From the sequence record PQ758395: a stretch of 64,000 bases of DNA; one strand, 5' to 3'. The DNA comes from Escherichia phage phita32. The notes beneath the pieces are model-generated. The model searched no databases, was not told the origin of the DNA, and was given only the letters and a program-made list of their open reading frames with translations. The position numbers were made by a program, and so were the translations under genes. This document shows positions 1 to 64,000 of the stretch, piece by piece. The number at the start of each line of letters is the position of its first letter. Within the stretch, counting starts at the first letter, position 1.

Positions 1-701
1 AGGAAGTTTACCAGAAAGTCTTCGACCATATCTCTGTTCAGGAATATGACGAGGCAATTGGTGAAATCCTTGTCTGGTTGGAACGCAAGAATGAGTTCAC
101 TACACTTGCAGACAACCTGATTATGAAAGATGGTAAGCTCTATTACTACGGTGTAGAGATGCAATCTACCATTGCAAAGAAAATTGAGGAAGATTATGTA
201 GATGGAACACTGGACGACCGATATGTTAAATTCCTTGTCCGTCTGCTACGCAACCCGTCTGCAAAATCTGTGAACATGCTCTACGATTTCATGCAGGCTA
301 ATGACATCCAGGTTGCAGAAGATGGTCGAATCATTTGCTATAAGGGGGTTCAGTTTAACGGAAGCAAGTGGGTGGATTGGCACAGCGGTAAAGTTCCACA
401 ATACCAGGGTGCTTTTGTATCCATGCCTCGTAACTTTGTAGAAGATGATCCGGAAGCTGCGTGTTCTTATGGCCTGCACTGCGCCAGCAAAGAGTATGCA
501 GCGGGCTATGGCACCGTAATGATGGTTATGGTTGACCCTGCGGATGTGGTTAGTGTGCCATACCAACACAACAGTGCTAAGTGCCGTGCATGCCGCTACG
601 AAATCGTAGCAGCACCGGAATCACGCAAAGATGGCGATCCGATTGAATACGTAGTTGATCGTGACGGTAACACTATCGACATTCTTTACGAGGAGGCGTA
701 A
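1..701 (+). CDS. hypothetical protein, 5'-partial (ORF open to window edge)
   Basis: Frame of track ORF 78..701 has no stop codon back to position 3, so the gene starts upstream of the window; stop TAA 699-701 overlaps next ATG. Confidence 0.5.
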   Translation, partial: EVYQKVFDHISVQEYDEAIGEILVWLERKNEFTTLADNLIMKDGKLYYYGVEMQSTIAKKIEEDYVDGTLDDRYVKFLVRLLRNPSAKSVNMLYDFMQANDIQVAEDGRIICYKGVQFNGSKWVDWHSGKVPQYQGAFVSMPRNFVEDDPEAACSYGLHCASKEYAAGYGTVMMVMVDPADVVSVPYQHNSAKCRACRYEIVAAPESRKDGDPIEYVVDRDGNTIDILYEEA

Positions 702-2071
702 TGGAAAAGGGGCAGTATGATGTAGGCACAGATGCTGCCCTCGTTGCAATCATGAGCGGTGAGAATGTCTTCGTTTCAGGACCCGCAGGTTGTGGGAAGA
801 CGTACCTCATCAACATGATCCAGTCAATGTATGGAGACTCTTGCATAACGGTTGCCCCGACAGGGGTAGCCGCTTTAAACGTTAATGGAGCAACAGCACA
901 CCGAACCTTCGATCTTGCAGCAGGTGTGAGCATGGAGTCAGACTGGACCGCAATAAGGGCAAAAACAGCAAAGCCTTTGAAGAGCAAGGCATTTACCATC
1001 TTAATTATCGATGAAATCTCTATGATCCGTGCTGATAAGTTTATAGAGATGGATAGGAAACTCCGCTTCCTTCGAAAAAATGACAAACCTTTCGGAGGCA
1101 TACAGGTCATATTGTTTGGCGATTTTTACCAGGCACCTCCTGTTGTCTCTTCTATGGAGAAGGAAGCCTACTTCAACTTCTACCATACGGACTTGTGTTG
1201 CTATACCGAATCTTGGAAAGAGCTTGACCTCCACAACATAGCCCTAATAGATCAGTTCCGACAGGAGTCTATTCGATTTGCCACAATGCTTAACTGTGTT
1301 CGTGAGGGTCGTCGCATAAAAGAGGTTGTAGCAGAGCTTAATGCTCACTGTTACAAAGGTGGTGTACCAACAGACGCTCTCACAATTTGCGCCACCAACA
1401 AACAAGCAGAGGAAGTGAACAGAAGGTTCTATGATGCCATCAACGCCCCAGAGAAGGTATACACTGGTGAAATGAAGGGTAAGTTTCCCTCCACCCTGCC
1501 AGTTGAGCAGGAGATGAAGTTGAAAATTGGCATGAAAGTTATGATAACCGCCAATGATGTTGACCCGACGCACAAAGTACCTTATTATGTTAACGGAACA
1601 CGTGCCACAATTGTTAAATTTAAGAACAAGGCAGTGGTGGTAGAGCTTGAAGATGGAACACAGGTTGACATAGAGCAGAGGTTGTGGGAGAATAACGAGT
1701 ATAAGCCCTCTCAGAGATACAACATTGCAGAAAGGAAGATGGAGAAGTTTATAGAGAGGGTAGTGATTGGGTCATACAAGCAACTTCCTCTGAAATCTGG
1801 GTATGCCGTAACATCTCATAAAAGTCAAGGACTTACGCTAGATTGTTACAACCTAGACCTTGGAAAGAACGGAGCTTTCTCTCCTGGGATGACGTATGTT
1901 GCTTTGAGTCGAGTTAAGACAATACAAGGAATAAACTTGTTGCGTCCACTAAGAGAAGTTGACATTATTGTTGACCCGCGAGTCGTAGAGTTTTACAATA
2001 CAACATTCCCTGACTTAGACAAAATTGTCAGGAAAGATTTTGAAACCAGAGCAGAAGAGGGGGACGTATGA
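701..2071 (+). CDS. Dda/PIF1/RecD-like SF1 DNA helicase
   Basis: Walker A GPAGCGKT, Walker B LIIDEISM, C-terminal VTSHKSQGLT motif typical of Dda/RecD/Pif1 helicases. Confidence 0.8.
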   Translation: MEKGQYDVGTDAALVAIMSGENVFVSGPAGCGKTYLINMIQSMYGDSCITVAPTGVAALNVNGATAHRTFDLAAGVSMESDWTAIRAKTAKPLKSKAFTILIIDEISMIRADKFIEMDRKLRFLRKNDKPFGGIQVILFGDFYQAPPVVSSMEKEAYFNFYHTDLCCYTESWKELDLHNIALIDQFRQESIRFATMLNCVREGRRIKEVVAELNAHCYKGGVPTDALTICATNKQAEEVNRRFYDAINAPEKVYTGEMKGKFPSTLPVEQEMKLKIGMKVMITANDVDPTHKVPYYVNGTRATIVKFKNKAVVVELEDGTQVDIEQRLWENNEYKPSQRYNIAERKMEKFIERVVIGSYKQLPLKSGYAVTSHKSQGLTLDCYNLDLGKNGAFSPGMTYVALSRVKTIQGINLLRPLREVDIIVDPRVVEFYNTTFPDLDKIVRKDFETRAEEGDV

Positions 2072-2409
2072 GTTTGTGGAGAAATATAGTTAACTACGTG
2101 TGCGGCAATCCAACTCCTGAAGAGAAGGATGTTGTGATTCACGATTTTACTAAAAGATCTCGTGAAAAAGATCTACTGCTAACAAAGGTGACTGATAAAG
2201 ATCCTGCAGTAGGGGACTGGGCAGGTTTTGCGTTCACATCGGACAAATACACCTTTAACAAAGGTGACTATCTTGTTGTGGATTTTAACGAAGACATCGA
2301 GGGTGCTGAACCTTACTATCAGACCCTTATCGTTGCAGGGTGTGTTAATCTCTCCGCAGGTATGCACAGTTTGATTCTTTTTGAGCTTGACTCTGAAGAC
2401 CTCCAGTAG
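2068..2409 (+). CDS. hypothetical protein
   Basis: ORF with ATGA start-stop overlap to upstream gene; no recognisable motif. Confidence 0.45.
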   Translation: MSLWRNIVNYVCGNPTPEEKDVVIHDFTKRSREKDLLLTKVTDKDPAVGDWAGFAFTSDKYTFNKGDYLVVDFNEDIEGAEPYYQTLIVAGCVNLSAGMHSLILFELDSEDLQ

Positions 2410-2466
2410 TAAGATGTGAGTCTAAAGGGGAGGCACCCTCCCCAAAAACTAAGGAAGCACTAAACG

Positions 2467-2769
2467 ATGAAACGTTATAAACCATACACTTTTGAAATCG
2501 ATTTCGAACTTGACGATATGTTTACTGTGGAAGCTCAGGCAGTTGTCCAGTTGCCAGACCCGGAGTGCCGTGATTCTGATGTTGACTATTATGGATTTAG
2601 GCAGATCACTGATGTGCATGTTTACCACAACGGCGAAGAGATTGACTTCCACCAACTGCCAAACGCTGTGCGCCACTCAATTTACAAACGTGCAGCCCGT
2701 GAACTAGAGTCCTATCTGGATGCAGCGACGACAGCAGCTGCATTTGCTGAAGAAGTGGGAGGTTTCTGA
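2467..2769 (+). CDS. hypothetical protein
   Basis: ORF preceded by AAGGAAG Shine-Dalgarno; GGGGAGG-cac-CCTCCCC hairpin at 2427-2443 upstream. Confidence 0.45.
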   Translation: MKRYKPYTFEIDFELDDMFTVEAQAVVQLPDPECRDSDVDYYGFRQITDVHVYHNGEEIDFHQLPNAVRHSIYKRAARELESYLDAATTAAAFAEEVGGF

Positions 2770-3164
2770 TGATTACAGGTGTGAAGATTATCCAATACCA
2801 CCTAACCAAATTGGAAGATGCTGAAAAAGAGCTTGCAGAAGTTCTGAATAGTGGATATACTTTGTTATCATGCGCCTGCTCAGACACCTACGTTGTGTGG
2901 ACACTTACTAAGAAGGAAGAGCCAGCATGGATCTTAGTGCCAAACCCTAAGATTATTAATGAGGTGGATGACTACTCTCATGACGGCCTGTCGGAAGACT
3001 GGGAAGTATGGGAAGGTGGTGAAAACCCTGCACCAGGTAAGTGGGTAAAATACAAACTACGTAGCGGTGCACAGCACGCTGGATACTCTGATAACATGGA
3101 CTGGAGTCATTCTTCACCGGAATCATTGGTAAGTGCATATGATATCATAGCTTTTAAGGAATAA
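2769..3164 (+). CDS. hypothetical protein
   Basis: ORF translationally coupled (TGATGA overlap). Confidence 0.45.
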   Translation: MITGVKIIQYHLTKLEDAEKELAEVLNSGYTLLSCACSDTYVVWTLTKKEEPAWILVPNPKIINEVDDYSHDGLSEDWEVWEGGENPAPGKWVKYKLRSGAQHAGYSDNMDWSHSSPESLVSAYDIIAFKE

Positions 3165-3176
3165 GGAGAAGGCGGT

Positions 3177-3659
3177 ATGTCAGATTTTATGTGGAAAGTA
3201 GGTTATGCCTCTCCTGAAATGTGCGAGGCTTGCTTTGTAAAAATAGGCCGCGAGGATATTGACAAAGTAATCTTTAAGTTTCGTGATGTATCTGTGATCG
3301 GCAACCGAGTGCTTAAGCACTTAAAGAATCTGAAGCTCACCAAAAAGAAGTTCTTCGGACTTTTCGAAGAGAAAGTTGATGCTTGGACCCATTGCATTCA
3401 GGAAGCTAAATCTCACTACAGTGCTATCGTTACCCCAGAACGGGTAGCCAAGATGGAAGGATTAATCAACAGTACAGAGTTTGAGTGCCTAAAGGCTGCT
3501 CTTAATAGTTATCCAAAGTGCCTCAAACACCTTGACAAGTATGTAGAAAAGGATGGGGAAATGTATCTCACCCTGGACGCATATTATGAGATGCAAGAAA
3601 TTTTAAATTTAGATTTGACATTGGTATCCACCGAGTATACAATAGGTATCCGGGTTTAA
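3177..3659 (+). CDS. hypothetical protein
   Basis: ORF with GGAGAAGG SD; followed by intrinsic terminator. Confidence 0.45.
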   Translation: MSDFMWKVGYASPEMCEACFVKIGREDIDKVIFKFRDVSVIGNRVLKHLKNLKLTKKKFFGLFEEKVDAWTHCIQEAKSHYSAIVTPERVAKMEGLINSTEFECLKAALNSYPKCLKHLDKYVEKDGEMYLTLDAYYEMQEILNLDLTLVSTEYTIGIRV

Positions 3660-3665
3660 CACTAG

Positions 3666-3692
3666 GCCCTGCCCGAAAGGGTGGGGCTTTTT
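3666..3692 (+). terminator. rho-independent terminator (GAAA tetraloop hairpin + T5)
   Basis: GCCCTGCCC-GAAA-GGGTGGGGC 9-bp stem with two G-U pairs followed by TTTTT; same 22-nt hairpin recurs at 15391. Confidence 0.7.
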
Positions 3693-3710
3693 GCATTAGG
3701 AGACAGCAAA

Positions 3711-4475
3711 TTGAAATTTATCTACAAAGAACACTACCACAAAGGTGTTGTGTGGAGCCTATTTGACGGGTCTGGTGGTGCAGTCATTGACTGGGCAAAA
3801 GCTGGGTACCTGTGCCTGTGCTTTAATGCAGAAGGTGCTGATCACGGCAGTTATGCAGAGGTGATAACCGATCATCACAACATTCACTATGTGGATTATT
3901 GGATTGATCCATGGTTCCCTCAGGAAACTTTTTGCATGTATCCAGCTCCAGACTTTATTCTTGCATTTCCTCCGTGCACGCATTTAGCGGTATCAGGTGC
4001 TGCACATTTTAAGAAAAAACTGGCTAAGGACCCCATGATCCAAATTAATGCTGTAAAGGATGCTCGGGTTGCGGAAGAGCTGGGAGAGATTTACGATTGC
4101 CCGTGGCATGTAGAGAATCCTGTGGGTGTTATGTCCACACTGTGGCGTAAACCTGATTACCGTTTTCATCCTTCTGACTATGGTGGGTATTTACCGGAGG
4201 ATGATGTAAACCCTTGGTTTCCTGAATTTATAGCTCCACGTGATGCCTATCCAAAAATAACTTGCGGCTGGATAGGTAATGGATTTATAATCCCGCCCAC
4301 AAAACCTGTCCCGCAAATAGTTGACGCGGTTAGCGGGTATTCCATGCAACACGCCAAGCTGGGTGGAAAGAGTGCAAGAACGAAGATGATTCGAAGTCTC
4401 ACACCACGTGGCTGGGCAAAAGCCGTATTCTTAGCAAACGAGCCTGTAGTAAGGAGCAGAATTAATGGGAAGTAA
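3711..4475 (+). CDS. putative DNA cytosine-5 methyltransferase-like protein
   Basis: Track ORF starts GTG 3681 inside the terminator; TTG 3711 has AGGAGA SD 7 nt upstream. Motifs resemble C5-MTase I (LFDGSGG), IV (FPPCTHLAVSG) and VI (HVENPVG); short for the family and PCT rather than PCQ. Confidence 0.35.
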   Translation: MKFIYKEHYHKGVVWSLFDGSGGAVIDWAKAGYLCLCFNAEGADHGSYAEVITDHHNIHYVDYWIDPWFPQETFCMYPAPDFILAFPPCTHLAVSGAAHFKKKLAKDPMIQINAVKDARVAEELGEIYDCPWHVENPVGVMSTLWRKPDYRFHPSDYGGYLPEDDVNPWFPEFIAPRDAYPKITCGWIGNGFIIPPTKPVPQIVDAVSGYSMQHAKLGGKSARTKMIRSLTPRGWAKAVFLANEPVVRSRINGK

Positions 4476-6543
4476 ATTTATGGCATCTGCATACAACCGT
4501 TTCGGTGAGCCAAACCCGAAAGCAACTAAGTATAAAAGTGGGGGAAGTGTGAAACGAGACTATCGTGATGAAAAAGAAGTTGAAACTGTAGAGACTGTTT
4601 TAGAAAATACTAAAATTGTCCCTGTCCCACAACAAAATATCGGTCTGATGGCTGCACAATATTTTGGTGTGCGATCAGCATTGTCCCAAGAAGACGGTGT
4701 GACAGTCACTGCAACATATTTCCCATATTACGACCGCTACGGAAATCTGTCTGGTTTCAAAAAGCGTGACTGGACTATTCCTAAAGAGCAAAGGGGCCAT
4801 TTCTCCGTTGTTGGCATCGTAAAGGCCAACTCCCAGATGTTTGGTCAAAAGCTGTGTGCATCTTCCAACAACCGTAAGCAGATTAACGTTTGTGAGGGAG
4901 AAGGTGATGTTATTGCAGCATGGCAGGCTGCATATCAGATACAAGTAAAAGGGATTCTCACCAACGCTAAAGCCCCGGCAAAGGTGAAGCAGTGGGCTAA
5001 AGAGGTCCAGGACGGGATCGACGCAGTTATCAACGGTGGTGATCTGGCAGGAAAACCATGCCTACCTTTTGTTGGAATTAACTGTGGATGTGCAAACGCA
5101 GTAGATACTTTTGCAAACAATGAGAAGTTTATCCGTAGCTATGGAACAGTTGTGCTGGCAATGGATAATGATGCAGCTAACGAGGTAGAGAAGCAAAAAC
5201 ACGTCATTAAAGGTGTTGAGGCCACGCATAATATCGCAGCATTTTTGATGGCTGATAACGTTTACCACGTAGAATACCCTGGTGAAGTAAATGACCCTGA
5301 CGGTGTAAAAGATATCCGAGACATGCTGAAGGCTAAAAAGCTGGAAGATATTGTCAACATGTTCCGGCACCCTGTTAAATATGTGCCTGATGCTGTGTCG
5401 GATTTAGAAGACTTCTCTATCGAGTCTTTGCGGAAAAAGACTTCCAACGGGGTAGATATCAGCGCAGAGTTCCCAAAACTGCAAAAAATGCTAAAAGGCT
5501 TGCACAAAGGGACACTCGTAATGCTTACAGGCCCGTCAGGTGGCGGTAAAACAACTGTAGCTAAAAAACTGGAACACTGTATTGCAAGATACCTAATGGA
5601 CCCGACATGTCCGAAGGCCGATGACTACGAAGAGGATGATCGTCTATGCATGATCCATCTTGAGGAGGACCCAGAGGAAGCAATTAACTCCTTGTATGCA
5701 AACCAGTTAGGGTTTGATGTTAAAGAGTTTGTTGAAGATCCTAGCCAGTTTTTAACTGATCAAGAACACGCAGAGATTCACCAATCATGGGCAAAAGCTG
5801 GAAAAATCAAAGTGTTCAAACATTTCGGATCTATTCCGGTGGACGAGTTGATTACTAAGCTTAAGCAAATGGTTTGCCTGTACCATTGTCGTTATATTGT
5901 ACTGGATCACCTGTCCATGGTAATTTCAGGGCTTAATGTTAAGGATGAGCGAAAAGAACTGGACATGGCTATGACCCAACTGGCTGCGTTTTGTAAGCAG
6001 TTTAACGTGTTTATCTTGGTGATCGCTCACCTCAAGCGTATAGAGATTGTGCCTCCTAAGGACAAGGATGGTAACCCGTTACCTTTCTGGTATCCTGTGC
6101 GAAAAGAGAATTTGCGAGGATCGGCTGGGCTTGAACAGTTGAGTTGGGTAGTCATAGGTGTCGAGGCCGAAGAAATGGTGGATCGTTCTCGTGGACGTGT
6201 CCGTCTGGTAGGTCTTAAAAACCGTCCAGCAAAAACTTTAGGTATTGCTGACACTTTAGTTATGGACCCTCACACAGGCAAGTTCCATGATGCCAGCAAT
6301 TGGTACTGGGACAAAGAAATGCAGATGTTTACAGACGGAGAAGGTGGGGAGGTTGTTTGGAGACCTCAGGCTATGTTTGAGGATCAGGAGCATACAGTTG
6401 TAGAAACACCTATGGGTAAGGTTGTGGCTGATAAGGTTGTAACTCCTACTGTTAAGCCTGTTGACACGCAGGAAGACCTCCAGTACGATGATCCATCCTC
6501 TGACCCTGTCCCTGGTTTTGAGGACGATGAAACGCCTTTTTAA
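4465..6543 (+). CDS. bifunctional DNA primase/helicase (Toprim + DnaB-like RecA-fold ATPase, T7 gp4-like)
   Basis: Toprim-like VCEGEGDVIAAW and LAMDNDAANE acidic motifs; Walker A LTGPSGGGKTT; Walker B YIVLDHLSM; AAGGAG SD. Confidence 0.8.
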   Translation: MGSKFMASAYNRFGEPNPKATKYKSGGSVKRDYRDEKEVETVETVLENTKIVPVPQQNIGLMAAQYFGVRSALSQEDGVTVTATYFPYYDRYGNLSGFKKRDWTIPKEQRGHFSVVGIVKANSQMFGQKLCASSNNRKQINVCEGEGDVIAAWQAAYQIQVKGILTNAKAPAKVKQWAKEVQDGIDAVINGGDLAGKPCLPFVGINCGCANAVDTFANNEKFIRSYGTVVLAMDNDAANEVEKQKHVIKGVEATHNIAAFLMADNVYHVEYPGEVNDPDGVKDIRDMLKAKKLEDIVNMFRHPVKYVPDAVSDLEDFSIESLRKKTSNGVDISAEFPKLQKMLKGLHKGTLVMLTGPSGGGKTTVAKKLEHCIARYLMDPTCPKADDYEEDDRLCMIHLEEDPEEAINSLYANQLGFDVKEFVEDPSQFLTDQEHAEIHQSWAKAGKIKVFKHFGSIPVDELITKLKQMVCLYHCRYIVLDHLSMVISGLNVKDERKELDMAMTQLAAFCKQFNVFILVIAHLKRIEIVPPKDKDGNPLPFWYPVRKENLRGSAGLEQLSWVVIGVEAEEMVDRSRGRVRLVGLKNRPAKTLGIADTLVMDPHTGKFHDASNWYWDKEMQMFTDGEGGEVVWRPQAMFEDQEHTVVETPMGKVVADKVVTPTVKPVDTQEDLQYDDPSSDPVPGFEDDETPF

Positions 6544-6601
6544 TGTTTAACAAAGAGCGGGAGGGGTAGTACAACCGCCTCCCCTTTAAGGAGAACTGTA
6601 T

Positions 6602-9025
6602 ATGAGTATGTGGTCTTTCGATCTGGAGGCCTCCGGGCTTTTGGAAGATCTAGATCTTTATTATCACTGCGGTCTGTTTAAAGAGCTGAATAAGAACCGT
6701 TTTATGCTGTTCCTTCCTCTAAATGACCGCACACACTACTCCAAGGAGGATATAGAGAAGGCCAAGAACTTTATTCTGGCAAAGAAAACTCTTTATAAAG
6801 ATTTTGAAGTCCGCATAGCAGATTTTTCGGAGTTGGAAGGTTGGCTTACAGGCAATTCCGACTGGTCACCAACAGCTTTGAACTGCCATAACTGCTACAG
6901 TTATGACTTTATGCTGATGGAGAGATTATCCGGTATTCATTTTGATATGTTCCGTGATCCTAAATGCATGGGGACTATCAACGACCACCAGGTTAATCTG
7001 TTTGATACGTTGGCGATGAGCCGAATCTTGTGGCCTGATCGCCCTTTACCAAAAGGTTGTCCGGACTCTGTATTCAACCCGGTTACTAAGAAAATGCAGC
7101 CTGTTGGTCCTCACGGCCTTATGGCATGGGGCTACGCCCTTGGTAACCAGAAAGTTCAAATTGATGACTGGCGCGATCTTCCGTTGTGGAAGTATGTGGA
7201 TCGTGTATTCGAGGACGTTATCATCCAGGAGCTGCTCTGGAAAGAGCTGGTAGCGGAATCAAAAGGTGTATTCTACGGCAAATCTGACATGCAGAACTTT
7301 ATGTATGATCCTGCCAAAGAGAAGCCGAAAGGGTTCAAGAAGATCACCTGGAAGAACGCATTACGTCGAGGCATGCTGCAGCACTTCCTGATGGAGCTGC
7401 AGGCCCGTCAGGGTGTATACTTCGACATAGATGGAGCTATTGCTTTACGTGACCGTTGCGATGCGTGGATGAAAGAAATCGCTGATCGTGTTGAACCACA
7501 ACTACCTTTAAAAGAGCTGTCAATGTCTCAGCGGCCCAAGTTCCCTGAAAAGCCGTTTAACCAAGACGGGACAATCTCTAATAATGGTTGGAAATGGTTA
7601 AAAGATAAGCTTGGCTATCCTGTAGACATGAGCGCTTTAGAGTTCAAAGCCCCGCCTAAGCGAGCATTTACCTCTACAGGGGATGTCAGCAAGATGGGGA
7701 TAAAATGGTGTGAAGAGATGGGCTGCAAAGACCCCGATAAGATGGCTGATTTCTTGAGAGGCTATATTAAGGGTACCTCCACACCACAACCTTTACCTAA
7801 AGAGCTAATGGATCAGGCAATAAGTGATCTGCAGCAGAAGCGAATGCCTGACTGCAAGATACCTATGAAAATCGGCAATCAGGACGACATCAAGCGATAC
7901 CTAATCAGTGCTGGTTGGCTCCCAACAATGTGGAGAACTAAAGATGTAACTAAAGACAGCAAGAAGAAAGCTTTACCTGATGCAGATGTTGATGCACGAG
8001 TATATGCATACATGGACGAGCTTTTAGAGTCAGAGTATTGTGACCTGATTATCAACTTCTGGAACAAAACTGATGCTAAGTTTCAGACAACCGTGCACAA
8101 GTTCCGAAGCTTTCCTAACTCCGAAAGGATTAAAAAGGAAGTGTTCGGGAAAATACGTAGAAAAGCCAGGGCACTTATTACTTCTCCGCAACTGAAAGAT
8201 ACGTTTGGACACCTATGCCCAAATCTTGAAAAATTGAACGGAGAGATGGCTAAAGATATCGTCTTGTGGTTATCATTGCGAAACCGCAGATCGGTCCTTG
8301 ATCCAATCAAGGAGGATAAGGTTGATACTGGTCTTCTTAATCACCCACGTTTGAAGATTGACCATAAGCTTCCTGCTAAAAGCTCTGGATTAACAAACAC
8401 TTCCAGACAGAAACACAGTATTTGTGCAAACATGCCTAAACCATCTCCTAAAGTGGTTATGGGTAAAGAGATGCGTAGTCTGTGGGGTGTTCCTCCAGGA
8501 TACTTTGAGATCGGTATTGACGGGTCCAACTTAGAGCAGCTTATCGGGGCTTGGGGTGCCTTTGAGTTCGACAACGGCTTGTATTATGATGTTGTAAGTA
8601 ACGGAGACGCACACCAAAACAATGCTGAGGCATATACAAAAGTAGCAGGCAGAGAGGTGTCCCGTAACGACGGTAAACCTATCACGTATGGGGTTATGTA
8701 CGGGGCACAAAAAGATAAAGTTGCAGATATGCTGGACATCTCTCCAGAGTTGGGACAAAGGGTAATCGATGCACTCTGGGATGCCAACCCAGGTCTTAAG
8801 GGGCGCAAAGAGGATCTGGAGAAATTCTGGGAAGCAACAGGTAAGAAGTTTATCTACTCTTTTGATGGTCATGCTATCTGGACCAGATCTAAACACTCTT
8901 TACTTAATGCATACCAACAAAATGGCGGTGCATCGTTGTGTGACTTAGTTGGAATACTCATGCACCACCAGATGGTGAAGCGTGGGTGGTACGATGAAGG
9001 TGTTCGTCGTATTATTTATTACCAT
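6602..9025 (+). CDS. DNA polymerase, family A, exon 1 (3'-5' exo + palm motifs A and B)
   Basis: N-terminal FDLEASG Exo I-like motif; motif A YFEIGIDGSNLEQL; motif B RNDGKPITYGVMYGAQ; ORF runs 2 codons into intron before stop at 9031. Confidence 0.8.
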
Positions 9026-9301
9026 AAATAACATTGTGGCTTCATAGAGTAATCTATGTCGAATAACCTCTTTAACTGCGGGAAGCCTAAACCTTATGGC
9101 AAGGTAATCCGCAACGAAGCGCTCAAAAGAGCGAACGCTCAGAGGCCATTCCGAAAGGAAGTAGACCAGCAAGTGCGGTCGAAATGGGAGGATTCCTGTG
9201 GTTGCTTATTATAGGAATATGAGATGGTCCGATCCTACGTGAAAACGTATGGCTATGCACGTAATGGTGCGGGGTAGCTTAACGACCTACCTGAACTATT
9301 G
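9026..9301 (+). ncRNA. group I self-splicing intron (no ORF) in DNA polymerase gene
   Basis: Exon 1 ends in U (..UACCAU) pairing with intron GUGG guide at 9037-9040; intron ends in G 9301; P/Q/R/S-like core elements AACTGCGGGAAGC 9074-9086, TAATCCGCAACG 9105-9116, GCTCAGAGGCC 9137-9147, GAGATGGTCCGATCC 9221-9235; splicing restores motif C YHDEYQLQV. Confidence 0.6.
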
Positions 9302-9655
9302 GATGAGTACCAACTTCAAGTGCCTGACACACCGAAGTATAAGACTGTGTACACCTTCGACACAATTGAAGAACTGGAAGCATTTAAGGCAGAGCAGGAA
9401 GCCAAACTTCATGTGTTCGACGGTCATAAGTACAAAAAGGCACGCAAGGATGAGGACGGAAACGAAGTGGTTGACAGAGACGGAAACACGGTGTACGATC
9501 CTATCCTGAACGATGACGGAAAGCTTGAACTTATCTGGAGCCCTGTGGGTGAAATGGTGGTGCATTGCTTCTGGCAAGCTTCTAAAATGATGGGAGTCCC
9601 GTTCCAGATCACAGGTGAATACTTGTGTGGGGCTAATTGGGGTAGTTGCCATTGA
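9302..9655 (+). CDS. DNA polymerase, family A, exon 2 (motif C and C-terminus)
   Basis: Begins DEYQLQV (completes HDE motif C) and ends GANWGSCH, matching T7 pol / Pol I C-terminal signature; no start codon or SD of its own. Confidence 0.7.
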   Translation, partial: DEYQLQVPDTPKYKTVYTFDTIEELEAFKAEQEAKLHVFDGHKYKKARKDEDGNEVVDRDGNTVYDPILNDDGKLELIWSPVGEMVVHCFWQASKMMGVPFQITGEYLCGANWGSCH

Positions 9656-9666
9656 TCTGATAAGAG

Positions 9667-10323
9667 ATGTTTGCTATGGAAGAATGGAGAAAACTGGTTG
9701 GCAAGGAGGCCAACTATGAAGTTAGCAGCAAAGGAAGGATTAAAAGGCTGTCTTACCTGAGGAAGTACAGTAACCAAACAGGTAAAGTTACTTTCAAAGC
9801 TGTCCCTGACAGGATTTTAAAAGGTAGCGTAGACAGTAGCGGTTACATTCAAGTAAATGTGGATGGAAGATCGGAATTGCTTCACAGGTTAATTGCCGAG
9901 ACCTTTCTAGAGCCTCCTTCAAAAGAGCTTGTAGAGGAATGTAAGGCAGCAGGGCTGGACTATGTACCGATTAATCATAAAGACCATAACCGCCTAAACA
10001 ATGCTGCTGACAACCTTGAATGGGCCTCGCCTTCAAAAAATGCACAAGATGTGGACTACGATTACTGTAAAACAAGAGGTGAAAATTCATACTGTGCAAA
10101 ACTTAAAGAGCGAGATGTTGACGAAATATTAAAGCTTTCCAAAACAGGTATGTCGCAGCAAGCTATAGCAGATCTTTTCGGTGTTAATCAGATAACCATT
10201 TCCAATATCTTGACAGGAAGGAGTTGGGCATGGTACACTGGGATACCTAAAACCGCAAGGTGTAAAAACAAAAGGAAGAGATCCCCAAAAAGCATGTCCG
10301 AGCAAAATTTCTCGGTAAGCTGA
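9667..10323 (+). CDS. HNH homing endonuclease (NUMOD4 + HNH_3 + C-terminal HTH), free-standing
   Basis: EEWRKLVG..YEVSSKGRIKRL NUMOD4-like; INHKDHNRLNNAADNLEW HNH motif; C-terminal LSKTGMSQQAIADLFGVNQITISNIL helix-turn-helix. Confidence 0.8.
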   Translation: MFAMEEWRKLVGKEANYEVSSKGRIKRLSYLRKYSNQTGKVTFKAVPDRILKGSVDSSGYIQVNVDGRSELLHRLIAETFLEPPSKELVEECKAAGLDYVPINHKDHNRLNNAADNLEWASPSKNAQDVDYDYCKTRGENSYCAKLKERDVDEILKLSKTGMSQQAIADLFGVNQITISNILTGRSWAWYTGIPKTARCKNKRKRSPKSMSEQNFSVS

Positions 10324-10382
10324 TTGTCACTAATGTAAACTATCAACACATGGAAGTGTTGTTGAGCAAAGAGGAGACTTTT

Positions 10383-10667
10383 ATGGTAGTAGAACCAACA
10401 AAAACATTTACATCTATGACTATCCCTGTTATTATGCAGGTGGAGTGTGTTCAGGTATCTCAAGTGTGGCCTGGCACCAAAATCCCAACAGGGCCTGATT
10501 TCTTTCAGGTTGGGAAAGTGTACAATGTCTGGAAGGCACCAGATTGTTACCCTTTCATTAAAGATGACCGTGGAATGTTGTGGTATCTTGGAAATGATTT
10601 GACACTGCACCTTGGGAATGCTATTATTGCAGTATTCAGACTTAACAAGAAGGAGACCGATCAATGA
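10383..10667 (+). CDS. hypothetical protein
   Basis: Start moved from track 10350 to ATG 10383 with AAGAGGAG SD. Confidence 0.45.
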   Translation: MVVEPTKTFTSMTIPVIMQVECVQVSQVWPGTKIPTGPDFFQVGKVYNVWKAPDCYPFIKDDRGMLWYLGNDLTLHLGNAIIAVFRLNKKETDQ

Positions 10668-10891
10668 CAACTTTGGTTAAAGCTACTTTTGTAGAAGAAA
10701 AGATGACAGACCTGTCCTTCTTTAAAGAAGGAAAGACCTACGAGGTTTATTACGATAAAAATCGTGCAAACAAGATGATTAAAGACGAGGAAGGGATTGC
10801 CTGGTTTATCTCCCATCTGGCAAACGGTGAGTATCATATCTACGGAACCACCCTGCTTGCCAAGTTCGTAGCTGTTGAAGAGGACCTATGA
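10664..10891 (+). CDS. hypothetical protein
   Basis: ORF with AAGGAG SD, ATGA overlap. Confidence 0.45.
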   Translation: MTTLVKATFVEEKMTDLSFFKEGKTYEVYYDKNRANKMIKDEEGIAWFISHLANGEYHIYGTTLLAKFVAVEEDL

Positions 10892-11082
10892 AAGTAAAGT
10901 ATCTGGCTGAGGGTATGAGTAGGTATTTCACCCTTGGTGAAGAATATTGGCCCTTTACAAGCAACGGCGATGTATACGTGAAAGATAATTTCGGCACGCC
11001 GTGGTTTCTGCACTCTAATGGGCTGGGATACTCCATTTACTGTGGTGCAGTGAACAACACAACCCTTGCAGAGTTCGTTTAA
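10888..11082 (+). CDS. hypothetical protein
   Basis: ORF, ATGA overlap with upstream gene. Confidence 0.4.
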   Translation: MKVKYLAEGMSRYFTLGEEYWPFTSNGDVYVKDNFGTPWFLHSNGLGYSIYCGAVNNTTLAEFV

Positions 11083-11092
11083 AGGAGGTAGG

Positions 11093-11464
11093 ATGTTAGT
11101 AAAAGGTACCCACACAGTCAAACAACGTATTGAAGTTGAGATTGATGATTGTGAGCTGAAGCATATTTTACGGTCATGCTCCAACGTTTTGCTCCTTAGC
11201 ATTCTTCAGGAGCGGGCAGAGAACGAGTTCTTAAATGCACTGGCAGGCCGTCCTGGTGACTTCTGTGTGCGTAAGCGTGGTGACAACAAGTCATGGTTGT
11301 GGGAAATCGATGCCGACTGGGATTACCACAAAAATGAGGGTATAGATGAGCCTATTCGTGAATTGACAGACAAAGAGATTCAGATGTACAATGAAGTTTG
11401 TCATTGGGCAACACGCCAACAAATTTACCTCGACCCTGTGTGGCTGATTGAAAATAGCCATTGA
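11093..11464 (+). CDS. hypothetical protein
   Basis: Start moved from track 11066 (TTG) to ATG 11093 with AAGGAGG SD. Confidence 0.45.
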   Translation: MLVKGTHTVKQRIEVEIDDCELKHILRSCSNVLLLSILQERAENEFLNALAGRPGDFCVRKRGDNKSWLWEIDADWDYHKNEGIDEPIRELTDKEIQMYNEVCHWATRQQIYLDPVWLIENSH

Positions 11465-11489
11465 CAAGAAGTAAGATTAGATATAAGAT
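11461..11489 (+). promoter_or_regulatory. sigma70-like promoter (TTGACA-17-TAAGAT)
   Basis: -35 TTGACA 11461-11466, 17-bp spacer, -10 TAAGAT 11484-11489, upstream of gene 11541. Confidence 0.4.
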
Positions 11490-11540
11490 GCTTCACACAA
11501 ACAGAGCGTTGATTTTTAAATAACTAAGGAGACTGCCAAG

Positions 11541-11792
11541 ATGAAAATTACTTTGAAGCCAGAATGCGTTGCAAATGACCGAGCTTTTAAAGATTGCACA
11601 GTCGGTGCAATTTATGAAGCAGAGTTTTGTGAGAGCCCTCTGGTAAAAGCCCTTCTGGAAGAAGGCTCTTTATCACAAGAAGAGATCGATGAGCTGGAAA
11701 ACTCAGCACAGTGCCTTACCTTTAAAGATGATGAAGGAGACTCTGTCTGGTGCACTGTTAACGAAGTCGTTTTTGTAAAACCTGAACATTAA
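11541..11792 (+). CDS. hypothetical protein (tandem paralog A)
   Basis: ORF with AAGGAGA SD; shares AF(K/R)DCT and DD(E/N)GD..(W/F)CT motifs with the next gene. Confidence 0.5.
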   Translation: MKITLKPECVANDRAFKDCTVGAIYEAEFCESPLVKALLEEGSLSQEEIDELENSAQCLTFKDDEGDSVWCTVNEVVFVKPEH

Positions 11793-11795
11793 TAC

Positions 11796-11824
11796 TTGAC
11801 AACAGTGATGGGGCCTAATATAAT
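11796..11824 (+). promoter_or_regulatory. consensus sigma70 promoter (TTGACA-17-TATAAT)
   Basis: Perfect -35 TTGACA 11796-11801 and -10 TATAAT 11819-11824 with 17-bp spacer. Confidence 0.6.
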
Positions 11825-11855
11825 GGCCCTATCAAAACGAAAGGGGACCACAGCA

Positions 11856-12116
11856 ATGACCAAACAATATCAACGAATTAAAGCCAAGGTTAAGCCAGAC
11901 TATCTGGAGAAAGACTCTGCTTTTCGGGACTGCACAGCCGACAAAGTTTACACAGGGGCTGTCCTATTGAACGATAAACTTGAAGTAGATGTGCTGGGTA
12001 AAGAGGCCGTTATCGAGGATGACAACGGTGACTGTGTTTTCTGCACCACACGGGAGCTAGAAGTCTTAGAATACTTCGGTGAAATCTTCAACTCCTTAGA
12101 CGACGAGGAAGCGTGA
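11856..12116 (+). CDS. hypothetical protein (tandem paralog B)
   Basis: Start moved from track 11796 (which overlaps the promoter) to ATG 11856; paralog of 11541..11792. Confidence 0.5.
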   Translation: MTKQYQRIKAKVKPDYLEKDSAFRDCTADKVYTGAVLLNDKLEVDVLGKEAVIEDDNGDCVFCTTRELEVLEYFGEIFNSLDDEEA

Positions 12117-12505
12117 TGAAAAATATTTGGGATATTGATATCTTTGAAGCCTCTAAGCTTGACGGTGCTGATGGAGTGATTATGGTGTCTGATGGCAAGG
12201 CAACACTAACTTCCGGAGATATCATCTATGCCTTGGACGAGCTGGCGCTTCTGAAATCTATCGGTAACACTTTGGAGGAGCGTCTTCAAGGCTTCGCTTT
12301 CAAAGAAGGTACAAATACCGCCATGATGTGCACCACACGGACAGTCCAGGTAGGTAACGGTGTCTATATGATCATTGCTGTGTGTCCTAAATTCAGCAAC
12401 GTCAACAAAGATGATACTGACGCTGTCAACGATGTGGTTGTTCTCTTCGTGGGTGACGCTATGGCAGATCTGATGAATGCAGGAGAAGCAGCAAATGAAG
12501 ACTGA
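12113..12505 (+). CDS. hypothetical protein
   Basis: ORF with GAGGAAG SD. Confidence 0.45.
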   Translation: MMKNIWDIDIFEASKLDGADGVIMVSDGKATLTSGDIIYALDELALLKSIGNTLEERLQGFAFKEGTNTAMMCTTRTVQVGNGVYMIIAVCPKFSNVNKDDTDAVNDVVVLFVGDAMADLMNAGEAANED

Positions 12506-12797
12506 AAACATCACCCCCGCAAGGTTCTTAAAAGTATACCGTGAACTGCTATATACTACAGAGGACAGTGTTCTAGAGTATCCAGAATATCTTTTGCTGT
12601 ATAAGTATCTGCAGGAGGCTGGTGAAAATCTGCCAGTTAGTGCAGAAGGTGGTCCGAACTGGATATACAGCGCATGGAGAAAGGTTGACATTCTCCCCGA
12701 CCCAGGTAAAGATATGGTAGTTTGGCAGCTTATCAACAACATCGGGATTCCAATCTTTGATGAAGCTGTTAAAATCTATTTTGAACTTGACGATTAA
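12495..12797 (+). CDS. hypothetical protein
   Basis: Start moved from 12477 to ATG 12495 (AGGAGA SD at 12481). Confidence 0.4.
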   Translation: MKTENITPARFLKVYRELLYTTEDSVLEYPEYLLLYKYLQEAGENLPVSAEGGPNWIYSAWRKVDILPDPGKDMVVWQLINNIGIPIFDEAVKIYFELDD

Positions 12798-12814
12798 TAT
12801 CAGGAGACCTTAAG

Positions 12815-13060
12815 ATGACTGAAGTAGTTGCTCGCGCAGGACAGAAAGTACGTTGTGTTGAAGTAGGTTTTGGTGGCAAAGGGTGTCAAAACTTGACTCA
12901 AGGTAAGGAATACGCTGTTATTTCTGGTGGTGGCGACGAAAGTATTGTGTTCGAGGGCCACATCCTGGATGCTGAAAACTTTGAAATCTTTGACGACGAT
13001 GGGGATCCGATCACCTGCCTGCTGGACGGGAATTGGGGAACTTTTGAAGTGATTGGCTAA
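12815..13060 (+). CDS. hypothetical protein
   Basis: ORF with AGGAGA SD. Confidence 0.45.
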   Translation: MTEVVARAGQKVRCVEVGFGGKGCQNLTQGKEYAVISGGGDESIVFEGHILDAENFEIFDDDGDPITCLLDGNWGTFEVIG

Positions 13061-13143
13061 CAAATATCTATTGTAATTTGCAGAAGGGGATGCTAAAATA
13101 GTGTCTCCTTCTATGTTGTTCAAATAAAATCGGAGATTCCATA

Positions 13144-13509
13144 ATGGAACAAATGAACGATCAAGCGTCGGTTGCGATGAACGAGCAAGAACAACCTCAA
13201 GAATTTTTCTTAGGGTTAAGTAAAGATCAAGTGTCTCTTTTGCTAGTGCTTTCTTCTTTCATGGGAAGACTTCAAGAGCTCACACAACAACCGGAGGCTG
13301 AACAATTATTTCAGGCTCTGCGTGAAGAAGAAAAATATCGTCGTTTGGACTATGCCTTAGGTTGGGTAGCTCAACAACGGGATATGCTGATGGCCCTCTC
13401 TGGGACCACAAGTTTTGCAATGGGCCTGTTGGCTCAAGTTCAGGACAAATTAATTCAAGCAGGGTTCGCACACACGGCAAGCACTAACGAAGAACAAGGA
13501 GACAAATAA
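13144..13509 (+). CDS. hypothetical protein
   Basis: ORF with SD; Gln/Glu-rich. Confidence 0.45.
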   Translation: MEQMNDQASVAMNEQEQPQEFFLGLSKDQVSLLLVLSSFMGRLQELTQQPEAEQLFQALREEEKYRRLDYALGWVAQQRDMLMALSGTTSFAMGLLAQVQDKLIQAGFAHTASTNEEQGDK

Positions 13510-14780
13510 TGAGCGTTATTCAACAATTCGCTAACCCAATGAATCCGCGTGAAACTGTTTTACTGGCTCACGGCATGATTAAACGTGTTAGCATCAAGCC
13601 TATCAAAGGTGCTGATCCTACAACAGGTATTAAAACCACTGTGTGGCAAGGTAAGAAAATTGAATCCAGCCACACCATCTCTTTACTGATTTCTGAACTG
13701 GATTCCTCTGATAACCTGCTTCAAGGTGGTGAAGAAGTCTGGATCAGCATGGGTGATAAGCTGCTTAAACCAGGTCATCAAGACTCTGTCTCTGTTAAGA
13801 TTGATGACAAGTGGGAAACCGTAACGCCAGGATGGATCGTAAATATCCCTTTGAAGGCAAACGAGCATAACGGTAAGACCTATTACAAGGGCTCACTGGC
13901 TAAGATGGTTAAGCTGGGTGCAGGAGAGGCTCCAGCAGCGACTCAGCAGCAAAAACAGCAACAAGGTGCACAATCACAAGGCCAGAAGCAGAAACCTCAG
14001 CAGAATGCCAATCAGGACGTTTTACGCATCTATGGTGATGTGACTCAGATTGTTGGCAACGTGGTTACTGTTAATGACCACAAGATTGGCGAAGGTGCTA
14101 TGGTTGTCACTGATGAGCAGCTTAAAGATCTGGTGGTAGGTGGTCGTGTTGCAGCCATTGTTGACAAAGACACCGGAAACATTATCAGTGGTTTCAAAGC
14201 CTATCCTCCTAAGGCAGAGAACGGCACTCAAGGCTCCGGTGGCAAGCGTAAATCCTCTTACGACCCTATCGGTGTGGAAACGGGGCATAGCATCAATGCG
14301 TTGCAGATCATCCTGGATCGCGGGTTTAAGGTAGACGACCCACTGGGCGTGGCTAAAACACTGCACGTAGTCACCATTGAGCTTAAGAAAGAGTATGCTC
14401 AAGCCACCAACCGAACTGAAGATGAAGTAGGTGCCAGTGTCGGTAATGCGGTGTTGAACGCTTGTCGCCGTATTGACAAGAAAACGAAAGTTGATGATTT
14501 TGCAGCGGCAATTACTGCAGAAGCAAAAGATGTCTTGACTAATCTGGCTGAGCCGTTGTACGATTGGATCAAGAACGGTGCTGGGTCAACTGACCATCAA
14601 GAACCTCAGGCTGCCAAACAGGAAGCAGCTCCACAGCAAAACACTGTAGACGCTCCTCCTGTAAATGATGAGGAAGATGACCCAATGGATCAGAATCCGG
14701 CGCAGTATGACTTCTGTGATGACATACCTTTCGCTCCGGTAGGTTTGCAATATGGCAAAAGTAGAATCCACGCATTGTAA
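13509..14780 (+). CDS. hypothetical protein with Gln-rich linker and SSB-like acidic DDIPF tip (possible ssDNA-binding/replication accessory protein)
   Basis: [20 protein letters not shown] low-complexity linker; acidic [22 protein letters not shown] near C-terminus resembling the E. coli SSB tip; ORF reads 18 aa past DDIPF into the next gene. Confidence 0.4.
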
Positions 14781-15375
14781 GAGGTGCATCAAGTGCGGGG
14801 AGGTGAAAGACCTCTCCGAGTTCTACAAACACCAAAAGATGTCTGACGGTCATCTTAATAAGTGCAAAGAGTGTTGCAAGAAGGCCAGTAGGGAGGCTGA
14901 CCAATTTTCCTACGACTCTTCAGAAAAAGGTGTAATACGCGTGCTGTACAAGGCTCAAAAGTGCAACAGCAAGCAAAGAGGTCACCCGCCTCCGACTTAC
15001 ACCAAAAAAGAGTTTAAGGAGTGGCTATACCTAAACGGTTACAAAGAGTTGTATGATCAATGGGTAGCCAGCGGATACGACAAAAGGAAAAAGCCTTCTT
15101 GTGACAGGATAGATGATTTCAAAGGGTACTCTTTTGATAATATCCGTTTAACGACTTGGGGAGAAAATAAAGACAAGCAGACAGAGGATATTCTGTTGCA
15201 TAGAAGCACCAGCGGTAGACGGTGTAAAAATGTAAGGAGGCTGGACATGAATGGCAACGTTCTTAAAGAATGGGTATCCCACAATTCTTGTAGAAGAGAA
15301 ACCGGAATATGTGTTGATTACTACATTCATGAAAAAATTCCAGCCCCGGATGGATACCTCTATGAATACTTTTAG
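14752..15375 (+). CDS. putative zinc-finger / HNH-like homing endonuclease
   Basis: N-terminal [26 protein letters not shown] zinc-finger pattern common in phage homing endonucleases; [22 protein letters not shown] resembles a degenerate HNH_3 motif. Confidence 0.4.
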
Positions 15376-15390
15376 CACCTAACTAACATA

Positions 15391-15419
15391 GCCCTGCCCG
15401 AAAGGGTGGGGCATTTTTG
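15391..15419 (+). terminator. rho-independent terminator (duplicate of 3666 element)
   Basis: Identical GCCCTGCCCGAAAGGGTGGGGC hairpin followed by ATTTTTGT. Confidence 0.7.
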
Positions 15420-15437
15420 TATAAGGAGATCTGAAAA

Positions 15438-15653
15438 ATGACATTAGAAGATATCATTGTTAAACCTGAGAACTATGACCAATACAACCTGTCAACTCAA
15501 TCTGTAGGCCTCGGATGCGCCACAGTCAGTGCATGGCTGGTTAACGGAAAAGAGCTTGACGAGTGCCTGGAAGCACACATGTCGGTGAATAAATTTCTTG
15601 ATGAAAATACCCACTGGCTGGAGGGTGCAGGAGTATATGCTTCATGGTTGTAG
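15438..15653 (+). CDS. hypothetical protein
   Basis: ORF with AAGGAGA SD. Confidence 0.4.
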   Translation: MTLEDIIVKPENYDQYNLSTQSVGLGCATVSAWLVNGKELDECLEAHMSVNKFLDENTHWLEGAGVYASWL

Positions 15654-15656
15654 AGT

Positions 15657-15854
15657 ATGGGATTCGACTACCAATCTGAAGAGGGGTGGTGGAGCTATTT
15701 AGCTATCTGCCCAGAGACGCTGCAATGCTTCATGAAATATTCTGAAGATTTGGAGTACCGGGCGGTGGTTGATAGTGCTATTGCCCGTTATAGCCGTAAA
15801 CCTTTTTCCCACGACATTAAAACTGTGGAAGAGTTTGTTGAAGTTTTCTGTTGA
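15657..15854 (+). CDS. hypothetical protein
   Basis: ORF immediately downstream, weak SD. Confidence 0.35.
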   Translation: MGFDYQSEEGWWSYLAICPETLQCFMKYSEDLEYRAVVDSAIARYSRKPFSHDIKTVEEFVEVFC

Positions 15855-15950
15855 CACAGGTTGAAAGGTGTGCAATTATAACTTCATAGAACGGGAGGAC
15901 GTGATGAACGAAGAAAACTGGGATGTATAACTAACAGGAGGCCACTGCCC

Positions 15951-16148
15951 ATGATTTATCGAATCCGTGTAAGAGAAGATGTACCAGGCTGTTACTTTGA
16001 CTGGCGTGGGTGGTGGTTTCTCCACCCGATGGATGGACTCACAGATAGAATGCTGGATGCTGCCCTTTATACAGATACCGACATAGAATATAATCTCTAC
16101 CTGAAGGACGGTATAGATAACGGTCTATTTGAAGCAATTCCTGTGTAA
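15951..16148 (+). CDS. hypothetical protein
   Basis: ORF with AGGAGG SD; TTGACA at 15851 upstream. Confidence 0.4.
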   Translation: MIYRIRVREDVPGCYFDWRGWWFLHPMDGLTDRMLDAALYTDTDIEYNLYLKDGIDNGLFEAIPV

Positions 16149-16216
16149 GAGACTGTGATAGCCATGTTTTATGATCTTCCTGTAGCACCACCACCTGTTG
16201 AACCCGGAGAACTAAG

Positions 16217-16642
16217 ATGATCTATGAAATGCCAAAACTGATTCGTGACGATGCCCAAAACGCTCACACCATTATTATGGGCAAACGCATGGATATTATT
16301 TGTCATAAAGATTTCTGGGAAGGAAGTTACTTCACAGAGTATTTTGGTAAACTGGACAATGGTCTGCTGATCCAGTTCTACACCGATGCGGAAAACAATA
16401 TCTGCTGGGAGTTCGAAACTGAAGATATCCATAAACTTTTCACCTTCCTCGGTATTAAGGTTGAGGCCAAGTTTGAAGAAGGTGAGTGCGACGATTGTGG
16501 ATTCTACGAGGTAACAGATTTCTACCTCCCGAGCGGTGAGAACCTTTACTATGAAAGCCACTTCGGTAACTCCAATATGCCACAGTGCTGGACTGAGTTT
16601 TTTGAAATTGCGGAAGAGGAGCTGGCATACCGTGATTATTGA
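16217..16642 (+). CDS. hypothetical protein
   Basis: ORF with GGAGA SD; acidic, Cys pair CDDC. Confidence 0.45.
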   Translation: MIYEMPKLIRDDAQNAHTIIMGKRMDIICHKDFWEGSYFTEYFGKLDNGLLIQFYTDAENNICWEFETEDIHKLFTFLGIKVEAKFEEGECDDCGFYEVTDFYLPSGENLYYESHFGNSNMPQCWTEFFEIAEEELAYRDY

Positions 16643-17090
16643 TACTGTAGGGGGAGATCTAATCTCTCTTTTCAAGAAAGGGTCGGGCCACATGATCCAC
16701 GGTTGTAACTGCTTTCACACAATGGGTGCAGGCATAGCGAAAGACATTGCCCGTGAGTTCCCTCAAGCACTGGCAGCCGACAAAGAGACTGCTTATGGTA
16801 ATCTAGACAAGCTGGGTATGTTTTCTTGTTGGGAGCATTTTGCCAAGAACAGGGTCGTATATGGAATCAACCTGTATACCCAGTTCTACCCAGGGCCCAA
16901 TGCTGAATACTTCTCAATCATGAAAGGTTTTGAGCGAGTCAACGAGGTATTCAAAGGTGTGTCATTGCCGTTCTACATTCCTAAAATCGGATGCGGTATT
17001 GGCGGTCTAAAGTGGGAACATGTAGAAGATGTAATTAATCTTGCAACCACAGATATTGATGTGGTTGTAGTAGAGTACAAAAAGTGTTGA
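16632..17090 (+). CDS. macro domain protein (ADP-ribose binding/hydrolase fold)
   Basis: VGGDLISL..GSGHMIHGCNCFHTMGAGIAKDI and FYIPKIGCGIGGL match macrodomain signature motifs; GTG 16632 (GAGGAG SD) preferred over track start 16536, which overlaps the upstream gene. Confidence 0.6.
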   Translation: MIIDTVGGDLISLFKKGSGHMIHGCNCFHTMGAGIAKDIAREFPQALAADKETAYGNLDKLGMFSCWEHFAKNRVVYGINLYTQFYPGPNAEYFSIMKGFERVNEVFKGVSLPFYIPKIGCGIGGLKWEHVEDVINLATTDIDVVVVEYKKC

Positions 17091-17111
17091 CGACCATCTT
17101 CTGAGGTGATA

Positions 17112-17154
17112 TAGTCTCCACAACAACTAAGAGAGGAGAGCACTGTGGAGACTA
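17112..17154. repeat. inverted repeat (11-bp arms TAGTCTCCACA / TGTGGAGACTA, 21-nt spacer)
   Basis: Perfect 11-bp inverted repeat just downstream of the macro gene; no U-tract, so operator or RNA hairpin rather than canonical terminator. Confidence 0.35.
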
Positions 17155-17341
17155 AAATCTTAATTCTTGCTGTGGTAGATACAACCGAAGGAGCTATATT
17201 CGAATCTGCAGGAGGGTATTTCTACCTACCATACGGAAAAAGAACTTCCGAGCCAAGTAAAGATTCAATCCTCAAAGTGTTCCCGTGTGCTTTCTGGCTG
17301 GAGATTTTGGTATAAGATTGCAGAGGATTTGGGAGAGAATT

Positions 17342-17536
17342 ATGAGAAACAAGAAAGAGCTTTACTCTGGTGAGTGGATCAACGATCAACAGGTGGGAGA
17401 GGTAACCTGCTTCCGATGTTTTACCAGGTACAATCTTAAAACTGCACCAAAAAGTGTTCCAAAGACTGATGGTTATTACATAAAAGAACCTCATTGCCCA
17501 AAATGTAAATGCCGATTATACTGGAGTAACCTGTAA
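17342..17536 (+). CDS. small zinc-ribbon protein
   Basis: Start moved from track 17285 to ATG 17342 (GGGAGAGA SD); CFRC..CPKCKC motif. Confidence 0.4.
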   Translation: MRNKKELYSGEWINDQQVGEVTCFRCFTRYNLKTAPKSVPKTDGYYIKEPHCPKCKCRLYWSNL

Positions 17537-17540
17537 AAGA

Positions 17541-17568
17541 TTGACATCTGAAAACTGCAGTGTATAAT
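17541..17568 (+). promoter_or_regulatory. sigma70-like promoter (TTGACA-16-TATAAT)
   Basis: -35 TTGACA 17541-17546, -10 TATAAT 17563-17568. Confidence 0.55.
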
Positions 17569-17599
17569 ATATGCATAAACTAACAGAGAGTGATGTATT

Positions 17600-17791
17600 A
17601 TGGTAATTTTTAACCGGGATGGTATCATAGTTAGACAGCACCCGTTCCTTGAATACTATCAAATTGAGCAATGGTGCTACGGGGATTGCAGTCACTCCTA
17701 TGGGCAAAGTTGGGGATATCGTACAGTTTTTGAATCAACAGACCTTGACAAAGTAAGACAGAAAGTTTTAGAACTTATTAACAACAAGTGA
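17600..17791 (+). CDS. hypothetical protein
   Basis: ORF downstream of promoter. Confidence 0.4.
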   Translation: MVIFNRDGIIVRQHPFLEYYQIEQWCYGDCSHSYGQSWGYRTVFESTDLDKVRQKVLELINNK

Positions 17792-17798
17792 GTATGAT

Positions 17799-18131
17799 AT
17801 GGTAACATTAGAAAGACGTAAAGCTATCGCCGCCACACTGGCAGACATCTTTTGGGATTGTAATTTAAAATCTACCCGAAATTGTGGTGCATCTGTAGAT
17901 GTATTATTCCCACGGCCTACTATTGTTGCAATGGGCAACCTGCTCGATGTGGTATACGGAGCATGGGACAAGGAAGGTGGATTCTATATCTGGCAACCTG
18001 ACTACGGGACTTGGAAAGAGGTTAGTGGTTCTACGGACTTCACTCCTGCAGTGGCTAAAATGGATGGCTGGAAAATCTATGTCGGTAACGACATGGAACT
18101 GAAAGGCGAAATTGTTTACTGGTTACCTTAA
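17799..18131 (+). CDS. hypothetical protein
   Basis: ORF in same array. Confidence 0.45.
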   Translation: MVTLERRKAIAATLADIFWDCNLKSTRNCGASVDVLFPRPTIVAMGNLLDVVYGAWDKEGGFYIWQPDYGTWKEVSGSTDFTPAVAKMDGWKIYVGNDMELKGEIVYWLP

Positions 18132-18152
18132 AAAAGTCCAGGAGATAAAGTT

Positions 18153-18398
18153 ATGAACAAAGGGTGGACATTTGTAGACGGCGTTAAAAACATGCCTCTA
18201 GGAAAGTATATTGTAGCCATGGCAGATGAGAATGGCAAGGTGGATTTCGGAGTTTGCGAGGTTGTTCTTGCAGGATCTGGTGACTATGCTCACAAAACTG
18301 GGATAATTAACGATCATTTCTACTTTGATTACAACCCTGTTGTGGCGTATATGGCTATGCCAGAGTTAGAGCTCCCAAAGGAGGGTGCAGATGTTTAA
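18153..18398 (+). CDS. hypothetical protein
   Basis: ORF with CAGGAGA SD. Confidence 0.45.
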   Translation: MNKGWTFVDGVKNMPLGKYIVAMADENGKVDFGVCEVVLAGSGDYAHKTGIINDHFYFDYNPVVAYMAMPELELPKEGADV

Positions 18399-18588
18399 GC
18401 TTAAATCTGCATGGAACATCGCTGTGGGGGACGAGATCCGCATCCCAGGTGGAAAGACCATTATGAAGATATCACGTATCGAGTATGAAGGTGATCGTGT
18501 ATTTCATATCTTTGCAGAAGATGGCCGAGAAATTTATATACAGGCAGGCTCTCACATCTATATCCGTAAGAAAGGGGACGACAAATGA
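18385..18588 (+). CDS. hypothetical protein
   Basis: ORF with AAGGAGGG SD. Confidence 0.4.
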   Translation: MQMFKLKSAWNIAVGDEIRIPGGKTIMKISRIEYEGDRVFHIFAEDGREIYIQAGSHIYIRKKGDDK

Positions 18589-18917
18589 CAGAGATCATCG
18601 TTTCAACTGCAGGGTATGTATTCCTGACAATCATTGCGCTGGCTATTCTGGTGGCGGTGTATGGATTTGTTATCCTGCCTATTCTTGAGACATTTAGTTT
18701 GTGTCGGTGCTGGAGAAAAGCTTACGGACCACAACCGTGGAAAGACTGGTTCCATTTGGTGCGTATAGCGTTCTCTTATGCCTATGACCACTCTAGCAGT
18801 GCATGCGTAACCGGGTACCATGCCTACAACTGGAACTGGGAAGGGCTGGGGAGATGGACTGTTACAAAAACTATACCCTTACGGTTGTATAAAGGAAAGA
18901 ACACACTGGGAGCCTGA
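18585..18917 (+). CDS. putative membrane protein
   Basis: N-terminal hydrophobic helix IVSTAGYVFLTIIALAILVAVYGFVILPIL; AAAGGGGA SD. Confidence 0.45.
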   Translation: MTEIIVSTAGYVFLTIIALAILVAVYGFVILPILETFSLCRCWRKAYGPQPWKDWFHLVRIAFSYAYDHSSSACVTGYHAYNWNWEGLGRWTVTKTIPLRLYKGKNTLGA

Positions 18918-18929
18918 TATTTTAAGTTA

Positions 18930-19500
18930 TCAGGTTGCCAGAGATCAGGAGGATTTCTAAAATGGATTTCCTCCTTTTGATATTTTACCTACCAGGATAT
19001 TTTAAAATCCTTAGAAAATCAGAAAATGGATCGAAAACTAAAATGGATTTTTCAGAGCAGGCACGACGAGATGAACCACTCATCCTATCGTTTGCACCAT
19101 ATTCCAGACCACCATTACAGATTTCCCGCACATGCTCACATCCTTCTCCTAGAACTTCCCCCACTTACCCTTGACCTTTTATGGTAATGATATAACCACT
19201 ATCTTGAAGTTGCGGTGCAGCTTTCCAAGTACTCGATCTGTTTTTCGTTTCAAAGATTGAATTTTCTGAAAATTTTTCTCGATAAATTTCTCAGTACTCG
19301 ATCTGTTTTTCGTTTTCTGAATCGGATTTTCTGGAAATCGTTCCGGCTCTCGACCTGAAATTTTTGGGGACGAAATCGATTTTTCGTTTTCAGAAATGGA
19401 TTTTTAAAATTTCTATATGGGAATATTTTAGTGGATACTATTTTATAGGAAATTGTTACGGAGGGTAATTAGCGTGCTAATTAAATTTATTAAATGCGAG
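18930..19500. repeat. ORF-poor region with short direct-repeat families
   Basis: AAATGGAT(T/C) four times (about 18961, 19024, 19040, 19405); TACTCGATCTGTTTTTCGTTT twice (19221, 19293); TTTTCGTTTTC variants. Confidence 0.4.
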
Positions 19501-19518
19501 GAGTTCTAATTTAGAATT

Positions 19519-19537
19519 TTGAATGATAATCATTCTC
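19519..19537. promoter_or_regulatory. Fur-box-like site 1
   Basis: ttgAATGATAATCATTcTC matches 15 of 19 positions of the Fur consensus GATAATGATAATCATTATC. Confidence 0.3.
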
Positions 19538-19552
19538 GTTTGCAGAATAACG

Positions 19553-19575
19553 GGCAGGCCCGGTGATTGTCTCCC
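19553..19575 (+). repeat. GC-rich 23-bp element GGCAGGCCCGGTGATTGTCTCCC (left copy)
   Basis: Recurs degenerate at 19696-19712 and as an exact inverted copy at 29118-29140. Confidence 0.45.
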
Positions 19576-19655
19576 GGCCCCTGTTGCCCCGGCTTGTTAT
19601 TATAGTATCACGCAGGACAAAGAAAGCAAGGATTTTTTGCATAAATTTTTAGACG

Positions 19656-19674
19656 ATAATGATAACCGTTCTCA
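19656..19674. promoter_or_regulatory. Fur-box-like site 2
   Basis: GATAATGATAAcCgTTcTC matches 16 of 19 positions of the Fur consensus. Confidence 0.3.
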
Positions 19675-20059
19675 TTCTATCTAGCGCCCATCCCCAGTGA
19701 TTGTCTCCCCCGTCACCAGGGCCTGCCGTCCTTTCGATAGGTATATTGTGCCACCTGGCGGGGCCGCTGTCAACACCTTTCAAAAAAAAAAAATTATAAC
19801 CAGGTGCGCCCACTGCCAGGACCTGGCGGGGCCAACCTGGCAGGTCCGCGCTATAAAGTGAACAGCTACAGAAGAGGTACAAAAATGAAAGGTAATGCTA
19901 CTCACCTGGAAAATAGTAATTGATGATACGGAAGCTATCGCCCTGGTCGAGAAGGCTAAAACTGAAGCACCGGAACATAAAGAAGAGTACGAAAAACGGT
20001 GGTGATCTGGCAGGGCGGCGGCAGGTGGATTCTATCATAAAAATAATTTAAAATAATTG

Positions 20060-20088
20060 TTGACAACCGGGGGAGTCCTGCTATTCTT
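20060..20088 (+). promoter_or_regulatory. sigma70-like promoter (TTGACA-17-TATTCT)
   Basis: -35 TTGACA 20060-20065; weaker -10. Confidence 0.4.
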
Positions 20089-20138
20089 ATCCTACAAGGT
20101 GAACAACACCGCACTAACTAGTAAAGAGGATAAAAATC

Positions 20139-20351
20139 ATGAACGCATACGGAATCAAAGTACGTCGCAACACTCGCCAGGTGGTAACCGATCAAGTGGT
20201 TTGCCTGGTGGATGTAACCATCAACAACGGGCAAGGCCTTTATAAATTTCGTCGCGGTCATAGTTATACCCTGCAACAGCTTAACCGTTGCGCCCTGACA
20301 AAAGGTCAGATCAACCACTGGTTTAATAAAAAAATAAATATTGACATGTAG
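20139..20351 (+). CDS. hypothetical small protein
   Basis: ORF with AAGAGGA SD. Confidence 0.5.
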   Translation: MNAYGIKVRRNTRQVVTDQVVCLVDVTINNGQGLYKFRRGHSYTLQQLNRCALTKGQINHWFNKKINIDM

Positions 20352-20369
20352 TCTGAAACAAAATATACT
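20341..20369 (+). promoter_or_regulatory. sigma70-like promoter (TTGACA-17-TATACT)
   Basis: -35 20341-20346 overlaps the upstream stop; -10 TATACT 20364-20369. Confidence 0.55.
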
Positions 20370-20401
20370 AAAAGCACAAAAGACACTAAGAGGATAAAAT
20401 C

Positions 20402-20800
20402 ATGAAAACCACAACCTTTAATTTTGATAATGCTAACTTCTCTTTTTCTGATGTTAAGAACTGCCGCCGTGATCGCGGATTCTACAAGGCCTATAATCTG
20501 GTTGGCCTTGACGATGATAATAATTTGCACGAAGTGGCGGAGATCCGGTACTATGCCGCCGCCAGTGGTAACACTAACTACTGCGTTTTTTGGATACACG
20601 ACAACAAGAACAATAAGTACGGTTATACTGGCGGCAAGGCGAGCGGTCACGGTTATGATAAAGCCAACGCTGCACTTGAAAGCGCATTAAATGCCATGGG
20701 AATCACTGCTAACGGCTGGATCTATGAAGAAGAATTTTTGGCGGCACTTGCTGCCCACCTGGGCTATAAAAAGCACATTGTAACATGCGCCCACGAATAA
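20402..20800 (+). CDS. hypothetical protein
   Basis: ORF with AAGAGGA SD; Gly/Tyr-rich. Confidence 0.5.
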   Translation: MKTTTFNFDNANFSFSDVKNCRRDRGFYKAYNLVGLDDDNNLHEVAEIRYYAAASGNTNYCVFWIHDNKNNKYGYTGGKASGHGYDKANAALESALNAMGITANGWIYEEEFLAALAAHLGYKKHIVTCAHE

Positions 20801-20811
20801 AAAAAAAATAT

Positions 20812-20839
20812 TTGACACGCCACAAAATTTAAGTAGACT
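20812..20839 (+). promoter_or_regulatory. sigma70-like promoter (TTGACA-16-TAGACT) with leader hairpin
   Basis: -35 20812-20817, -10 20834-20839; GGCGGGAAACATCCCGCC hairpin 20849-20866 then CA-rich leader and SD. Confidence 0.5.
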
Positions 20840-20883
20840 ATATACAAAGGCGGGAAACATCCCGCCAACACAGAGGAAAAGCT

Positions 20884-21279
20884 ATGAATAAGAACGTACG
20901 CCGCATCATGAACGAACTGGCAAACGATGAAAAAATTATTGACATGCATTTGGTCAACATTTGCCGCCGTTGTGTAACATACAACAACCGCGCCGCAAAA
21001 GCGCGTGAGATGAACGCAAAAGGCACCTTAAAGCCCTTTCAGGTGGTTGTAAAATCTATAACTAATGCAGCAGGCCAGGCGCATGATCACAACAACGAGA
21101 GCACTAATATTGATCCGTCTTACGTAATGAAACGGATCCGGACTTGCAAGAATAAAGAGCAGGTGTATAACGTCATAGATTGGCTTGATTCCATGGGCGA
21201 CGTGGTTTACAATAGATTTTCTGCAGCTATTGAAATTCAGTTAGACAGGTTGGACGGGAAAGTACTAAAAACTTACTGA
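20884..21279 (+). CDS. hypothetical protein
   Basis: ORF with GAGGAAAAG SD. Confidence 0.5.
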   Translation: MNKNVRRIMNELANDEKIIDMHLVNICRRCVTYNNRAAKAREMNAKGTLKPFQVVVKSITNAAGQAHDHNNESTNIDPSYVMKRIRTCKNKEQVYNVIDWLDSMGDVVYNRFSAAIEIQLDRLDGKVLKTY

Positions 21280-21290
21280 GTTTATTTTTA

Positions 21291-21327
21291 GATGGCCTTG
21301 ACTCCAGGGCCATCAATAAAGTAAACT
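21291..21327 (+). promoter_or_regulatory. palindrome-embedded promoter (GATGGCC-TTGACT..-GGCCATC, -10 TAAACT), copy 1
   Basis: 7-bp inverted arms flank the -35; near-identical copies at 21912 and 25629. Confidence 0.45.
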
Positions 21328-21359
21328 AATCCCAGTTAAGCGAAAAAGGAGGCTTGAAG

Positions 21360-21479
21360 ATGAGCACTACACGCCAGCACACAAAGGTAACTATTATCGT
21401 TTGCATCATTGGTTATATCCTGGCGCAAATGTTGATGGGTAGCGCCAACGGTGTCGCAAAATTTTTCTTAAACTTTTAA
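21360..21479 (+). CDS. small hydrophobic peptide (39 aa, not in ORF track)
   Basis: ATG 21360 with AAAAAGGAGG SD; MSTTRQHTKVTIIVCIIGYILAQMLMGSANGVAKFFLNF. Confidence 0.4.
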   Translation: MSTTRQHTKVTIIVCIIGYILAQMLMGSANGVAKFFLNF

Positions 21480-21507
21480 TTGACAAGCTAACTTAGATCA
21501 GTATACT
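21480..21507 (+). promoter_or_regulatory. sigma70-like promoter (TTGACA-16-TATACT)
   Basis: -35 21480-21485, -10 21502-21507. Confidence 0.55.
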
Positions 21508-21558
21508 AAACACATAAACGGGAAAACTTCCCAGAACACACAAAAGGAGAAAAACACC

Positions 21559-21900
21559 ATGACTACTATGACCGCCGCAGAAAAAGCTATTCAGGTTGCA
21601 GCACTGAAAAAACAGATCGCAGACCTTGAGAACAAGATCGATAACTTTGAAATCGACGAGGACAAGTACGACGAAAACTATGATGAATGGTTAGACGAGA
21701 TCTACGGCGAAATTATGATCGGAAACATTTCTTTTCTTCCGTCGCGTATCCTCAAGGAGCTAGATCCTATCGCTTACCGCTGCGGATTTAGCGACTACAT
21801 CGACAGCCTGGATATTGAGGACGATGAAGAATACCAGGAATTACAGACAGAGTTGGAAGAAGCAAAAGAAGAGCTTGCAGAACTGGAAGAAAACGAGTAA
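21559..21900 (+). CDS. hypothetical acidic coiled-coil protein
   Basis: ORF with AAGGAGA SD; highly acidic C-terminus. Confidence 0.5.
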   Translation: MTTMTAAEKAIQVAALKKQIADLENKIDNFEIDEDKYDENYDEWLDEIYGEIMIGNISFLPSRILKELDPIAYRCGFSDYIDSLDIEDDEEYQELQTELEEAKEELAELEENE

Positions 21901-21911
21901 ATTTATTTTTA

Positions 21912-21948
21912 GATGGCCTTGACGCCAGGGCCATCGATAAAGTAAACT
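21912..21948 (+). promoter_or_regulatory. palindrome-embedded promoter, copy 2
   Basis: GATGGCC TTGACG CCAG GGCCATC .. TAAACT. Confidence 0.45.
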
Positions 21949-21989
21949 TTATACTGTTAACACTGAACTAATACAGAGGAGTTAAAACC

Positions 21990-22235
21990 ATGGCAGCACT
22001 AATCACCAAATACTATGCACCGACCAACACCAAAAGCGCACGCATCTTGGTAAAAGGATTCGGACGTAAAAAGGTTTACACCTGGGATTATGCCTTAGAC
22101 ATGGAAGACAACTACACCAACGCGATGACAGATTTTATTAATGAACTAAATAAACAGATCTTAACCAATTATAAGGTGACCGACATCGCCTATGTTGGGG
22201 AAGGTGGGATCTGTTTTGTCGGTATTGTCAAATAA
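21990..22235 (+). CDS. hypothetical protein
   Basis: ORF with GAGGAG SD. Confidence 0.5.
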   Translation: MAALITKYYAPTNTKSARILVKGFGRKKVYTWDYALDMEDNYTNAMTDFINELNKQILTNYKVTDIAYVGEGGICFVGIVK

Positions 22236-22247
22236 GCTGTTTTTCGG

Positions 22248-22267
22248 TGGCCCTGGTGGCAGGGCCA
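22248..22267. promoter_or_regulatory. variant palindrome TGGCCCTG-gtgg-CAGGGCCA
   Basis: 8-bp arm hairpin/operator followed by TATAAAG; related to the GATGGCC..GGCCATC family. Confidence 0.3.
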
Positions 22268-22309
22268 TCTATAAAGATAGTTTATTAACACCATGAAAGG
22301 AGAAAGTAC

Positions 22310-22663
22310 ATGATCAGTGGGGCTAGTTTTATTATTGGCGCTATTGCTACGGCTTTAATTGTAAACAAGATCCAGGATAAAAAGGAAAGAGGAAGTACCG
22401 ACCTTGCAGAATATCCATTTTGGACATTCAATGATAACGAAGATTATATTGTAAAGTATAAAAATAAAGAAGGTGACCAAGTAACACCGCGACCGATCCC
22501 GGCTTACAAGATGCAGGAAACACTATACCGCTTGGAGGCGGGAGGCGCAAAAATTGTGGACTTTTGGGGATACGATCACACAGATCAGGAAGTTATAAAG
22601 CGCCGTATCCGGGCTATTCAGGCCAATATTGAAGTTAGCAAGGGGGGAATATATGAAGATTAA
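22310..22663 (+). CDS. putative membrane-anchored protein
   Basis: N-terminal helix ISGASFIIGAIATALIVNKI; AAAGGAGAAAG SD. Confidence 0.5.
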   Translation: MISGASFIIGAIATALIVNKIQDKKERGSTDLAEYPFWTFNDNEDYIVKYKNKEGDQVTPRPIPAYKMQETLYRLEAGGAKIVDFWGYDHTDQEVIKRRIRAIQANIEVSKGGIYED

Positions 22664-22850
22664 TTTTGAGAAGATTGTAAAGCGATCTCATGATTCCGAA
22701 GAGCTGCCGGAACGCCGCCAGCGTAACAATAAACTGAATAAGCCAAAAAGATTTGGGAAGATCTGGCGGAATCATTATGATCGTAAATTGCCGGGCCTCC
22801 TTTTGGAACGTGAACGACAGGCGGAACGATACCGCCACAAAGGCAAATAA
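22653..22850 (+). CDS. hypothetical basic protein
   Basis: Start moved from track 22629 to ATG 22653 (AAGGGGGG SD); Arg/Lys-rich. Confidence 0.4.
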   Translation: MKINFEKIVKRSHDSEELPERRQRNNKLNKPKRFGKIWRNHYDRKLPGLLLERERQAERYRHKGK

Positions 22851-22859
22851 CAACCAACG

Positions 22860-22888
22860 CCCCGCTATTGTGCGGGGCTTTTTATTTC
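22860..22888 (+). terminator. rho-independent terminator
   Basis: GCCCCGC-tattgt-GCGGGGC followed by TTTTTATTT. Confidence 0.7.
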
Positions 22889-23008
22889 TATCCCGCCGAT
22901 AGCGCCCCTGGTTGGCCCCACAACGCCCTAAAGGCCCCCTACCTATGCAATCTCCTTTCTTAACCTGAAAACATCGTCAAAGGCCGTTTTAAAGCGTTAA
23001 AAATATTG

Positions 23009-23036
23009 TTGACATCTAAAATATTCTAGATATACT
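23009..23036 (+). promoter_or_regulatory. sigma70-like promoter (TTGACA-16-TATACT)
   Basis: -35 23009-23014, -10 23031-23036. Confidence 0.55.
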
Positions 23037-23071
23037 AATCACATCAAAGCGAGAAGTAAGGAGTAAACGCC

Positions 23072-23341
23072 ATGCGTAAATTGAAAAATTTTGATAAAGT
23101 CGATGTTGTCCTAAATAATTTTTACTACTGCAATAATAAAGCCGTTTGGTGGCGCGATAATTCCACCGATAAGGTTAAGGCGCGCTTTCTCCAAGGGTAC
23201 TGGCAAGGCCGTCCAGTGATTAAAATCCTGGGGCAATTGGTAGCGTTTAAAAATTGCCGCCGTGTTGACGACGTTGAAGAGATTTTAAACATTTTGCGCC
23301 ACAATAATTTAAAAATAGTGTTGACAAGTAAATATCGATAA
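23072..23341 (+). CDS. hypothetical protein
   Basis: ORF with AAGGAG SD. Confidence 0.5.
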   Translation: MRKLKNFDKVDVVLNNFYYCNNKAVWWRDNSTDKVKARFLQGYWQGRPVIKILGQLVAFKNCRRVDDVEEILNILRHNNLKIVLTSKYR

Positions 23342-23348
23342 GTATACT
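23321..23348 (+). promoter_or_regulatory. sigma70-like promoter (TTGACA-16-TATACT) with leader hairpin
   Basis: -35 23321-23326 inside 3' end of upstream gene; GGCGGGAAAACTTCCCGCC hairpin 23359-23377. Confidence 0.55.
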
Positions 23349-23405
23349 TAAACACACAGGCGGGAAAACTTCCCGCCACTAACAAAGAAAATAGGAGAAA
23401 ATATC

Positions 23406-24029
23406 ATGACCACCGTTAACATTACTACAGGTTACAATTTATCTTTCGACGTGCTGACCGACGAACAAAAAGAAAAAGCCGTTGAAATGGTCCGCGAAAG
23501 AGAAGAACACAGCGGGGATAACTTTTTTGCAGAAAGTGTAATTGAATACTATAAAGAGTATGTTTTTCCAGAGTACGGGCTTGAAGATACAGAGGTACAT
23601 TGGTCCGGCTTTTGGTGCCAGGGTGACGGCGCGTCAATCAGTGCTGAAAACGTGGACTTAGAAAAATTCTTGCGTAAAGTCAAGTCTCTGACTAAATTCC
23701 GCTCAATTCGCCACTTGTTCGGCACAATGCATGACGGGGAATTATCAGCCAGTGTTGAACGTGACACATACAGCCGCTATAGTCACGAAAACACTGTAAA
23801 CGGATACATCGATACTACTTGGCTAGACCTAACCGCCAAACAAGAAAACAAAGTGGAAGATTTGGAAGAGCTGATCACCGAGACGGTACGGGAGTTATCC
23901 CGCAAGGTTTACGTAGACTTGGAAGCGGCCTATTTGGAGCAATTCACATCTGAAAACTTGATCGGCCTTATCGAGGCCAATGATTGGCGGTTTGATGTCG
24001 ATGAATATGGTGAGATGACTTTTTCATAA
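23406..24029 (+). CDS. hypothetical acidic protein (207 aa)
   Basis: ORF with AGGAGAAAA SD; no motif assigned. Confidence 0.5.
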   Translation: MTTVNITTGYNLSFDVLTDEQKEKAVEMVREREEHSGDNFFAESVIEYYKEYVFPEYGLEDTEVHWSGFWCQGDGASISAENVDLEKFLRKVKSLTKFRSIRHLFGTMHDGELSASVERDTYSRYSHENTVNGYIDTTWLDLTAKQENKVEDLEELITETVRELSRKVYVDLEAAYLEQFTSENLIGLIEANDWRFDVDEYGEMTFS

Positions 24030-24037
24030 ATAAAGTG

Positions 24038-24065
24038 TTGCAATAACCTAAAAACCTGTTATATT
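24038..24065 (+). promoter_or_regulatory. sigma70-like promoter (TTGCAA-16-TATATT) with leader hairpin
   Basis: GGGGGCAAGACGTTTGCCCC hairpin 24075-24094. Confidence 0.45.
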
Positions 24066-24118
24066 AAAACTCAAGGGGGCAAGACGTTTGCCCCACACAA
24101 AACAAAGAGGAAAACATC

Positions 24119-24499
24119 ATGAAAAACACTACTAAAGCTATTGACACCGTTATGTTTAACCTGGTTACCTTTCGCGAGGATATGAAAGATCTTCCACGTG
24201 AAACAGTGTGCGACCATATCGAAAACTATCGCAAACTAATCAAAGAGTTGCCTTTAAAACGTGACCAGTATGCGGCTAACGCTATGCTTAACGCTATGAT
24301 CAAAAAGATGATCCAGTGTGATTTAACTCTGGCCTATGATTATGCAGGTGGTCGTTTTGCAGTATACAATCGGCCCGTGCCTGGTATGAGCACCACCGAA
24401 GAATTGCACGCGCTCAATCTAAAACAAGACGTGTGGGATAGTATGCCCCGCGTGGTGGTGTGGGCAGAAAGCGGAAAGATTTACGGCGATAATTTTTAA
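24119..24499 (+). CDS. hypothetical protein
   Basis: ORF with AGAGGAAAA SD. Confidence 0.5.
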   Translation: MKNTTKAIDTVMFNLVTFREDMKDLPRETVCDHIENYRKLIKELPLKRDQYAANAMLNAMIKKMIQCDLTLAYDYAGGRFAVYNRPVPGMSTTEELHALNLKQDVWDSMPRVVVWAESGKIYGDNF

Positions 24500-24509
24500 T
24501 CAGGTAACA

Positions 24510-24538
24510 GGCGGCGGCATATTTGCCGCCTTATTGTT
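24510..24538 (+). terminator. probable rho-independent terminator
   Basis: GGCGGC-atattt-GCCGCC then TTATTGTT. Confidence 0.55.
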
Positions 24539-24566
24539 AAACAGAACTGTAAAAGAGGTACATAGA

Positions 24567-24926
24567 ATGGAATTTATTATTCTGACTGTATTAGTTGCCT
24601 TGTTCAACGCCTGGATCGCTGGCAAGGTAGGCAGATCCGCTTTCTTATGGTTTATTATATCTATTTTCCTGGGAGTGGTTGCAACTATCATATTGGTTAT
24701 CCTTGCAATTGTTGACAAAGGTAATAATAGAAAGGGTAAAGTATTTTCCGACCTGTATGACGCACAAACGTTCGTCAACGCCTATTATGGTGATCTCCCG
24801 GTATCCCTACGCTGCAGCCTGGCACAACAGGTTTTTGATGAAGCTAAAACCAGAGATCAAGCCCATGAGATATGTTTAACTGAGGCGGATCGCCTATTTG
24901 AGAGGAATAGAAAATATGTGGGCTAA
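24567..24926 (+). CDS. putative membrane protein (two TM helices)
   Basis: Start moved from track 24534 to ATG 24567 (AAGAGG SD); helices IILTVLVALFNAWIAG and FLWFIISIFLGVVATIILVILAIV. Confidence 0.5.
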   Translation: MEFIILTVLVALFNAWIAGKVGRSAFLWFIISIFLGVVATIILVILAIVDKGNNRKGKVFSDLYDAQTFVNAYYGDLPVSLRCSLAQQVFDEAKTRDQAHEICLTEADRLFERNRKYVG

Positions 24927-25161
24927 CCGTTTAAATAACTCCGCGCTAATTAATCCCTTTAGTGAAGATTTGAAGCCAGCCGCCTGGCGTGATGGATTCA
25001 ATACCGAAGGATTTATTTTCAGGCCTGATCTTGAGGAATTTTATAACAATGGATCGAACAACGACAGAGATAATTTTTCTTGTGATGTGCGTAGCGATGG
25101 TACTCCTGGGGGCCATTGCAAACCACATCACTACTACCAGGGGGAAAGGGGGAGACGATGA
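24916..25161 (+). CDS. hypothetical protein (uncertain)
   Basis: ORF with GAGAGGAA SD; overlapping alternative-frame ORF 24989..25174 makes the assignment ambiguous. Confidence 0.25.
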   Translation: MWANRLNNSALINPFSEDLKPAAWRDGFNTEGFIFRPDLEEFYNNGSNNDRDNFSCDVRSDGTPGGHCKPHHYYQGERGRR

Positions 25162-25277
25162 CAACCAAGGATAAGCCCCGCACCGATAAGGCGCGCCGGG
25201 TTATGGTATGGCTTGAGATCATCGCCCTTGAAATATTGCTAGGCGTAGGGATGTACTTTATCGCTGTAAGTAACTAA
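25158..25277 (+). CDS. small membrane peptide (39 aa, not in ORF track)
   Basis: ATG 25158 with AGGGGGAAAGGGGGAG SD; MTTKDKPRTDKARRVMVWLEIIALEILLGVGMYFIAVSN; terminator follows. Confidence 0.4.
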   Translation: MTTKDKPRTDKARRVMVWLEIIALEILLGVGMYFIAVSN

Positions 25278-25282
25278 GAACG

Positions 25283-25310
25283 GCCCCCGATCATGGGGGC
25301 TTATCTTTTT
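25283..25310 (+). terminator. rho-independent terminator
   Basis: GCCCCC-gatcat-GGGGGC then TTATCTTTTT. Confidence 0.7.
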
Positions 25311-25332
25311 AAAAAATTTCCCTTCCAGGGTG

Positions 25333-25361
25333 TTGCAATCCGGTCCGCAATATGGATAATA
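25333..25361 (+). promoter_or_regulatory. sigma70-like promoter (TTGCAA .. GATAAT) with leader hairpin
   Basis: GGGGAGCTAATCCCC hairpin downstream; same architecture at 26149. Confidence 0.45.
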
Positions 25362-25416
25362 ACAATCAACGGGGAGCTAATCCCCACCAACACAAAAACC
25401 AGAAAGGAGAAACAAA

Positions 25417-25617
25417 ATGAGCAACAATATCCGCGTTATTAACTTCAAAAAAGAAGAAAAAATTGCCGTGCTGATTGACGGTCAAGAAATCTTCAAGGGC
25501 TATTATGAAGATCATCAAACGGCGATTAGTATCACTCGCGTGATCGGTTACCATAATTTCTACCCCCAAGGCGCTGAGGCAGCGGTTAAACGAATCAAAG
25601 AGATTGTAGGCCTGTAA
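25417..25617 (+). CDS. hypothetical small protein
   Basis: ORF with AAAGGAGAAA SD. Confidence 0.5.
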   Translation: MSNNIRVINFKKEEKIAVLIDGQEIFKGYYEDHQTAISITRVIGYHNFYPQGAEAAVKRIKEIVGL

Positions 25618-25628
25618 ATTTATTTTTA

Positions 25629-25665
25629 GATGGCCTTGACTCCAGGGCCATCAATAAAGTAAATT
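25629..25665 (+). promoter_or_regulatory. palindrome-embedded promoter, copy 3
   Basis: GATGGCC TTGACT CCAG GGCCATC .. TAAATT; near-identical to 21291 copy. Confidence 0.45.
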
Positions 25666-25707
25666 TTAATCGTGATAAAATAATCAGTGCAAAAAGGAGT
25701 AATGATC

Positions 25708-26007
25708 ATGTTCATACCCGCCAATAATCTTTATTTCTTTGATGGTCAAATCGTAGACGGTGTGGAGGTGGAGATCACCGGGTGCCCTGGTGGTCAGGTT
25801 ATGACTTTCCGGAATAATGCCTTTGATGATTCTCATATCGTTATGAGAATGGAAGTTAGTAAGCTAGATGATAAGAAAACATTGATTGACTATTCCGTCA
25901 AAGATCATCCAGACTACCACATGATCTATGGTGATTTGTGCATTGTTGACCGTGACAAGGTGGGCGGCATTGTGATCGCTATTGTGAACGATGTTTTCTC
26001 TGTATAG
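25708..26007 (+). CDS. hypothetical protein
   Basis: Start moved from track 25687 to ATG 25708 (AAGGAG SD 8 nt upstream). Confidence 0.5.
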   Translation: MFIPANNLYFFDGQIVDGVEVEITGCPGGQVMTFRNNAFDDSHIVMRMEVSKLDDKKTLIDYSVKDHPDYHMIYGDLCIVDRDKVGGIVIAIVNDVFSV

Positions 26008-26065
26008 TTCCGGTAAATGATGCAAAATAAGGCCCCTAGCAGGGCCTGCAGCGATATAATCACAT

Positions 26066-26100
26066 AAAGGCCATGCAACCGCATGGCCTTTATTATTTTG
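26066..26100 (+). terminator. rho-independent terminator
   Basis: AAAGGCCATGC-aacc-GCATGGCCTTT then ATTATTTTG. Confidence 0.6.
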
Positions 26101-26148
26101 GCGTTACAGCGGCCCCCAAGGTGCTTAAAAAATTTTTTAAAGAAGTAC

Positions 26149-26177
26149 TTGCATCAAGCCCTACAATATGGATAATA
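26149..26177 (+). promoter_or_regulatory. sigma70-like promoter (TTGCAT .. GATAAT) with leader hairpin
   Basis: GGGGGCGGCCCCC hairpin downstream. Confidence 0.45.
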
Positions 26178-26232
26178 GGACGTGTCGGGGGGCGGCCCCC
26201 AATCATTAACCGGATAGATAGGAGTTAAAATC

Positions 26233-26517
26233 ATGGCTATTGTTACCGTTGGCGATGTAGTAGAAATGGAAGCAAAATACTTAAAAGCGGGTATGCATAT
26301 CCTACGGAATGATCAAGAGTTACTATTAACGATGGTCGACTATAATCCCGGCCAGGATTATCCAAGCATCGACTACTTTTTTGAGTATGTTGATGAAGAG
26401 TTGAAAGAGGATGAGGCCTATTGCGGTGAGTTCTGCAACTTCTTTTGTCCTGATGAGGTTGTAAAGGTTATTTATCAACCTGGCGTAGCTTTCCCGCTGC
26501 ACGCTATCAATAAATAA
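26233..26517 (+). CDS. hypothetical protein
   Basis: ORF with AGGAG SD. Confidence 0.5.
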   Translation: MAIVTVGDVVEMEAKYLKAGMHILRNDQELLLTMVDYNPGQDYPSIDYFFEYVDEELKEDEAYCGEFCNFFCPDEVVKVIYQPGVAFPLHAINK

Positions 26518-26582
26518 ACCTGGCGGGGCCGAAAAGGCCCCTACAGCATAAAATCATAAAAAATAAAGAGAGGCAAATCATC

Positions 26583-26816
26583 ATGATGGAACAAATTAAA
26601 CGCGCCGAGGCTATTAATGGCAATGTGATCTATTTTGTTAGCAATAACGAAAAAGGCGTACCATATGCAGCGGTAATAGTGCAGCCTGACGGCGATTATT
26701 GGTTTACTGTATACGGATCTTATTCTTTCGGGCGTCCGGTGCATGATAGAATTTTAAAAGTAGCTAATCCAACCGGGAAGAATATCACAGCAGAAAAATT
26801 TTTTGAAAATAGTTGA
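26583..26816 (+). CDS. hypothetical protein
   Basis: ORF with AGAGAGG SD; GGGGCCGAAAAGGCCCC hairpin upstream. Confidence 0.5.
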   Translation: MMEQIKRAEAINGNVIYFVSNNEKGVPYAAVIVQPDGDYWFTVYGSYSFGRPVHDRILKVANPTGKNITAEKFFENS

Positions 26817-26840
26817 CATGACCGTATAAGACTGTAGTAT
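26813..26840 (+). promoter_or_regulatory. sigma70-like promoter (TTGACA-16-TAGTAT) with leader hairpin
   Basis: -35 overlaps stop of upstream gene; GGGGGCAAGCCCC hairpin 26851-26863. Confidence 0.55.
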
Positions 26841-26889
26841 ATAAATCAAAGGGGGCAAGCCCCACCAACCACAAAGAGGATAAAAAATC

Positions 26890-27069
26890 ATGGCTATTAT
26901 TGCAAAGACCGAGATTTTAGGTTTAGATTCTATTCTCCTGGCATACGAGGAAGCTATAGAAATGTATGTGGTTTCCTATGGTGAGTATATCCGTGAATAT
27001 GAATCTATTGATCTAGCTTTTGAATGTTATATTCACCAGGTAAATAAGGCATATGATGATTATCGTTAA
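26890..27069 (+). CDS. hypothetical small protein (59 aa, not in ORF track)
   Basis: ATG 26890 with AAGAGGATAAAAAA SD. Confidence 0.4.
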   Translation: MAIIAKTEILGLDSILLAYEEAIEMYVVSYGEYIREYESIDLAFECYIHQVNKAYDDYR

Positions 27070-27151
27070 AATAGTTTGACAACAGTCAACAATCTGGTAA
27101 AGTGTACTACATAGCGCGGGAATACTTCCCGCCATTAATGAGGGTAATTTA

Positions 27152-27298
27152 ATGAAAACTTTCAACGCAACGGCCTCGACAATTGGTTATATTATTACAG
27201 TACAAGCCGTGGATCTGGTAGCAGCAGCAAACAAGATTAAAAAGATGATTCCGCCAGGCAGTGAATTTTCCGTTTGGGAAGTAAAAAATAAATCTTGA
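27152..27298 (+). CDS. hypothetical small protein (48 aa, not in ORF track)
   Basis: ATG 27152 downstream of GCGCGGGAATACTTCCCGCC leader hairpin and GAGGGTAA SD. Confidence 0.35.
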   Translation: MKTFNATASTIGYIITVQAVDLVAAANKIKKMIPPGSEFSVWEVKNKS

Positions 27299-27322
27299 CG
27301 ATAATTTGTTATCTGATAGAAT
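27295..27322 (+). promoter_or_regulatory. sigma70-like promoter (TTGACG-16-TAGAAT) with leader hairpin
   Basis: GGGCG..CGCCC hairpin 27335-27358. Confidence 0.5.
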
Positions 27323-27382
27323 GTATTTCGTAGGGCGGGGAAATAAGGCAACGCCCCACATCAACCGGAAGAGGAAAACAAG

Positions 27383-27619
27383 ATGAGTATTGCGACAATA
27401 TTAACCGCTGTTAAAACCGCTGAACGTTCCGGCCTGCAAGTTGAGATTATAGATCAACCAGGTGGCGATCTCCTTGTCCAAGTTTACCCGCCGAAAGTAG
27501 GGGATGATTATTATTGGTGTTATTCTGATACGTTCGAACAAGTAGACACGAAAGCAATAACCGCCTTTATTTTAAAAGCCGTTGAAGAAAATAACTTGCA
27601 CAATAACGTCAATCAATAA
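27383..27619 (+). CDS. hypothetical protein
   Basis: ORF with AAGAGGAAAA SD. Confidence 0.5.
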   Translation: MSIATILTAVKTAERSGLQVEIIDQPGGDLLVQVYPPKVGDDYYWCYSDTFEQVDTKAITAFILKAVEENNLHNNVNQ

Positions 27620-27673
27620 ACCATAAGCGAAGTGGTAACGCCCCATTAAACGCAATAGAAAGAGGATAACTAC

Positions 27674-27778
27674 ATGAAACAGAAATTAATTGATGCGGTG
27701 ATCCTGGTTATTGCCCTAGGTATTGGCCTGATTGCAACCATGGCTAATATGATCTTGTCTTCCAACGGTATCGGATAA
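27674..27778 (+). CDS. small membrane peptide (34 aa, not in ORF track)
   Basis: ATG 27674 with AAGAGGATAA SD; MKQKLIDAVILVIALGIGLIATMANMILSSNGIG. Confidence 0.35.
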   Translation: MKQKLIDAVILVIALGIGLIATMANMILSSNGIG

Positions 27779-27787
27779 GGTGGGCAA

Positions 27788-28003
27788 ATGATCACCAACA
27801 AAACAGGCAAAACAGAATTTTTACGCAACTTGCAGATCGGCAAGCCTGAGATCTGGTATTGCACTAAAACACCACGTGACGAAATGAAAGACTTCACCGC
27901 CACGCTGCAACGGGTGAAGATATCTATCACACAGAAAAAGGCCTTACTAGTGGTGGAAGGTGAGATCCCCCAAACCGTTGTTATAGTTGAGCGTACAGCA
28001 TAG
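27788..28003 (+). CDS. hypothetical protein
   Basis: ORF with AAGGTGGG SD. Confidence 0.45.
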   Translation: MITNKTGKTEFLRNLQIGKPEIWYCTKTPRDEMKDFTATLQRVKISITQKKALLVVEGEIPQTVVIVERTA

Positions 28004-28094
28004 TTTAATTTATACAGATACCTGAAAATTAACCAACAAAGCATAAACAGGCGGTTACCGCCGCCTTAAACGTAGCAGAAAGAGGATAGACACA

Positions 28095-28379
28095 ATGAAA
28101 AAGATGATCGCAGTGGTTTCCCTGGTTGTTGGACTTAATGCGCCTGTAATGGCTAAAGAGCTGGCAAAAGAGGTTGATCTAACGGATATCCATGCCGTCA
28201 ATCAAATCGGGGTTACTTATCGCTTATGCCTTGCCGCTAAAACTTTTAATGACGGCACAACAGAGTACTACGGATTCGAGGGTATCCGGTGCGGTGAGCT
28301 TGCTCGCGACCTTAAGGAAGATCCAGACCTGGAAGATCTGCCCATCACCGTAAACGGTAAAGCTTACGTAGACCGTTAA
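28095..28379 (+). CDS. putative secreted/periplasmic protein
   Basis: N-terminal signal-peptide-like MKKMIAVVSLVVGLNAPVMA; AAGAGGATAG SD. Confidence 0.5.
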   Translation: MKKMIAVVSLVVGLNAPVMAKELAKEVDLTDIHAVNQIGVTYRLCLAAKTFNDGTTEYYGFEGIRCGELARDLKEDPDLEDLPITVNGKAYVDR

Positions 28380-28381
28380 CC

Positions 28382-28522
28382 ATGAGAAAGATAATCATCA
28401 CCTTGGGGATTGTGGTAGCAATATTGGCGCTCTTTCCCCTTATGGTTAGATATGTGCTGATACGTGCTGTTCTAGTGGTCAGCGATCTGGTGTTATATAT
28501 ATATATTAACTTACTGTTTTAG
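28382..28522 (+). CDS. small hydrophobic peptide (46 aa, not in ORF track)
   Basis: ATG 28382 directly after upstream stop; MRKIIITLGIVVAILALFPLMVRYVLIRAVLVVSDLVLYIYINLLF. Confidence 0.3.
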   Translation: MRKIIITLGIVVAILALFPLMVRYVLIRAVLVVSDLVLYIYINLLF

Positions 28523-28718
28523 GTGCGATAATGACCACTGATGAAGCTGTAAAAGTGTTGGCGGTATTGAGATAACATAATCAGACAAAAGTTATAAACG
28601 ATCCTGATTATGTTGACTCAAAGCGTGAAGATGAGACATTGACCGCAATAGGGATTATTCAAGAATTGCTAAAGCGCATGACAGAGAAAAACCGACCTGA
28701 CTACATAGGGGGTAAAAT

Positions 28719-29030
28719 ATGATCGCTATTACGCCAACCGTTTTAGATTGGTATCGGCAACGCATAGCGCTTCCGCTGGCTATCTTCAAAGATGCGGAAG
28801 CAAAACAACGCCGGATCTCAATACATGAGATCATCAACCTTAACGCTGGAGGCACACCATACCGTCCAGGACCTGGCCGTGAGATGGACAATACGTTAGC
28901 GATCCTGAAGATACGCCGTAAACGGTCCTCCCTTACGCTGGACTCATTACACACAATGCAGTCTCCGTTCCAGGTGACCGGGAAACGGATCGCCAGGTCC
29001 TGGACAAAGGCCAATGATCGGACCGTATAA
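28719..29030 (+). CDS. hypothetical protein (uncertain; lies in GC-rich repeat-containing segment)
   Basis: ORF with AGGGGGTAAAAT SD on the array strand; region carries CCAGGACCTGG / CCAGGTCCTGG inverted motifs and could be non-coding. Confidence 0.3.
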   Translation: MIAITPTVLDWYRQRIALPLAIFKDAEAKQRRISIHEIINLNAGGTPYRPGPGREMDNTLAILKIRRKRSSLTLDSLHTMQSPFQVTGKRIARSWTKANDRTV

Positions 29031-29117
29031 ATAAAAAGTGTTTTGGTACTGATTTTGGGGTTGACTTGTTCGGCCCCTTTTGCTATTCTTATTAAACGGG
29101 CGGCACTTGGGAACAGG

Positions 29118-29140
29118 GGGAGACAATCACCGGGCCTGCC
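29118..29140 (-). repeat. GC-rich 23-bp element (inverted right copy)
   Basis: Plus strand GGGAGACAATCACCGGGCCTGCC is the reverse complement of 19553-19575. Confidence 0.45.
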
Positions 29141-29165
29141 TGTCATATAAGAACTATAAAAACCT

Positions 29166-29194
29166 TTGACATCTGCCATGGGGTGAGGTAACAT
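29166..29194 (+). promoter_or_regulatory. sigma70-like promoter (TTGACA-17-TAACAT) with leader hairpin
   Basis: GGGGGCAAAAGTGCCC hairpin downstream. Confidence 0.5.
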
Positions 29195-29249
29195 TTATCT
29201 TGAAGGGGGCAAAAGTGCCCACACAACAACCAGGAGAGAGGAAAACACT

Positions 29250-29522
29250 ATGTCAAGCTGGATTAATCAAGAAGTCGAATCACGTTTTAATGCTATTTGG
29301 GATCTCATCGAAAAAGAGGACGGAACATCAAGCCCCTACCTCAACAATTTGGAATTCCATTTTGTGGAAGCGATGAACGCAGAACATGATCACGAAGGTG
29401 GCGCGGATGAGTTCGCTAAAGGTTATGGCTTTAACAATGCCAACGAAATGATCGAGGCGGTAGTACTCCAGGCTGAGGAAGATTATCAATTAAAAACTCT
29501 TGAATTCTGCCGCCGCAAGTAA
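29250..29522 (+). CDS. hypothetical protein
   Basis: ORF with AGGAGAGAGGAAAA SD. Confidence 0.5.
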   Translation: MSSWINQEVESRFNAIWDLIEKEDGTSSPYLNNLEFHFVEAMNAEHDHEGGADEFAKGYGFNNANEMIEAVVLQAEEDYQLKTLEFCRRK

Positions 29523-29582
29523 TAAGATAATGACACGGGCCGAAAGGCCCACTAATCAAGATCACATAGAGAGGAAAACATC

Positions 29583-29846
29583 ATGAAACGCATCGATCAG
29601 CTTAAAGTAGTTCAACATATGGCTTACCGTATCCTTGAAGTTCAAAAAGGCAGCAAAAAAGAAGTTTGTGAAAAAGCCTATAAAATTTTCACCCGCAAAA
29701 AGGACGACTGGATGTTACGCCAGACTAAAAAGGACGATATCTTGGGATACTTGGAAGAAGAGATCCGCCTTGCCGAGCAAGAAGAGATCCGCCGTGATGA
29801 AGCAGAATATCAGGCAAGTTGGGAATACTGGATGAATAACAAGTAA
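29583..29846 (+). CDS. hypothetical protein
   Basis: ORF with AGAGAGGAAAA SD; GGGCC-GAAA-GGCCC hairpin upstream. Confidence 0.5.
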   Translation: MKRIDQLKVVQHMAYRILEVQKGSKKEVCEKAYKIFTRKKDDWMLRQTKKDDILGYLEEEIRLAEQEEIRRDEAEYQASWEYWMNNK

Positions 29847-29907
29847 TACAGCAAGCCATGCAACCAGGGCGAAAGCCCCTTGATTCTGAAAAATAATGCT
29901 ATCCTTA

Positions 29908-29936
29908 TTGACAAGGATCGGCAGTTTTGCTATATT
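29908..29936 (+). promoter_or_regulatory. sigma70-like promoter (TTGACA-17-TATATT)
   Basis: -35 29908-29913, -10 29931-29936. Confidence 0.55.
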
Positions 29937-29983
29937 CTTTTTCAGAAGGAAGTTGTAAGAAAATTATCTAAGAGGTAAACACC

Positions 29984-30403
29984 ATGAATATTAAATCTAA
30001 CAATCCCGCATACAGCTTTGATAACGCTTTTTGTCACGGCCCAGCCGCAAAAGGTTTTGAAATTGATGGTAAACTGGTTATTGTGAATGTTGACGGGGAA
30101 GAGGTTGCAGTATATCCGGTGGCAGACGTTAAAAGCCGTTTACAATGCCGCATTGATGTTACCGCATATCAGCTTGATCCGGTCCGCGTAGTTGCCCTGG
30201 TCCTGGAGGAAGAAATCAAAGCGATGCACCATAGTAACAGGTTTATTGGTGACGCGCAGGATAATATGAAGGTGTGCCGTTATAAAGTTAATGAAGTGCT
30301 TAAAGAATATGGATTTAAGGATCTGATGATCAAACGTGATGAAAAATTTCGTTATCGTAACGACCTGGCAAATCGAATCTATGAAATATACGAATCATTA
30401 TAA
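29984..30403 (+). CDS. hypothetical protein
   Basis: ORF with AAGAGGTAAA SD; last gene of the rightward array. Confidence 0.5.
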   Translation: MNIKSNNPAYSFDNAFCHGPAAKGFEIDGKLVIVNVDGEEVAVYPVADVKSRLQCRIDVTAYQLDPVRVVALVLEEEIKAMHHSNRFIGDAQDNMKVCRYKVNEVLKEYGFKDLMIKRDEKFRYRNDLANRIYEIYESL

Positions 30404-30421
30404 TTTTTTAACTGAATTATC

Positions 30422-30448
30422 AAGGGGCTTAAAGCCCCTTTCTTTTTG
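30422..30448 (+). terminator. rho-independent terminator
   Basis: AAGGGGCTT-t-AAGCCCCTT hairpin then TCTTTTTG. Confidence 0.7.
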
Positions 30449-30449
30449 T

Positions 30450-33020
30450 CTCCTCTTTTCCTACCACAAACGGCCAAGCCTGGCAAGTGGAATAATTGAC
30501 TAGCCAGCAATTACCAACACTGTACAAACATACATGTAAAATAGCTATTGCATAATATTTCATTGTGTGGTAGCAGGGCCATTTTTACCCGCTTTTCCTT
30601 CCAAAACTGCATGTAATTCCACTATTGCACAAAATTTAACCTGATGCACAATATCTCTTTCTTGTCAACAACTAAAAATCTTTATAAGTCATACACTTAC
30701 ATAACCACAAAAGCGTGTTCTACGTGAAAAATCGGGTATAACTATAGCCACTAAATTCCAGAATTCACGTAGCGTCACCATTCTATAGCCCGCTAAGTAT
30801 TTATTCCGACCATAGAATAACGGAATAGTCAATACCTGCATAAAATAATTATTCGTGTAAACTGCATAACATAAATCAGCTAGGGTGTCAACATTTTTCG
30901 TAAACAGCTTGAAATTATCACGGTGAGTTATCATAAGCAGATAAATCTTTAGTCGTCTAATGTTTACTGTACGTTACTATACTAACTGAAATCATTAGAT
31001 GACTAAGAGAAAGATAAGAAATCATTAACAATGCAATTGTTTTATTCGTAACAATAAGGCAACTATGCAAACGAATGGCATGGCGCGACGGAGTCGCGAC
31101 ATAATATAAAAGCAGTAACCATCACCCCCGTGATAGTTTGTCTGCAAACTATTAATCAGATCATAGTTGCCTTGTATTTAGTTAATCATGACATAAACTC
31201 AGGCATAGCCTTCGTCTCGAGGATGTTAACAAGCAAGGCAACTATAGATCTGCTAATAGTTGCCCTGCTTTTATATTATGTCATAGAAACACCCGAAGGG
31301 GTGACCAAAGGTCACCTGGCATAGCCAGTGAAAGATTATTAACTTGCTAATTGTCAACTTGTTGGCTGTTAGCTTGTCAATTGTAAACTAGTTAATTGTT
31401 ATCATGCAAACGAATGGCATGGCTTATCATCTATGCGTGAACTATCCAGGCGTAAACAGTCTATGTGGGAACAATCTATACGTGAACAGTGAAACATGAA
31501 ATAATAACAGTCGTTATTGTGGCGTATTGTGCTGCAGTATGTCATATTGTGTCAGACAAGTTTTTCTCCTCTTTGTCAAGTGCTGCATGAAAAATTTACA
31601 ATCTTGTATGGTAGCATTTTGCGGCCCTGTTTACATTCAGGAATGTATGTATAATCCTTGTTGTGTGGGCGTTTAGACGTCTGGACGGTCAGAAGTCTGC
31701 AGGTTAATATCTAATCTATTGGCTGCTAACTATATCCCCCACAAATAATAAGAAATATAATTGTTATATGTGTAAACCGTAACTCATGTTATCAATCCCT
31801 GTATGTATCGCCAGTGGTGCGCATAATGGGTATTATGTTAAATTGCCCGTAATGATAACTATTCTCACAATGATAGGTATTCTCATTCACCCCACAAGAT
31901 AGGTTGCAAATGTTGTGCCACTGTGTGAACGGCCTCACCTATTAATTTGCCTCACTGCCTCGATATTTGAGAATTATTATAAGAATGAAAAGTATTCCCA
32001 TTTCGTCCGCCTGGCAGCACTCCAGTCGCTACCGGCTCCTGACAGGGAAGCACTCCTGTAGGACAAGCACAAAATCGTGGTATAACTGGACCTGTTCAGA
32101 TATTTCTGGCTGGCTCTTCAGGTCTGTGTGGGAAAAGTCAACCTCTCTGGCGGGGCAGGGGATCATGACGGGAAAATTGCAGGTCAATTAAAAAATTTAC
32201 GTGGTGTATGAAGCGCTCTTCAGGTAAGGCATGTATTATGGGATGAAACCCTCTTCAGGCAATGATATTTGTGGGTGTGATATTTGCTGGAAAGCCAGAT
32301 ATGACGGGACTCCCGTCGGGGCAGGGGTAGTACAGACAGGGAAAATATGGGGATGTAGTTGGGGAAATTGATCAGACAGGTAGAGTATGGAATATGTTAC
32401 AAGTATGTTAACTATGGAGGGTGAATATCTGTAGGATTTGTGTGTAAAATCAAAGACTTAAGTGGTGTTGTGGTATTTTCTATAAATAATTCAAGTTTAA
32501 TAGGTAATATTTGTCTCTATCCGCTTTGTGTGGTAAACAGATTCAGATGAGATTGGTTTACAAGTGTATACATAATATACAAATTAAAGATACAAGAAAC
32601 CCCCCTCCCCCTTCAGCTACCATTCACCTTTTCCTCTGACTGGTACTTAAACACTTATTCAGACTCTTCAGGTTATCACCCATATATCATATGGCAGTGA
32701 CTGGTGTCCTCCGGCCCCTCTTTCGTCACCCGTCCGCTTCGCCATGCTAATGCCATAGCCAAATGTTCGGTTGTTCACCCTGTTCACTCAGGTGTATCTC
32801 CATACCCCTTCAAACCGAAGAGAACAGAAAACCCGAATTACTCGGTAAAAGAAAAGAGAAGAACTTAATTTTATCAGGATAGGCAAGAATGTCAAGGCAT
32901 GACTGCTCACTAAACAAGCAAACAGTCATGTGTGGTAGGTAAGTGATTGTGGTGGTAGGAAATTTAGTTGAAAGATGTGTTATAGGTGCTTCCAGCACTT
33001 TAGCCGGGCAACTAATTGTG
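30450..33020. other. 2.6-kb ORF-free, repeat-dense region between convergent gene blocks (candidate origin/regulatory or ncRNA locus)
   Basis: No ORF of 60 aa or more except one weak hit; repeat families GGCAACTAT/ATAGTTGCC (x4, 31050-31280), CTATRYGTGRAAC direct repeats (31431-31490), CAAACGAATGGCATGGC (x2), CTCTTCAGG (x4-5), GGGGCAGGGG (x2). Confidence 0.5.
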
Positions 33021-33022
33021 TG

Positions 33023-33238
33023 TCAGTCCAGTGGTTCATCACCTACTTCACTGAAATCGATGTTCATGGTCTCCTCCCAACCATCAATCTCAGCACCAGA
33101 GTAGAGATCTTTAGGACTCACTCCCAAAGCCTCAGCAACAGAATCCATGTTTAACACTTCTGGCAGGTACGATTCATCGAATTCGAGGTAAATCAGGCCA
33201 CGAGTGTTGTCAGCTCCACCAAATATTTCTATCTTCAT
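33023..33238 (-). CDS. hypothetical acidic protein
   Basis: ORF with AGGAGA SD; first/most distal gene of leftward block. Confidence 0.45.
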   Translation of the reverse strand: MKIEIFGGADNTRGLIYLEFDESYLPEVLNMDSVAEALGVSPKDLYSGAEIDGWEETMNIDFSEVGDEPLD

Positions 33239-33359
33239 GAAATCTCCTCTAGAAATGAGAGTGTGAACAGGGTTTTATACGTTCCAATGCACAGGAATTA
33301 TGCACGTTTGCCTCTTCAGGCCATGCTTTAGCATGAGGAACCTGTGTGGGCTCGGTGCT

Positions 33360-33572
33360 TCATAGTCTACCACCCCTGAACTCTTCGTGCTCAGGCATAA
33401 TAGAGAACCAGATATCTACGATGTCCTCCCACGTCAGGTCATCAGCCTCAGGATCCACCTGGAGCAAAGATGGAGAGTCTTCAGAATCGAAGTTTTCCTC
33501 TTTAACTGGCTCAGCCAAGGGACATATGGTCACTCCTTTGGATGTTTCTTCAGATGCATGTGTGTTGATCAT
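33360..33572 (-). CDS. hypothetical acidic protein
   Basis: ORF; ATGA overlap with upstream small peptide gene. Confidence 0.45.
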   Translation of the reverse strand: MINTHASEETSKGVTICPLAEPVKEENFDSEDSPSLLQVDPEADDLTWEDIVDIWFSIMPEHEEFRGGRL

Positions 33573-33670
33573 GTTCCACCCGTGAGTATTCCGGCAACAG
33601 CCGCTATGGACGTAATGATCATCAGGATCACCACTAAAACCTCGGATAATGTTCTCATTGTGTATCCCAT
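33569..33670 (-). CDS. small membrane peptide (33 aa, not in ORF track)
   Basis: ATG at 33670 downstream of minus-strand promoter; MGYTMRTLSEVLVVILMIITSIAAVAGILTGGT. Confidence 0.35.
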   Translation of the reverse strand: MGYTMRTLSEVLVVILMIITSIAAVAGILTGGT

Positions 33671-33690
33671 ATTCTACAAATTATGTGTGG

Positions 33691-33719
33691 ATACTATCAC
33701 TGGAGCGGTAATGTGTCAA
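33691..33719 (-). promoter_or_regulatory. sigma70-like promoter, minus strand (TTGACA-17-TAGTAT)
   Basis: Minus-strand -35 is the complement of 33714-33719, -10 the complement of 33691-33696. Confidence 0.55.
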
Positions 33720-33879
33720 CAGAAACGCCGCGAGGGTTTGGTTAAAATCCGAGCGTATGGTGATTTGGGTCAAAACGGACGTGCGTTCTCGCTACGCTCG
33801 AAAGAGGGATTTGTTTGTAGACCGTCCTTAAACGCTCTGTAACGAGACTATCTGTCCAAGGTATGCAATCGTGCACCAG

Positions 33880-33908
33880 ATAAAGAAAAGGACGCCACAG
33901 AGCGTCCT
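33880..33908 (-). terminator. probable rho-independent terminator, minus strand
   Basis: Minus-strand AGGACGC-tctgtg-GCGTCCT then TTTCTTTAT. Confidence 0.55.
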
Positions 33909-33932
33909 AGGTGTCTTAAATTTGATATTTTG

Positions 33933-34235
33933 CTATACCCATGAGGGTTTATCAAGGTTGGAGTAGCTAAAAGGTGTCAAAAGGTGATTGTCAAAATCTC
34001 TCAAACTATCCAGATCTTTTTCCTCGTCCTGACACCATCTGTGTCTACATTTATTGTTGTAGTGCATAGAATGCATAGCGTTCTGCAACTTAACAGGCAC
34101 AAGTGATTCAAGTATTGTTGGGTATGCCAGAACCACCTCAAACAGTGGAAACACATCGAAACTAAAGTCTACCTCTGCAAAGGTTGATGGCATGTAGGAG
34201 TATTTAGCCGCCTTTGTAGACATAATCCACCTCAC
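33933..34235 (-). CDS. hypothetical protein
   Basis: ORF in leftward operon. Confidence 0.45.
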   Translation of the reverse strand: MRWIMSTKAAKYSYMPSTFAEVDFSFDVFPLFEVVLAYPTILESLVPVKLQNAMHSMHYNNKCRHRWCQDEEKDLDSLRDFDNHLLTPFSYSNLDKPSWV

Positions 34236-34564
34236 ACAGGTTTGATAATACCTTTACCGAATAACTCTTCGTATCTAATCCTATCCGGATCCCACCCCTG
34301 GATAATTTCGAAGACAATATCCAACCCTGGGATGATCACTTCTCCAGTGTCAAGCTTAGCAAGAACAAAACCGGAAGGTTGAATGGTTTCCCAGTTACAG
34401 CGATCAGAGTAAAGTACTTCGAAAATATTACCAACCTCAATCCGTTTCTGTTGCTCAAGATGCTCCAGGTTCTCTTTCATGCGGATGCAGCGGATTTTTC
34501 GTGCAGGCCATAGACCGCCTGCATCACGTTCATTTAGCTCTTTTACAGTAATCGGTATACCCAT
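34232..34564 (-). CDS. hypothetical protein
   Basis: ORF, ATGA overlap. Confidence 0.45.
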   Translation of the reverse strand: MGIPITVKELNERDAGGLWPARKIRCIRMKENLEHLEQQKRIEVGNIFEVLYSDRCNWETIQPSGFVLAKLDTGEVIIPGLDIVFEIIQGWDPDRIRYEELFGKGIIKPV

Positions 34565-34620
34565 CTCAAATCTCCTTCATAGATAGTAAAAAAGAGGGGC
34601 CCAAGCTCCCCTCTTTGTCA

Positions 34621-34926
34621 TTATTCTACAGAGCGTTTGAACAGAATGTCTGCCTCAGACATGTGCTCAACCTCTTCTTCGATTTTAGCTCGACGTTTTT
34701 CAGCCTCATAGCGAATATCGAACTCAGTAGCCACCAGAGATTTGATGAATTTAGGAGAATACAGATGATCCTGCTTCTCAACGAGAATGATATCCTTAAT
34801 GGCATCTTTCAGATCTTTAATCTGAAGTTGGAGTTCCACCAGTTCTTCGATTGTTTTGCGAAGGCGATCACGCTCTGCAGTGTCAGAAGGAAGAGAGGTG
34901 AACAGTTCAACTTTAGATTTAGCCAT
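34621..34926 (-). CDS. hypothetical coiled-coil protein
   Basis: ORF with SD. Confidence 0.45.
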   Translation of the reverse strand: MAKSKVELFTSLPSDTAERDRLRKTIEELVELQLQIKDLKDAIKDIILVEKQDHLYSPKFIKSLVATEFDIRYEAEKRRAKIEEEVEHMSEADILFKRSVE

Positions 34927-34954
34927 AGTAAGAGTCTCCTTATGTTGTTTTAAA

Positions 34955-35206
34955 TTAACGTTCTACAAAAATACCGTTCAGTTCAATAACCAGGAATTTC
35001 TGGTCTTCACTATCGTCTCGTGCCAGCACCTCACAGACGTATCGGTCATCCCCATCATCATCGCAGTCAAATACAAGACTGAGGACTTTATCATGATAAA
35101 CCTTCGCCACTACCGCCTCGTAAGTATTGCCGATTGTGAATCCAAGATAATCTCCAATGCATTTGACAACAACATGATCACCAGCATTCAAGTCAATCTT
35201 CGTCAT
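34955..35206 (-). CDS. hypothetical protein
   Basis: Start moved from track 35272 to ATG 35206 with AAGGAG SD. Confidence 0.45.
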   Translation of the reverse strand: MTKIDLNAGDHVVVKCIGDYLGFTIGNTYEAVVAKVYHDKVLSLVFDCDDDGDDRYVCEVLARDDSEDQKFLVIELNGIFVER

Positions 35207-35361
35207 TACTGCGCTCCTTGGGTAATAATACTGTATGTAAAACTTTAACCAGAGATGTGAACAACGCCCCAAAACACACCGATAGCGCTAAAACAGACAA
35301 GGCCATCATTAAAGCTTCAGTAAAATCAGTCATTCCTCACCTCTTGTTAGTCACTATACTA

Positions 35362-35625
35362 TCATTTATCCTTGCCGTCAAGAACTTTTTTAAATCTTTC
35401 AGGTATATCACCCGTTCTTAGATAGCTCATGACCTCACAAGGTTCCCACTTGAATTTCTTACAGAGCAGGGCGGCTGAGATTGTTTCATTGCGAAAAGAA
35501 AGGATATTAATATCCCACTCTGAGAACCCCAATTTACGAAGAGTAGCTACAGAAATCCTCACCGCAACCCAGCAGCAAAAACATGCAACAAACGCCACTG
35601 CTACAACCCACATCAGGATGTTCAT
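35362..35625 (-). CDS. putative membrane protein
   Basis: N-terminal helix NILMWVVAVAFVACFCCWVAV. Confidence 0.45.
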   Translation of the reverse strand: MNILMWVVAVAFVACFCCWVAVRISVATLRKLGFSEWDINILSFRNETISAALLCKKFKWEPCEVMSYLRTGDIPERFKKVLDGKDK

Positions 35626-35714
35626 ATAAGCACCTTACTGAAATACAAGACACAGGGTTAAGGTTACTGACCAGCAAATAATTAACAGTGCCGTTGCAAC
35701 CTTGGCAAGATTTA

Positions 35715-36002
35715 TCATAGTGCCTCTAAGATTTCATACCCTTCGGGTCGGAATACAAGCCACTCCGTGGCTCCGTTTGGTCGATATGCTTTATACAAAA
35801 CAACCTGATCTCGGCACATACACATGGCTACATAGTTTTCATCCACACCTGCAGCCTGCATTGCATCTTCTTCTCCGGCAACTGCTTTGCTTACAACTTC
35901 CTTGGTAGGCAGGTGTGCGATCAGCTCGTCACCATCATTAATTCCAAAATGGCTGAGTTCTCCATTGGTATCTTTAATCTTAATCTTAACCAGATCTTTC
36001 AT
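35715..36002 (-). CDS. hypothetical protein
   Basis: ORF in operon. Confidence 0.45.
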   Translation of the reverse strand: MKDLVKIKIKDTNGELSHFGINDGDELIAHLPTKEVVSKAVAGEEDAMQAAGVDENYVAMCMCRDQVVLYKAYRPNGATEWLVFRPEGYEILEAL

Positions 36003-36331
36003 TGGTCTTTCTCCAGGTTCAAAGGCCCTAAGATTTCATATGCCAGATTAGAAGTTACCAGAGGGTCTTCTACATCTTTAGTATTATACCACCCGTGAAT
36101 AACCAGAGTCCCACTCTGTTTCATATCTAACTGGAACTGTTCTGCAGTTTCTTCATCCATCTCTAAGATCTCCATAAGGTATTTGATGTTAGGAAGGTAT
36201 GCAGCTGTTACAGTTCCCTCCACCAAACCTTCTGGCCAACCTACATCTGGATGACAAGTAGGAACCAGGTTGGTCAGCTTAATGGTGTACGCTTTTTCTG
36301 CACGAGCCTTCAGTAGCTGGTCAATCTTCAT
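35999..36331 (-). CDS. hypothetical protein
   Basis: ORF, overlapping stop/start. Confidence 0.45.
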   Translation of the reverse strand: MKIDQLLKARAEKAYTIKLTNLVPTCHPDVGWPEGLVEGTVTAAYLPNIKYLMEILEMDEETAEQFQLDMKQSGTLVIHGWYNTKDVEDPLVTSNLAYEILGPLNLEKDQ

Positions 36332-36681
36332 TATTCGTCCTCCTCTTCGGTGCCTGCTTCCAGTAATAAGTTAAGAATATCTTCTGCACAAGGCTCATAG
36401 AACTCTTGGCCTTCATTATCGATGATTTTGTAGTCATCTCCGCGAATAATCAGAGGATCACTCTCAAAATTATCGAGACCTTTAACAACGACAACACGAT
36501 CGATTGCCATCATTGTAAGAACTTTATCGACATCTTCCTCTGCTACACCATACTGCAGCAGAATGTCTTTGGTAGGAGGGACAGCATCCACCACAACACC
36601 GTTACCAAAACCTTCCGGCAAGTTAGCTAAAATATCTTCCGGAACCACATTCACATCAAAACCGGTAATTTCTACTTTCAT
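36331..36681 (-). CDS. hypothetical acidic protein (MK-V/I family)
   Basis: Starts MKVEITG, acidic tail EEEDE. Confidence 0.45.
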   Translation of the reverse strand: MKVEITGFDVNVVPEDILANLPEGFGNGVVVDAVPPTKDILLQYGVAEEDVDKVLTMMAIDRVVVVKGLDNFESDPLIIRGDDYKIIDNEGQEFYEPCAEDILNLLLEAGTEEEDE

Positions 36682-36942
36682 TTACAGCACCTCTTCGTCA
36701 ACTACTTCATAAAAATGGCCTGGGATTGCAATAGCGTTCTCACCTTCACCTACAAACACAGTTCCGTCAAGAATCAACATCATAAGAATTTCTGGAATAT
36801 CCTCTTCCGGAACGTTGCCAAAACCTTTAATCAGTGTGTAGGTTGGAAGATTTACCTCTAAGATGTCACCATCTTTAGAGCGGAAATCAACACCATCCTG
36901 AATCTCTGCCATTTCAAGGTTTTTCAGTTTAATCTTCATCAA
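36682..36942 (-). CDS. hypothetical acidic protein (MK-V/I family)
   Basis: Starts MMKIKLKN, ends EVVDEEVL. Confidence 0.45.
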   Translation of the reverse strand: MMKIKLKNLEMAEIQDGVDFRSKDGDILEVNLPTYTLIKGFGNVPEEDIPEILMMLILDGTVFVGEGENAIAIPGHFYEVVDEEVL

Positions 36943-37018
36943 TCAGTCTCCCGTCTTGTTAAGATGAAGGTATTATTTCACACAGAGTTGGTGTTGTCAA
37001 CACCTGTGTGCAAGAAAA

Positions 37019-37414
37019 TTACTGAAACAGTGCAGATAAATTACCTTCTGGTGGGAACTTATCTGCCAAAAACGGTGTTAGCACAGTAGCCTTCTGAAGA
37101 TCTGGGGTCCACTCGTTGTTCAGAACATCCCAGTAGTACGCAATGTTGCTGTGTGGGTGCCGCATTACGAACTTTTTCCCTTCGTAGTCATCTGAAACCT
37201 CTACAGAAGAAATAACAACAGAATCTTCAAGGGTTTCTTCATAGAAAGATCCGCCTTCAAATTTCCAACGAGATGCAAGAGCCCCTGCCTTGAACGCTGC
37301 AGATAACGGACTGTCGGCAAGAACATACATTTCTTGCACTCTGTCGCTGCGATCTTTGCTTCTTACGTTGTACACAGTATCTGAGCTATACTCAACACGG
37401 TATAGGCTTACCAT
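37019..37414 (-). CDS. hypothetical protein (paralog of 39222..39620)
   Basis: Shares HP(H/D)S..(Y/H)YW...WTP motif with 39222..39620. Confidence 0.45.
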   Translation of the reverse strand: MVSLYRVEYSSDTVYNVRSKDRSDRVQEMYVLADSPLSAAFKAGALASRWKFEGGSFYEETLEDSVVISSVEVSDDYEGKKFVMRHPHSNIAYYWDVLNNEWTPDLQKATVLTPFLADKFPPEGNLSALFQ

Positions 37415-37746
37415 TACCGCACCTCCTCAATAACTTCCACATCTGAACCCACCACAAATGCAAAAGGACAGGTTTCATGAAAGACATCCGGATCGCCGCC
37501 AAGCTTGCTAACAATTTCTCCACCACTAATAAACACAAGCTCACCGATATTAATCAGATTGCTGAAATAGTATCCATAATGATTAAAGAATGCAGCAGGG
37601 TCAGGTAGACTAGTGGCCTCAAGTTCTACATCGGTTGAGATTACTTTCTTATCATAACCTCTCGCCTTCTGAGATGCAAGATCTGCAGAATCTTCAGGCG
37701 ACCGGAGATGCACAGGAATTGTTTCACCAATAAAGCGTACTTTCAT
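37414..37746 (-). CDS. hypothetical protein (MKV family)
   Basis: Start moved from track 37773 (TTG) to ATG 37746 (MKVRFIGE); ends VEVIEEVR. Confidence 0.45.
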   Translation of the reverse strand: MKVRFIGETIPVHLRSPEDSADLASQKARGYDKKVISTDVELEATSLPDPAAFFNHYGYYFSNLINIGELVFISGGEIVSKLGGDPDVFHETCPFAFVVGSDVEVIEEVR

Positions 37747-37750
37747 ATTA

Positions 37751-38015
37751 TCACCCAACAACCATAGCTTCAAAAGGGGTCATGAACGAATAAACGGCAT
37801 CATCATCTGCTTCAGGGAATGCTCCCAAAGACTTCATGTCTGAGCCCTTGACAAATACAAGGTTTTGATCAAAAGCTTCTTGGGGGGTCAATCCGATACA
37901 TATTTCGTAGAATATCACCTACCTCTTCATCAAGAGGTGAGTATGCTGTGCACGTTTTTCCGATCAAGCTTTGAGAATCAGGGTATCCACCTGAAGTTTT
38001 AAAATAAACAATCAT
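37751..38015 (-). pseudogene. frameshifted member of the MKV small-protein family
   Basis: ATG 38015 with GAGGTGA SD opens a 46-codon ORF that stops; a second frame continues ..LVFVKGSDMKSLGAFPEADDDAVY resembling NVVFILGSDLITAGAPE of 39633..39887. Confidence 0.4.
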
Positions 38016-38106
38016 ATAGTATCACCTCTGGTAAGAGATTGGGATTCCTTTCCCACAAATAATTACAAATCTTCCTTATCGAGGAAGTATGCTAATCCAA
38101 GCAGGA

Positions 38107-38376
38107 TTATTCCTCTACAATCTCATACACATCAGGAGTTACAATCAACTCTTCTCCGTTACCCGGTGCAACAAACACCACCAAACCTTCAGGTGTGTGC
38201 TTTTTAGCCATTTCGATAACATCTTCTCGCAGAGCTGGCTCCATCAGATCAAAACCTTCACCCAGGGCATCACGAACCACCTTCATATAGTCAACTGGTT
38301 GTGCTTCGACAATCATGCCTTCAACCAGTCCACAGTTTTTGTCTGCCAGCTCAGTTTTGAATAATTTAATTTTCAT
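38107..38376 (-). CDS. hypothetical acidic protein (MK-V/I family)
   Basis: Starts MKIKLFK, ends VYEIVEE. Confidence 0.45.
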   Translation of the reverse strand: MKIKLFKTELADKNCGLVEGMIVEAQPVDYMKVVRDALGEGFDLMEPALREDVIEMAKKHTPEGLVVFVAPGNGEELIVTPDVYEIVEE

Positions 38377-38402
38377 TTAGAGGTCTCCTCAATTATTTGA
38401 TA

Positions 38403-38504
38403 TTAATAGCCGTAACCTAACACATTAACTACAACTGCGATTGCAAACATAATTTCAAAGCATGCAATCTCTACATTTGGGACTAATTTCTTAATCACGC
38501 CCAT
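38403..38504 (-). CDS. small hydrophobic peptide (33 aa, not in ORF track)
   Basis: ATG 38504 with GAGGTG SD 10 nt after the HPF stop; MGVIKKLVPNVEIACFEIMFAIAVVVNVLGYGY. Confidence 0.3.
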   Translation of the reverse strand: MGVIKKLVPNVEIACFEIMFAIAVVVNVLGYGY

Positions 38505-38513
38505 TGTAGCACC

Positions 38514-38831
38514 TCATTCTCCAAAGTCAATCTTTACTTTGCCTTTCCCCTTACCTTTCTTTCCACCGCATTTAGCCAGCTGACGTGCTGCAACATCTAC
38601 CATACGGTCAGTTGCCTCGTAAGCATCACTACCTTTAGCCTTGGCAATAACTTCTTTTCCAGAATTGTCAAAAATGAGCGCCATAACTCCCTGGTGATCA
38701 TTTTCAACTTTTACACTCACACGTGCATAGTTGGCAGAGGGGTGCAAACGCTCCAGCTTAGACATTTTGTGGGAAATGAAAGACACCATACCTTCAGTGA
38801 TTTCTACGTTGCCAGTGATTTCAATTTGCAT
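38514..38831 (-). CDS. ribosome hibernation promoting factor / RaiA (YfiA) family protein
   Basis: MQIEITGNVEITEGM..KLERL..VSVKVEN..AKGSDAYEATDRMVDVAARQLAK aligns along its length with E. coli HPF/RaiA (MQLNITGNNVEITEAL..KLEQY..VVLKVEK..AEGQDMYAAIDGLIDKLARQLTK). Confidence 0.75.
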   Translation of the reverse strand: MQIEITGNVEITEGMVSFISHKMSKLERLHPSANYARVSVKVENDHQGVMALIFDNSGKEVIAKAKGSDAYEATDRMVDVAARQLAKCGGKKGKGKGKVKIDFGE

Positions 38832-38878
38832 AACGTGTTCCTTTTAAAGAAGAGGGAACCAAACCCTCTTTGAAAACA

Positions 38879-38907
38879 ATGATACTAAATCTGAAGCGTT
38901 GTGTCAA
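38879..38907 (-). promoter_or_regulatory. sigma70-like promoter, minus strand (TTGACA-17-TATCAT) for the HPF gene
   Basis: Minus-strand -35 is the complement of 38902-38907, -10 of 38879-38884; AGAGGG..CCCTCT leader hairpin 38850-38869. Confidence 0.55.
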
Positions 38908-38913
38908 CAGTTT

Positions 38914-39204
38914 TTACAGCTTGTTGTCGATAGTTTTTAAAATATCCACAGCGAGATCTGCCATTTTTCGAACATACTCTGCAAACTCAACAGGATCCTT
39001 GATCAAAGAATTCACAGGGTCGTACCCTAGAGCGTTTAAAATGGCTGCAGCATCTACAACCTTCTCATCATTTGCGAAGATCTCTCCGTCAAACTTGTAG
39101 GTCCATTTTGAGTCAACCTTAGCAGAGCAGGGTTTGTCCATGCTTGTTACACCATCGTCTTTAAACTCTCCTGCGTTATCAATATTTAGAATTAAATCCA
39201 TCAT
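38914..39204 (-). CDS. hypothetical protein
   Basis: ORF in operon. Confidence 0.45.
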   Translation of the reverse strand: MMDLILNIDNAGEFKDDGVTSMDKPCSAKVDSKWTYKFDGEIFANDEKVVDAAAILNALGYDPVNSLIKDPVEFAEYVRKMADLAVDILKTIDNKL

Positions 39205-39221
39205 GGTGACACCTCACTGTT

Positions 39222-39620
39222 TCAGTTTAGCTTTTCTTCAACAACCCCATAACTTGGGGCAGAGTCAAGAGCTTTCTGGTTTAAAAGTGGCGTAGCAGAA
39301 TCTGCAAACGGTGTCCAAGTTTTTGTTCTGGCATTCCAGTAATGCTTCACTCTGGAATCTGGATGCACTATAACAAAAACTTTTTCACTTGTCAACACAT
39401 TAATTTCTTCTACACCCTTGCTGATAATTTCTCCGTCATAGCCCCCAGTCTGGTATCCTTCGTACCAGGTTCTTGCATAGGCATAGCCAGCCTGCCAGCA
39501 TGCAGCCTCCTCCGAGGTGGAGACTACGTAGAAGTCTTTCTCAAATTCTGGAATACGCCCTTGCTTTACGCTCCAAGCCCCGCGAATTTTCATTGTAACT
39601 TTAAACAGTTTATTTTTCAC
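39222..39620 (-). CDS. hypothetical protein (paralog of 37019..37414)
   Basis: Shared HPDS..HYW..WTP motif. Confidence 0.45.
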   Translation of the reverse strand: MKNKLFKVTMKIRGAWSVKQGRIPEFEKDFYVVSTSEEAACWQAGYAYARTWYEGYQTGGYDGEIISKGVEEINVLTSEKVFVIVHPDSRVKHYWNARTKTWTPFADSATPLLNQKALDSAPSYGVVEEKLN

Positions 39621-39632
39621 AACGGTTACCCA

Positions 39633-39887
39633 TCACAGCTCTACAATATCTGCATCTGACCCTACCCCAAAGGCATAGTAGGACTCTTCCCCGAAATAAT
39701 ATTCAGGTGCACCAGCGGTGATCAGGTCTGATCCCAAGATAAACACCACGTTGTGGCCTACATAACTGTGATGTTGCCGCACAGGATCATCCCACGGCAA
39801 CCCTTCAAAGTATACCGCAGGAGCGACCTTTCCCTTCAGGAAGGATTGTCCCAAGTAGACGTTAGAATCAAGAATTTTAACCTTCAT
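39633..39887 (-). CDS. hypothetical protein (MKVK family)
   Basis: MKVKILDSNVYLGQ..GKV..DLITAGA shared with 39877 and 43531 genes. Confidence 0.45.
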   Translation of the reverse strand: MKVKILDSNVYLGQSFLKGKVAPAVYFEGLPWDDPVRQHHSYVGHNVVFILGSDLITAGAPEYYFGEESYYAFGVGSDADIVEL

Positions 39888-40104
39888 GATCGTCCTCCAC
39901 TACCTCTACATCCTCGCCTAGGGCAAAGTTGTAGGTCCACTGACTGTCAAAGCAGTCCTGAGATGCACCAGCGGCAATAAGATCTGCTCCTTTTATTTTT
40001 AAAAGGTCAGGGTAATCTTCGTTAGGGACAGCAGTAAACACTTTTCCTACTAAAGGCTCCTGACCAATATAGAAGCTTGAATCTAAAACTTTAACTTTCA
40101 TCAA
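39877..40104 (-). CDS. hypothetical protein (MKVK family)
   Basis: MMKVKVLDSSFYIGQ..GKV..DLIAAGA, acidic tail VEVVEDD. Confidence 0.45.
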   Translation of the reverse strand: MMKVKVLDSSFYIGQEPLVGKVFTAVPNEDYPDLLKIKGADLIAAGASQDCFDSQWTYNFALGEDVEVVEDDHEG

Positions 40105-40388
40105 CGGTCTCCATCAGGTGGTTGTGGGACGTAAACACTGTTACGAATATCGTCCGCAGTATAGTAATAAGTGTCTCCAACCCTATCTCTGGCTGCAATG
40201 TACTCTGCTATACCAATAAGTGCCATTGATTTGGTGGCGTATCTTCCCAACTCGTTAGCTCCCCAGTAGAATTTAGACCAATAGGGAATAAGACCGAACA
40301 AATATACCTTTTGACGAACTTCCCAGTAAGTGCCTTTCCCGACAAGTTTAAACTCAACTTCACCACTGTTAATCTTTTTCATTATCAA
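40101..40388 (-). CDS. hypothetical protein
   Basis: ORF, overlapping stop/start. Confidence 0.45.
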   Translation of the reverse strand: MIMKKINSGEVEFKLVGKGTYWEVRQKVYLFGLIPYWSKFYWGANELGRYATKSMALIGIAEYIAARDRVGDTYYYTADDIRNSVYVPQPPDGDR

Positions 40389-40681
40389 TCTCCCTCCACC
40401 GTGGTTGGATTGTCAGTAAGAAATTGAGCATTAGCTGGAGGCACGCCTGACATTTTCCACACAACCATAAGTTTGTAACCAGGCACTCTATTAAGTGCAG
40501 ATCGAGTAGAGTTTGTGCACGTATATTTTCGCTTTCCAAACCCGTTCTCAAGCATGATCCAGTATCCCGTGTCTTTATCACCTGGAATTGGTAATCCCTC
40601 ATCGTCCACCCATTGAATGGACCATGGCACGATGGCTACAGCTTTATATTTAAACTTTTTAAACCACTCAAAAAGTTTCAT
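40385..40681 (-). CDS. hypothetical protein
   Basis: ORF, overlapping stop/start. Confidence 0.4.
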   Translation of the reverse strand: MKLFEWFKKFKYKAVAIVPWSIQWVDDEGLPIPGDKDTGYWIMLENGFGKRKYTCTNSTRSALNRVPGYKLMVVWKMSGVPPANAQFLTDNPTTVEGD

Positions 40682-40776
40682 AATTCAGCCTCGCATAGAC
40701 ATAATCACTATAAACAGGCAAACAATGAATCCGAATGCCACGCCACTCATAAACGTTAATATTGATGCAATCATAG

Positions 40777-40962
40777 TCAATCAGCCTCGCTTGGCAACTC
40801 TTCCACCTTAACATGCCGAAAAGTGTTACCGTAATGGTTGATCCATGACATCAGCTCACTTTCTTGCTCTTCCTCTGAGATGGACTCTCGAATGCTGACA
40901 AGTTTTAAGAAAACCCAATCACAATCTGAACCCATTCTACCAGACAGACAATAGTGCTTCAT
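40777..40962 (-). CDS. hypothetical protein
   Basis: short ORF. Confidence 0.35.
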   Translation of the reverse strand: MKHYCLSGRMGSDCDWVFLKLVSIRESISEEEQESELMSWINHYGNTFRHVKVEELPSEAD

Positions 40963-40981
40963 AAAAACCCTCCACCCTGGT

Positions 40982-41182
40982 TTAGAATACTGCCTCTTTT
41001 AATGATCCAAGGAGCAGCAGGTGTGAAATCTGATCCACATTCATGGTAGATTCAATCTCCTCTCTTTTGAAAGGTTCTCGGCAAAACAGTACTACATTCG
41101 GGTTTTCGCTACGCACTATATAATACAGATCGTTCAAATCATTCTCATAGTAGGTATTAAATTTAAGAATTTTGTCACTCAT
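40982..41182 (-). CDS. hypothetical protein
   Basis: short ORF. Confidence 0.4.
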   Translation of the reverse strand: MSDKILKFNTYYENDLNDLYYIVRSENPNVVLFCREPFKREEIESTMNVDQISHLLLLGSLKEAVF

Positions 41183-41241
41183 TTTCTAATCCTCTTCTTA
41201 GATTTTTGGGGAGAAACGCTTTCTGCAATACGGGACAAACG

Positions 41242-41466
41242 TTATTCTGAAGCCTTGCCTATTCCAGGTTTTTTGAGTGGATTATCTTTATGACCACAAT
41301 CCAATTGGATATTGGATACCTCTCCAACCTTGTAAGTCAATTCTAGCAAAAGGTTGTCGTCCTTGTCAAATGTTCTTACGATAAATTTTTTATCGTTCTC
41401 CTGAACTTCATATCTGGTACCTGCAGTATACAGCATGGTGCCATCAGCATAAGATATCCAGATCAT
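41242..41466 (-). CDS. hypothetical protein
   Basis: short ORF. Confidence 0.4.
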   Translation of the reverse strand: MIWISYADGTMLYTAGTRYEVQENDKKFIVRTFDKDDNLLLELTYKVGEVSNIQLDCGHKDNPLKKPGIGKASE

Positions 41467-41810
41467 TGAGCCTCCTTCTGCTGCAACAGCATTAACTCTT
41501 TGTTAGAGATCTTTACTGCTGTTTTTATTGTTCCATCTTTACGGAACCACGACCAGAACTCTACAGTGTCCCCACTATCAAGCAAAGCATGCCCATGGTA
41601 GAAGTCTTTGTCCTTGGACAGTTTCTCATCTATGTCTGCATCGACACATTCGTGATCCATAGCATTTTGCCTGAATGCATCGGTTATGCCAATGCACGCC
41701 TTGCTCTCAAGACTGGCATATCCGATATCTTTTAATTCAGTTTCCCAAACCCATGACCCTATAAAAGCCACAACAGCTACCCACATTAATATCGATTTAA
41801 TCTTTGACAT
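41463..41810 (-). CDS. putative secreted/membrane-anchored protein
   Basis: N-terminal hydrophobic MSKIKSILMWVAVVAFIGSWVW. Confidence 0.45.
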   Translation of the reverse strand: MSKIKSILMWVAVVAFIGSWVWETELKDIGYASLESKACIGITDAFRQNAMDHECVDADIDEKLSKDKDFYHGHALLDSGDTVEFWSWFRKDGTIKTAVKISNKELMLLQQKEAQ

Positions 41811-41870
41811 TCTCTCTACCTCTTTCTTAGTTTATTTAGTTATGGCACATCCTTTGTGCCTTATTGCACG

Positions 41871-42332
41871 CTACTTAAACAACAGTTCAAGATAGTGCAA
41901 AATTAACAGAAGTTGAATTACGCCTAGCACAACGGCAAGTATGTTAATCTTAGAATCAAAAAACTTCTTAACTTTTACCCTAAAAGGCTCCTTGATGTCC
42001 TTTACGATCCTATTTATAGATGATTTCATATCCCTGATTACCATCCTAAACATTAGGGACGGATCTTCCTTCTCTGTAACAGAATCGAAAACATACTCTC
42101 TTCGGTCATAAGGACCTCCAGATCTGCGTATTAACCTCTCCACAGAGACCTCGTACGACACACCTGTAACGTAATCATCTATGATAAGTAGTGACGGGTC
42201 TTTATCGTCCAAGGGTATCAAAGTTATCTTTCCAGATTTTGTTAAAATTTCTCCTTTTTCAAGCAAGGTGTACCAATGCTCTCTACCAAGATTGTTGAGG
42301 CACGTTTTTACATATTTAACAAACATCGTCAC
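41871..42332 (-). CDS. hypothetical protein with C-terminal membrane anchor
   Basis: C-terminal ILAVVLGVIQLLLILHYLELLF helix. Confidence 0.45.
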   Translation of the reverse strand: MTMFVKYVKTCLNNLGREHWYTLLEKGEILTKSGKITLIPLDDKDPSLLIIDDYVTGVSYEVSVERLIRRSGGPYDRREYVFDSVTEKEDPSLMFRMVIRDMKSSINRIVKDIKEPFRVKVKKFFDSKINILAVVLGVIQLLLILHYLELLFK

Positions 42333-42532
42333 CCCTCATCGCACGTCTGATATAACCACTCTATAAAATCTTGATACCATTCGCCCTCTGAGCGCTCCGT
42401 AGGCCAATAATCTTCACCCTCTCGTGCATTAAAATCTGAGTATTCAACTTTCCACTCCTTTACCAGCTCGTGGAGAAGGTTTTCAGCCTGCTCTAAAGAT
42501 TTATTTTTTGCCATTGCTGTCTCCTTTTTCAA
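42329..42532 (-). CDS. hypothetical protein
   Basis: short ORF. Confidence 0.4.
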   Translation of the reverse strand: MKKETAMAKNKSLEQAENLLHELVKEWKVEYSDFNAREGEDYWPTERSEGEWYQDFIEWLYQTCDEG

Positions 42533-42733
42533 GATAGTTATACATCAGAACTGCACCACCTAAGATGGCTACCAGTAACAATACCCCAGATAGCATCTCA
42601 ATAAACATGGCTTGAAACACTGGAAGGTCTCCCTAAATTAACGCACCATTTTAAATACATGCTCTTTTCCCATAAAGGTGCTTGGCTAAGATCTGCGTAG
42701 AACGCAATCTCTTTAAGAACAGTATAAACAGTT

Positions 42734-42970
42734 TTAGGTGCGGTATCCATCCCTACTCTCCTTTTTCTCCTTACGGATATTCTTGTAGTAATCAACTAGG
42801 CACATTATTACGATGAAGATAACAATAGGCCAAAAAGGTGCAGCAGTGATGATGGTGATAAAATCATCAAACTTCACCTTTCGTCTAGCCACGATGCATA
42901 CACCTGTCAAGAATACCGCTGTTATAACGGCTATCACCAGGTAACCTATTAGCACAACATTTATACTCAT
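42734..42970 (-). CDS. putative small membrane protein (two TM helices)
   Basis: VVLIGYLVIAVITAVFLTGVCIV and AAPFWPIVIFIVIMCLV helices. Confidence 0.4.
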   Translation of the reverse strand: MSINVVLIGYLVIAVITAVFLTGVCIVARRKVKFDDFITIITAAPFWPIVIFIVIMCLVDYYKNIRKEKKESRDGYRT

Positions 42971-43000
42971 TAGTCCTCACTTTGTAGGTTAAATTGTATA

Positions 43001-43534
43001 CTACAGATGGTTGCTGATGGTGTCAAGAAAATTATCCCGTTCTTTCTCAGAGTTTTCACGGGTGTATCTGAAAAACATATCGAGAATAACCTTATTGATA
43101 TATTCCAGCTCCTCTGTGTTCAGGTACTTAGCAGGATCTACAATGACATCCCAAATATCATACAGACCACACTCATGATATCCATAACGCCACTCAATTG
43201 TCAAGCTGAGCGGCAAATCTTTACCGTCACAAACAACCTTCCATCTACATATGTTGGTATCTGGGCGTATCTGTGCACGGTATACCTGTACAAAATCCAA
43301 TTTGAATTTGAGGTATTCGTCATGCAATTTAAGCACAAAGCTCTCGATTTGTGGAGACACTTTTGCAGCAAACTGTGCGTATTTGTATTTGCACTGGATG
43401 ATCTTTCTGCGTTTTGCAGTTAAATTTTTTGCCGCCAGTTGTTCTTCAGTGTATCTCCACCTACGATCAACAAACGCAACAGGGTCTTTGTCCCCATAGA
43501 GGTCTTCCCAGTTAATCAGAAGCATACCTGTCAC
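43001..43534 (-). CDS. hypothetical protein
   Basis: 177-aa ORF. Confidence 0.45.
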   Translation of the reverse strand: MTGMLLINWEDLYGDKDPVAFVDRRWRYTEEQLAAKNLTAKRRKIIQCKYKYAQFAAKVSPQIESFVLKLHDEYLKFKLDFVQVYRAQIRPDTNICRWKVVCDGKDLPLSLTIEWRYGYHECGLYDIWDVIVDPAKYLNTEELEYINKVILDMFFRYTRENSEKERDNFLDTISNHL

Positions 43535-43764
43535 TCCTCCACAACTTCAAGTCCTTTACCGCCTCGCTCTGGCAGATTACTTAAAGATAGGTAATACATA
43601 TAATCAGGAGAGATCCTGCCAGACTCTGCACCTGCAGATAGTAAATCTTTTCCCTTAACCATGACAACATTATCGTTTGCAGATAGCCGTTTTGCTTCCA
43701 CAATTTTACCAACGCAGTCAACCAAGGAAGGGTACCCTAAATCTGTAAGAAATTTAACTTTCAT
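43531..43764 (-). CDS. hypothetical protein (MKVK family)
   Basis: MKVKFLTDLGY..GKIVEA..DLLSAGA, ends LEVVEE. Confidence 0.45.
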   Translation of the reverse strand: MKVKFLTDLGYPSLVDCVGKIVEAKRLSANDNVVMVKGKDLLSAGAESGRISPDYMYYLSLSNLPERGGKGLEVVEE

Positions 43765-43803
43765 GCTACCTCCTACTTCTACCGTCCCTGGTAAGATGAA
43801 TTA

Positions 43804-44202
43804 TTACTGAACAGAGCGCGGGGCTGGGAAGGATAACTCTTCTAAAGAGAAGATTTCATTTCCCACAATCCATGTTGCCGGATCATCTGGGTTGACCGGA
43901 TAGATAATCATCACCTCGTCAGTGTTACATACCCGCTTTTTACCTGTGGAGTCATCAGCAACCAGCATGCGCGGTTCTTCAGAAATGCACAGGTAGCCTC
44001 CTCGGCCCACTGTTCCTTCCACAGGGTCTTGTCCTTTGATCACGATGATTATCTTCTCTCCTGAGGCGATATTACCTTGCACACTCACCGTTTGACCAAC
44101 CTTGGATGTGCCAATCTTAGTGACTTCGAACATTACATCCCGAATTACTGTTGCATAATCGCCAGACACTTTCTTACCTTCTTTAGTGATCTCAATCTTC
44201 AT
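43804..44202 (-). CDS. hypothetical protein
   Basis: Starts MKIEITKEG. Confidence 0.45.
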   Translation of the reverse strand: MKIEITKEGKKVSGDYATVIRDVMFEVTKIGTSKVGQTVSVQGNIASGEKIIIVIKGQDPVEGTVGRGGYLCISEEPRMLVADDSTGKKRVCNTDEVMIIYPVNPDDPATWIVGNEIFSLEELSFPAPRSVQ

Positions 44203-44471
44203 ACACTGGGCCTCTTAAATGAATCTATGTAATCAATTAAATCCCAAGCATCCCTATGACCTGTCAGAGGGTATACTTCTCCAAGAGGGATCATAGCAAT
44301 AAGTCTATCAAAAACCCAATCTGGACGCAACATTTTATGGTGATACTCCCACTCACCTTCTACAGACTTTTTCTGAGTGATCAGGATCTCTGTGTAGTGT
44401 TTCGCCTGTCTTGAGTAGATTGAGAATGACTTGTACATAAATGGCTCCCTCTTGTTGAAAACAAAATACAC
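44199..44471 (-). CDS. hypothetical protein
   Basis: ORF, overlapping stop/start. Confidence 0.4.
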   Translation of the reverse strand: MYFVFNKREPFMYKSFSIYSRQAKHYTEILITQKKSVEGEWEYHHKMLRPDWVFDRLIAMIPLGEVYPLTGHRDAWDLIDYIDSFKRPSV

Positions 44472-44473
44472 TA

Positions 44474-44758
44474 CTACCAGGTCACTGTCAAGTAGGCAAC
44501 TGTGTTATTTTTCTCCGGAGAGATGCCAACAACATCCACCTGCAGACCTCCTTCCCTCAAATCCCCAACAATGTGTGGGAAGTAGTCTGAGAGGTGTGAT
44601 GGGAGATTTATCGAAAATCCACATCCCAGAAAGCCTGCTAACGCTTTATTTTGTATCTCCCCTACAATCGCATCATAAATAGAGTTAAGCTCGTCAGGAA
44701 GCGTTACAGGGCGTTTTAGCGCTAACTGGTGCAACTTGTCCTTAGCACTCATTTTCAT
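44474..44758 (-). CDS. hypothetical protein
   Basis: Start moved from track 44827 to internal ATG 44758 to remove overlap with the MTase gene. Confidence 0.4.
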   Translation of the reverse strand: MKMSAKDKLHQLALKRPVTLPDELNSIYDAIVGEIQNKALAGFLGCGFSINLPSHLSDYFPHIVGDLREGGLQVDVVGISPEKNNTVAYLTVTW

Positions 44759-45288
44759 TTCAAGTCTGCCTCTGGAGGTGCCAACCACATAAATGGCGGC
44801 AGGTCTAAACGGTTCTTCTTGTCCCACACAAAATATGCATATGCTTGCCCGTCAGTTCTGCCATTCGATTGGAATGATGGACGCTTAGATATTGTGATCA
44901 CAGTGGTAGGTGCATTATCAAGCCACCATTCAAATCTGGCTTTGCTTTCCAGAAAATTAAGACGCAAAAGCATAATAACTACGTCAGCATCTTTCAACGC
45001 CTTGTCTACAAACTCACGAGCCAAGCTGTACGGTGGGTTGGTGATAATACAGTCAACATGGTTGTATTCTGTATTCAGATAGTCAACACCTTCTTGGATT
45101 TCTCCCCATGCAGATCCTAACGGCATACGGGAGTAGAACACGCCTGAGGCGCTATTTCTGCAAGGCTCCAAATAGGTCCAATCTTCTGGGAACGGAATGA
45201 GGTCATACAGCCCTTCTGCACACCACTCCGGTGTCACATACTCATCGTAGGCGTTACGTTGTTCATCAGGTTTTCTAGCACAAGTCAT
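44755..45288 (-). CDS. small DNA methyltransferase (N6-adenine / N4-cytosine type)
   Basis: Motif IV DCIITNPPYS (NPPY). Confidence 0.6.
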   Translation of the reverse strand: MTCARKPDEQRNAYDEYVTPEWCAEGLYDLIPFPEDWTYLEPCRNSASGVFYSRMPLGSAWGEIQEGVDYLNTEYNHVDCIITNPPYSLAREFVDKALKDADVVIMLLRLNFLESKARFEWWLDNAPTTVITISKRPSFQSNGRTDGQAYAYFVWDKKNRLDLPPFMWLAPPEADLK

Positions 45289-45339
45289 GCAAATCTCCAG
45301 ATCATAAAAGCCCTCCGAAGAGGGCTTTAGAATTAATGT

Positions 45340-46389
45340 TTAAGCTTCTTCGACAATTCCTGCGCCCAGGATTTTTTCATTGAGCTCTTTTGCTGTTTTA
45401 ATAATATTGTCCACCAGACGCTTACGGGTCTTATCTTTCACCTGAACTTCTTCGCCGCCGTTCAGGGTGGTTTTCAATTGGGACAAAATGTCCTGAAGCT
45501 CTACCACAGAGAATCGCTGCAGATCTTCCGAGGTAATCTCACCCAGTGCAATCTTAACGGTCTCACCACTCTCCATCTGCAGATTCAGGAACACAGTGTG
45601 AACATCACCTTTCGAACCACCCGCTTTTGCAGATTCAACAGCATGAACTAACTCATCTAAAGATGTGCACTGGTGAATCTCCGGAAGACCTGCTTCACCT
45701 AACACGCCTTCTTCATCACCTTTTGCCAGAAGCTTTTTCGGTTTTTGTCCGTTCTGGATGCGTTGTATGTTGCCTTCATCCAGAATAATAGCTCCAGTGC
45801 GTGCTGCCAGCTCTTCTCCGTCCAACCACACTTCGCCACCAGCTGTGATGGATGCGATCTCATCTTCTGTCAGCACCCCACCGTAGTATTTTTCGATCAG
45901 GCGTTCAAAACGTTTTTTCCAGTAGCTGACCTGAGTATTCATGTTCACACCGTTACCATAAGTGCCACCTTGATAGTAGTGGAACATAAATTCTGTGTCC
46001 GGAGCCACAGTACGTTCTTTACAACCAAGCCATAAGATTGTTCCAGCAGAGCAGCACATCCCTTCAGCATGTGCAACAACGCTTGCCTGAGACTCGCGGA
46101 ATGCCTGCAGATAAGCCATTGCAATGTGCACGCAACCCCCAGGGCTATTGATGATCACCCGAATGCTTTCTTCCGGCTGAGCCATACGGATCGTCTGCAG
46201 ACGAGACATATGATCTTGTAAGTCTTCCAAATCGTCGATATAAAGAACGTGGTCAACAACAGGTGTTGGGTAGCTGTATGTTTCCATAATACCACCCGGC
46301 ATACCAAACATTTTATTACTCATAGGTTCGAAACCGTTCTGTTTTTCTTTCATGCCGTGTACTATGGTGCTGCGAGGTGTTAAATTCAT
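45340..46389 (-). CDS. ClpP-like (S14 fold) serine protease domain protein with C-terminal extension
   Basis: RVIINSPGGCVHIAMAY and AHAEGMCCSAGTIL resemble ClpP INSPGG and catalytic Ser region; about 150-aa charged C-terminal extension. Confidence 0.6.
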   Translation of the reverse strand: MNLTPRSTIVHGMKEKQNGFEPMSNKMFGMPGGIMETYSYPTPVVDHVLYIDDLEDLQDHMSRLQTIRMAQPEESIRVIINSPGGCVHIAMAYLQAFRESQASVVAHAEGMCCSAGTILWLGCKERTVAPDTEFMFHYYQGGTYGNGVNMNTQVSYWKKRFERLIEKYYGGVLTEDEIASITAGGEVWLDGEELAARTGAIILDEGNIQRIQNGQKPKKLLAKGDEEGVLGEAGLPEIHQCTSLDELVHAVESAKAGGSKGDVHTVFLNLQMESGETVKIALGEITSEDLQRFSVVELQDILSQLKTTLNGGEEVQVKDKTRKRLVDNIIKTAKELNEKILGAGIVEEA

Positions 46390-46449
46390 GAGAAATCCTT
46401 AATATTGGAAGTTGAAAGCTATTTATTTAAACCTGATTCACATTTACCT

Positions 46450-46761
46450 TTATTTAGCAATCACTAAGGAATACTTACGATTGTCAGAAGCATCACAGCT
46501 CAATGATTGCCAGTCTACCACATACCACGTATCATTGTCAACAATTACTTTATCGCCTGTTCTGTAGCAGGTGCTGCTTTCAATAATCCGAGACTCGATA
46601 AAGAATCTGTGTCGGCACTCACGTAGCAACGCTAAGTTGATTATATTACCACCACTGTCCTTGATCCACACATTCTTGTATCCTTTATTTGCCAAAATTG
46701 TCTCGCCTTTATAGACAAACAGGCAGTATATTTTATTCAGTCTCTCTTGTATTGTAGCCAT
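46450..46761 (-). CDS. hypothetical protein
   Basis: ORF with AGGAGA SD downstream of its own promoter. Confidence 0.45.
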   Translation of the reverse strand: MATIQERLNKIYCLFVYKGETILANKGYKNVWIKDSGGNIINLALLRECRHRFFIESRIIESSTCYRTGDKVIVDNDTWYVVDWQSLSCDASDNRKYSLVIAK

Positions 46762-46791
46762 ACTATCTCCTTCTACTTGTCTTGTCCGATA

Positions 46792-46820
46792 ATAATATCT
46801 AAAGCTTACCTGTTTGTCAA
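46792..46820 (-). promoter_or_regulatory. sigma70-like promoter, minus strand (TTGACA-17-TATTAT)
   Basis: Minus-strand -35 is the complement of 46815-46820, -10 of 46792-46797. Confidence 0.55.
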
Positions 46821-46864
46821 CAACTGTTTTAGATATTTAAGGGTGGAATAACCACCCTTCTGTA

Positions 46865-47653
46865 TTACTCGGAAACAGGGGTCCAAATATGATTTGCACG
46901 ATCCTCTATAAGATTGAGAGCAATCTGACGACCCAACCCGGAACGAACGACATCGTCTGGACTATCAAAGCTGATCATTCCAACCTCGGGATCTGGATGA
47001 CGAGTAAAGAAATCCGTCACCCATGCAAGGCCAGATTTACCAGGGATGTCACGTTGACTATTATCGCCCATAATTACAAGGGTGGCCTGATCAGAGATCC
47101 TTGTAATAATTGACAACATTTCTTCAGGGTTAGTTTGCTGTGCCTCGTCAATCAGGACAAAGCATCGCTCATCGAAACTACGACCACGAATGCTTTCAAC
47201 TTCACAAATCTCGATACGGCTGTTCTGACCATCTCCCAGCATTGCGGCAAAAGCACCTTTGCCAACACGACGACAAATCGTGTCCATCATGCTTCGAAGA
47301 TAGGGCCACAGTTTTTGCATTGCATTCCCTGGTTTAAATCCTGAAGTCTTTCCTGTCTGAACGTAAGGACGTGCAACAATGATCTTATCAATCTCGTTCT
47401 TACGCAGAAGATCACCTGCATATGCAGATGCCATGAATGTCTTACCGGATCCAAACACACCGTTTACAATAATAATCTTACGTGACCCTAGATAATCAAG
47501 ATACTTTTGCTGCTTCTTATTCATTGGTCGGAGAGCTGGAGCAGTGTGCTCTCTTTCGTCAGCAAATTTCTCAGCAGCCTTACGCAGGCGATCAGATTTG
47601 CGAGCCTCTCTAGCTTCATCACGCATGCGTTTTGTTTCTTTAGCTCGACCCAT
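46865..47653 (-). CDS. phoH: PhoH-like ATPase
   Basis: Walker A GVFGSGKTF, Walker B FVLIDEAQ and overall PhoH-family pattern. Confidence 0.8.
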   Translation of the reverse strand: MGRAKETKRMRDEAREARKSDRLRKAAEKFADEREHTAPALRPMNKKQQKYLDYLGSRKIIIVNGVFGSGKTFMASAYAGDLLRKNEIDKIIVARPYVQTGKTSGFKPGNAMQKLWPYLRSMMDTICRRVGKGAFAAMLGDGQNSRIEICEVESIRGRSFDERCFVLIDEAQQTNPEEMLSIITRISDQATLVIMGDNSQRDIPGKSGLAWVTDFFTRHPDPEVGMISFDSPDDVVRSGLGRQIALNLIEDRANHIWTPVSE

Positions 47654-47691
47654 GTTGGGACTCCTTTCAGATTGAGATGTGCCAAGTACTT

Positions 47692-48042
47692 TTACTGCAA
47701 CAGTTTTTCAATAGCCGCTTCCATGCTGCTTGCAACAGCCTGAACTCGGATATTCATCTCTTCTTGGTGGATCAGCTCCTTAAGCTCTTTAACGGTAAAT
47801 TCTTTAGAGAAACCTTCCACCATGATCTTGTGCAAGGCTTCTTGCGTGTCCACTTGCAAGAACTTTTCCAGTTTGTTGGCAGAGGCTTCTAAATCAGCCC
47901 GAATACGAGGGTCATCTGTGCGATTCAGCATTAGGCGTAAGCCATCAAGATTAGTAGAAATAGCGTCTGCATGTTGAGTAACTAACCGTGGCAAAATGAG
48001 ATCTACAAACTTATTAGCCAAATCGATACGTTCTTGTGTCAC
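47692..48042 (-). CDS. hypothetical protein
   Basis: ORF (GTG start). Confidence 0.45.
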   Translation of the reverse strand: MTQERIDLANKFVDLILPRLVTQHADAISTNLDGLRLMLNRTDDPRIRADLEASANKLEKFLQVDTQEALHKIMVEGFSKEFTVKELKELIHQEEMNIRVQAVASSMEAAIEKLLQ

Positions 48043-48152
48043 TGTTGCACCCCCTCTTCATCCTCATGATATTTCTTTTCACGCTTGTGTTTTTTCTTAA
48101 GCTCAAGCGCAATCTCTTTTTTGTACGCCTTCTTCAAGGCTTTTTTAGCCAT
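48039..48152 (-). CDS. small basic protein (37 aa, not in ORF track)
   Basis: ATG 48152 with AGGAGG SD; MAKKALKKAYKKEIALELKKKHKREKKYHEDEEGVQQ. Confidence 0.3.
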   Translation of the reverse strand: MAKKALKKAYKKEIALELKKKHKREKKYHEDEEGVQQ

Positions 48153-48214
48153 TTGGCACCTCCTCTGCTCTCATTACGCTAATTATAACCAACTTAACAA
48201 AGCTTTGTCAACGA

Positions 48215-48688
48215 TTAGTCAACCTGAACCCAACCATCTGCTACCTTTTTAAACATTCTTTGGTTATCACTACCTCTGAATGGTTTTTTGGTGGGGTTAT
48301 CTTTTTCGTACTTACCATCCATAATGTAATCGACACTATCTTTAATGTAATCTGGGACTTCTTCAAACAAATACCCTGTGTACACCCAGATAGTTTTTGT
48401 GTTGCCGAAGCGTTCACGGATAGCGAGAATGATCGAGTACATACCATCGATATTGTAAGGCGCTAAAGGTTCGCCACCACACAATGTAACTCCGGTAATA
48501 TGTTTCGGCTCTATAGAGTGGAGTATACTCTCAATTGTGTCATTTGTTAACGGTTCCCCTTTAGCGGGTGACCAAACACTTTTGTTTTGGCAACCAACGC
48601 AGTGATGTGGACAACCAGAACAGAACACCGTTGTCCTAATGCCTGGGCCGTCAACCATGCTACACTCTAGAATATTAACAACATTCAT
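48215..48688 (-). CDS. nrdG: anaerobic ribonucleotide reductase activating protein (radical SAM)
   Basis: N-terminal CPHHCVGC (CxxxCxxC) radical-SAM cluster motif, NrdG size, adjacent to nrdD. Confidence 0.8.
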   Translation of the reverse strand: MNVVNILECSMVDGPGIRTTVFCSGCPHHCVGCQNKSVWSPAKGEPLTNDTIESILHSIEPKHITGVTLCGGEPLAPYNIDGMYSIILAIRERFGNTKTIWVYTGYLFEEVPDYIKDSVDYIMDGKYEKDNPTKKPFRGSDNQRMFKKVADGWVQVD

Positions 48689-48921
48689 TCCTTATCCTCT
48701 TTGAGGTAGGGAGATTCAGGCCCACAATAAGCCCTATCTAAGAAAACAGCTTCTTCCCCTCTGGAATCAGTAGATTTATAATACCCATCACCCTGGTAAC
48801 TAACGAACCAGTAGCACCCATCATCGCTTTCTACTGTTGTGGCTCTGTCCGAATGAAAGATAATTTCATAATCCTTATCGAATGTAAACCATCTGTTGGC
48901 TTTTATGCAGGCACCTATCAT
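48685..48921 (-). CDS. hypothetical protein
   Basis: ORF, overlapping stop/start with nrdG. Confidence 0.4.
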   Translation of the reverse strand: MIGACIKANRWFTFDKDYEIIFHSDRATTVESDDGCYWFVSYQGDGYYKSTDSRGEEAVFLDRAYCGPESPYLKEDKE

Positions 48922-49072
48922 AAGGGACCTCTCTTCTGTGGTGTGCTTCTATTCAAGATAGACCTATAAAAGTCCATTTGATGAATCCGTATACCTTTCT
49001 ATACTTACACTTCAGTGCTAACAATTTTATCTTGATTTTCTTGATAAATTTCTGCATTTCAACCCCTTATGC

Positions 49073-49189
49073 TTATAAGTACTCCGCATCGCATTCAGGG
49101 CAATGCCAAATAAAATCATCAAGTGCCTTGCACCAACGAAGATTGCAACGACAACCACACTTGCAAATTTTATAAATACCTTTAGACAT
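49073..49189 (-). CDS. small Cys-rich zinc-ribbon peptide (38 aa, not in ORF track)
   Basis: ATG 49189 with AGGAGG SD; MSKGIYKICKCGCRCNLRWCKALDDFIWHCPECDAEYL. Confidence 0.3.
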   Translation of the reverse strand: MSKGIYKICKCGCRCNLRWCKALDDFIWHCPECDAEYL

Positions 49190-49250
49190 ACTGTACCTCC
49201 TAGTTCACTGTGCCAACAATATGCCACATCCTTGTGGCTTTTGTCAAGTA

Positions 49251-50222
49251 TCAGCAACCACAACTTCCGTAGTGCTTAACCCGTTCTATAACTTCCGCTT
49301 GCTTACCCTTATTGTAAGGACGGGAGTTAGGACTGGAAAGGTATCCAGACACACGTCGAATTACGCTGATCGTTCCCTCTTCATGGTTTCCACACTCTGG
49401 GCATACAAAGCCTTTAGCTGTTGCACTGAACTCACCAGAGAAACCACACTTGAGACATTTATCCACAGGCTGGTTGATACCAAAATACATAATGTGTTTA
49501 TATCCGAAATCAACAAGAGCTTCCAAAGCATCTAAGTTGTTTTTCAGATTTGGTGTCTCTACGTATCCGATGTTGCCACCAGAGGAGATCATAGCAAAAC
49601 CTTCCTCATACTCCCACTTATCAAAAGGAGAGCTATTGATCCATACTGGCTGATGGAAACTGTTGGTGAGATATTCATGCTCGTGCTTCAACACTTCAGG
49701 ATATTCACGATCCAGACAGGTTGCAGCTTTATAGCATAGACTCTCAGAAGGGGTGCCGTACAAGCTAAACGCTAGTCTACTTTCCTTCTTGTATCGCTCA
49801 CAAGCATCTCTCATGTGCTGAAGTATTCCAAGAGCTAAAGCCTTGTCACCCTCCCTGCCCAAAATCTGACAGGTTTCATACACACCAATATACCCAATAC
49901 TGATGGAAGCGTACCCGTCATAGAAGAGTTTATCAATACTCTCTTCAGGATCCAGGCGAGCAAGAGCGCCTTCACACCACATGATAGGGTTCTGCCCTGC
50001 CTTTGTTCCTTTTAGACGGTTAACCCTTACAAGGTGAGCCTCGTATGCAAGATCCAGGTATTCGTCAAGAACTGCAAAGAAATCAACACCTTCCGTTTTA
50101 GCTTTTGCCGCAATCATTGGCAGGTTAAGGCTAACAACGCCTAAGTTAAATCTGCCAAGGTATTTCTCCTCGCCTGTTACAGGGTCGCTATATTTCGATA
50201 AGAAACTTCTACACATTATGTT
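49251..50222 (-). CDS. nrdD: anaerobic ribonucleoside-triphosphate reductase NrdD, exon 3
   Basis: CRSFL..NLGVVSLNLP .. glycyl-radical RVSGYL and C-terminal Cys cluster, colinear with E. coli NrdD residues about 390-712. Confidence 0.8.
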   Translation of the reverse strand, partial: NIMCRSFLSKYSDPVTGEEKYLGRFNLGVVSLNLPMIAAKAKTEGVDFFAVLDEYLDLAYEAHLVRVNRLKGTKAGQNPIMWCEGALARLDPEESIDKLFYDGYASISIGYIGVYETCQILGREGDKALALGILQHMRDACERYKKESRLAFSLYGTPSESLCYKAATCLDREYPEVLKHEHEYLTNSFHQPVWINSSPFDKWEYEEGFAMISSGGNIGYVETPNLKNNLDALEALVDFGYKHIMYFGINQPVDKCLKCGFSGEFSATAKGFVCPECGNHEEGTISVIRRVSGYLSSPNSRPYNKGKQAEVIERVKHYGSCGC

Positions 50223-50993
50223 CAGGGTGGTTCGCAAGTCCACCCCCGCACCTTTACGTGCTGCTGCATGTTCCCATGCAGATCAGACTATATCTTCACA
50301 CTTAGTGTGTCTACCATTTCGAGTGTCATCGGCTTACACCCTACACCGCTACATTCATCACGGTTAGTCGTTAGGCATTTCGTAACAGAACTCGTAATCA
50401 TAGTTATTAGGCGCACCACGTTTCAGGATAGCAGATATTCTTTTTCTATCTACTCCTAAAACATCAGCACAACATCTCAGACTTTTAAAGTGGAAAACCT
50501 CACCAGTTAATTTGTTGGTGGCTTTCACACCGTGGCATCTTGTGTAAAAAGCATAACAGTTGTTGTTGTATCCTTCTTGCGTATTGTCTGGGCAAGCTCC
50601 CCACTCAAGGTTGTATACACTGTTATCTTTCCTGTTGTCCCCTTTGTGCTTAACATAGGGTAAATTGTCTGGATTTGGTAAGAACGCTTCAGCAACAAGT
50701 CTGTGAACCCTTAGGCAAACAGTCTTTTTGTTCTTGCGTATCCTAACAAGACGGTAACCTGTGTTTATCTCTTCCCACGAATGAATAATTCTTTCATTTT
50801 CGTAGCGGGTGCAATAAACATTGCCCATCTCGTCAATTTCATAACCTTCAAAATCACGAATTTGTTTTCTCATTTCAGGACTCCTCTTGGTCAGGAGTTC
50901 TGTTACGTTTAGCACGGGATTGTCCGTTCTGGAGTTTCCCCGTTTAGATAGATTTTACATGAGCAGTTATAGTTTACCCATGCTCGTTACTTT
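50223..50993 (-). mobile_element. group I intron 2 in nrdD carrying an HNH homing endonuclease gene
   Basis: NrdD frame breaks after KVTGSTDG and resumes at NIMCRSF with no start codon; upstream exon ends in U, intron ends in G (complement of 50223); junction uncertain by about 3 nt. Confidence 0.55.
50364..50915 (-). CDS. HNH homing endonuclease (intron-encoded)
   Basis: HNH_3 motif VKHKGDNRKDNSVYNLEW; C-terminal HTH SLRCCADVLGVDRKRISAIL. Confidence 0.8.
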   Translation of the reverse strand: MLNVTELLTKRSPEMRKQIRDFEGYEIDEMGNVYCTRYENERIIHSWEEINTGYRLVRIRKNKKTVCLRVHRLVAEAFLPNPDNLPYVKHKGDNRKDNSVYNLEWGACPDNTQEGYNNNCYAFYTRCHGVKATNKLTGEVFHFKSLRCCADVLGVDRKRISAILKRGAPNNYDYEFCYEMPND

Positions 50994-51275
50994 ACCATCT
51001 GTCGAGCCTGTCACTTTACGATTTAGTGGAACAGAAACAAAGTCAGGATAAATCCGCTCTGCAGAGCATTCCAGAGCTAATCGTTTCAAATCATAGTTAG
51101 GATCTCCAGGGTTCATGTTGACACCCTCTTCTAGGAAGAACAGCACTTTAGGGAACACAGGTGTGATACGTTCTTCACCAAGACCCATTTTGTGGACTTT
51201 CAAGTAATTTTTGGTAATCATTCTACCAAAGACCGAGGTATCCAGTCCTAAACTTAATGTGATGAATGGAGTCTG
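50994..51275 (-). CDS. nrdD: anaerobic ribonucleotide reductase NrdD, exon 2
   Basis: QTPFITLSLGLDTS..ITPVFPKVLFF..GDPNYDLKRLALECS colinear with E. coli NrdD residues about 296-390; no start codon. Confidence 0.7.
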
Positions 51276-52072
51276 CTGTCTCCTCCCTGTGTTTCCACAG
51301 GGCCAGACTATCTCTTACTCTACTTCAATAAGATAATAACCCTTTATTGTGAGATGCTTACCTTCGGCATTTCCTTCGATAGCCCTGTGAACGTTACCTA
51401 CGTTCAAATTTAAGGCTTTTGCACAGGCGTAGAGTGAAGGATATTCACCCACCAAGATTTTCCCTTTGTATGCCTGCACTTTCCTATAGCACTTACCTGG
51501 ACAAAGTCCTGTTCGGAAAGCATGTCTCTTATTATCTTCCGGCAAAACCCACTCTAGGTTAGACGGATGATCATTCAATGTATTGCCATCTTTATGATTC
51601 ACTTCCCAATTTTCAGGGTCTTCTGGGACATCTGGCAAACAATACAAGGCAACAACCCTTGAGGTTTGGATTCGAATCTTTTTACCTTTGTGGTTGAAAG
51701 AGTACATATAACGGCGTTTAACATGCTTATTACCTTTTCCATAACCTCCCCACAATATTGGGTGTAGCATTCCACGTTTTCCGTATACGTTTCCAACTTC
51801 ATCAATCACATAGTTTGATTCTTCACCATTAAGAATGATCTTTTTCATAGAGCCTCTCCATTTCGAAGTTAGTATTTCAACTAACCCCTACACTACTTGG
51901 TTCAGAAATGTTTGTCAAGCATCTCTGCCTTTCGTTAGTCGTTACAACCGTTCCAACTCCTGTAAGAACTAGTCACGGGATTGGCATAGCTTTCGCCTTA
52001 GCGTTCCCCGTTAGCCGGATTTACCGACCCCTCTTATGAGGTTAGGAGAGTTTTACAACGGCCAGTTTGTTA
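51276..52072 (-). mobile_element. group I intron 1 in nrdD carrying an HNH homing endonuclease gene
   Basis: Exon 1 ends ..AACGGU; intron starts UAAACAAACUGGCCGUUG, whose GCCGUU can pair with the exon end including the U-G wobble (P1); intron ends in G (complement of 51276); exon 2 resumes QTPF. Confidence 0.65.
51315..51848 (-). CDS. HNH homing endonuclease (intron-encoded)
   Basis: HNH_3 motif VNHKDGNTLNDHPSNLEW; C-terminal HTH; in same frame as exon 2, separated by a stop. Confidence 0.8.
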   Translation of the reverse strand: MKKIILNGEESNYVIDEVGNVYGKRGMLHPILWGGYGKGNKHVKRRYMYSFNHKGKKIRIQTSRVVALYCLPDVPEDPENWEVNHKDGNTLNDHPSNLEWVLPEDNKRHAFRTGLCPGKCYRKVQAYKGKILVGEYPSLYACAKALNLNVGNVHRAIEGNAEGKHLTIKGYYLIEVE

Positions 52073-52933
52073 ACCGTTGACAGAAGTTAACGTATTGATT
52101 TGATAGAGCAAAGTCTGCATGCTGTCAAATACGTCTTTATCTGTCATTTGCATTGCAACAGTCTCAGCATCTGGCAACCAATGTTCCTGGCAAAATTTAA
52201 GGTTCTTCTCATAGGTCGCTTCAGCATACTGTGCCAGATAATGATCAATATGGCTCATAGTCTGACCCCCATATTGAGCACTAGCTACTGCACTAGAGAT
52301 TTGGCTAAGGATTGTTGTTGCAACCCCTATTGACTTCGGCTTACTGACATGTGCGTTACCAATGTTGAATCCGTTTTCCAACATATCTGGATAATTTACC
52401 AAACAACAGTTTGTTAACGGACTGATCAAGTAGTCAAGATCATGCACATGGATGAAGCCTTTATTGTGCTCTTCTGAGACACGGTCTGGCAGGATCTGTG
52501 TTGATGCAAGGTGTTTGCTAAGGATGCCTGCAAGCAGGTCACGATGAGTGTGTACATGATTGGTAGGCTTATTTGCGTTTTCTTTTGTAAATTCATCACA
52601 AGTTCGATCCAAGAAGCCACTAATATCTGCAAGCAGTTTTCCACCTGCCTCTCTGTTATTATCTCTTGTCTGTCTATACTGGATGTATTCTCTGGCTGCA
52701 CATTTTAAACCCATATCCATAAGAGCATCTTCAACAAGGATATGGATATTTTTTACAGAGATCGTGTACTGGTCGGTTGGCAGATTGTTAGCAACAACTT
52801 CATTAACCGCACAAGCGATCCGGTAAGCTTCTTCTTCAGTATGTCCAGACTCAAGTAAGGCGGACTCTGCCGCCTTGATCACCTTAATTCCGTTATAGAA
52901 CTCTTCTCTACCGTCCCGTTTTACAACTTTCAC
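52073..52933 (-). CDS. nrdD: anaerobic ribonucleotide reductase NrdD, exon 1 (ATP-cone N-terminus)
   Basis: MKVVKRDGREEF ATP-cone start; ENANKPT..HRDLLAGI..HVHDLDY..NAHVSKPKSIG..YQINTLTSVNG colinear with E. coli NrdD residues 1-295. Confidence 0.8.
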
Positions 52934-53205
52934 TTTTTCTCTCCAAAACCATTCTTAACAAAAGAGATGAAATCGTCGGCACCGCCTATATGGATACTGT
53001 CAAGATCGCTTTCTAAGAAGATCTGCGGCAACGTTCGGGGGACGATTGGACTACACTTCTCAATAAGCTCTTCTTTTGTGTATCCCTCGCCAAGTGTCTT
53101 ATATACAAAAGGCAGACCTTTGCTGATTGCAAATTCTTTTGCTCTGACACAATGTGGGCAGTTATCCTTACCGTAAATGATGAAAAAAGATTTTTCGCAG
53201 CTCAT
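52930..53205 (-). CDS. glutaredoxin-like redoxin
   Basis: CPHC active-site dithiol near N-terminus, TLPQIF and GGADDF motifs typical of the glutaredoxin fold. Confidence 0.65.
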   Translation of the reverse strand: MSCEKSFFIIYGKDNCPHCVRAKEFAISKGLPFVYKTLGEGYTKEELIEKCSPIVPRTLPQIFLESDLDSIHIGGADDFISFVKNGFGEKK

Positions 53206-53208
53206 ATA

Positions 53209-54297
53209 TTAAAACTCCCAAATTTCTTCTTCAGCGTCGTTAACAGTTGTGTTGACGCGGTAGTCAGTGTTCGACATTTCTTGGTTCGCCGTCTGTTGCA
53301 ATGAAGGTTTCATCCACACCTGCATAAACGGTAGCGGGTCCTTTGTTGGCGGCACAAAGTCTTTGTCGATGTCGTAGTAATCATAAATCGGTGAACAGTT
53401 ATAGTCAACCCATTCTTTAAGCAACGGTGAGTTAAGACCTATAATCGCTCTTCCTTCGCTGAAAATATAGTCACTCCAACCGTACTCTTTGGTTCGTACT
53501 TCATCAAGAATCTCTTTTAACTCCCCTTTTATCTCCAGGAAGCTTTTCTCCCATGCGGGATCGTTAAGCAAGATATCAATGATGGCAAAATCACCTTTCG
53601 AATGTAGCATTTCGTCAAGCATGATTTTTTGAACAAGCTGCGCCACCTGAACAAAAATACCCTGTTCAGCTACTGCGAAAGTGCATGCAAAACTTGCAAT
53701 AAACTCAATACTTTCTAGAGCTAAAAGTGCAAAAAGCGCTCTAAGAATGCATTTCCGCACAATATCTTCTTCAACACTAGAAGGATCCAGGCGGTATTTT
53801 GCACCAATAACCTCAAGCTCTTGCATGTATTTGACAATAACGCCGGATCTGCTCAGAACGTTTTGGTTTTCCTGAATCTCTTCTATAATCTCACGGGCAT
53901 TGGGGAGGCATTGTCTAACAATCTCTGAGTAAGTTAGTGCGTGAAGAACTTCAATCTCTGACTGTTTCATCAATAGAGTGAAAAGCTCACTATTAGTGAT
54001 GAATGGTGAAAAGAGGCAGATGATCGATCTTGCCGCAACGCTATCAGCCTCCCATTGCCACATCAAGGTCTGCACCATCACGTCATAAGTTGACTTTGAG
54101 CATGTTACAAAATCTGAAATAGATTGCGACAAATCCACTTCATCCTCTGCCCAATCTTGCTCTTTTTGTTTTTTGTATAGTTCAAACAGTTGTGGATATT
54201 TTTTGTTGATAGAGTCGTACATACCCATTTGCTGTCCCAGAAACAGCGGATAGTCACCAGTTTTATGAGCGGTGTTCTCAGCATTAAATACAGCCAT
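53209..54297 (-). CDS. nrdB: ribonucleotide reductase class Ia beta subunit
   Basis: Colinear with E. coli NrdB (PLFLGQ..; EF..SFACSFA-like ESIEFIASFACTFA); start moved from track 54357 to ATG 54297 (AGAGGTAG SD). Confidence 0.8.
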   Translation of the reverse strand: MAVFNAENTAHKTGDYPLFLGQQMGMYDSINKKYPQLFELYKKQKEQDWAEDEVDLSQSISDFVTCSKSTYDVMVQTLMWQWEADSVAARSIICLFSPFITNSELFTLLMKQSEIEVLHALTYSEIVRQCLPNAREIIEEIQENQNVLSRSGVIVKYMQELEVIGAKYRLDPSSVEEDIVRKCILRALFALLALESIEFIASFACTFAVAEQGIFVQVAQLVQKIMLDEMLHSKGDFAIIDILLNDPAWEKSFLEIKGELKEILDEVRTKEYGWSDYIFSEGRAIIGLNSPLLKEWVDYNCSPIYDYYDIDKDFVPPTKDPLPFMQVWMKPSLQQTANQEMSNTDYRVNTTVNDAEEEIWEF

Positions 54298-54335
54298 TAT
54301 TCTACCTCTAAAATGGGGCCGAAGCCCCTTTAAAA

Positions 54336-56651
54336 TTATAGTGCACAGCTTTCGCAATACGGATCTTCAACTGAACTATCTGCAATCAAAGGATAGTTCT
54401 TTCTGGTTTCATCTTCAGCCTGTTTCTTGGCATGAAGTTCCTCTGCCAAGGAGTCACCAGCACCAACCCTAGAGTTTAAATAATACCATGTCTTCATCCC
54501 GAATTTAGTGGCACGGATAAGGTACCCTAACTGCTCCTTCATTGAAATTTTACCATCTTTCAACTTGGTGTAGTCTATGTATAAATCCGCGCTGATTGCC
54601 TGACCTGTGAATTTTTGAATCACAGCATACATATCGATCATGTCGTTAGTATCAACGTCCCAAGCCGAGGTGTAATACTCTTTCAACTCATCATAGTCAG
54701 GAACGATAAACAGCACCTGCCCTTGTGGCGATTTTTTAAAGATAATGTGCTCACGGACAGGATAAACCCCATTAGTGGTGTTTGTTGCCAGCGAAGAGCT
54801 TTCATTAGGCATATATGCTTCAAGAACGCTATTACGTAGCCCACCATTTTCAATGATTTCTTTACGTAACCCTTCCCAATCCTGTTTAAGAGAAGGATCT
54901 TTCACCACGCTATCGACCTCTTTGTTATAGGTGTCGATTGGTAACCAACCTTCTGGATATTTTGTTTTATGCATCCACTCGCAGACACCCCGCTCTTTTG
55001 CCAACCGTAAACTTGCCTTATGCAAGCTGTAGCTGTGAAGTTCTGCAAGATCGTGAACAAGCTGTTTACTTTCAGGAGATCCGTAAGTAACCTTGTGGCT
55101 GGCAATAAAATGTGCAACATTGGTAAGGCCAACCCCGATGGATCTGCGTTTTTTAACAGTACTCTCCATATTTTCATACGGATATGTCATGATTTCCATA
55201 ACATTGTCAATCATAAGCACCGTGTAGTATGCAACATCCTCATACTCCTCTGGGGTAACCCTTCCAGCTACAAGAGATGACAGGAAGCACAATGCAACCT
55301 CACCATCATCAACATCGTACTTGAAGATATTACGCATATCTGAATAGCCTTTTGTCGGGAGGGCTATTTCTGCACACAGGTTACTTGAATAGATCACATC
55401 TTTAAAAGGTGTATGTCTATTCATCTCATCTGTCCAGTATACGTACAGCCTTCCCACCTCAGTACGCTGCGTGATCAGCTCAACAGCAAGATCTCTAGCC
55501 CGGATCCATGTCTTAGGAATACTGTCATCTTTAGCAATACGCTCAACCTCTGCATCGAACTCCTCCATAGACATGGTGAAGATACCCTCATGCAGTTGAG
55601 GAGCGTGCTTATAAGAAACAAGCATCCAATCTAAATTCTTAGCCACACGGTTGATAAACGACCTATTAATACCGATGGAGTAGTCCATGGTGTTGATTCT
55701 TTTTGAAGCAACAGTCATAGGGTTTCTCAAACGGATTAGCTCATCAATCTGCGGGTCCAGTGCAAGGAATGATACTGTTGCAGAACCGCCACGTGATTGT
55801 TGTCTGTTCTCCTTAACACCAGCATCAATACCTCGATAATATGGAATCTTACCCATGTGTTTAATAGTGTTACCGCGAACACCATCACCTGCAGATCTTG
55901 ATGATAAATAGTAGCCGATACCTGCTTGGTTAACCGTCATTGTGTACGCAACTTCACGTGCCACACCAATAGATTTTGCTGTATCGTCAGCTTTTATTAC
56001 ACAACAAGATGCATACCCTGTCTTACCTGTGCGCAGCCCGTTTAAGTACGGTGTCGGGGCATTGATCTTTAAGTCGGACAGATAAGTGTATAATTTTACA
56101 ACATCGTTGATACGACGTTCTTTCGGCATATTCTTCATGACAGCCATTGCTATCCCCATAAACATCATCTGGGGAGATTCAAACAAGGTGTCTTTAAGAG
56201 TATCCTTGATCCCGTATTTGTCGCGAAACTGTTTAAGGACTGCATAGCCATAACCGAGATCTTTACTGTGGTCAATAACAGCGTCTAAAGTGTTTAGCTC
56301 GGTAAAGCTATATCCCATATCCTCCCAATACCCTTTCTCAACCATGTCGTTGTAAAATGATGGTAAGGAAGGGATCTTTGTAAACCCTCCAAAAGCCTCT
56401 TTATAAATCTGACCAATAAGAACACGACCAGCCATACGGGAATGTGCTTCGTCTTTACGGCTAACACAGGAGTCTATGATAGCTTGGTTAACTTCTTTGG
56501 TTGTACATCCATCATACAGTCGTTTGTATGCATCCAGTGCAATATGTGACCAATTGCCGTTACCGTCGTCACCGAAAATAGCTGCCTTATTTAAACGTTC
56601 TGGATCGAATGCCACTCCACATCCGTTGCTTTTAATTACCTTGGTGATCAA
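54336..56651 (-). CDS. nrdA: ribonucleotide reductase class Ia alpha subunit
   Basis: 771 aa; ATP-cone VIKSNGCGVAFDPERL; large RNR catalytic body; adjacent to nrdB. Confidence 0.85.
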   Translation of the reverse strand: MITKVIKSNGCGVAFDPERLNKAAIFGDDGNGNWSHIALDAYKRLYDGCTTKEVNQAIIDSCVSRKDEAHSRMAGRVLIGQIYKEAFGGFTKIPSLPSFYNDMVEKGYWEDMGYSFTELNTLDAVIDHSKDLGYGYAVLKQFRDKYGIKDTLKDTLFESPQMMFMGIAMAVMKNMPKERRINDVVKLYTYLSDLKINAPTPYLNGLRTGKTGYASCCVIKADDTAKSIGVAREVAYTMTVNQAGIGYYLSSRSAGDGVRGNTIKHMGKIPYYRGIDAGVKENRQQSRGGSATVSFLALDPQIDELIRLRNPMTVASKRINTMDYSIGINRSFINRVAKNLDWMLVSYKHAPQLHEGIFTMSMEEFDAEVERIAKDDSIPKTWIRARDLAVELITQRTEVGRLYVYWTDEMNRHTPFKDVIYSSNLCAEIALPTKGYSDMRNIFKYDVDDGEVALCFLSSLVAGRVTPEEYEDVAYYTVLMIDNVMEIMTYPYENMESTVKKRRSIGVGLTNVAHFIASHKVTYGSPESKQLVHDLAELHSYSLHKASLRLAKERGVCEWMHKTKYPEGWLPIDTYNKEVDSVVKDPSLKQDWEGLRKEIIENGGLRNSVLEAYMPNESSSLATNTTNGVYPVREHIIFKKSPQGQVLFIVPDYDELKEYYTSAWDVDTNDMIDMYAVIQKFTGQAISADLYIDYTKLKDGKISMKEQLGYLIRATKFGMKTWYYLNSRVGAGDSLAEELHAKKQAEDETRKNYPLIADSSVEDPYCESCAL

Positions 56652-56899
56652 TTTGCTTCCTCCACTTCATCAACGTATTTATCAAGGCAGGTATCAGTAT
56701 CTTGCTGGATAAAGTTATCCTCTTCTACAGAGATATTTATAATTTTACCTGTATACTCGTCATAATAAACATCATCATACATTTTAATATCGTTTGTCAG
56801 GCCGTTGAACCAAAGCCAACCAACATATTCTGCCCGACTTGCAAAACCAAGATCCTTCCACTTGGAGTTATGACTCATCTTCACCACCTTAGCTTTCAA
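56648..56899 (-). CDS. hypothetical protein
   Basis: ORF, overlapping stop/start. Confidence 0.4.
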   Translation of the reverse strand: MKAKVVKMSHNSKWKDLGFASRAEYVGWLWFNGLTNDIKMYDDVYYDEYTGKIINISVEEDNFIQQDTDTCLDKYVDEVEEAN

Positions 56900-57389
56900 T
56901 ACCGAATAATTTTTCTAGGCGATGCAGATCTTCAAAATTGAAAGGTTCATCAACAATATGAATATCTTCAGCCTTTTCAGATTGTTTTGTATACTTTCTT
57001 ACATTAACACGATCCTCTACAGGGATATCATACGGAAGATCTTGAACAAGCATTGCCTCACCGGGTGCTTTATCTACATCTAAAATATCTACACCGTTAT
57101 ACATTTGCGGGTATCTAAAGTCTGCACGCATGACACCAGCAAATACATCTGCCTTTCGATAATGTGTTGGCTTATTTTTGCATCGAACGTTTTTTCCACG
57201 AAGAACATCAATACTTTTTAAATCAAACCCTACGGCAAAGAGTGCAGCTCGGAGACCGTTTCGTGTGCGAACGTTAAACCCTGGAACGGTAGATAGGAAA
57301 TCCAAAGTAACTGAAATAAATGTCTTTTTAGGAATCATAACATTACTCATATCTGTCTCCATTTCTGGCTCACCAACAAAGTGAGCCAT
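56889..57389 (-). CDS. hypothetical protein
   Basis: 166-aa ORF in nucleotide-metabolism operon; no motif assigned. Confidence 0.4.
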   Translation of the reverse strand: MAHFVGEPEMETDMSNVMIPKKTFISVTLDFLSTVPGFNVRTRNGLRAALFAVGFDLKSIDVLRGKNVRCKNKPTHYRKADVFAGVMRADFRYPQMYNGVDILDVDKAPGEAMLVQDLPYDIPVEDRVNVRKYTKQSEKAEDIHIVDEPFNFEDLHRLEKLFGIES

Positions 57390-57448
57390 TATTATAGATT
57401 ATCTGATAATATTAGTCAACACAGAAGTTACCTATCGCTGTGATAGGA

Positions 57449-58432
57449 TTAACCTTTCACGAAGTGGTTATTAAGCAGTTGTCTGTGCTGAACCCACCCA
57501 CAAAAGTTGGCAGACCAGAATTTACCATCACGGTCTTGATGGGTTACACCTTCCTGCCAAACACAGCTGTCTTGTGTGATTTCACATGAAGATAGATAGT
57601 AGTTTAAACGTTCCATTGCGTTATCGTGATCCATAGGTGTTGCCTGGTGCTCGTAAGGGCTTGCATGAATACGATCCCCACCAATCAATTTTTTAGCCAC
57701 ACTGTCTGCCTTTTCAAAAGTGCTGTCAATATTTCGATAAGATACTTGTGCACAGCAACTAGCACTAATAGACAGAGCTTCTCCAGTATCGAGAATGCAA
57801 AGCTTTCCTTCTGTGTCACGTACAGCATAGTTAAACTCGCCGTCCAAATAAACGTGCTCTACATATGGTGTGTGCCATTGACCAGGTTTAAGGATTTCAG
57901 GAGTGCTATTCATAAGAGCCTCCCACATGCAATTAGCCAACATCTGAATAGTAGGGTCAGCATCGTGCCAGCAACGGAGATGGAAGAAATTATTCCACTC
58001 TGTGCTTGTTACAACTGTTTTCATGCGCTGAAACGGCTCCACTAAACGGTTACATACTTGCTTATGGTAACCAGCAAGGGCGAACTTCTCTGCATGCCAA
58101 GCGGCGTTTTTTGCAGCTTCTTTCCAAAACTCTTCAGGAGTTAACTCCATGTCAGTGTACTCTACACGGATCTTTTGATCGTGTTCCCCACCATCTTCCA
58201 TCCCCCGCTTATTTACACCGAAGCGAACTGGCATTGCCGGATTCTCCACAATCTGTTGTAGCATCTTGCCGACAGGCACTGCACGGGAAGACATGGCGTT
58301 TCGGCTGAACACTCGATGTGTCATAAGCTCTGAGTGAATAATTCGAGGATACTCTAGCTCAAAAGTGGTGATACGCTTACCTTTCTCGGAAATACTGTCA
58401 GCAATGATCTTTGCAGTGCACAGTTTTAGCAT
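57449..58432 (-). CDS. thyX: flavin-dependent thymidylate synthase
   Basis: ThyX signature HSELMTHRVFSRNAMSSRA (RHR-x7-S variant) and downstream R..DADPTIQ region, comparable to Thermotoga ThyX. Confidence 0.65.
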   Translation of the reverse strand: MLKLCTAKIIADSISEKGKRITTFELEYPRIIHSELMTHRVFSRNAMSSRAVPVGKMLQQIVENPAMPVRFGVNKRGMEDGGEHDQKIRVEYTDMELTPEEFWKEAAKNAAWHAEKFALAGYHKQVCNRLVEPFQRMKTVVTSTEWNNFFHLRCWHDADPTIQMLANCMWEALMNSTPEILKPGQWHTPYVEHVYLDGEFNYAVRDTEGKLCILDTGEALSISASCCAQVSYRNIDSTFEKADSVAKKLIGGDRIHASPYEHQATPMDHDNAMERLNYYLSSCEITQDSCVWQEGVTHQDRDGKFWSANFCGWVQHRQLLNNHFVKG

Positions 58433-58632
58433 TATTTAGCTCTCCTTGTTTTAATTTTGGAAATTTCGTCTGGGTTTATGTTAGCCTTAAATGCAAGATA
58501 TCTGTTAAACATATCAGAGCACATGTCTTGGGTGATCCTGGAGGCATACACTAGCTTACCACCCAGATCATATACCTCCAGCCAGTCACCGTATCTGACT
58601 ACAGGATCGCCACCTTTAGAACATCTGCCCAT
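58432..58632 (-). CDS. hypothetical protein
   Basis: short ORF, overlapping stop/start. Confidence 0.4.
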   Translation of the reverse strand: MGRCSKGGDPVVRYGDWLEVYDLGGKLVYASRITQDMCSDMFNRYLAFKANINPDEISKIKTRRAK

Positions 58633-58633
58633 T

Positions 58634-59227
58634 TCAAATACCTTCTAAAAACTTTCCTATTTTATACCAGCTATTAGTGGTATAGTCAACACTGACCTTT
58701 AACTCCTCGAATTGCTCATAAGGTGTGTCTTTTAGGATTTTAATAACTTCAGGTCGTGAAGCGAATTGGTTCAGGTATTCATGCCTGTCGTCAATTATAA
58801 CATCTACAGCCACATTACCTTTGAAATGTGTGGCGTAGAAGCCGTGACCCTGGGTGTGATCATCCAGATCCATAAAATCACTGGTCCAACGCTTTAAGAA
58901 CCTTGATTTAGATGCAAGGTGACCTTTCTTGCATACCGAGATAAATGCGAGCTTGTGACCGCGAGCCACCAAATCTTTCATAACCTCAATAGCCCCCTCT
59001 TCAGGCTTAAGAAAGTCGTAGAGGAACGGATCACTCCAGAAATCAAAAGGTCCTATGATGTTTTCTTTGGGGCGATCAGGCCAATACTTTGACAGATCGT
59101 AATACATCAGCCCATTAGAAGGTTTAACGACTGTCTTACTGGCTGGACCATACAAACGCTCCAACCACTCCCACCATGCTGTTCCTGAATCTACCAGTGT
59201 CAAATCTACATCAATTCCGATTAACAT
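58634..59227 (-). CDS. HAD-superfamily phosphatase, 5'(3')-deoxyribonucleotidase-like
   Basis: N-terminal IGIDVDLTLVDSG resembles HAD motif I (DxDxT). Confidence 0.45.
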   Translation of the reverse strand: MLIGIDVDLTLVDSGTAWWEWLERLYGPASKTVVKPSNGLMYYDLSKYWPDRPKENIIGPFDFWSDPFLYDFLKPEEGAIEVMKDLVARGHKLAFISVCKKGHLASKSRFLKRWTSDFMDLDDHTQGHGFYATHFKGNVAVDVIIDDRHEYLNQFASRPEVIKILKDTPYEQFEELKVSVDYTTNSWYKIGKFLEGI

Positions 59228-59838
59228 TCTTCTTGTGCCTCTTTAGCATCAATATACTTGCACACAATCTCCGATGCACATTCCCAAGGTGCACCTTCAG
59301 GATTTACAACATCGAACTCAATCCCTTTTATTCCGTTCTTTTCCAGACTTAGATAGGTTCTGGAATCATTTCCCCAGTCATATCCGACACGGTGAATACG
59401 GAACAACAACAGATCTCCACCTGTGCTGTATGCGTACTCGCTAAGGCATGCCAGCTCCTCTTTGAAGCCACCATCGGAGTAAACAACAACCCCTTTACCT
59501 TTAGGGAAATCTTTCTTCAAAGATTCGACTGCGGCTTTACCGAAAGCATCTTCACCAAAAATAGGTTTAATCAGATTTTCACTACAATGGATCATCCATT
59601 CTCGCGGAGAAACATGCTTGCCGTCTATCATTAAGAAAGGGCAAGGCTCTTCTTTGTAGTGGCGGTCATAAAGTGCATTCCAGAGCTGAGGAGTTACACC
59701 AGCTGCCTTAATTGCCACACTGAATAGCATCTCCTTAACCTCACGGTGGTGTGAGTTAGGAATAGCTTCCAACAAGAGATCTGCAATGTGATCCTTACCA
59801 CTGCTAGGTGGGGCGTTAAGAACAATAATATCCATCAA
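59221..59838 (-). CDS. deoxynucleoside monophosphate kinase-like P-loop kinase
   Basis: N-terminal IIVLNAPPSSGKDHIADLL resembles T4 gp1 dNMP kinase LIFLSGVKRSGKDTTADFI. Confidence 0.55.
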   Translation of the reverse strand: MMDIIVLNAPPSSGKDHIADLLLEAIPNSHHREVKEMLFSVAIKAAGVTPQLWNALYDRHYKEEPCPFLMIDGKHVSPREWMIHCSENLIKPIFGEDAFGKAAVESLKKDFPKGKGVVVYSDGGFKEELACLSEYAYSTGGDLLLFRIHRVGYDWGNDSRTYLSLEKNGIKGIEFDVVNPEGAPWECASEIVCKYIDAKEAQEEC

Positions 59839-60038
59839 AAACCTCCGTGGTATTCTTCAACTGCATCAATAATACTTTTACACTTATCTACCAGCTCGTT
59901 AGCCACTACAGCATCGTCTTCCCAAACAGCTTCCTCGATCTGATCAAGCAATGATCGCATCTTACCCATCATTTCTGGGATAAAGTTTTCTGAAAAGCTG
60001 TCTGGAATTGTTAACTTTAGTGTCATTGCGGTCCCCAA
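59835..60038 (-). CDS. hypothetical protein
   Basis: short ORF, overlapping stop/start. Confidence 0.4.
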   Translation of the reverse strand: MGTAMTLKLTIPDSFSENFIPEMMGKMRSLLDQIEEAVWEDDAVVANELVDKCKSIIDAVEEYHGGF

Positions 60039-60053
60039 TCATACTATACGTTA

Positions 60054-60512
60054 TTAGAAGTTTGTTTTTACACGTCCCTTTTCATCGACCTCGTTATTAG
60101 CTAAAAGCGTTACAAAGTCTGTGAAACGGACATGAAGAACTCTTTTCTTATCAAGGTATCCTAAAGCCACCCCTGAGAAATTTAGCATCAAAGGGGCTAA
60201 AGAAGCTCTGGCACTGAAATGCTGTTGTTCTACCCTTCCAACACCCTTAGTGTAGGATGGGTTAAGATTGTAAGTTCTGAATCCTAGTTTTGTTGGAGCT
60301 TTAGAATTAAAAACAACTTTATAGCGTTTCTTACTCAACTTATGCTCCAGGATAAGCATTCCCTTATCACCCTTGATAAGTTGAAAATCTGTAAAGTGCT
60401 CTTTTAAGACGAAAGGTAGTGCCAGCCCCATCGCCTGCCCCCTTTGTACCGCTGTCTCACCAAAAGCTTTTGCATCAGTAAGTTCTTTGGTCAAGTCTAT
60501 GCTTTTGATCAT
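60054..60512 (-). CDS. hypothetical protein
   Basis: ORF; overlaps 3' end of the MTase ORF by 38 nt, so one boundary is uncertain. Confidence 0.4.
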   Translation of the reverse strand: MIKSIDLTKELTDAKAFGETAVQRGQAMGLALPFVLKEHFTDFQLIKGDKGMLILEHKLSKKRYKVVFNSKAPTKLGFRTYNLNPSYTKGVGRVEQQHFSARASLAPLMLNFSGVALGYLDKKRVLHVRFTDFVTLLANNEVDEKGRVKTNF

Positions 60513-61323
60513 ACCTAGTCTCCAAAATGTATTGTAGTTCTTTCTTACCTATACTCTTCATTCCGGCAGTCTTACCTGCTTCTTCTTGAAAAGAAGAATA
60601 GCATTCAGCAAACACTCTGTCAACACCGTCAACTAAAGATTTTATGAAATATGTTGATTCTTCAGATTTTGGGTCATCATCCCCCAATACTTTTCCAGCA
60701 TTATACCCAACACGTCTTACACAGAAGTCGTAGTCATCTGGTGTGCTAAAAGAAAATAACTTATTCTCTCCAATCTTTACAGGATCCCTATTGCACTCCT
60801 TTTTCTCCCAAATTTGGAAAACACATGGCACGTCATAAGGTTTGCCATTAAGTAAAAACGAGTTCTTAGGGCACCTTTCGCTGTAGACAAGGTGCATCGA
60901 CATGTCCAGTTTGTTTGCAAAAAATATTTTTTCAAATGTCCGTGGCAAGATGAAGGCTATAGCCCCTCCAGGCTCTAGCAATGATGCACAATGGTTAAAG
61001 AATTTGCAAGCTAAAGATGAATTCTTGCCAAAGGGTGGGTTACCTATGAAGACATCTGCCTTGGGATGCACCTCCAAGAAGTTTGCCTGAATGCACGGTG
61101 TTGGTCCTTCAAATTCAGGATCTGGTACTAAATCGTACGACAGTATCTCTGAAAATAGTTTTGAAAAAGAACCCCTTCCAGCAGAAGGCTCAACGTATGC
61201 ACAATTCCCATACTTATCTTTTACTTTACCAACAAGGTATTCTGCATACTCAGGGTTTGTGTAATATTTGTCGTTGGACTCTTTCTTACTCAAAGTGCCT
61301 CCAAAAGGAAAAGGGAGGCGCAA
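60475..61323 (-). CDS. DNA N6-adenine methyltransferase
   Basis: Motif I-like YVEPSAGRGSF and motif IV FIGNPPFG (NPPF). Confidence 0.7.
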   Translation of the reverse strand: MRLPFPFGGTLSKKESNDKYYTNPEYAEYLVGKVKDKYGNCAYVEPSAGRGSFSKLFSEILSYDLVPDPEFEGPTPCIQANFLEVHPKADVFIGNPPFGKNSSLACKFFNHCASLLEPGGAIAFILPRTFEKIFFANKLDMSMHLVYSERCPKNSFLLNGKPYDVPCVFQIWEKKECNRDPVKIGENKLFSFSTPDDYDFCVRRVGYNAGKVLGDDDPKSEESTYFIKSLVDGVDRVFAECYSSFQEEAGKTAGMKSIGKKELQYILETRYDQKHRLDQRTY

Positions 61324-61338
61324 GCCTCCCTATACTTG

Positions 61339-62322
61339 TTAGATTATCTGAATCAGGGTGTTTTTCATTTCTTCTCTGGTACGGATGTTGTTACGGTCAC
61401 GAACAACAGATCCACAACCTTCGCAGCGGTATGTTTTAAATGCACTCAGCTGAGTATACGCCAAAGCTTCTTCCTCGTGAAGGTGTTCTCCACCACAGCG
61501 TGGGCAACGAACTTTTGGCTCCTCATCCTGGTAGTACAATGACATGTTGGGGTGCTGCTTAGCAAACGGGCGCGCCAGCAAATACAGGCCTTCCAGAGAT
61601 AGGATATCACCAACATTGTACTCCCGCATCTGTTTAAACGCCTCAAGATCACCGTGAACACACTTGATCCACATTTCAAATGTGTGGTCAATCAGTTTCT
61701 GTCGGGCAAGTTGGAAGTATTTGCATGCATACTCCAAAGTGTTTGCATTCAAACGGAATGCCTTCTTGATCATTTTAAGGGTGTCAACCTCTTTGTATGG
61801 GCTTGTTGGCGGAAACCCGTGAAATGCAAATCGTTGGTTGGCCCACCCACAGTCAAAACCTGAATTGTGGGCTACTGCGACATCACATTTATCCAGATAA
61901 TACCACAAGTCCTGAATCAATTCGAGATCATTGTGAATATCCTCATCCCACATTTTGTAATCAGGAAGAGCGCAGTCAACCACACTAGGACTGTCTAACC
62001 ACTTACCTGCGAAAGTTAGCATATAGGGCATAATTTCAATACCGCAGGTTTGAATGTTGGTCTTATAGTGCCCAAAGAACCAGCCGTTTGTTGGGGATGT
62101 CTCTGTATCATACACCCAAACTTTAGCGCCTTTGTGTTCTTCAAGGAAGCGCTCCGTTGCCTCTCCTACAATCTCTGACATATTCTCTTGTGCACGTTTA
62201 AGCTGTAGTCGGATCCAGCTCTCACGTGACTCACGGCCTAAAAATTCACGGGCAATTTGTCTATTAGTGTATCCCTGTTGCTTTAGTGTTAAAATTTGCT
62301 CAAGAGTTAACTTTGTCATCAT
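61339..62322 (-). CDS. DEDD-type 3'-5' exonuclease with N-terminal HTH and C-terminal zinc ribbon
   Basis: Exo I VWVYDTET, Exo II VAVAHNSGFD; N-terminal LKQQGYTNRQIAREF HTH-like; C-terminal CPRCGG..CEGCG. Confidence 0.55.
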   Translation of the reverse strand: MMTKLTLEQILTLKQQGYTNRQIAREFLGRESRESWIRLQLKRAQENMSEIVGEATERFLEEHKGAKVWVYDTETSPTNGWFFGHYKTNIQTCGIEIMPYMLTFAGKWLDSPSVVDCALPDYKMWDEDIHNDLELIQDLWYYLDKCDVAVAHNSGFDCGWANQRFAFHGFPPTSPYKEVDTLKMIKKAFRLNANTLEYACKYFQLARQKLIDHTFEMWIKCVHGDLEAFKQMREYNVGDILSLEGLYLLARPFAKQHPNMSLYYQDEEPKVRCPRCGGEHLHEEEALAYTQLSAFKTYRCEGCGSVVRDRNNIRTREEMKNTLIQII

Positions 62323-62334
62323 CGTTAAGATTCC

Positions 62335-62556
62335 TTAGTAAAACTGAAGAATGTCTTTTAAAGCGAAGTCACGATATTCGCCCTTGTCTACATCAAAGGC
62401 ACGCATCAACCACTGCTCTTCTTTATGATACTCTGTAGAGCCAAACCATAAATTAGGCTCAGTAACGCAGCGATCTGCAACAACACCTTTCCAGTTACGG
62501 TATTTCATCCTGATCAGGACTGAGTCGCAAGGATTGAATACCTTTTTCATCCCCAT
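62335..62556 (-). CDS. hypothetical protein
   Basis: short ORF. Confidence 0.4.
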   Translation of the reverse strand: MGMKKVFNPCDSVLIRMKYRNWKGVVADRCVTEPNLWFGSTEYHKEEQWLMRAFDVDKGEYRDFALKDILQFY

Positions 62557-63100
62557 AGAAATCTCTCTCCTCAGTTTTCTTTATAAACTCCTGCATGTAG
62601 GACTCAATAGCCTCATGCTTGGTGCACTCTGGATTAATGACAAGATTGAGATCTGATTCTGCTCGTGCAATAATCGTAGCTTTAGAGCATCTCCTCAAGA
62701 ACTTTGTCATATCATCTCTGTAGTTTTTGTGGAGCGGGAAGTCGCTGTAGTCTTTCTCCAGATAGTCAGCCATCCGGCGCAACGCCTCTGATAAACTGCA
62801 ATCTGTATACTCGTTACAGTATTTCATCCAGTATTTAAGCACATACCCCTCAAAGGTATTAGTGCACTGAGACAAAACACCCCTGCAACGACCAGTCAGA
62901 TGATCATGATCTAAACAAGGCTTACGAAGTGGCTCGCACAAGATCGGATCAAGACCATCCTGCTCCTCTGACAATTCTTTTCGAAAGTTGGCTATGTCCT
63001 TAGAATCTTTTAGCCACCCGCTATGAACGGGGGCTTTGACAGCTTTCTTTCTTATTTTACGCTTTGCGATAACCCCTCCAGATGCGCCCTGCCTATCCAA
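62495..63100 (-). CDS. endonuclease VII-like (HNH-type) junction-resolving nuclease
   Basis: PCLDHDHLTGRCRGVLSQCTN matches the T4 endonuclease VII signature HLDHDH..G.VRGLLC..CN. Confidence 0.65.
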   Translation of the reverse strand: MDRQGASGGVIAKRKIRKKAVKAPVHSGWLKDSKDIANFRKELSEEQDGLDPILCEPLRKPCLDHDHLTGRCRGVLSQCTNTFEGYVLKYWMKYCNEYTDCSLSEALRRMADYLEKDYSDFPLHKNYRDDMTKFLRRCSKATIIARAESDLNLVINPECTKHEAIESYMQEFIKKTEERDFYGDEKGIQSLRLSPDQDEIP

Positions 63101-63681
63101 TAAGCATCTGCGAGATCGGCCTTACCTTGTACCAAATTGATCCCATCTAGGAACCCTGGTTCAGATACTTCGCAGGCCTTAACCATCAACTTTTTATCCA
63201 TCGTAACAGGTTTCTTCACAGTATGCTCTTTACCTGTCTTTTTGTCAAGCTTTTTCTTCTCCTCAAAAGCAAGTTCTTCAGGAAGATGACTACGAGCAAA
63301 CTTTTTGGCAGTTGTTGGTGTCACTGTGTGAACCTTAAACAGGCCGTCATTTTCACAATCAGCTAAAGCATCCCAAAGCATAACTTCGAGACCGTAAAAC
63401 AACCCAGCCAGTTCACGTGTGGCATCCCCGCGAGATCCGAAGGAAAGTCCTTCCATAACCACGGTGTCAACTCCGTGCGTGTGGATATAATATCTGACCT
63501 GTTTGCAGATCCAGTCAATACGCTCAGCAGCTGTTGCAAAAGAAACCGTCCCTGGTTTCTTCTCTTTTGCAGATGAGCTTTGAGTTCGTAACACAACCTT
63601 ATGAACAGGCTTTCCATCGTCCCATACAACGCAAGCTGTGTGTGTCAACGACTGGTCTATGGATAATAGACGCTCTCTCAT
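63052..63681 (-). CDS. hypothetical protein, possibly RuvC/RNase H-fold nuclease
   Basis: Weak resemblance only: LSIDQSLTHTACVVW and DTVVMEGLSFGS loosely recall RuvC-like resolvase motifs. Confidence 0.3.
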   Translation of the reverse strand: MRERLLSIDQSLTHTACVVWDDGKPVHKVVLRTQSSSAKEKKPGTVSFATAAERIDWICKQVRYYIHTHGVDTVVMEGLSFGSRGDATRELAGLFYGLEVMLWDALADCENDGLFKVHTVTPTTAKKFARSHLPEELAFEEKKKLDKKTGKEHTVKKPVTMDKKLMVKACEVSEPGFLDGINLVQGKADLADAYWIGRAHLEGLSQSVK

Positions 63682-63980
63682 ACTTCCTCATCCTCCTCTC
63701 CTTCATCAGGAGCATAAGCCTTATCTTTGAACAAGACGAGAGAGCAAAGCTTAACATCTGTTTCCACACTGGTGAACATGCATAACCGCTCGCCCTCAAT
63801 CAGTTCACAATCCTCTTTTAAAACAGCAGACCATACACGGTCATCTGCGTAATCATCAGTGTACAGGATGTATGAAATGGTGTCATCTTCATACAACCGC
63901 CACATACCTGTGGCAACAACGAATGTATTTTTTGTTTTAAGTGTCCCTGTTGTATGATCATCCTCAAAAACAGCTTCCAT
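63678..63980 (-). CDS. hypothetical protein
   Basis: ORF, overlapping stop/start; start codon 63978-63980 lies inside the window. Confidence 0.4.
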   Translation of the reverse strand: MEAVFEDDHTTGTLKTKNTFVVATGMWRLYEDDTISYILYTDDYADDRVWSAVLKEDCELIEGERLCMFTSVETDVKLCSLVLFKDKAYAPDEGEEDEEV

Positions 63981-64000
63981 AATTGCACTATCTACAGAAT

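Follow-up and report, generated by a model that had tools for sequence, protein, structure and literature searches.

The window, by which we mean the whole 64,000-nucleotide stretch of Escherichia phage phita32 DNA analyzed here (PQ758395), spans roughly the helicase-to-endonuclease part of the genome, without the head module. On its minus strand, positions 45340..46389 encode a ClpP-like protease of 349 aa plus a stop codon, the ortholog of rV5 ORF122 and of bas51_0177 in WalterGehring. The DNA of this region is 95-97% identical to Vequintavirus genomes such as phiWec193, WalterGehring, and rV5 (95% nucleotide identity with WalterGehring across the ClpP-like region), and the window is Vequintavirus DNA, namely that of an rV5-like myophage. 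The gene starts with an ATG that has an AAGGA Shine-Dalgarno sequence 7 nt 5' of it; Met13 and Met23 were rejected as alternative starts, since neither has a Shine-Dalgarno sequence to set against the AAGGA at the annotated ATG. Annotated Vequintavirus proteins, among them rV5 ORF122 (ABI79187) and the "ClpP-like protease" of the BASEL collection, share 97-99% identity with the gene product, and the names given to these matches are 'ClpP ATP-dependent protease subunit', 'ClpP-like protease', and 'ATP-dependent protease'. The match of the window protein to the phrog_5410 profile (E 4.9e-155) runs from aa 24 to 345 on profile positions 4-322 of 323 and takes in the C-terminal domain; therefore, the fusion of a protease with this C-terminal domain is itself a described phage family. 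Like the window gene, rV5 ORF122 and bas51_0177 are 349 aa long, have PhoH, small-ORF, and methyltransferase neighbors, and are followed by an equivalent terminator, and the window gene differs from rV5 ORF122 and bas51_0177 in nothing material. It is thus a gene already known as an annotation, a common phage gene belonging to an existing PHROG family, and one that has carried an annotation since the rV5 genome of 2006. Full-text literature searching found no functional study of the phrog_5410-type ClpP-like family; the sole explicit statement found comes from work published in 2023 on BF23, a relative of T5, which gives the function of BF23 ORF45 as 'currently unknown' (PMC10644984).

Four segments can be distinguished in the protein, all encoded on the minus strand: an N-terminal leader (aa 1-44; 46258..46389), a Clp-fold protease domain (aa 45-215; 45745..46257) that includes a long 'handle' helix at aa 150-169, a flexible linker (aa 216-243; 45661..45744), and a C-terminal domain (aa 244-349; 45343..45660). 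Whole-ORF analysis of constraint gave dN/dS values of 0.03-0.05 for the protease domain and 0.026-0.035 for the C-terminal domain, that is, strong purifying selection on both, so the entire ORF is a real coding gene. The synonymous distance is uneven along it: dS to both rV5 and WalterGehring rises about 4-fold, from ∼0.095 in the protease domain (45745..46257) to ∼0.40 in the C-terminal domain (45343..45660), and rV5 and WalterGehring differ from each other in the C-terminal domain by a dS of only 0.04. This pattern suggests a recombination breakpoint near the domain boundary, with the protein sequence kept on both sides.

The leader is predicted to be disordered (pLDDT < 50); its first 22 residues are Vequintavirus-specific, and aa 24-44 contain the conserved residues Asn25, Tyr40, and Pro41. 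The protease domain that follows carries the motifs from which the earlier note, made from the sequence by itself, had recognized a ClpP-type N-terminal domain, namely INSPGG at aa 80-85 and GMCCSAGT at aa 110-117, and this assignment is borne out by both profile and structural comparisons. Pfam CLP_protease (PF00574) matches aa 59-168 above its gathering score (47.8 bits; threshold 20.2), which places the protein in the superfamily of Clp/crotonase-fold serine peptidases. In an AlphaFold2 monomer model built from a 14-sequence family alignment (mean pLDDT 74.6), aa 45-215 are confidently folded as a Clp domain (pLDDT ∼90) in which the handle helix is present, and a Foldseek comparison of these modeled residues with ClpP chains gave E ∼1e-10 and TM scores of 0.67-0.70, normalized to ClpP. 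Within this fold, (i) Ser114 (codon 46048..46050, minus strand) aligns with the ClpP nucleophile Ser97, (ii) His137 (codon 45979..45981, minus strand) aligns with ClpP His122, and (iii) Glu186 (codon 45832..45834, minus strand) takes the place of ClpP Asp171. All 14 family members have Ser114 and His137, as do six distant relatives (from ICP1, JG004, T5-like, and N4-like phages), and the GxxCSAG and MFH motifs that surround them are invariant from Vequintavirus to the T5-like phages, the N4-like phages, and ICP1.

The third catalytic position is more variable. Residue 186 is Glu in the window protein and Gln in 9 of the 14 aligned members (those of the Seunavirus/Erwinia type), so that the catalytic residues do not strictly follow those of ClpP; the corresponding residue is Asp in ICP1, T5-like, and N4-like phages, and of the seven phage proteins compared, most carry Glu or Asp there. 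The Gln found in many members, which means that a canonical Ser-His-Asp triad is not universal, and the divergence of the N-terminal region would both suit a Clp-fold protein that lacks catalytic activity and acts structurally or as a decoy, binding and blocking host protease partners or substrates. We regard such a role as highly improbable, as Ser114, His137, and their motifs are held invariant over the distances just described, the ORF evolves with a dN/dS of ∼0.03, and the window protein itself has Glu186. The invariant Ser114 and His137, taken together with Glu186, instead make it likely that the window protein is an active serine protease.

The remainder of the protein had been described in the earlier note as a Glu/Lys-rich extension of 150 aa. 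An extension of that size is indeed present, but its charge enrichment is mild: Glu and Lys make up 21.5% of aa 201-349, compared with 14.6% in the long ORFs of the window; of 424 stretches of equal length, 7 attain 21.5%. Rather than a charged stretch, the extension comprises the linker, which varies in length and sequence, has low pLDDT, and is disordered in the model over aa 223-240, and a domain that is folded in the model over approximately aa 244-342, with pLDDT values of 77-91 over aa 270-340. The predicted fold consists of a helix, a β-hairpin, a short helix, and two long helices; Phe293, Glu297, Arg322, and Leu325 are invariant, and Leu298 is found in at least 90% of the sequences. 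A low-complexity charged tail was therefore rejected, given the mild enrichment, the modeled fold, and the constraint seen in dN/dS. When the C-terminal domain was modeled separately and compared with the PDB by Foldseek, the best match had an E value of 0.54 (probability 0.06), and Pfam returned only a sub-threshold MpsC match (17.5 bits against 23). A profile of the domain searched against 1.84 billion representatives produced six matches, each of them this protease fusion or a fragment of one. The C-terminal domain is family-specific and is found only fused to the ClpP-like protease.

On the chromosome, the gene lies between a DNA methyltransferase gene and a PhoH gene, as had been noted earlier; profile matches identify both neighbors, and one further ORF, of 103 aa, separates the protease gene from PhoH. 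The conserved downstream neighbor is an N6-adenine DNA methyltransferase gene of 177 aa (44755..45288, minus strand; phrog_799, 5e-67) with an NPPY motif, and the conserved upstream neighbor encodes a PhoH-like ATPase (46865..47653, minus strand; Pfam 160.9 bits). The 103-aa ORF (46450..46761, minus strand) belongs to phrog_5456 and had no Pfam and no PADLOC match; in rV5 and 4MG, too, it precedes the protease gene, and an ORF of similar size is present in CR9. PADLOC returned no match for the protease or for this upstream ORF, and hence no link to defense or anti-defense. A sigma-70-like promoter, TTGACA-17-TATTAT (46792..46820, minus strand), has 11 of 12 matches and corresponds to the annotated rV5 promoter P121, and an intrinsic terminator, AGCCCTC-TTCG-GAGGGCT-TTTAT (45304..45326, minus strand), starts 14 nt past the stop codon of the protease gene and equals rV5 t122 (Table S4); this terminator was read from the sequence and is not listed by the automatic scan. 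The order of the unit in the window is thus promoter, small ORF, protease gene, and terminator. The 103-aa ORF is likely to be co-transcribed with the protease gene, and it could be a partner or a regulator of the protease.

The same surroundings recur in relatives. PhoH, one to three small genes, the ClpP-like gene, and the methyltransferase gene follow one another beside ribonucleotide reductase (RNR) and glutaredoxin genes in rV5, in the Seunavirus 4MG, and in the Certrevirus CR9, and in ICP1 the order is RNR, PhoH, two genes, and then the ClpP-like gene. PhoH was considered as a functional partner of the protease and rejected, because the synteny is restricted to Vequintavirinae and ICP1 and is absent around the JG004, T5-like, and N4-like homologs; as it is limited to phages that share the replication module, shared ancestry is a likelier cause than function. 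With regard to timing, ICP1 gp211, named 'ClpP', is classed as Middle-late, together with PhoH (gp208) and nrdB (PMC7567579, Table S1), and rV5 gene 122 is transcribed in the unit comprising genes 82-163, away from late genes 27-66 and their T4-late-like promoters (PMC3606486). From the promoters and by analogy with ICP1, we infer that the Vequintavirus ClpP-like gene would be made in mid-infection.

Other parts of the window show features of their own. The class III RNR gene nrdD is in pieces (49251..52933, minus strand), with an N-terminal ORF of 287 aa (52070..52933) and a C-terminal ORF of 330 aa (49251..50243), between which lie two HNH/homing-endonuclease-like ORFs (51315..51848 and 50364..50915); rV5 NrdD is uninterrupted, at 707 aa. 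No Rfam intron reached its gathering score in this nrdD region (49251..52933). On the plus strand, Rfam RF00028 (63.1 bits, E 1.2e-13) identifies a group I catalytic intron at 9016..9251 that overlaps the end of an 809-aa ORF (6602..9031); this ORF corresponds to the DNA polymerase gene, for which the WalterGehring annotation joins two pieces, with a homing endonuclease inside the gene. The strand switch at 30001..34000, where the GC skew changes sign, includes the lowest GC content of the window (0.38 at 30-32 kb) and its counterpart in WalterGehring (93.9-96.4 kb) is a run of ∼2.4 kb in which no genes are annotated; neither a tRNA nor an Rfam family was found within 30001..34000.

The names attached to the Vequintavirus proteins imply a genuine ATP-dependent ClpP subunit, which would form rings that dock host ClpX or ClpA, or would mix with host ClpP, and so redirect host proteolysis. 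The CLP_protease match above its gathering score, the ClpP-like fold with its handle helix, and the alignment of Ser114, His137, and Glu186 with the catalytic Ser, His, and Asp171 are what such a subunit would show, and cellular ClpP (MEROPS S14; PDB 1tyf and 3mt6) indeed shares with the window protein the fold, the handle helix, and the Ser-His pair in INSPGG/GxxxSxG/MxH motifs. It differs, however, in the replacement of Asp171 by Glu or Gln, in an axial-loop region that is left unmatched, and in the extra 135-aa C-terminal region of the window protein. The ClpP equivalog model TIGR00493 scored 33.2 bits against a cutoff of 308.6, and the other ClpP equivalog and subfamily models scored 20-39 bits against cutoffs of 228-361. 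Moreover, the Pfam CLP_protease match omits the first 31 positions of the profile, which we take to represent the axial-loop region, and the protein begins with 44 residues that are predicted to be disordered.

The docking surface is also altered. We take Tyr60, Tyr62, Phe82, Ile90, Met92, Phe112, and Leu114 of E. coli ClpP to form the IGF/LGF-loop (ADEP) pocket for ClpX and ClpA. In a profile alignment to E. coli ClpP, the sequence of which was verified against PDB 3mt6, these residues correspond to Arg77, Ile79, Glu99, His107, Glu109, Thr127, and Ala129, respectively. Five of the seven (Arg77, Glu99, His107, Glu109, and Thr127) are charged or polar and invariant in the family. As read from this alignment, the hydrophobic pocket by which ClpP docks ClpX and ClpA is not conserved in the window protein. 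The WalterGehring annotation includes no ClpX- or ClpA-like gene and only a MoxR-type ATPase, far from the ClpP-like gene. Further, the V5-like phage LL12 plated normally on all mutants of the Keio collection except those in LPS genes, the only genes that it required (PMC7229145); therefore, host clpX, clpA, and clpP are dispensable for its plating. A ClpP subunit working with host unfoldases is thus unlikely, and the common name 'ATP-dependent Clp protease proteolytic subunit' probably over-annotates the protein, because the AAA+ docking pocket has not been kept and the scores are far short of the cutoffs set for the curated ClpP models.

Since the head module lies outside the window, we used the annotated close relative WalterGehring to locate the capsid protease. 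Its head genes are ordered portal, a 139-aa 'prohead protease' (bas51_0006), scaffold, decoration protein, and major capsid protein. The product of bas51_0006 matches Pfam Peptidase_S78_2 (XkdF) with 65 bits against a cutoff of 24, as well as phrog_3017, 'head maturation protease', and this XkdF/S78_2 prohead protease is 100% conserved across many Vequintavirus records. The best PHROG for the gene (4837..5256 in WalterGehring, outside the window) is phrog_1530, which is labeled 'DNA methyltransferase', and the same, apparently wrong label sits on the prohead protease gene in the GenBank/RefSeq records of FV3, FFH2, CR3, and ESCO5. A homolog in ICP1, 40% identical to bas51_0006, is annotated as 'capsid protease'; we infer that it is the same gene as gp125, the predicted procapsid protease within the late capsid cluster gp122-126 (PMC7567579). 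With an S78_2 protease in the head module and a ClpP-like gene elsewhere, these phages therefore have two unrelated protease-fold genes. The search for the capsid protease elsewhere in the genome that the earlier note had proposed ended, in this relative, at a gene between portal and scaffold. The idea of a second copy holds only insofar as the genome has a second protease: the capsid protease and the ClpP-like protein belong to different fold families, which makes the ClpP-like gene an additional protease and not a copy. Nor is it the only protease gene, placed beside capsid genes in relatives, the arrangement by which the earlier note would have known an ordinary prohead protease, and as the only prohead protease it was ruled out by the separate S78_2/XkdF gene in the head module of relatives. 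The position outside the structural module that had been remarked on is confirmed as well, by the PhoH-to-methyltransferase context in rV5, 4MG, and CR9 and by the proximity to PhoH and RNR in ICP1.

The window protein could still act beside the XkdF-type protease, as an auxiliary virion or prohead maturation protease that derives from a ClpP-related head protease and is delivered by its C-terminal domain. After its own family, its nearest families are those of head maturation. NF045542, PHROGs 1684, 94, and 133, and the NF045540 protease-capsid fusions are, by profile, its best-scoring characterized relatives (60 and 52 bits), and the phrog_1684 match (8.5e-22) extends into the linker. Like it, the ClpP-related head proteases have a Clp fold and join a protease to an additional C-terminal module, an arrangement that resembles capsid proteases with a prohead-targeting tail. 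However, its score for the head maturation protease family NF045542 (60.4 bits) is half the curated cutoff of 120, and the gene is not located in a head module. In rV5, WalterGehring, 4MG, CR9, and ICP1, every relative examined, it lies across the genome from the head genes, in a unit with RNR, PhoH, and the methyltransferase. As judged from these profile scores, the window protein stands closer to the head proteases of phages than to the ClpP of cells and is a member of neither group; lying under the cutoffs of both places it on a separate branch of Clp-fold proteases.

A protease may also be related to its head genes through the scaffold, as in lambda C/Nu3, where the protease shares the scaffold C-terminus. 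We rejected a scaffold-like extension of this kind in the window protein, as BLASTP of the C-terminal domain against the Vequintavirus scaffold revealed no similarity (best E 0.36). The mass-spectrometry table of rV5 virions was checked for six tryptic peptides or fragments predicted from ORF122 and contains none of them, which is weak evidence against a virion role, since capsid proteases too are often lost from mature virions. The T5-group homolog, BF23 ORF45, was detected at a low level in purified virions (PMC10644984), an observation in favor of an auxiliary head protease; against it, the ICP1 homolog is middle-late whereas the capsid cluster is late (PMC7567579), and a dedicated prohead protease is already present. 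On balance, we consider an auxiliary role in the head to be rather unlikely.

Non-structural ClpP-like genes are common and have long been annotated in phages (phrog_5410, phrog_1827, rV5 ORF122, and T5.042), so the placement of the window gene away from the capsid genes is not unusual. The short Clp-like proteases of phrog_1827, comprising ICP1 gp211, Pakpunavirus JG004 gp042, T5.042/BF23 ORF45, and N4-like VBP47 gp68, have a homologous core with 24-36% identity to that of the window protein, in which the Ser and His are invariant and the third position is mostly Asp or Glu. Most of them are 180-200 aa long and lack the C-terminal domain of the window protein, whereas ICP1 gp211 has an extension of its own, of 130 aa, with no detectable sequence similarity to it. 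The shorter homologs are located amid early, middle, or nucleotide-metabolism genes in JG004, T5, a T5-like Klebsiella phage, and N4-like VBP47 (T5.042 lies between dnk and holin), and in the T5-like and ICP1 genomes the prohead protease is separate from the Clp-like gene.

Taken together, we think it reasonably probable that the window gene encodes a non-structural, partner-independent, tethered Clp-fold serine protease of the Vequintavirinae (PHROG 5410) that is made with the replication genes. Expression would occur in mid-infection from the sigma-70-type promoter, together with the small upstream ORF, and the protease would cleave cytoplasmic substrates without docking to host ClpX or ClpA, an independence suggested by the replacement of the hydrophobic pocket by invariant charged residues. 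Our basis for partner independence, and for the oligomeric state, is the monomer model and the sequence alignment. ClpP-related head-maturation proteases work by being tethered to their substrates. In the window protein, the folded C-terminal domain on its linker of ∼30 residues may likewise be a tether, which would either bind a target complex or drive self-assembly, and the substrate could be either a host or a phage protein.

As an addition to what is recorded for these phages, the finding is small, its useful points being the unsupported 'ATP-dependent' label and the presence of a conserved, constrained protease amid replication genes. Protease genes of this kind are carried by many lytic phages (rV5-like, ICP1, T5-like, N4-like, and PAK_P-like). 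Phage-therapy and biocontrol cocktails make use of rV5-like phages, so a real gap, though one that the window by itself does not make newly testable, would be filled by identifying the cleavage target of the protease. More speculatively, and with a fairly low probability in our estimation, the non-structural phage Clp-like proteases (those of Vequintavirinae, ICP1, Pakpunavirus, and T5-like and N4-like phages) might make up a partner-independent, tethered class for host takeover or counter-defense, in which lineage-specific C-terminal modules, here a fold without known relatives, aim a shared core at particular host or phage complexes; if true, this would add a new functional class to the phage proteases, set apart from ClpP and the capsid proteases alike.

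Follow-up and report, generated by a model that had tools for sequence, protein, structure and literature searches.

The nrdD gene, for the anaerobic ribonucleotide reductase (RNR), in the 64,000-nt stretch of DNA analyzed here (the window), which derives from a Vequintavirus (an rV5-like phage of E. coli), very probably contains two mobile group I introns that are independent of each other, and we infer that both are removed by splicing. The interpretation as group I introns, put forward in an earlier note on this DNA, is supported by the full intron anatomy, by covariation, by the precise absence of both insertions in relatives and by the presence of an I-HmuI-type HNH gene in each.

Exon borders and the joined nrdD product

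The gene lies on the minus strand and consists of three exons separated by two introns, with coordinates established against intron-less alleles:

52073..52933, minus strand: nrdD exon 1, 287 codons, ATP-cone and N-terminal part of NrdD
51276..52072, minus strand: intron 1, group I, 797 nt, exactly absent in PDX, Pr121LW and WM
50976..51275, minus strand: nrdD exon 2, 100 codons, QTPF...KVTSMG
50214..50975, minus strand: intron 2, group I, of the T4 nrdD-intron type (IA2-like), 762 nt
49251..50213, minus strand: nrdD exon 3, 320 codons plus stop

As had been proposed, the three pieces are colinear with NrdD, and the borders first given for intron 1 (52072 and 51276) are exact. The comparison with intron-less nrdD genes of relatives that had been suggested shows both insertions to be precisely absent there and defines the insertion sites, but the limits initially given at intron 2 (50994 and 50222) proved to be wrong by 18 and 9 nt. 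Alleles without intron 2 (isim, Pr121LW, PDX and others) read ...GKVTSMG|CRSF..., which puts the last nucleotide of exon 2 at 50976 and the first of exon 3 at 50213; intron borders at 50993/50223 conflict with these alleles and were rejected. Joining the exons (52933-52073, 51275-50976 and 50213-49251) yields an ORF of 2124 nt encoding 707 aa, and not the about 704 aa estimated earlier.

Exon 1 ends in ...GUCAACGGU and the first codon of intron 1 is an in-frame UAA; as a further in-frame stop is found three codons past exon 2, inteins were rejected. Exon 2 is in frame with the endonuclease ORF upstream of it (51848-51275 = 573 = 3x191) and lacks a start codon where it begins, both as noticed before; an internal AUG is located at 51221, and annotators of relatives have chosen it as the start. 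Exon 3 opens with the codon for the catalytic cysteine, the counterpart of C290 in T4 NrdD, intron 2 being inserted immediately before it, and also encodes the glycyl-radical motif RRVSGYL. The spliced coding sequence aligns over positions 1-2124 with uninterrupted nrdD genes at 97.7-97.8% identity (97.8% for Pr121LW), and an ungapped re-alignment with nrdD of Pr121LW gave 49 differences and 0 gaps. The joined protein matches T4 NrdD (1H78) continuously across both junctions (E 3e-167) and also matches the Pfam families NRDD, Gly_radical and ATP-cone. Judged from these alignments, the agreement of the spliced coding sequence with uninterrupted nrdD, together with the corrected borders, is not due to chance.

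Ribozyme structures of the two introns

In P1 of intron 2, GCAUGGGU at the exon end (50983-50976) pairs with GCUCAUGU of the IGS (50964-50957), with a U.G pair at the splice site. The other elements of this intron are as follows:

50952-50947 with 50315-50310, minus strand: P3
50943-50938 with 50919-50914, minus strand: P4
50933-50923, minus strand: P5
50907-50895 with 50393-50381, minus strand: P6
5' strand within 50369-50364, with 50290-50286, minus strand: P7, GACUA/UAGUC
50364-50345, minus strand: P7.1
50341-50321, minus strand: P7.2
50309-50297, minus strand: P8
50281-50264, minus strand: P9
50261-50248, minus strand: P9.1
50246-50224, minus strand: P9.2
50214, minus strand: terminal G

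The core from P3 to P9 is complete, including the P3/P7 pseudoknot, J8/7 (AAGAUA) and the terminal G, and the conserved J8/7-P7 sequence is AAGAUAUAGUC. Six introns, deleted of their ORFs, were aligned (those of the window, WM, ECGD1, Vibrio F88, Felixounavirus JohannRWettstein and T4 nrdD), and RNAalifold recovered P1, P3, P4, P5, P6, P7.1, P7.2, P8, P9, P9.1 and P9.2 from them. When P7 was added, 95.9% of the cells in this alignment were paired and 32 of the 74 pairs showed compensatory change, whereas slid controls gave 34-43% pairing and 1-8 compensatory pairs. The U.G pair of P1 is invariant (6/6 homologues), and at the distal P1 pair exon and IGS covary (C-G, U-G, G-C). An initial hand-made P1 pairing to AAUCCCGUG was rejected, and the correct IGS was obtained from the T4 alignment.

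For intron 1, CAACGGU at the exon end (52079-52073) pairs with GGCCGUUG of the IGS (52063-52056), again with a U.G pair at the splice site, so that this pairing and the terminal G are both present as the earlier note had them. A compensatory exon-IGS pair (C-G to A-U) is found in the bov25_3/L016 type. The remaining elements are:

52050-52045 with 51859-51854, minus strand: P3, long-range
52041-52013, minus strand: two extra hairpins between P3 and P4
52011-52006 with 51980-51975, minus strand: P4
52002-51984, minus strand: P5/P5a
51969-51950, minus strand: P6
51940-51936 with 51310-51306, minus strand: P7
51927-51903, minus strand: P7.1
51888-51865, minus strand: P7.2
51853-51847 with 51323-51317, minus strand: P8
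51302-51285, minus strand: P9
51276, minus strand: terminal G

The core of intron 1 is likewise complete from P3 to P9, P3/P7 pseudoknot and J8/7 included, with AAGAGAUAGUC as its conserved J8/7-P7 sequence, and it shares GUAACGACUA, GUAGGG, CGAAAUGG and AAGAGAUAGUCUGG with the T4-type core. An unconstrained minimum free energy fold gives P1, the long-range P3, P4-P6, P7.1, P7.2, P8 and P9. In a four-sequence alignment, in which covariation draws on three distinct sequence types only, 93.7% of cells are paired and 20 of the 71 pairs are compensatory, against 36-51% pairing in slid controls. Support from the Bacillus S4-2 row is confined to hairpins A and B, P4, P5 and P9, because MAFFT misaligned P1, P3 and P8. 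The fold of intron 1 is less certain because its two hairpins between P3 and P4 are missing from T4-type introns. The IA2-like subgroup, the T4 phage intron type in the Michel-Westhof classification, is marked by a P7.1 and a P7.2 that follow P7 and precede the 3' strand of P3, and both introns possess these two helices at this place.

Matches to the Rfam group I model RF00028, which had been proposed as a check, were obtained on both introns, but below the gathering score of 50 bits (35.3 for intron 2 and 28.8 for intron 1), and a search of the whole window at the gathering threshold gave no match in nrdD, the matches there being sub-threshold ones seen at an E-value threshold. The gathering score is a curators' threshold and not a structural criterion. 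For intron 2, the match covers the 3' part only and the score is low because the 510-nt ORF splits the core; its natural ORF-less homologues, with cores about 89% identical, score above gathering (70.4 and 70.5 bits), and the T4 nrdD intron reaches 105 bits. Natural ORF-less versions of intron 1 stay below the threshold as well, reaching 29.8 bits in one case and 27.4 in the other (E about 1e-4 to 8e-4); here the inserted hairpins lead the model to assign P3 wrongly. The P3 proposed by the Rfam alignment, which uses the 3' strand of hairpin B, was rejected, as the window offers no complement to it. Where the match on intron 1 of the window extends into HNH coding sequence, it was discarded as an artefact of the ORF insertion. 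In the P3 adopted instead, CUCUCC/GGAGAG covaries with CUCUGC/GCAG(A/G)G. A pattern scan of IMG/VR for the P4-P5 region of intron 1 returned a single contig, from another Vequintavirus.

HNH genes, distribution and signs of homing

Each intron carries one ORF, whose non-coding surroundings of about 260-290 nt fold into the group I core:

51315..51848, minus strand: HNH ORF of intron 1 (ORF1), 177 aa, in the P8 loop
50364..50873, minus strand: HNH ORF of intron 2 (ORF2), 169 aa from the AUG at 50873, in the P6 loop

Reading frames and ribozyme helices are interlocked. The AUG of ORF1 is located inside the 5' strand of P8 and its UAA inside the 3' strand, and its Shine-Dalgarno sequence GGAGAGG is the 3' strand of P3. 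The last codons of ORF2 (YDYEFCYEMPND and the stop) double as P6 (3' strand), J6/7 and P7 (5' strand), and the AGGAG upstream of its AUG sits in a hairpin (50898-50880). A scan for sigma-70 promoters found 8 against 8.5 expected, which is not above chance, and therefore no separate promoters are claimed for the ORFs. Each interruption had been described as containing an HNH_3 ORF with a C-terminal helix-turn-helix (HTH). One HNH ORF is indeed present in each, but Pfam HNH_3 exceeds its cut-off of 24.8 bits only in ORF1 (29.5 bits; ORF2, 19.7 bits), and the I-HmuI NUMOD-like HTH at the C-terminus is below the Pfam cut-off in both. Matches to the HNH family PHROG 59 have E-values of 4e-26 (ORF1) and 3e-32 (ORF2).

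I-HmuI, an HNH nicking enzyme, is encoded by a group I intron, as ORF1 and ORF2 are, in the DNA polymerase gene of Bacillus phage SPO1. This enzyme cleaves DNA with the intron as well as DNA lacking it. The full length of each ORF can be aligned with its structure (PDB 1U3E; E 1.8e-4 for ORF1 and 1.8e-7 for ORF2), and the approximately 170 aligned residues comprise the HNH motif (xHKDGN...NLxW) and the C-terminal HTH region. The relationship is remote (E 1e-4 to 1e-7) and I-HmuI has another target gene and site, so nicking by the two ORF products is assumed from the family. By homology, both ORFs are full-length I-HmuI-type HNH homing endonucleases with predicted activity.

Among relatives, both sites are empty in Pr121LW and PDX, intron 1 alone is present in isim, Mangalyan and WalterGehring, intron 2 alone in WM, and both introns in JEP1 and 'Campylobacter phage C2'; two HNH-containing introns in one genome are uncommon (2 of the listed records). 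ORF-less introns occur in bov25_3, A135 and IMG/VR L016. A135 and A147 likewise have both sites occupied, the intron at site 1 being ORF-less. Insert sizes are 0, 257 or 797 nt at site 1 and 0, 251 or 762 nt at site 2. In 94 records, a single stretch covers at least 80% of a query made from the spliced junction 1. Copies of intron 1 in 27 records are 97-99.7% identical, and 28 records match intron 2 over 80% or more of its length. In isim and Mangalyan, a small downstream 'nrdD' ORF and a 1161-nt ORF had raised the suspicion of a third intron in nrdD, which was rejected: nrdD of these phages stops at the normal stop and the suspect ORFs lie downstream of it.

Alleles with introns carry fixed diagnostic changes in the flanking exon sequence, the clearest being next to intron 2:

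50179..50211, minus strand: exon tract linked to intron 2, with 16 of the 49 differences from intron-less Pr121LW in 33 nt

The haplotype of this tract occurs in 5/5 alleles occupied at site 2 and in 0/6 empty ones. Presence or absence at an identical site in close relatives, combined with such flanking markers, characterizes mobile introns. The changes in the flanking exons appear consistent with homing, and the linked haplotypes could partly reflect recombination with a diverged donor instead of endonuclease-driven co-conversion.

Against this background, it is very improbable that the gene is split without being spliced, in the manner of nrdA/mobE of Aeromonas phage Aeh1, with free-standing HNH genes and NrdD produced in two or three pieces that come together after translation. 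In Aeh1 an HNH gene likewise interrupts a phage RNR gene and the split NrdA is functional, and one HNH insertion of phage CB7 is unspliced (PMC3653736, PMC7344957); the AUG at 51221 would offer a start within exon 2. However, Aeh1 has no intron RNA and its protein consists of two pieces, whereas here the non-coding flanks of both ORFs form complete, covarying group I cores and the insertions can be excised to the nucleotide by reference to intron-less alleles. Were translation to start at 51221, the product would lack 18 residues from the beginning of exon 2 (QTPFITLSLGLDTSVFGR), among them the conserved QTPF motif, and translation of exon 3 would need to start from the catalytic cysteine codon with neither start codon nor ribosome-binding site. 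Furthermore, both insertions have ORF-less counterparts (251-290 nt) that still disrupt nrdD in other phages, and this makes sense only if excision takes place in the RNA.

Equally slight is the probability that the introns once spliced and have decayed in an nrdD gene that is now non-functional, a reading that could appeal to the poor RF00028 score of intron 1. Of the 49 nucleotide differences that separate this gene from the intron-less one, only 6 change an amino acid, three of these six lying in the flank of intron 2, and the catalytic motifs of NrdD are all intact. So are the core helices, where changes are compensatory and not disruptive; both HNH ORFs are full length, and 27-28 further phage records contain these introns with more than 97% conservation.

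With two mobile group I introns as the favored explanation, each intron RNA would fold into a ribozyme after transcription, exogenous guanosine would attack the 5' splice site set by the U.G pair of P1, and the freed exon end would then attack the bond after the terminal G of the intron. Two such events would produce one 2124-nt mRNA for the 707-aa NrdD. In mixed infections, the HNH enzyme from each intron most likely nicks intron-less nrdD, its predicted specificity being for sequence near the insertion site, and recombinational repair would copy the intron and some flanking exon into the intron-less allele. HNH introns of the related Certrevirus CB7 do splice, according to RT-PCR (PMC7344957).

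Comparison with known systems and annotation

The closest system is the intron of T4 nrdD (sunY) with I-TevII, which resides in the same host gene as intron 2. The two introns are close homologues that can be aligned helix by helix, with an identical IGS (GCUCAUG), common J8/7-P7-P9 sequence, P7.1/P7.2 and a 3' tail GAACAnnnuG. They differ in site, that of T4 being within AYE|YEV, which places it upstream of site 1 by 32 nt and of site 2 by about 330 nt, and in the endonuclease, which in T4 is of the GIY-YIG type and placed after P9, whereas that of intron 2 is an HNH enzyme in the P6 loop. The 5' exon ends UAUGAGU (T4 site) and CAUGGGU (site 2) can both pair with the guide GCUCAUG. Tentatively, and with the odds rather against it, intron 2 and the T4 intron may be related by an ectopic move accompanied by a swap of endonucleases. 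If so, they would document in nature the ectopic movement of a group I intron by guide complementarity (reverse splicing) and its later capture of a different endonuclease (HNH in P6 versus GIY-YIG after P9). Four unrelated phage groups have the T4 sunY-type ribozyme at this second site, where it directly precedes the codon of the catalytic cysteine. Separately, and with similarly low confidence, the two-hairpin insertion between P3 and P4, which is common to intron 1 and a Bacillus phage intron, may represent a structural subclass missed by RF00028.

Several phage genes hold two or more introns. Staphylococcus phage Twort nrdE has two, one of them with an HNH gene, and bnrdE/F of SPbeta and nrdE of Brochothrix A9 also have multiple introns (PMC3653736, PMC7344957); in the DNA polymerase gene of Certrevirus CB7, two HNH introns were shown by RT-PCR to be spliced (PMC3653736, PMC7344957). 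Like nrdD here, these systems have at least two group I introns with HNH genes at conserved catalytic motifs of a single gene for nucleotide metabolism or replication, but they concern other genes or phage groups. What had been called a dense mobile-element load is not unusual for this phage subfamily or for phage RNR genes (PMC7344957, PMC3653736). The nrdD pair is an ordinary example of a well-known type of selfish element in phage genes and leaves the understanding of group I introns and homing unchanged, yet this one set of phages displays the whole homing-endonuclease cycle, with empty sites, introns that have no ORF, introns carrying the endonuclease gene and introns in which that gene is deleted.

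The genome paper on rV5 reports introns in terL only, and a literature search found no paper on nrdD introns of Vequintavirus. The introns are already annotated as joins in records of relatives: WalterGehring (BASEL Bas51) has nrdD joined over intron 1, ECGD1 and JohannRWettstein have joins at site 2, and the exon borders in these three records agree with ours. The practical value lies in annotation, where the corrected exon borders permit proper nrdD joins. Many Vequintavirus records have nrdD entered as two or three separate 'genes', and in the JEP1 record the exons are annotated as separate genes.

Structure of the interrupted nrdD gene

On the minus strand the genes run nrdA, nrdB, glutaredoxin, nrdD, nrdG, and a 4.3-kb query around nrdD hits 302 phage records, led by Vequintavirus (rV5-like) E. 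coli phages with 95-98% identity. An ORF check found the three nrdD pieces described in an earlier note and one ORF in each of the two gaps. The borders proposed there for intron 1 (52072/51276) were confirmed in the sequence; those proposed for intron 2 are wrong and are contradicted by phage isim, which lacks this insertion and reads ...GGCAAAGTAACTAGCATGGGT followed directly by TGCAGGAGT... (...GKVTSMG, then CRSF...). The intron 2 borders in the following structure rest on this uninterrupted reading.

52933-52073, minus strand: nrdD exon 1, 3' end ...GUCAACGGU at 52073
52072-51276, minus strand: intron 1 (797 nt), 5' end UAACAAACUGGCCGUUG at 52072, 3' end ...GGAGACAG at 51276
51275-50976, minus strand: nrdD exon 2, 5' end CAGACUCCAUUC at 51275
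50975-50214, minus strand: intron 2 (762 nt)
50213-49251, minus strand: nrdD exon 3

With the corrected borders the exons add up to 2124 nt (861 + 300 + 963). Over this entire length (1-2124) the spliced CDS can be aligned with the nrdD of phage Pr121LW, which has no interruption, at 97.8% identity; an ungapped re-alignment gives 49 nucleotide differences, of which only 6 alter an amino acid. The 707-aa product matches the Pfam families NRDD, Gly_radical and ATP-cone and aligns with T4 NrdD (PDB 1H78) continuously over both junctions (E 3e-167), with the catalytic cysteine (C290, T4 numbering) as the first codon of exon 3.

The proposal that nrdD is split by two HNH-encoding group I introns is upheld by covariation in the cores and by the existence of empty alleles, and the interruptions are regarded as a genuine pair of mobile introns, for which splicing and endonuclease activity are predicted from sequence. 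Phage RNR genes with homing-endonuclease group I introns are a classic case, nrdD being the RNR gene most often split in a survey of 128 phage genomes (PMC3653736), and in the related Certrevirus CB7 splicing was demonstrated for HNH introns in terL, DNA polymerase (two), nrdA and nrdB (PMC7344957). A literature search found no paper on Vequintavirus nrdD introns, and the rV5 genome paper mentions introns in terL only. The nrdD introns are already partly annotated in relatives: the BASEL authors, who used comparative genomics to place intron borders (PMC8594841), give nrdD as a join across intron 1 in their WalterGehring record. The intron 2 coordinates are corrected here.

Ribozyme cores of the two introns

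The Rfam group I model RF00028, suggested earlier as a check, matches both introns (intron 2, 35.3 bits; intron 1, 28.8 bits), each below the gathering score in the window. For intron 2 the match is low and covers only the 3' third because a 510-nt ORF splits the core; naturally ORF-less introns of Justusliebigvirus ECGD1 (70.4 bits) and of an IMG/VR Vequintavirus contig (70.5 bits) exceed the gathering score, and the T4 nrdD intron reaches 105 bits. Intron 2 belongs to the T4 sunY type of group I introns and is plainly homologous to the T4 nrdD intron. In T4 the insertion point is elsewhere in the gene, 32 nt upstream of the intron 1 insertion. Both introns share the guide GCUCAUG, UAAAAUCU..CUAAACGGG, CAAUCC.GU.GCUAAA, AAUGCC.AACGACUA, a P7.1 hairpin with loop GAUGAAUGUA, GUAGGG, CGAAA.GG.AGAC, GAAGAUAUAGUCUGA.CUGCAUGG.(A/G)ACAUGCAG and the tail GAACA...UG.

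Six introns (window, WM, ECGD1, Vibrio phage F88, Felixounavirus JohannRWettstein and T4) were aligned with ORFs removed, and RNAalifold without hints predicted P1, P3, P4, P5, P6, P7.1, P7.2, P8, P9, P9.1 and P9.2, with compensatory change in 32 of the 73 pairs. After one spurious hairpin was swapped for the P7 pseudoknot, 95.9% of cells were paired (slid controls, 34-43%), and none of 500 shuffles reached the observed values. P1 is GCAUGGGU/GCUCAUGU with U.G at the splice site, and in the Felixounavirus intron it is GAUGGGU/GCUCAUC, a compensatory change between exon and guide. A 5-bp P10 between CUAUA (50972-50968) and the exon 3 start UGUAG is possible. The T4 exon 1 end UAUGAGU and CAUGGGU at 50976-50983 of the window, at different nrdD sites, both pair with the identical guide GCUCAUG.

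For intron 1, natural 257-nt ORF-less versions (bov25_3, IMG/VR contig) score 27-30 bits, and the scores are significant (E about 1e-4 to 8e-4) yet below the gathering score. This is probably due to an insertion of two hairpins (52041-52013, minus strand) between P3 and P4, at which RF00028 mis-assigns P3. T4-type introns lack these hairpins, whereas the Bacillus phage S4-2 intron has both, with covariation (L015, about 1416-1450); introns of this kind score sub-threshold. MFE folding of intron 1 with the ORF removed, run without constraints, gave the following helices.

P1: CAACGGU/GGCCGUUG
P3, long-range: CUCUCC/GGAGAG
P4: ACGGGG/UCCCGU
P5/P5a: GAAA loop
P6, P7.1 and P7.2
P8: GCUCUAU/GUAGAGU
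P9

The intron also has P7 (GACUA/UAGUC) and, as J8/7, AAGAGAUAGUC. Compared with the ORF-less type, it shows compensatory changes between exon and guide in P1, at several pairs of P8, and in P3, hairpin B, P6, P9 and a small helix around the 3' splice site. In total, compensatory change affects 20 of 71 pairs, and 93.7% of cells are paired (slid controls, 36-51%).

Endonuclease genes and intron mobility

Both intron ORFs can be aligned from end to end with I-HmuI (PDB 1U3E) and match PHROG 59. Their mutual identity is only 29%, so they represent independent acquisitions. The intron 1 ORF occupies the P8 loop, with AUG and UAA in opposite P8 strands and the 3' strand of P3 as Shine-Dalgarno sequence. 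The intron 2 ORF lies in the loop of P6, a 13-bp helix (50907-50895 with 50393-50381), and its last codons double as P6 3' strand, J6/7 and P7 5' strand. The AGGAG before its AUG is inside a hairpin (-12.4 kcal/mol, z -3.4) that may limit translation from precursor RNA. The enzyme is 47-51% identical to those of introns at the same site in Vibrio phage F88 and the Felixounavirus phage, so intron and endonuclease have moved as a unit from one unrelated phage to another.

A spliced junction-1 probe is at least 80% covered in one place in 94 records, and 27 and 28 records carry full intron 1 and intron 2, respectively. Comparison with intron-less relatives, also proposed in the earlier note, found both sites occupied or empty among eleven alleles, with inserts of 0, 257 or 797 nt at site 1 and 0, 251 or 762 nt at site 2. 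Junction 1 reads AACGGT/CAGACT in alleles with the 797-nt intron and AACGGG/CAAACT in empty alleles. One exon 3 haplotype is common to all five alleles occupied at site 2 and occurs in none of the six empty ones, and the 33 nt after junction 2 hold 16 of the 49 nucleotides that differ from Pr121LW. Such linked haplotypes are the pattern expected of homing with flanking co-conversion.

The ORF-less ECGD1 intron retains the last 12 codons of the ORF, and the endonuclease gene was therefore lost there. Contig UViG_3300010279_000001 (IMG/VR, Vequintavirus) carries ORF-less introns at both sites (1728-1984 and 2285-2535); its intron 2, with a short T4-like P6 and no HNH ORF remnant, looks like the state preceding endonuclease invasion.

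Other observations in the window and its relatives

A second cluster of differences from Pr121LW and PDX, both empty at the two sites, lies at 49329-49365 (minus strand) in codons around the glycyl-radical motif RRVSGYLSSPN: 9 differences in about 40 nt, purely synonymous, with two haplotypes among relatives. Another endonuclease may have left it as a conversion tract. Some relatives possess a big additional ORF directly downstream of nrdD (L003, 3829-4989; L012, 3629-4621; L014, 4351-5283), absent from the window. The WalterGehring record labels it a putative homing endonuclease, and the Mangalyan and WM records call it hypothetical. Among the small number of genomes compared, the haplotype did not track this ORF.

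A third group I intron, ORF-less, at 9016-9251 (plus strand; RF00028 63.1 bits, above the gathering score) interrupts a family-A DNA polymerase gene; the ORFs here are 6602-9031, 9299-9655 and 9667-10323. The downstream exon is followed by an HNH/NUMOD4 endonuclease ORF (218 aa), which looks free-standing, since 8800-11600 yielded no second ribozyme.

Three records named Campylobacter phage C2, A135 and A147 (MG065655, MG065690 and MG065644) are 96-97% identical to the Vequintavirus region of the window and are classified under Vequintavirus, A135 being flagged UNVERIFIED; their host labels look doubtful.

Follow-up and report, generated by a model that had tools for sequence, protein, structure and literature searches.

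The gene located at positions 61339-62322 of the window (the whole stretch of DNA that was analysed, 64,000 nt from a Vequintavirus, an rV5-like coliphage) encodes a protein whose motifs and structure model indicate a DEDDy enzyme with a PolB-type exonuclease fold, not a DnaQ-type one, flanked by a predicted N-terminal HTH and a predicted C-terminal zinc ribbon. With about as much confidence as doubt, we propose that the product is a stand-alone metal-dependent 3'-5' DNA exonuclease of the PolB DEDDy type, which would act on intermediates of replication or recombination and/or on host DNA. Since a literature search for a characterised member of the family returned genome reports only, with no biochemical or genetic data found, its substrate and role are deduced only from the fold and the gene neighbourhood. 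The gene itself is ordinary in rV5-like E. coli phages, in which it is annotated.

The open reading frame was established to lie on the minus strand, a point on which the original prediction was silent. The features recognised in the gene and its flanks are the following:

62331-62336, minus strand: Shine-Dalgarno-like AAGGAA, 8 nt 5' of the ATG, read from the sequence
61339-62322, minus strand: complete coding sequence of 327 aa plus stop, with an ATG start, from the list of open reading frames
62185-62322, minus strand: predicted tri-helical HTH, residues 1-46, from the AlphaFold (AF2) model and the family profile
62128-62184, minus strand: linker between HTH and core, residues 47-65, the rest of a long helix (31-62 in the AF2 model)
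61555-62127, minus strand: DEDDy 3'-5' exonuclease domain, residues 66-256, RNase H-like and of the family-B polymerase type, from Foldseek and the Pfam matches of relatives
62101-62109, minus strand: Exo I, D72-T-E74, from the translation
61852-61869, minus strand: Exo II, H152-N-S-G-F-D157, from the translation
61606-61620, minus strand: Exo III, Y235-N-V-G-D239, in the YxxxD form, from the translation
61384-61515, minus strand: predicted C-terminal zinc ribbon, residues 270-313, from Cys conservation and the AF2 model
61495-61506, minus strand: zinc ribbon knuckle C273-P-R-C276, from the translation
61414-61425, minus strand: zinc ribbon knuckle C300-E-G-C303, from the translation
61339-61383, minus strand: basic C-terminal tail (RTREEMKNTLIQII) and stop codon, from the translation
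61312-61331, minus strand: hairpin resembling an intrinsic terminator (8 bp, 6 GC, then TTTTCCTTTT), directly 3' of the stop codon

A chance reading frame was ruled out by a match to the PHROG 403 profile that runs from end to end (E = 2.2e-110; query residues 2-326 against profile positions 2-320 of 321) and by the wide distribution of homologues. The hairpin is a probable end of the transcription unit or module boundary, and in phage EdH4 a 'terminator' feature is annotated in the corresponding region.

The catalytic pattern is complete, with Exo I as DxE, Exo II as Nx2-3(F/Y)D and Exo III as Yx3D. Because Exo III takes the YxxxD form, the enzyme is assigned to the DEDDy and not to the DEDDh class; this third motif was absent from the original prediction. 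In an alignment of 159 homologues, D72, E74, D157, Y235, D239 and the four cysteines of the ribbon are each kept in 156-159 sequences. Residue by residue, D72 and E74 are each found in 157, with gaps in the other two (Exo I is also invariant in the homologue alignment A3), D157 in all 159, N153 in 154, H152 in 152, and Y235 and D239 in 158 each. By analogy with the proofreading domains of polymerases, a pair of catalytic metal ions would be coordinated in the predicted active site by D72, E74, D157 and D239, and the attacking water would be oriented by Y235.

The AlphaFold model, built from a 141-sequence alignment, has a mean pLDDT of 94.9 and a pTM of 0.84, and superseded an earlier one built from 8 close sequences (pLDDT 66, weak Foldseek matches); the A3 search gave mostly members of a single divergent subclade whose ribbon is degenerate (A4), and this set was left out of the model. 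The best PDB matches found by Foldseek are the exonuclease domains of Pol epsilon, Pol alpha, archaeal PolB and the HSV-1 and ASFV polymerases; these extend over about 225-250 residues, with E-values between 1.6e-6 and 1e-4. PolB exonuclease domains lead the 49 PDB matches at E <= 1e-3, with a TM score normalised to the query of only about 0.42. The likeness to the exonuclease domains of family-B polymerases (PF03104, PF10108) comprises both the DEDDy catalytic set and the best structural matches, but unlike those polymerases the query has an HTH and a Cys4 ribbon and no polymerase domain, and the phages that encode family members use family-A and not family-B polymerases.

Among the 141 relatives, PF13482 is matched by 131, PF10108 by 78 and PF03104 by 40. 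The query itself gave no PF13482 match at E <= 1 in the Pfam search, whereas a homologue of 45% identity (P0006) has a precomputed one, so that the query's putative membership of PF13482 comes via relatives, by transitivity only. The prototype of this family (RNase_H_2) is Bacillus subtilis MrfB (YprB), presented in PMC11194089 as a 3'-5' DNA exonuclease whose metal-dependent activity was shown by experiment and which takes part in DNA repair alongside a helicase. As described in that source, MrfB combines a DEDDh site with a C-terminal TPR domain, whereas the query has a DEDDy site, an HTH and a zinc ribbon.

With E. coli DnaQ (Pol III epsilon) and RNase T, which the original prediction had taken as its point of comparison, the query has the RNase H-like DEDD superfamily in common. 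Their Exo III is of the Hx4D (DEDDh) form, and the query is without the tail by which DnaQ binds Pol III alpha. The score against PF00929 (RNase_T) is 22.5 bits for a Pfam cut-off of 24, the NCBIfam DnaQ models NF004316 and TIGR01406 score 26.1 and 22.9 against cut-offs of 196 and 222.7, and local similarity to 1j53 around Exo II is weak (E = 0.012). An identity as DnaQ/epsilon was therefore ruled out by the Exo III motif together with scores below thresholds, and the earlier comparison was off the mark.

The N-terminal module is modelled as a three-helix fold (helices 7-15, 20-28 and 31-62, pLDDT 83-96), in which helix 2 of the HTH is NRQIAREF, helix 3 is SRESWIRLQLKRAQ, and the turn exceeds that of most relatives by 3 residues; the linker that follows (residues 47-65) is weakly conserved across the family. 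A profile of the family's N-termini matches Sleeping Beauty PAI (3.4e-6) and Tn3 resolvase (7.3e-6) in the PDB, as well as gamma-delta resolvase and the HTH domains of NarL/RhlR. Of 36 relatives compared with HTH models of Pfam, 17 match HTH_38, 15 match HTH_23 and 7 match HTH_7, and the query alone remains below their cut-offs (HTH_38, E = 0.0032-0.034; HTH_7, E = 0.009-0.09). By these matches the module would belong to the resolvase/transposase/LuxR-type HTHs and is predicted to bind DNA. In other family members the HTH is replaced by an InsA-type zinc ribbon or by NUMOD1, and such an exchange of N-terminal DNA-binding modules is consistent with a targeting module that can be swapped. About 130 of the 159 aligned members have some extension at the N-terminus, in many cases an HTH, and this end of the protein changes far more quickly in evolution than the core does. 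In 18 of the 159 (about 11%), phiKMV-like ones included, Exo I is preceded by fewer than 10 residues, so the module is dispensable for core activity. We infer that the HTH is an optional, lineage-variable element through which the enzyme is recruited to DNA or a partner protein.

At the other end of the protein, the four ribbon cysteines are conserved, in order, in 158, 156, 157 and 156 of the 159 homologues. The model places three strands here (281-289, 294-300 and 306-312, pLDDT 97-98), with CPRC preceding the first two strands and CEGC at the turn into the third. The tail after the last cysteine has 20-30 residues in 147 of the 159 homologues. The Cys4 ribbon, for which zinc binding is predicted, would be an integral element of the protein, either structural or engaged in binding nucleic acid or a partner. 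Matches of the query to the zinc-ribbon models of Pfam are many, weak and all sub-threshold.

The original prediction had read Exo I and Exo II motifs (DTE and HNSGFD in the translation), an N-terminal HTH-like segment and a C-terminal CPRC..CEGC ribbon from the sequence, and each of these readings holds: the catalytic residues are near-invariant, and the exonuclease core, the HTH helices and the ribbon strands are all seen in the model. The three-module architecture is real, and not that of an ordinary DnaQ-like domain without DNA-binding or zinc modules. The domain HMM searches it had suggested were only partly in line with this, since PHROG 403 was matched over its whole length and the query's own HTH and zinc-ribbon Pfam matches were sub-threshold, for which reason the confirmation of these two modules draws on the family and the model. 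Where it erred was in calling the combination of domains unusual. Judged from sequence, the HTH-exonuclease-ribbon layout is the standard one of a very large and routinely annotated phage family, PHROG 403, which comprises 4,722 clusters at 50% identity. Homologues were detected in 1,526 phage records, and proteins 99-100% identical to the query in 109 Vequintavirus records. The same layout is found in the PHROG 403 members DrSchubert bas50_0198, ICP1 gp189 and the YprB-like protein Q0E5Y0 of LKA1, whose BFVD model superposes on that of the query with a TM score of 0.75 and an rmsd of 1.7 A. The query is a member of PHROG 403 and presents no structural difference from it; what is unsupported is the kinship with DnaQ and the subunit role that the family's name implies.

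As regards gene neighbourhood, the order FEN 5'-3' exonuclease, endonuclease VII and exonuclease gene is kept in the window and its relatives and recurs in phiKMV-like podophages and in TC6, and ThyX and Nrd genes are located downstream in ICP1, TC6, PS24 and Antha. To these were added 80 IMG/VR loci, gathered with a 15-sequence alignment, whose neighbouring genes were classed by seeded phmmer/hmmsearch, this family detection being used instead of BLAST-level clustering, which was too fragmented. Upstream on the same strand, FEN is found in 24 of the 80 loci (directly adjacent in 8), ligase in 13 and PolA in 12, and endonuclease VII occurs in 9 loci, mostly upstream; downstream there are a dNMP-kinase-like gene in 8, ThyX in 14 and NrdA in 16. 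The gene is the last of a replication/recombination nuclease module, just 5' of nucleotide-synthesis genes. In actinophages the homologue is positioned after the lysis cassette, outside any replication module, and therefore the role may differ between lineages. The synteny may also reflect shared ancestry of the replication module instead of functional coupling.

From the fold and the gene neighbourhood, it is reasonable to suppose that the enzyme would cooperate with the 5'-3' flap exonuclease and endonuclease VII encoded nearby and trim 3' ends or flaps of replication and recombination intermediates, and/or would degrade nicked host DNA to dNMPs that feed the nucleotide-synthesis genes immediately downstream. 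Some family members carry inserted inteins, and since inteins tend to be found in important enzymes of replication and repair we count them toward this explanation. The phage polymerase would probably not require the enzyme as a subunit for its proofreading.

That last role, in which the protein would proofread in trans for the phage family-A polymerase, perhaps docking through its ribbon or HTH in a manner comparable to Pol III epsilon, is nevertheless the alternative that survives best, although we regard it as unlikely. Its fold is that of a polymerase proofreading domain, 'DNA polymerase exonuclease subunit' is a label used by PHROG 403 and many GenBank records, and the gene belongs to the replication module of many phages, with PolA encoded 3-11 genes upstream in the 12 loci mentioned above. 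This count was obtained with the polymerase domain only and with the target proteins excluded; full-length PolA seeds had given 97 proteins in the 80 loci, an artefact in which the target family itself was caught through the shared exonuclease fold. Moreover, roughly half of the neighbouring PolAs, that of the window among them, have exchanged the Tyr of Exo III for Arg, which leaves room for an intrinsic proofreader that may be impaired and complemented in trans. Against this, all four exonuclease carboxylates (Exo I DxE, Exo II D and Exo III D) are kept by the co-encoded PolAs in 12 of 12 loci and by the window's own PolA, the Tyr is also kept in half of the co-encoded ones, and one co-encoded PolA (locus L004) matches PF01612 outright. 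A polymerase-subunit role is doubtful because the co-encoded PolAs retain exonuclease motifs of their own, and we conclude that the protein probably does not have it. In the window the spliced PolA gene, made up of positions 6602-9025 and about 9302-9655, lies 52 kb away on the opposite strand, and no paralogy between the target and this PolA was detected by BLASTP. The mycobacteriophage Juniper1, in which a family member is present, has no annotated DNA polymerase within the 23.4-57.3 kb portion that the analysis covered. The enzyme is, furthermore, not of the DnaQ type by its motifs and RNase_T score, and the 'subunit' label is traceable only to homology in genome announcements.

A DNA-targeted nuclease, as the original prediction had suggested, in which the HTH would recognise a specific sequence or structure, for example at the phage origin or genome ends, in host DNA or in a competing element, and deliver the exonuclease there, appears quite improbable. 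It agrees with an N-terminal module drawn from classes of sequence-specific DNA-binding domains, with the fast evolution of this region relative to the core, and with its exchange in relatives for InsA-type zinc ribbons or NUMOD1, which are used by transposases and homing endonucleases. However, the module is missing from about one in nine aligned members, no cognate site is known, such HTHs also act as protein-protein adaptors, and what an exonuclease requires is a free 3' end and not a sequence.

Very improbable, finally, is an RNA or defence-related substrate (RNA primers or 3' RNA tails, ssDNA or cDNA, or oligonucleotide signals degraded by an anti-defence nuclease), to which point the 'ribonuclease H' labels of some homologue records, the many RNases among DEDD enzymes, a weak PADLOC match to a CRISPR-associated DEDDh model (E = 3.2e-6) and the targeting of Vequintavirinae by cDNA-producing DRT systems, but against which stand motifs and a fold of DNA polymerase proofreading domains and not of DEDDh RNases, a context of DNA replication and nucleotide metabolism genes, and a literature search in which no escape-mutant or anti-defence report on the gene was found. 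The PADLOC search gave this generic DEDDh match only, leaving a defence-system homologue unsupported, and a DRT10 preprint was dismissed as a link to the gene, as it concerns a different gene of Vequintavirinae.

For the window itself the importance of the gene is very small, since over a hundred sequenced genomes of rV5-like phages contain it in annotated form. More broadly, the case bears on annotation quality, given that the name of a family of about 4,700 clusters, distributed across many groups of tailed phages, appears to be wrong twice. 'DnaQ-like 3'-5' exonuclease', as the family is also labelled in PHROG 403 and GenBank, fits badly because the enzyme is of the PolB-type DEDDy class with an obligatory zinc ribbon, and 'DNA polymerase exonuclease subunit' is doubtful, and probably misleading, because the usual neighbours are polymerases with exonuclease motifs of their own. 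We also consider, as a speculative and rather unlikely extension, that the family consists of self-contained PolB-derived exonucleases, not polymerase accessories, whose exchangeable DNA-binding head (HTH, InsA-type ribbon or NUMOD1) and invariant zinc ribbon would recruit them to particular DNA ends or sites. If this were true, many tailed phages would possess a targeted 3'-5' DNA degradation, directed for example at host DNA, the DNA of rival elements or defence-generated ssDNA, that has been overlooked because of the misleading name 'DnaQ-like'.

The minus-strand open reading frame at 61339-62322 coincides exactly, stop codon included, with the gene of the original prediction; it starts with ATG and encodes 327 aa. 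The Exo I and Exo II motifs and the ribbon cysteines named in that prediction are all present on translation, together with an Exo III motif absent from its list.

Features of the exonuclease gene and of its translation
AAGGAA, 8 nt upstream of the ATG, minus strand: ribosome-binding site
D72-T-E74: Exo I
H152-N-S-G-F-D157: Exo II
Y235-N-V-G-D239: Exo III
C273-P-R-C276 and C300-E-G-C303: zinc ribbon knuckles
61312-61331, minus strand: terminator-like hairpin (8 bp, 6 GC, T-run), directly 3' of the stop codon

The hairpin separates the gene from the downstream N6-adenine methyltransferase gene and likely marks a transcription-unit boundary within a long minus-strand gene array.

Searched alone against Pfam, the protein had only sub-threshold matches: to RNase_T (22.5 bits, cut-off 24), to HTH_38/HTH_7 (residues 7-27) and, over residues 265-320, to a dozen zinc-ribbon models. 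The AlphaFold2 model (141-sequence alignment; mean pLDDT 94.9, pTM 0.84) shows helices at 7-15, 20-28 and 31-62 followed by an alpha/beta core; beyond the first CxxC come three strands (281-289, 294-300 and 306-312). Foldseek comparison of this model with the PDB returned 49 matches at E <= 1e-3. Family-B polymerases supplied the top ones with their exonuclease domains, namely Pol epsilon of yeast and human, Pol alpha, Thermococcus/KOD PolB and the polymerases of HSV-1 and ASFV; DnaQ-type domains and RNase T ranked below. Of 141 relatives searched against Pfam, 131 match PF13482, 78 match PF10108 (PolB-exo-like), 75 RNase_T, 40 PolB_exo1 and 22 PolA_exo1. The Foldseek ranking and the Pfam matches of the relatives therefore identify a DEDDy, polymerase-type exonuclease. 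A DEDDh identity, as DnaQ or RNase T, was rejected given the YxxxD form of Exo III and the scores against NCBIfam DnaQ models (about 26 bits, cut-offs near 200); the protein lacks the defining features of DnaQ and is not a plain DnaQ-like domain devoid of DNA-binding or zinc modules. The best match among viral models was the LKA1 'YprB ribonuclease H-like' protein (E = 3.9e-30, TM 0.75, rmsd 1.7 A).

The architecture, originally regarded as unusual, is instead the norm for a very large and already annotated phage family, PHROG 403, to which the protein belongs (profile match over residues 2-326, E = 2.2e-110). Homologues were found by tblastn in 1,526 of 50,697 phage records, including phages of Escherichia, Pseudomonas, Vibrio, Klebsiella, Acinetobacter and Mycobacterium, and a profile run against 1.84 billion cluster representatives retrieved 4,722 of them at E <= 1e-3, of which 1,799 reached E <= 1e-30. 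Over its full length, the final 6 kb of the window is 98% identical to genomes of rV5-like E. coli myophages (Vequintavirus, such as DrSchubert, EdH4 and nomo). The gene copy is near-identical to deposited sequences. When the query is aligned to 158 cluster representatives from the profile search, D72, E74, D157, Y235 and D239 are kept in 157-159 of the 159 sequences and the four ribbon cysteines in 156-158, as confirmed in a further family alignment (A3). Because both sets are near-invariant, exonuclease and zinc ribbon form a single conserved unit, and the ribbon is not an add-on peculiar to this phage. The family also includes a large metagenomic subclade (alignment A4: P0159-P0270, P0009 and P0082) whose ribbon is degenerate (consensus CPxSG ... 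CxDSxH), only the first cysteine of each knuckle being retained. Four members of 500-590 aa (P0125, P0137, P0097 and P0108) have insertions within their exonuclease domain, close to Exo II or a short way downstream of it, and P0125 and P0137 match intein/Hint or LAGLIDADG models.

The minus strand of the window and of its relatives carries, in order, a 5'-exonuclease (FEN), two small ORFs, a 209-aa ORF, endonuclease VII (EndoVII), a 73-aa ORF, the exonuclease gene, the terminator-like hairpin, the N6-adenine methyltransferase, a dNMP-kinase-like P-loop protein, ThyX, and then NrdAB and NrdDG. The order FEN, EndoVII, exonuclease also occurs in phiKMV-like podophages, FEN lies upstream in TC6, and ThyX and/or Nrd genes follow shortly downstream in ICP1 (gp189), TC6, PS24 and Antha.

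Neighbours of the exonuclease gene in 80 IMG/VR loci encoding family members
FEN 5'-3' exonuclease: 24 loci, always upstream on the same strand, directly adjacent in 8
Ligase: 13 loci, upstream
EndoVII: 9 loci, mostly upstream
dNMP-kinase-like gene: 8 loci, downstream
ThyX: 14 loci, downstream
NrdA: 16 loci, downstream

These conserved neighbours therefore place the gene at the end of a replication/recombination nuclease module, bordering a nucleotide-synthesis module. The role may differ between lineages, since distant actinophage homologues (L007, Juniper1 gp35; L010, Arthrobacter phage Yeezus gp45) lie where the late operon ends, immediately behind the lysis cassette.

That family members are trans-acting proofreaders is doubtful. 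The DNA polymerase of the window (PolA; 6602-9031, plus strand), encoded 52 kb from the exonuclease gene, is a T7-like family-A enzyme (E = 6e-15 to T7 gp5) that keeps Exo I (FDLEAS versus SDIEAN in gp5) and Exo II (HNCYSYD versus HNGHKYD), while in Exo III the Asp is kept and the Tyr is replaced by Arg (DRVFEDV versus DYNVQDV). A PolA polymerase domain lies 3-11 genes upstream of the family member in 12 of the 80 loci, and all 12 PolAs have an intact D-x-E and keep the aspartates of both Exo II and Exo III; the adjacent PolA of L004 matches PF01612 directly (E = 2.3e-9). In the temperate mycobacteriophage Juniper1, no DNA polymerase is annotated in the 23.4-57.3 kb non-structural region. These observations argue against an obligatory proofreading subunit, and the Juniper1 result, with the placement of the actinophage genes, suggests a different or polymerase-independent role in those lineages. 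About half of the neighbouring PolAs keep the Exo III Tyr and about half carry the Arg variant 'HRCExDV'; it is this variant that keeps the idea alive in reduced form. The variant marks a subclade of T7-like phage PolAs (L032, L034, L056, L084 and L090, and the window's PolA at residues about 195-205) with all four carboxylates kept.

Other elements were observed in the window. A group I intron (9016-9251, plus strand; Rfam RF00028, 63.1 bits, E = 1.2e-13) lies within the PolA gene, precisely at motif C: the first exon, in the ORF at 6602-9031, ends '...IIYYH', the frame resumes with 'DEYQLQV...' at about 9302-9655, and an HNH-type homing-endonuclease-like ORF (9667-10323) lies downstream. The anaerobic ribonucleotide reductase gene nrdD (49251-52933, minus strand), uninterrupted in phage DrSchubert, is in three pieces (52070-52933, 50967-51221 and 49251-50243), with HNH-like ORFs between them (51315-51848 and 50364-50915) and sub-threshold group I intron matches at 50264-50369 (35.3 bits) and 51285-51572 (28.8 bits). 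The 423-aa protein encoded at 13509-14780 (plus strand; PHROG 4477, unknown function) has a Q-rich low-complexity middle and an acidic C-terminal 'DFCDDIPF' resembling the SSB C-terminal tip; it may be the counterpart of the SSB-like Bas52_0087 of a Vequintavirinae phage, a reported trigger of the DRT10 defence system.

At least 45 residues precede Exo I in about 130 of the 159 aligned proteins, many of them showing the pattern G-x-S-x-R-x-I-A...K-S-T-V-x-D-Y-L. A profile of 36 family N-termini matched, among solved structures, the Sleeping Beauty transposase PAI domain (E = 3.4e-6) and the HTHs of Tn3 resolvase (7.3e-6), RhlR (3.2e-5), NarL (8.4e-5) and Gamma-delta resolvase (6.4e-4); HTH_38 was matched by 17 of the 36, HTH_23 by 15 and HTH_7 by 7. 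The HTH turn is three residues longer in the rV5-like clade, and in other members an InsA-like CxxC...CxxC module or NUMOD1 replaces the HTH. Since fewer than 10 residues precede Exo I in 18 of the 159, these are essentially without the module; the 257-aa member of the phiKMV-like phage Mora-5 is similarly short. The HTH would be an optional recruiting module, and a sequence-targeted nuclease is unlikely.

A stand-alone enzyme, to which we give about an even chance, would trim 3' ends or flaps of replication and recombination intermediates and/or degrade nicked host DNA to dNMPs. It would act by two-metal 3'-5' hydrolysis at DNA 3' ends, as family-B polymerase proofreading domains do, although it lacks a polymerase domain, and the zinc ribbon would serve as an integral element, for structure or for binding. 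PF13482 is shared, by transitivity only, with B. subtilis MrfB, a proven 3'-5' DNA repair exonuclease of DEDDh type and with a TPR domain (PMC11194089), whereas the window protein is DEDDy. An RNA-directed or anti-defence role is very improbable.

In the literature search, 'DNA polymerase exonuclease subunit' appeared only as a genome annotation, in five phage characterisation papers, and no functional study of any family member was found. As a useful side result, the common annotation as a DnaQ-like polymerase subunit is probably inaccurate.
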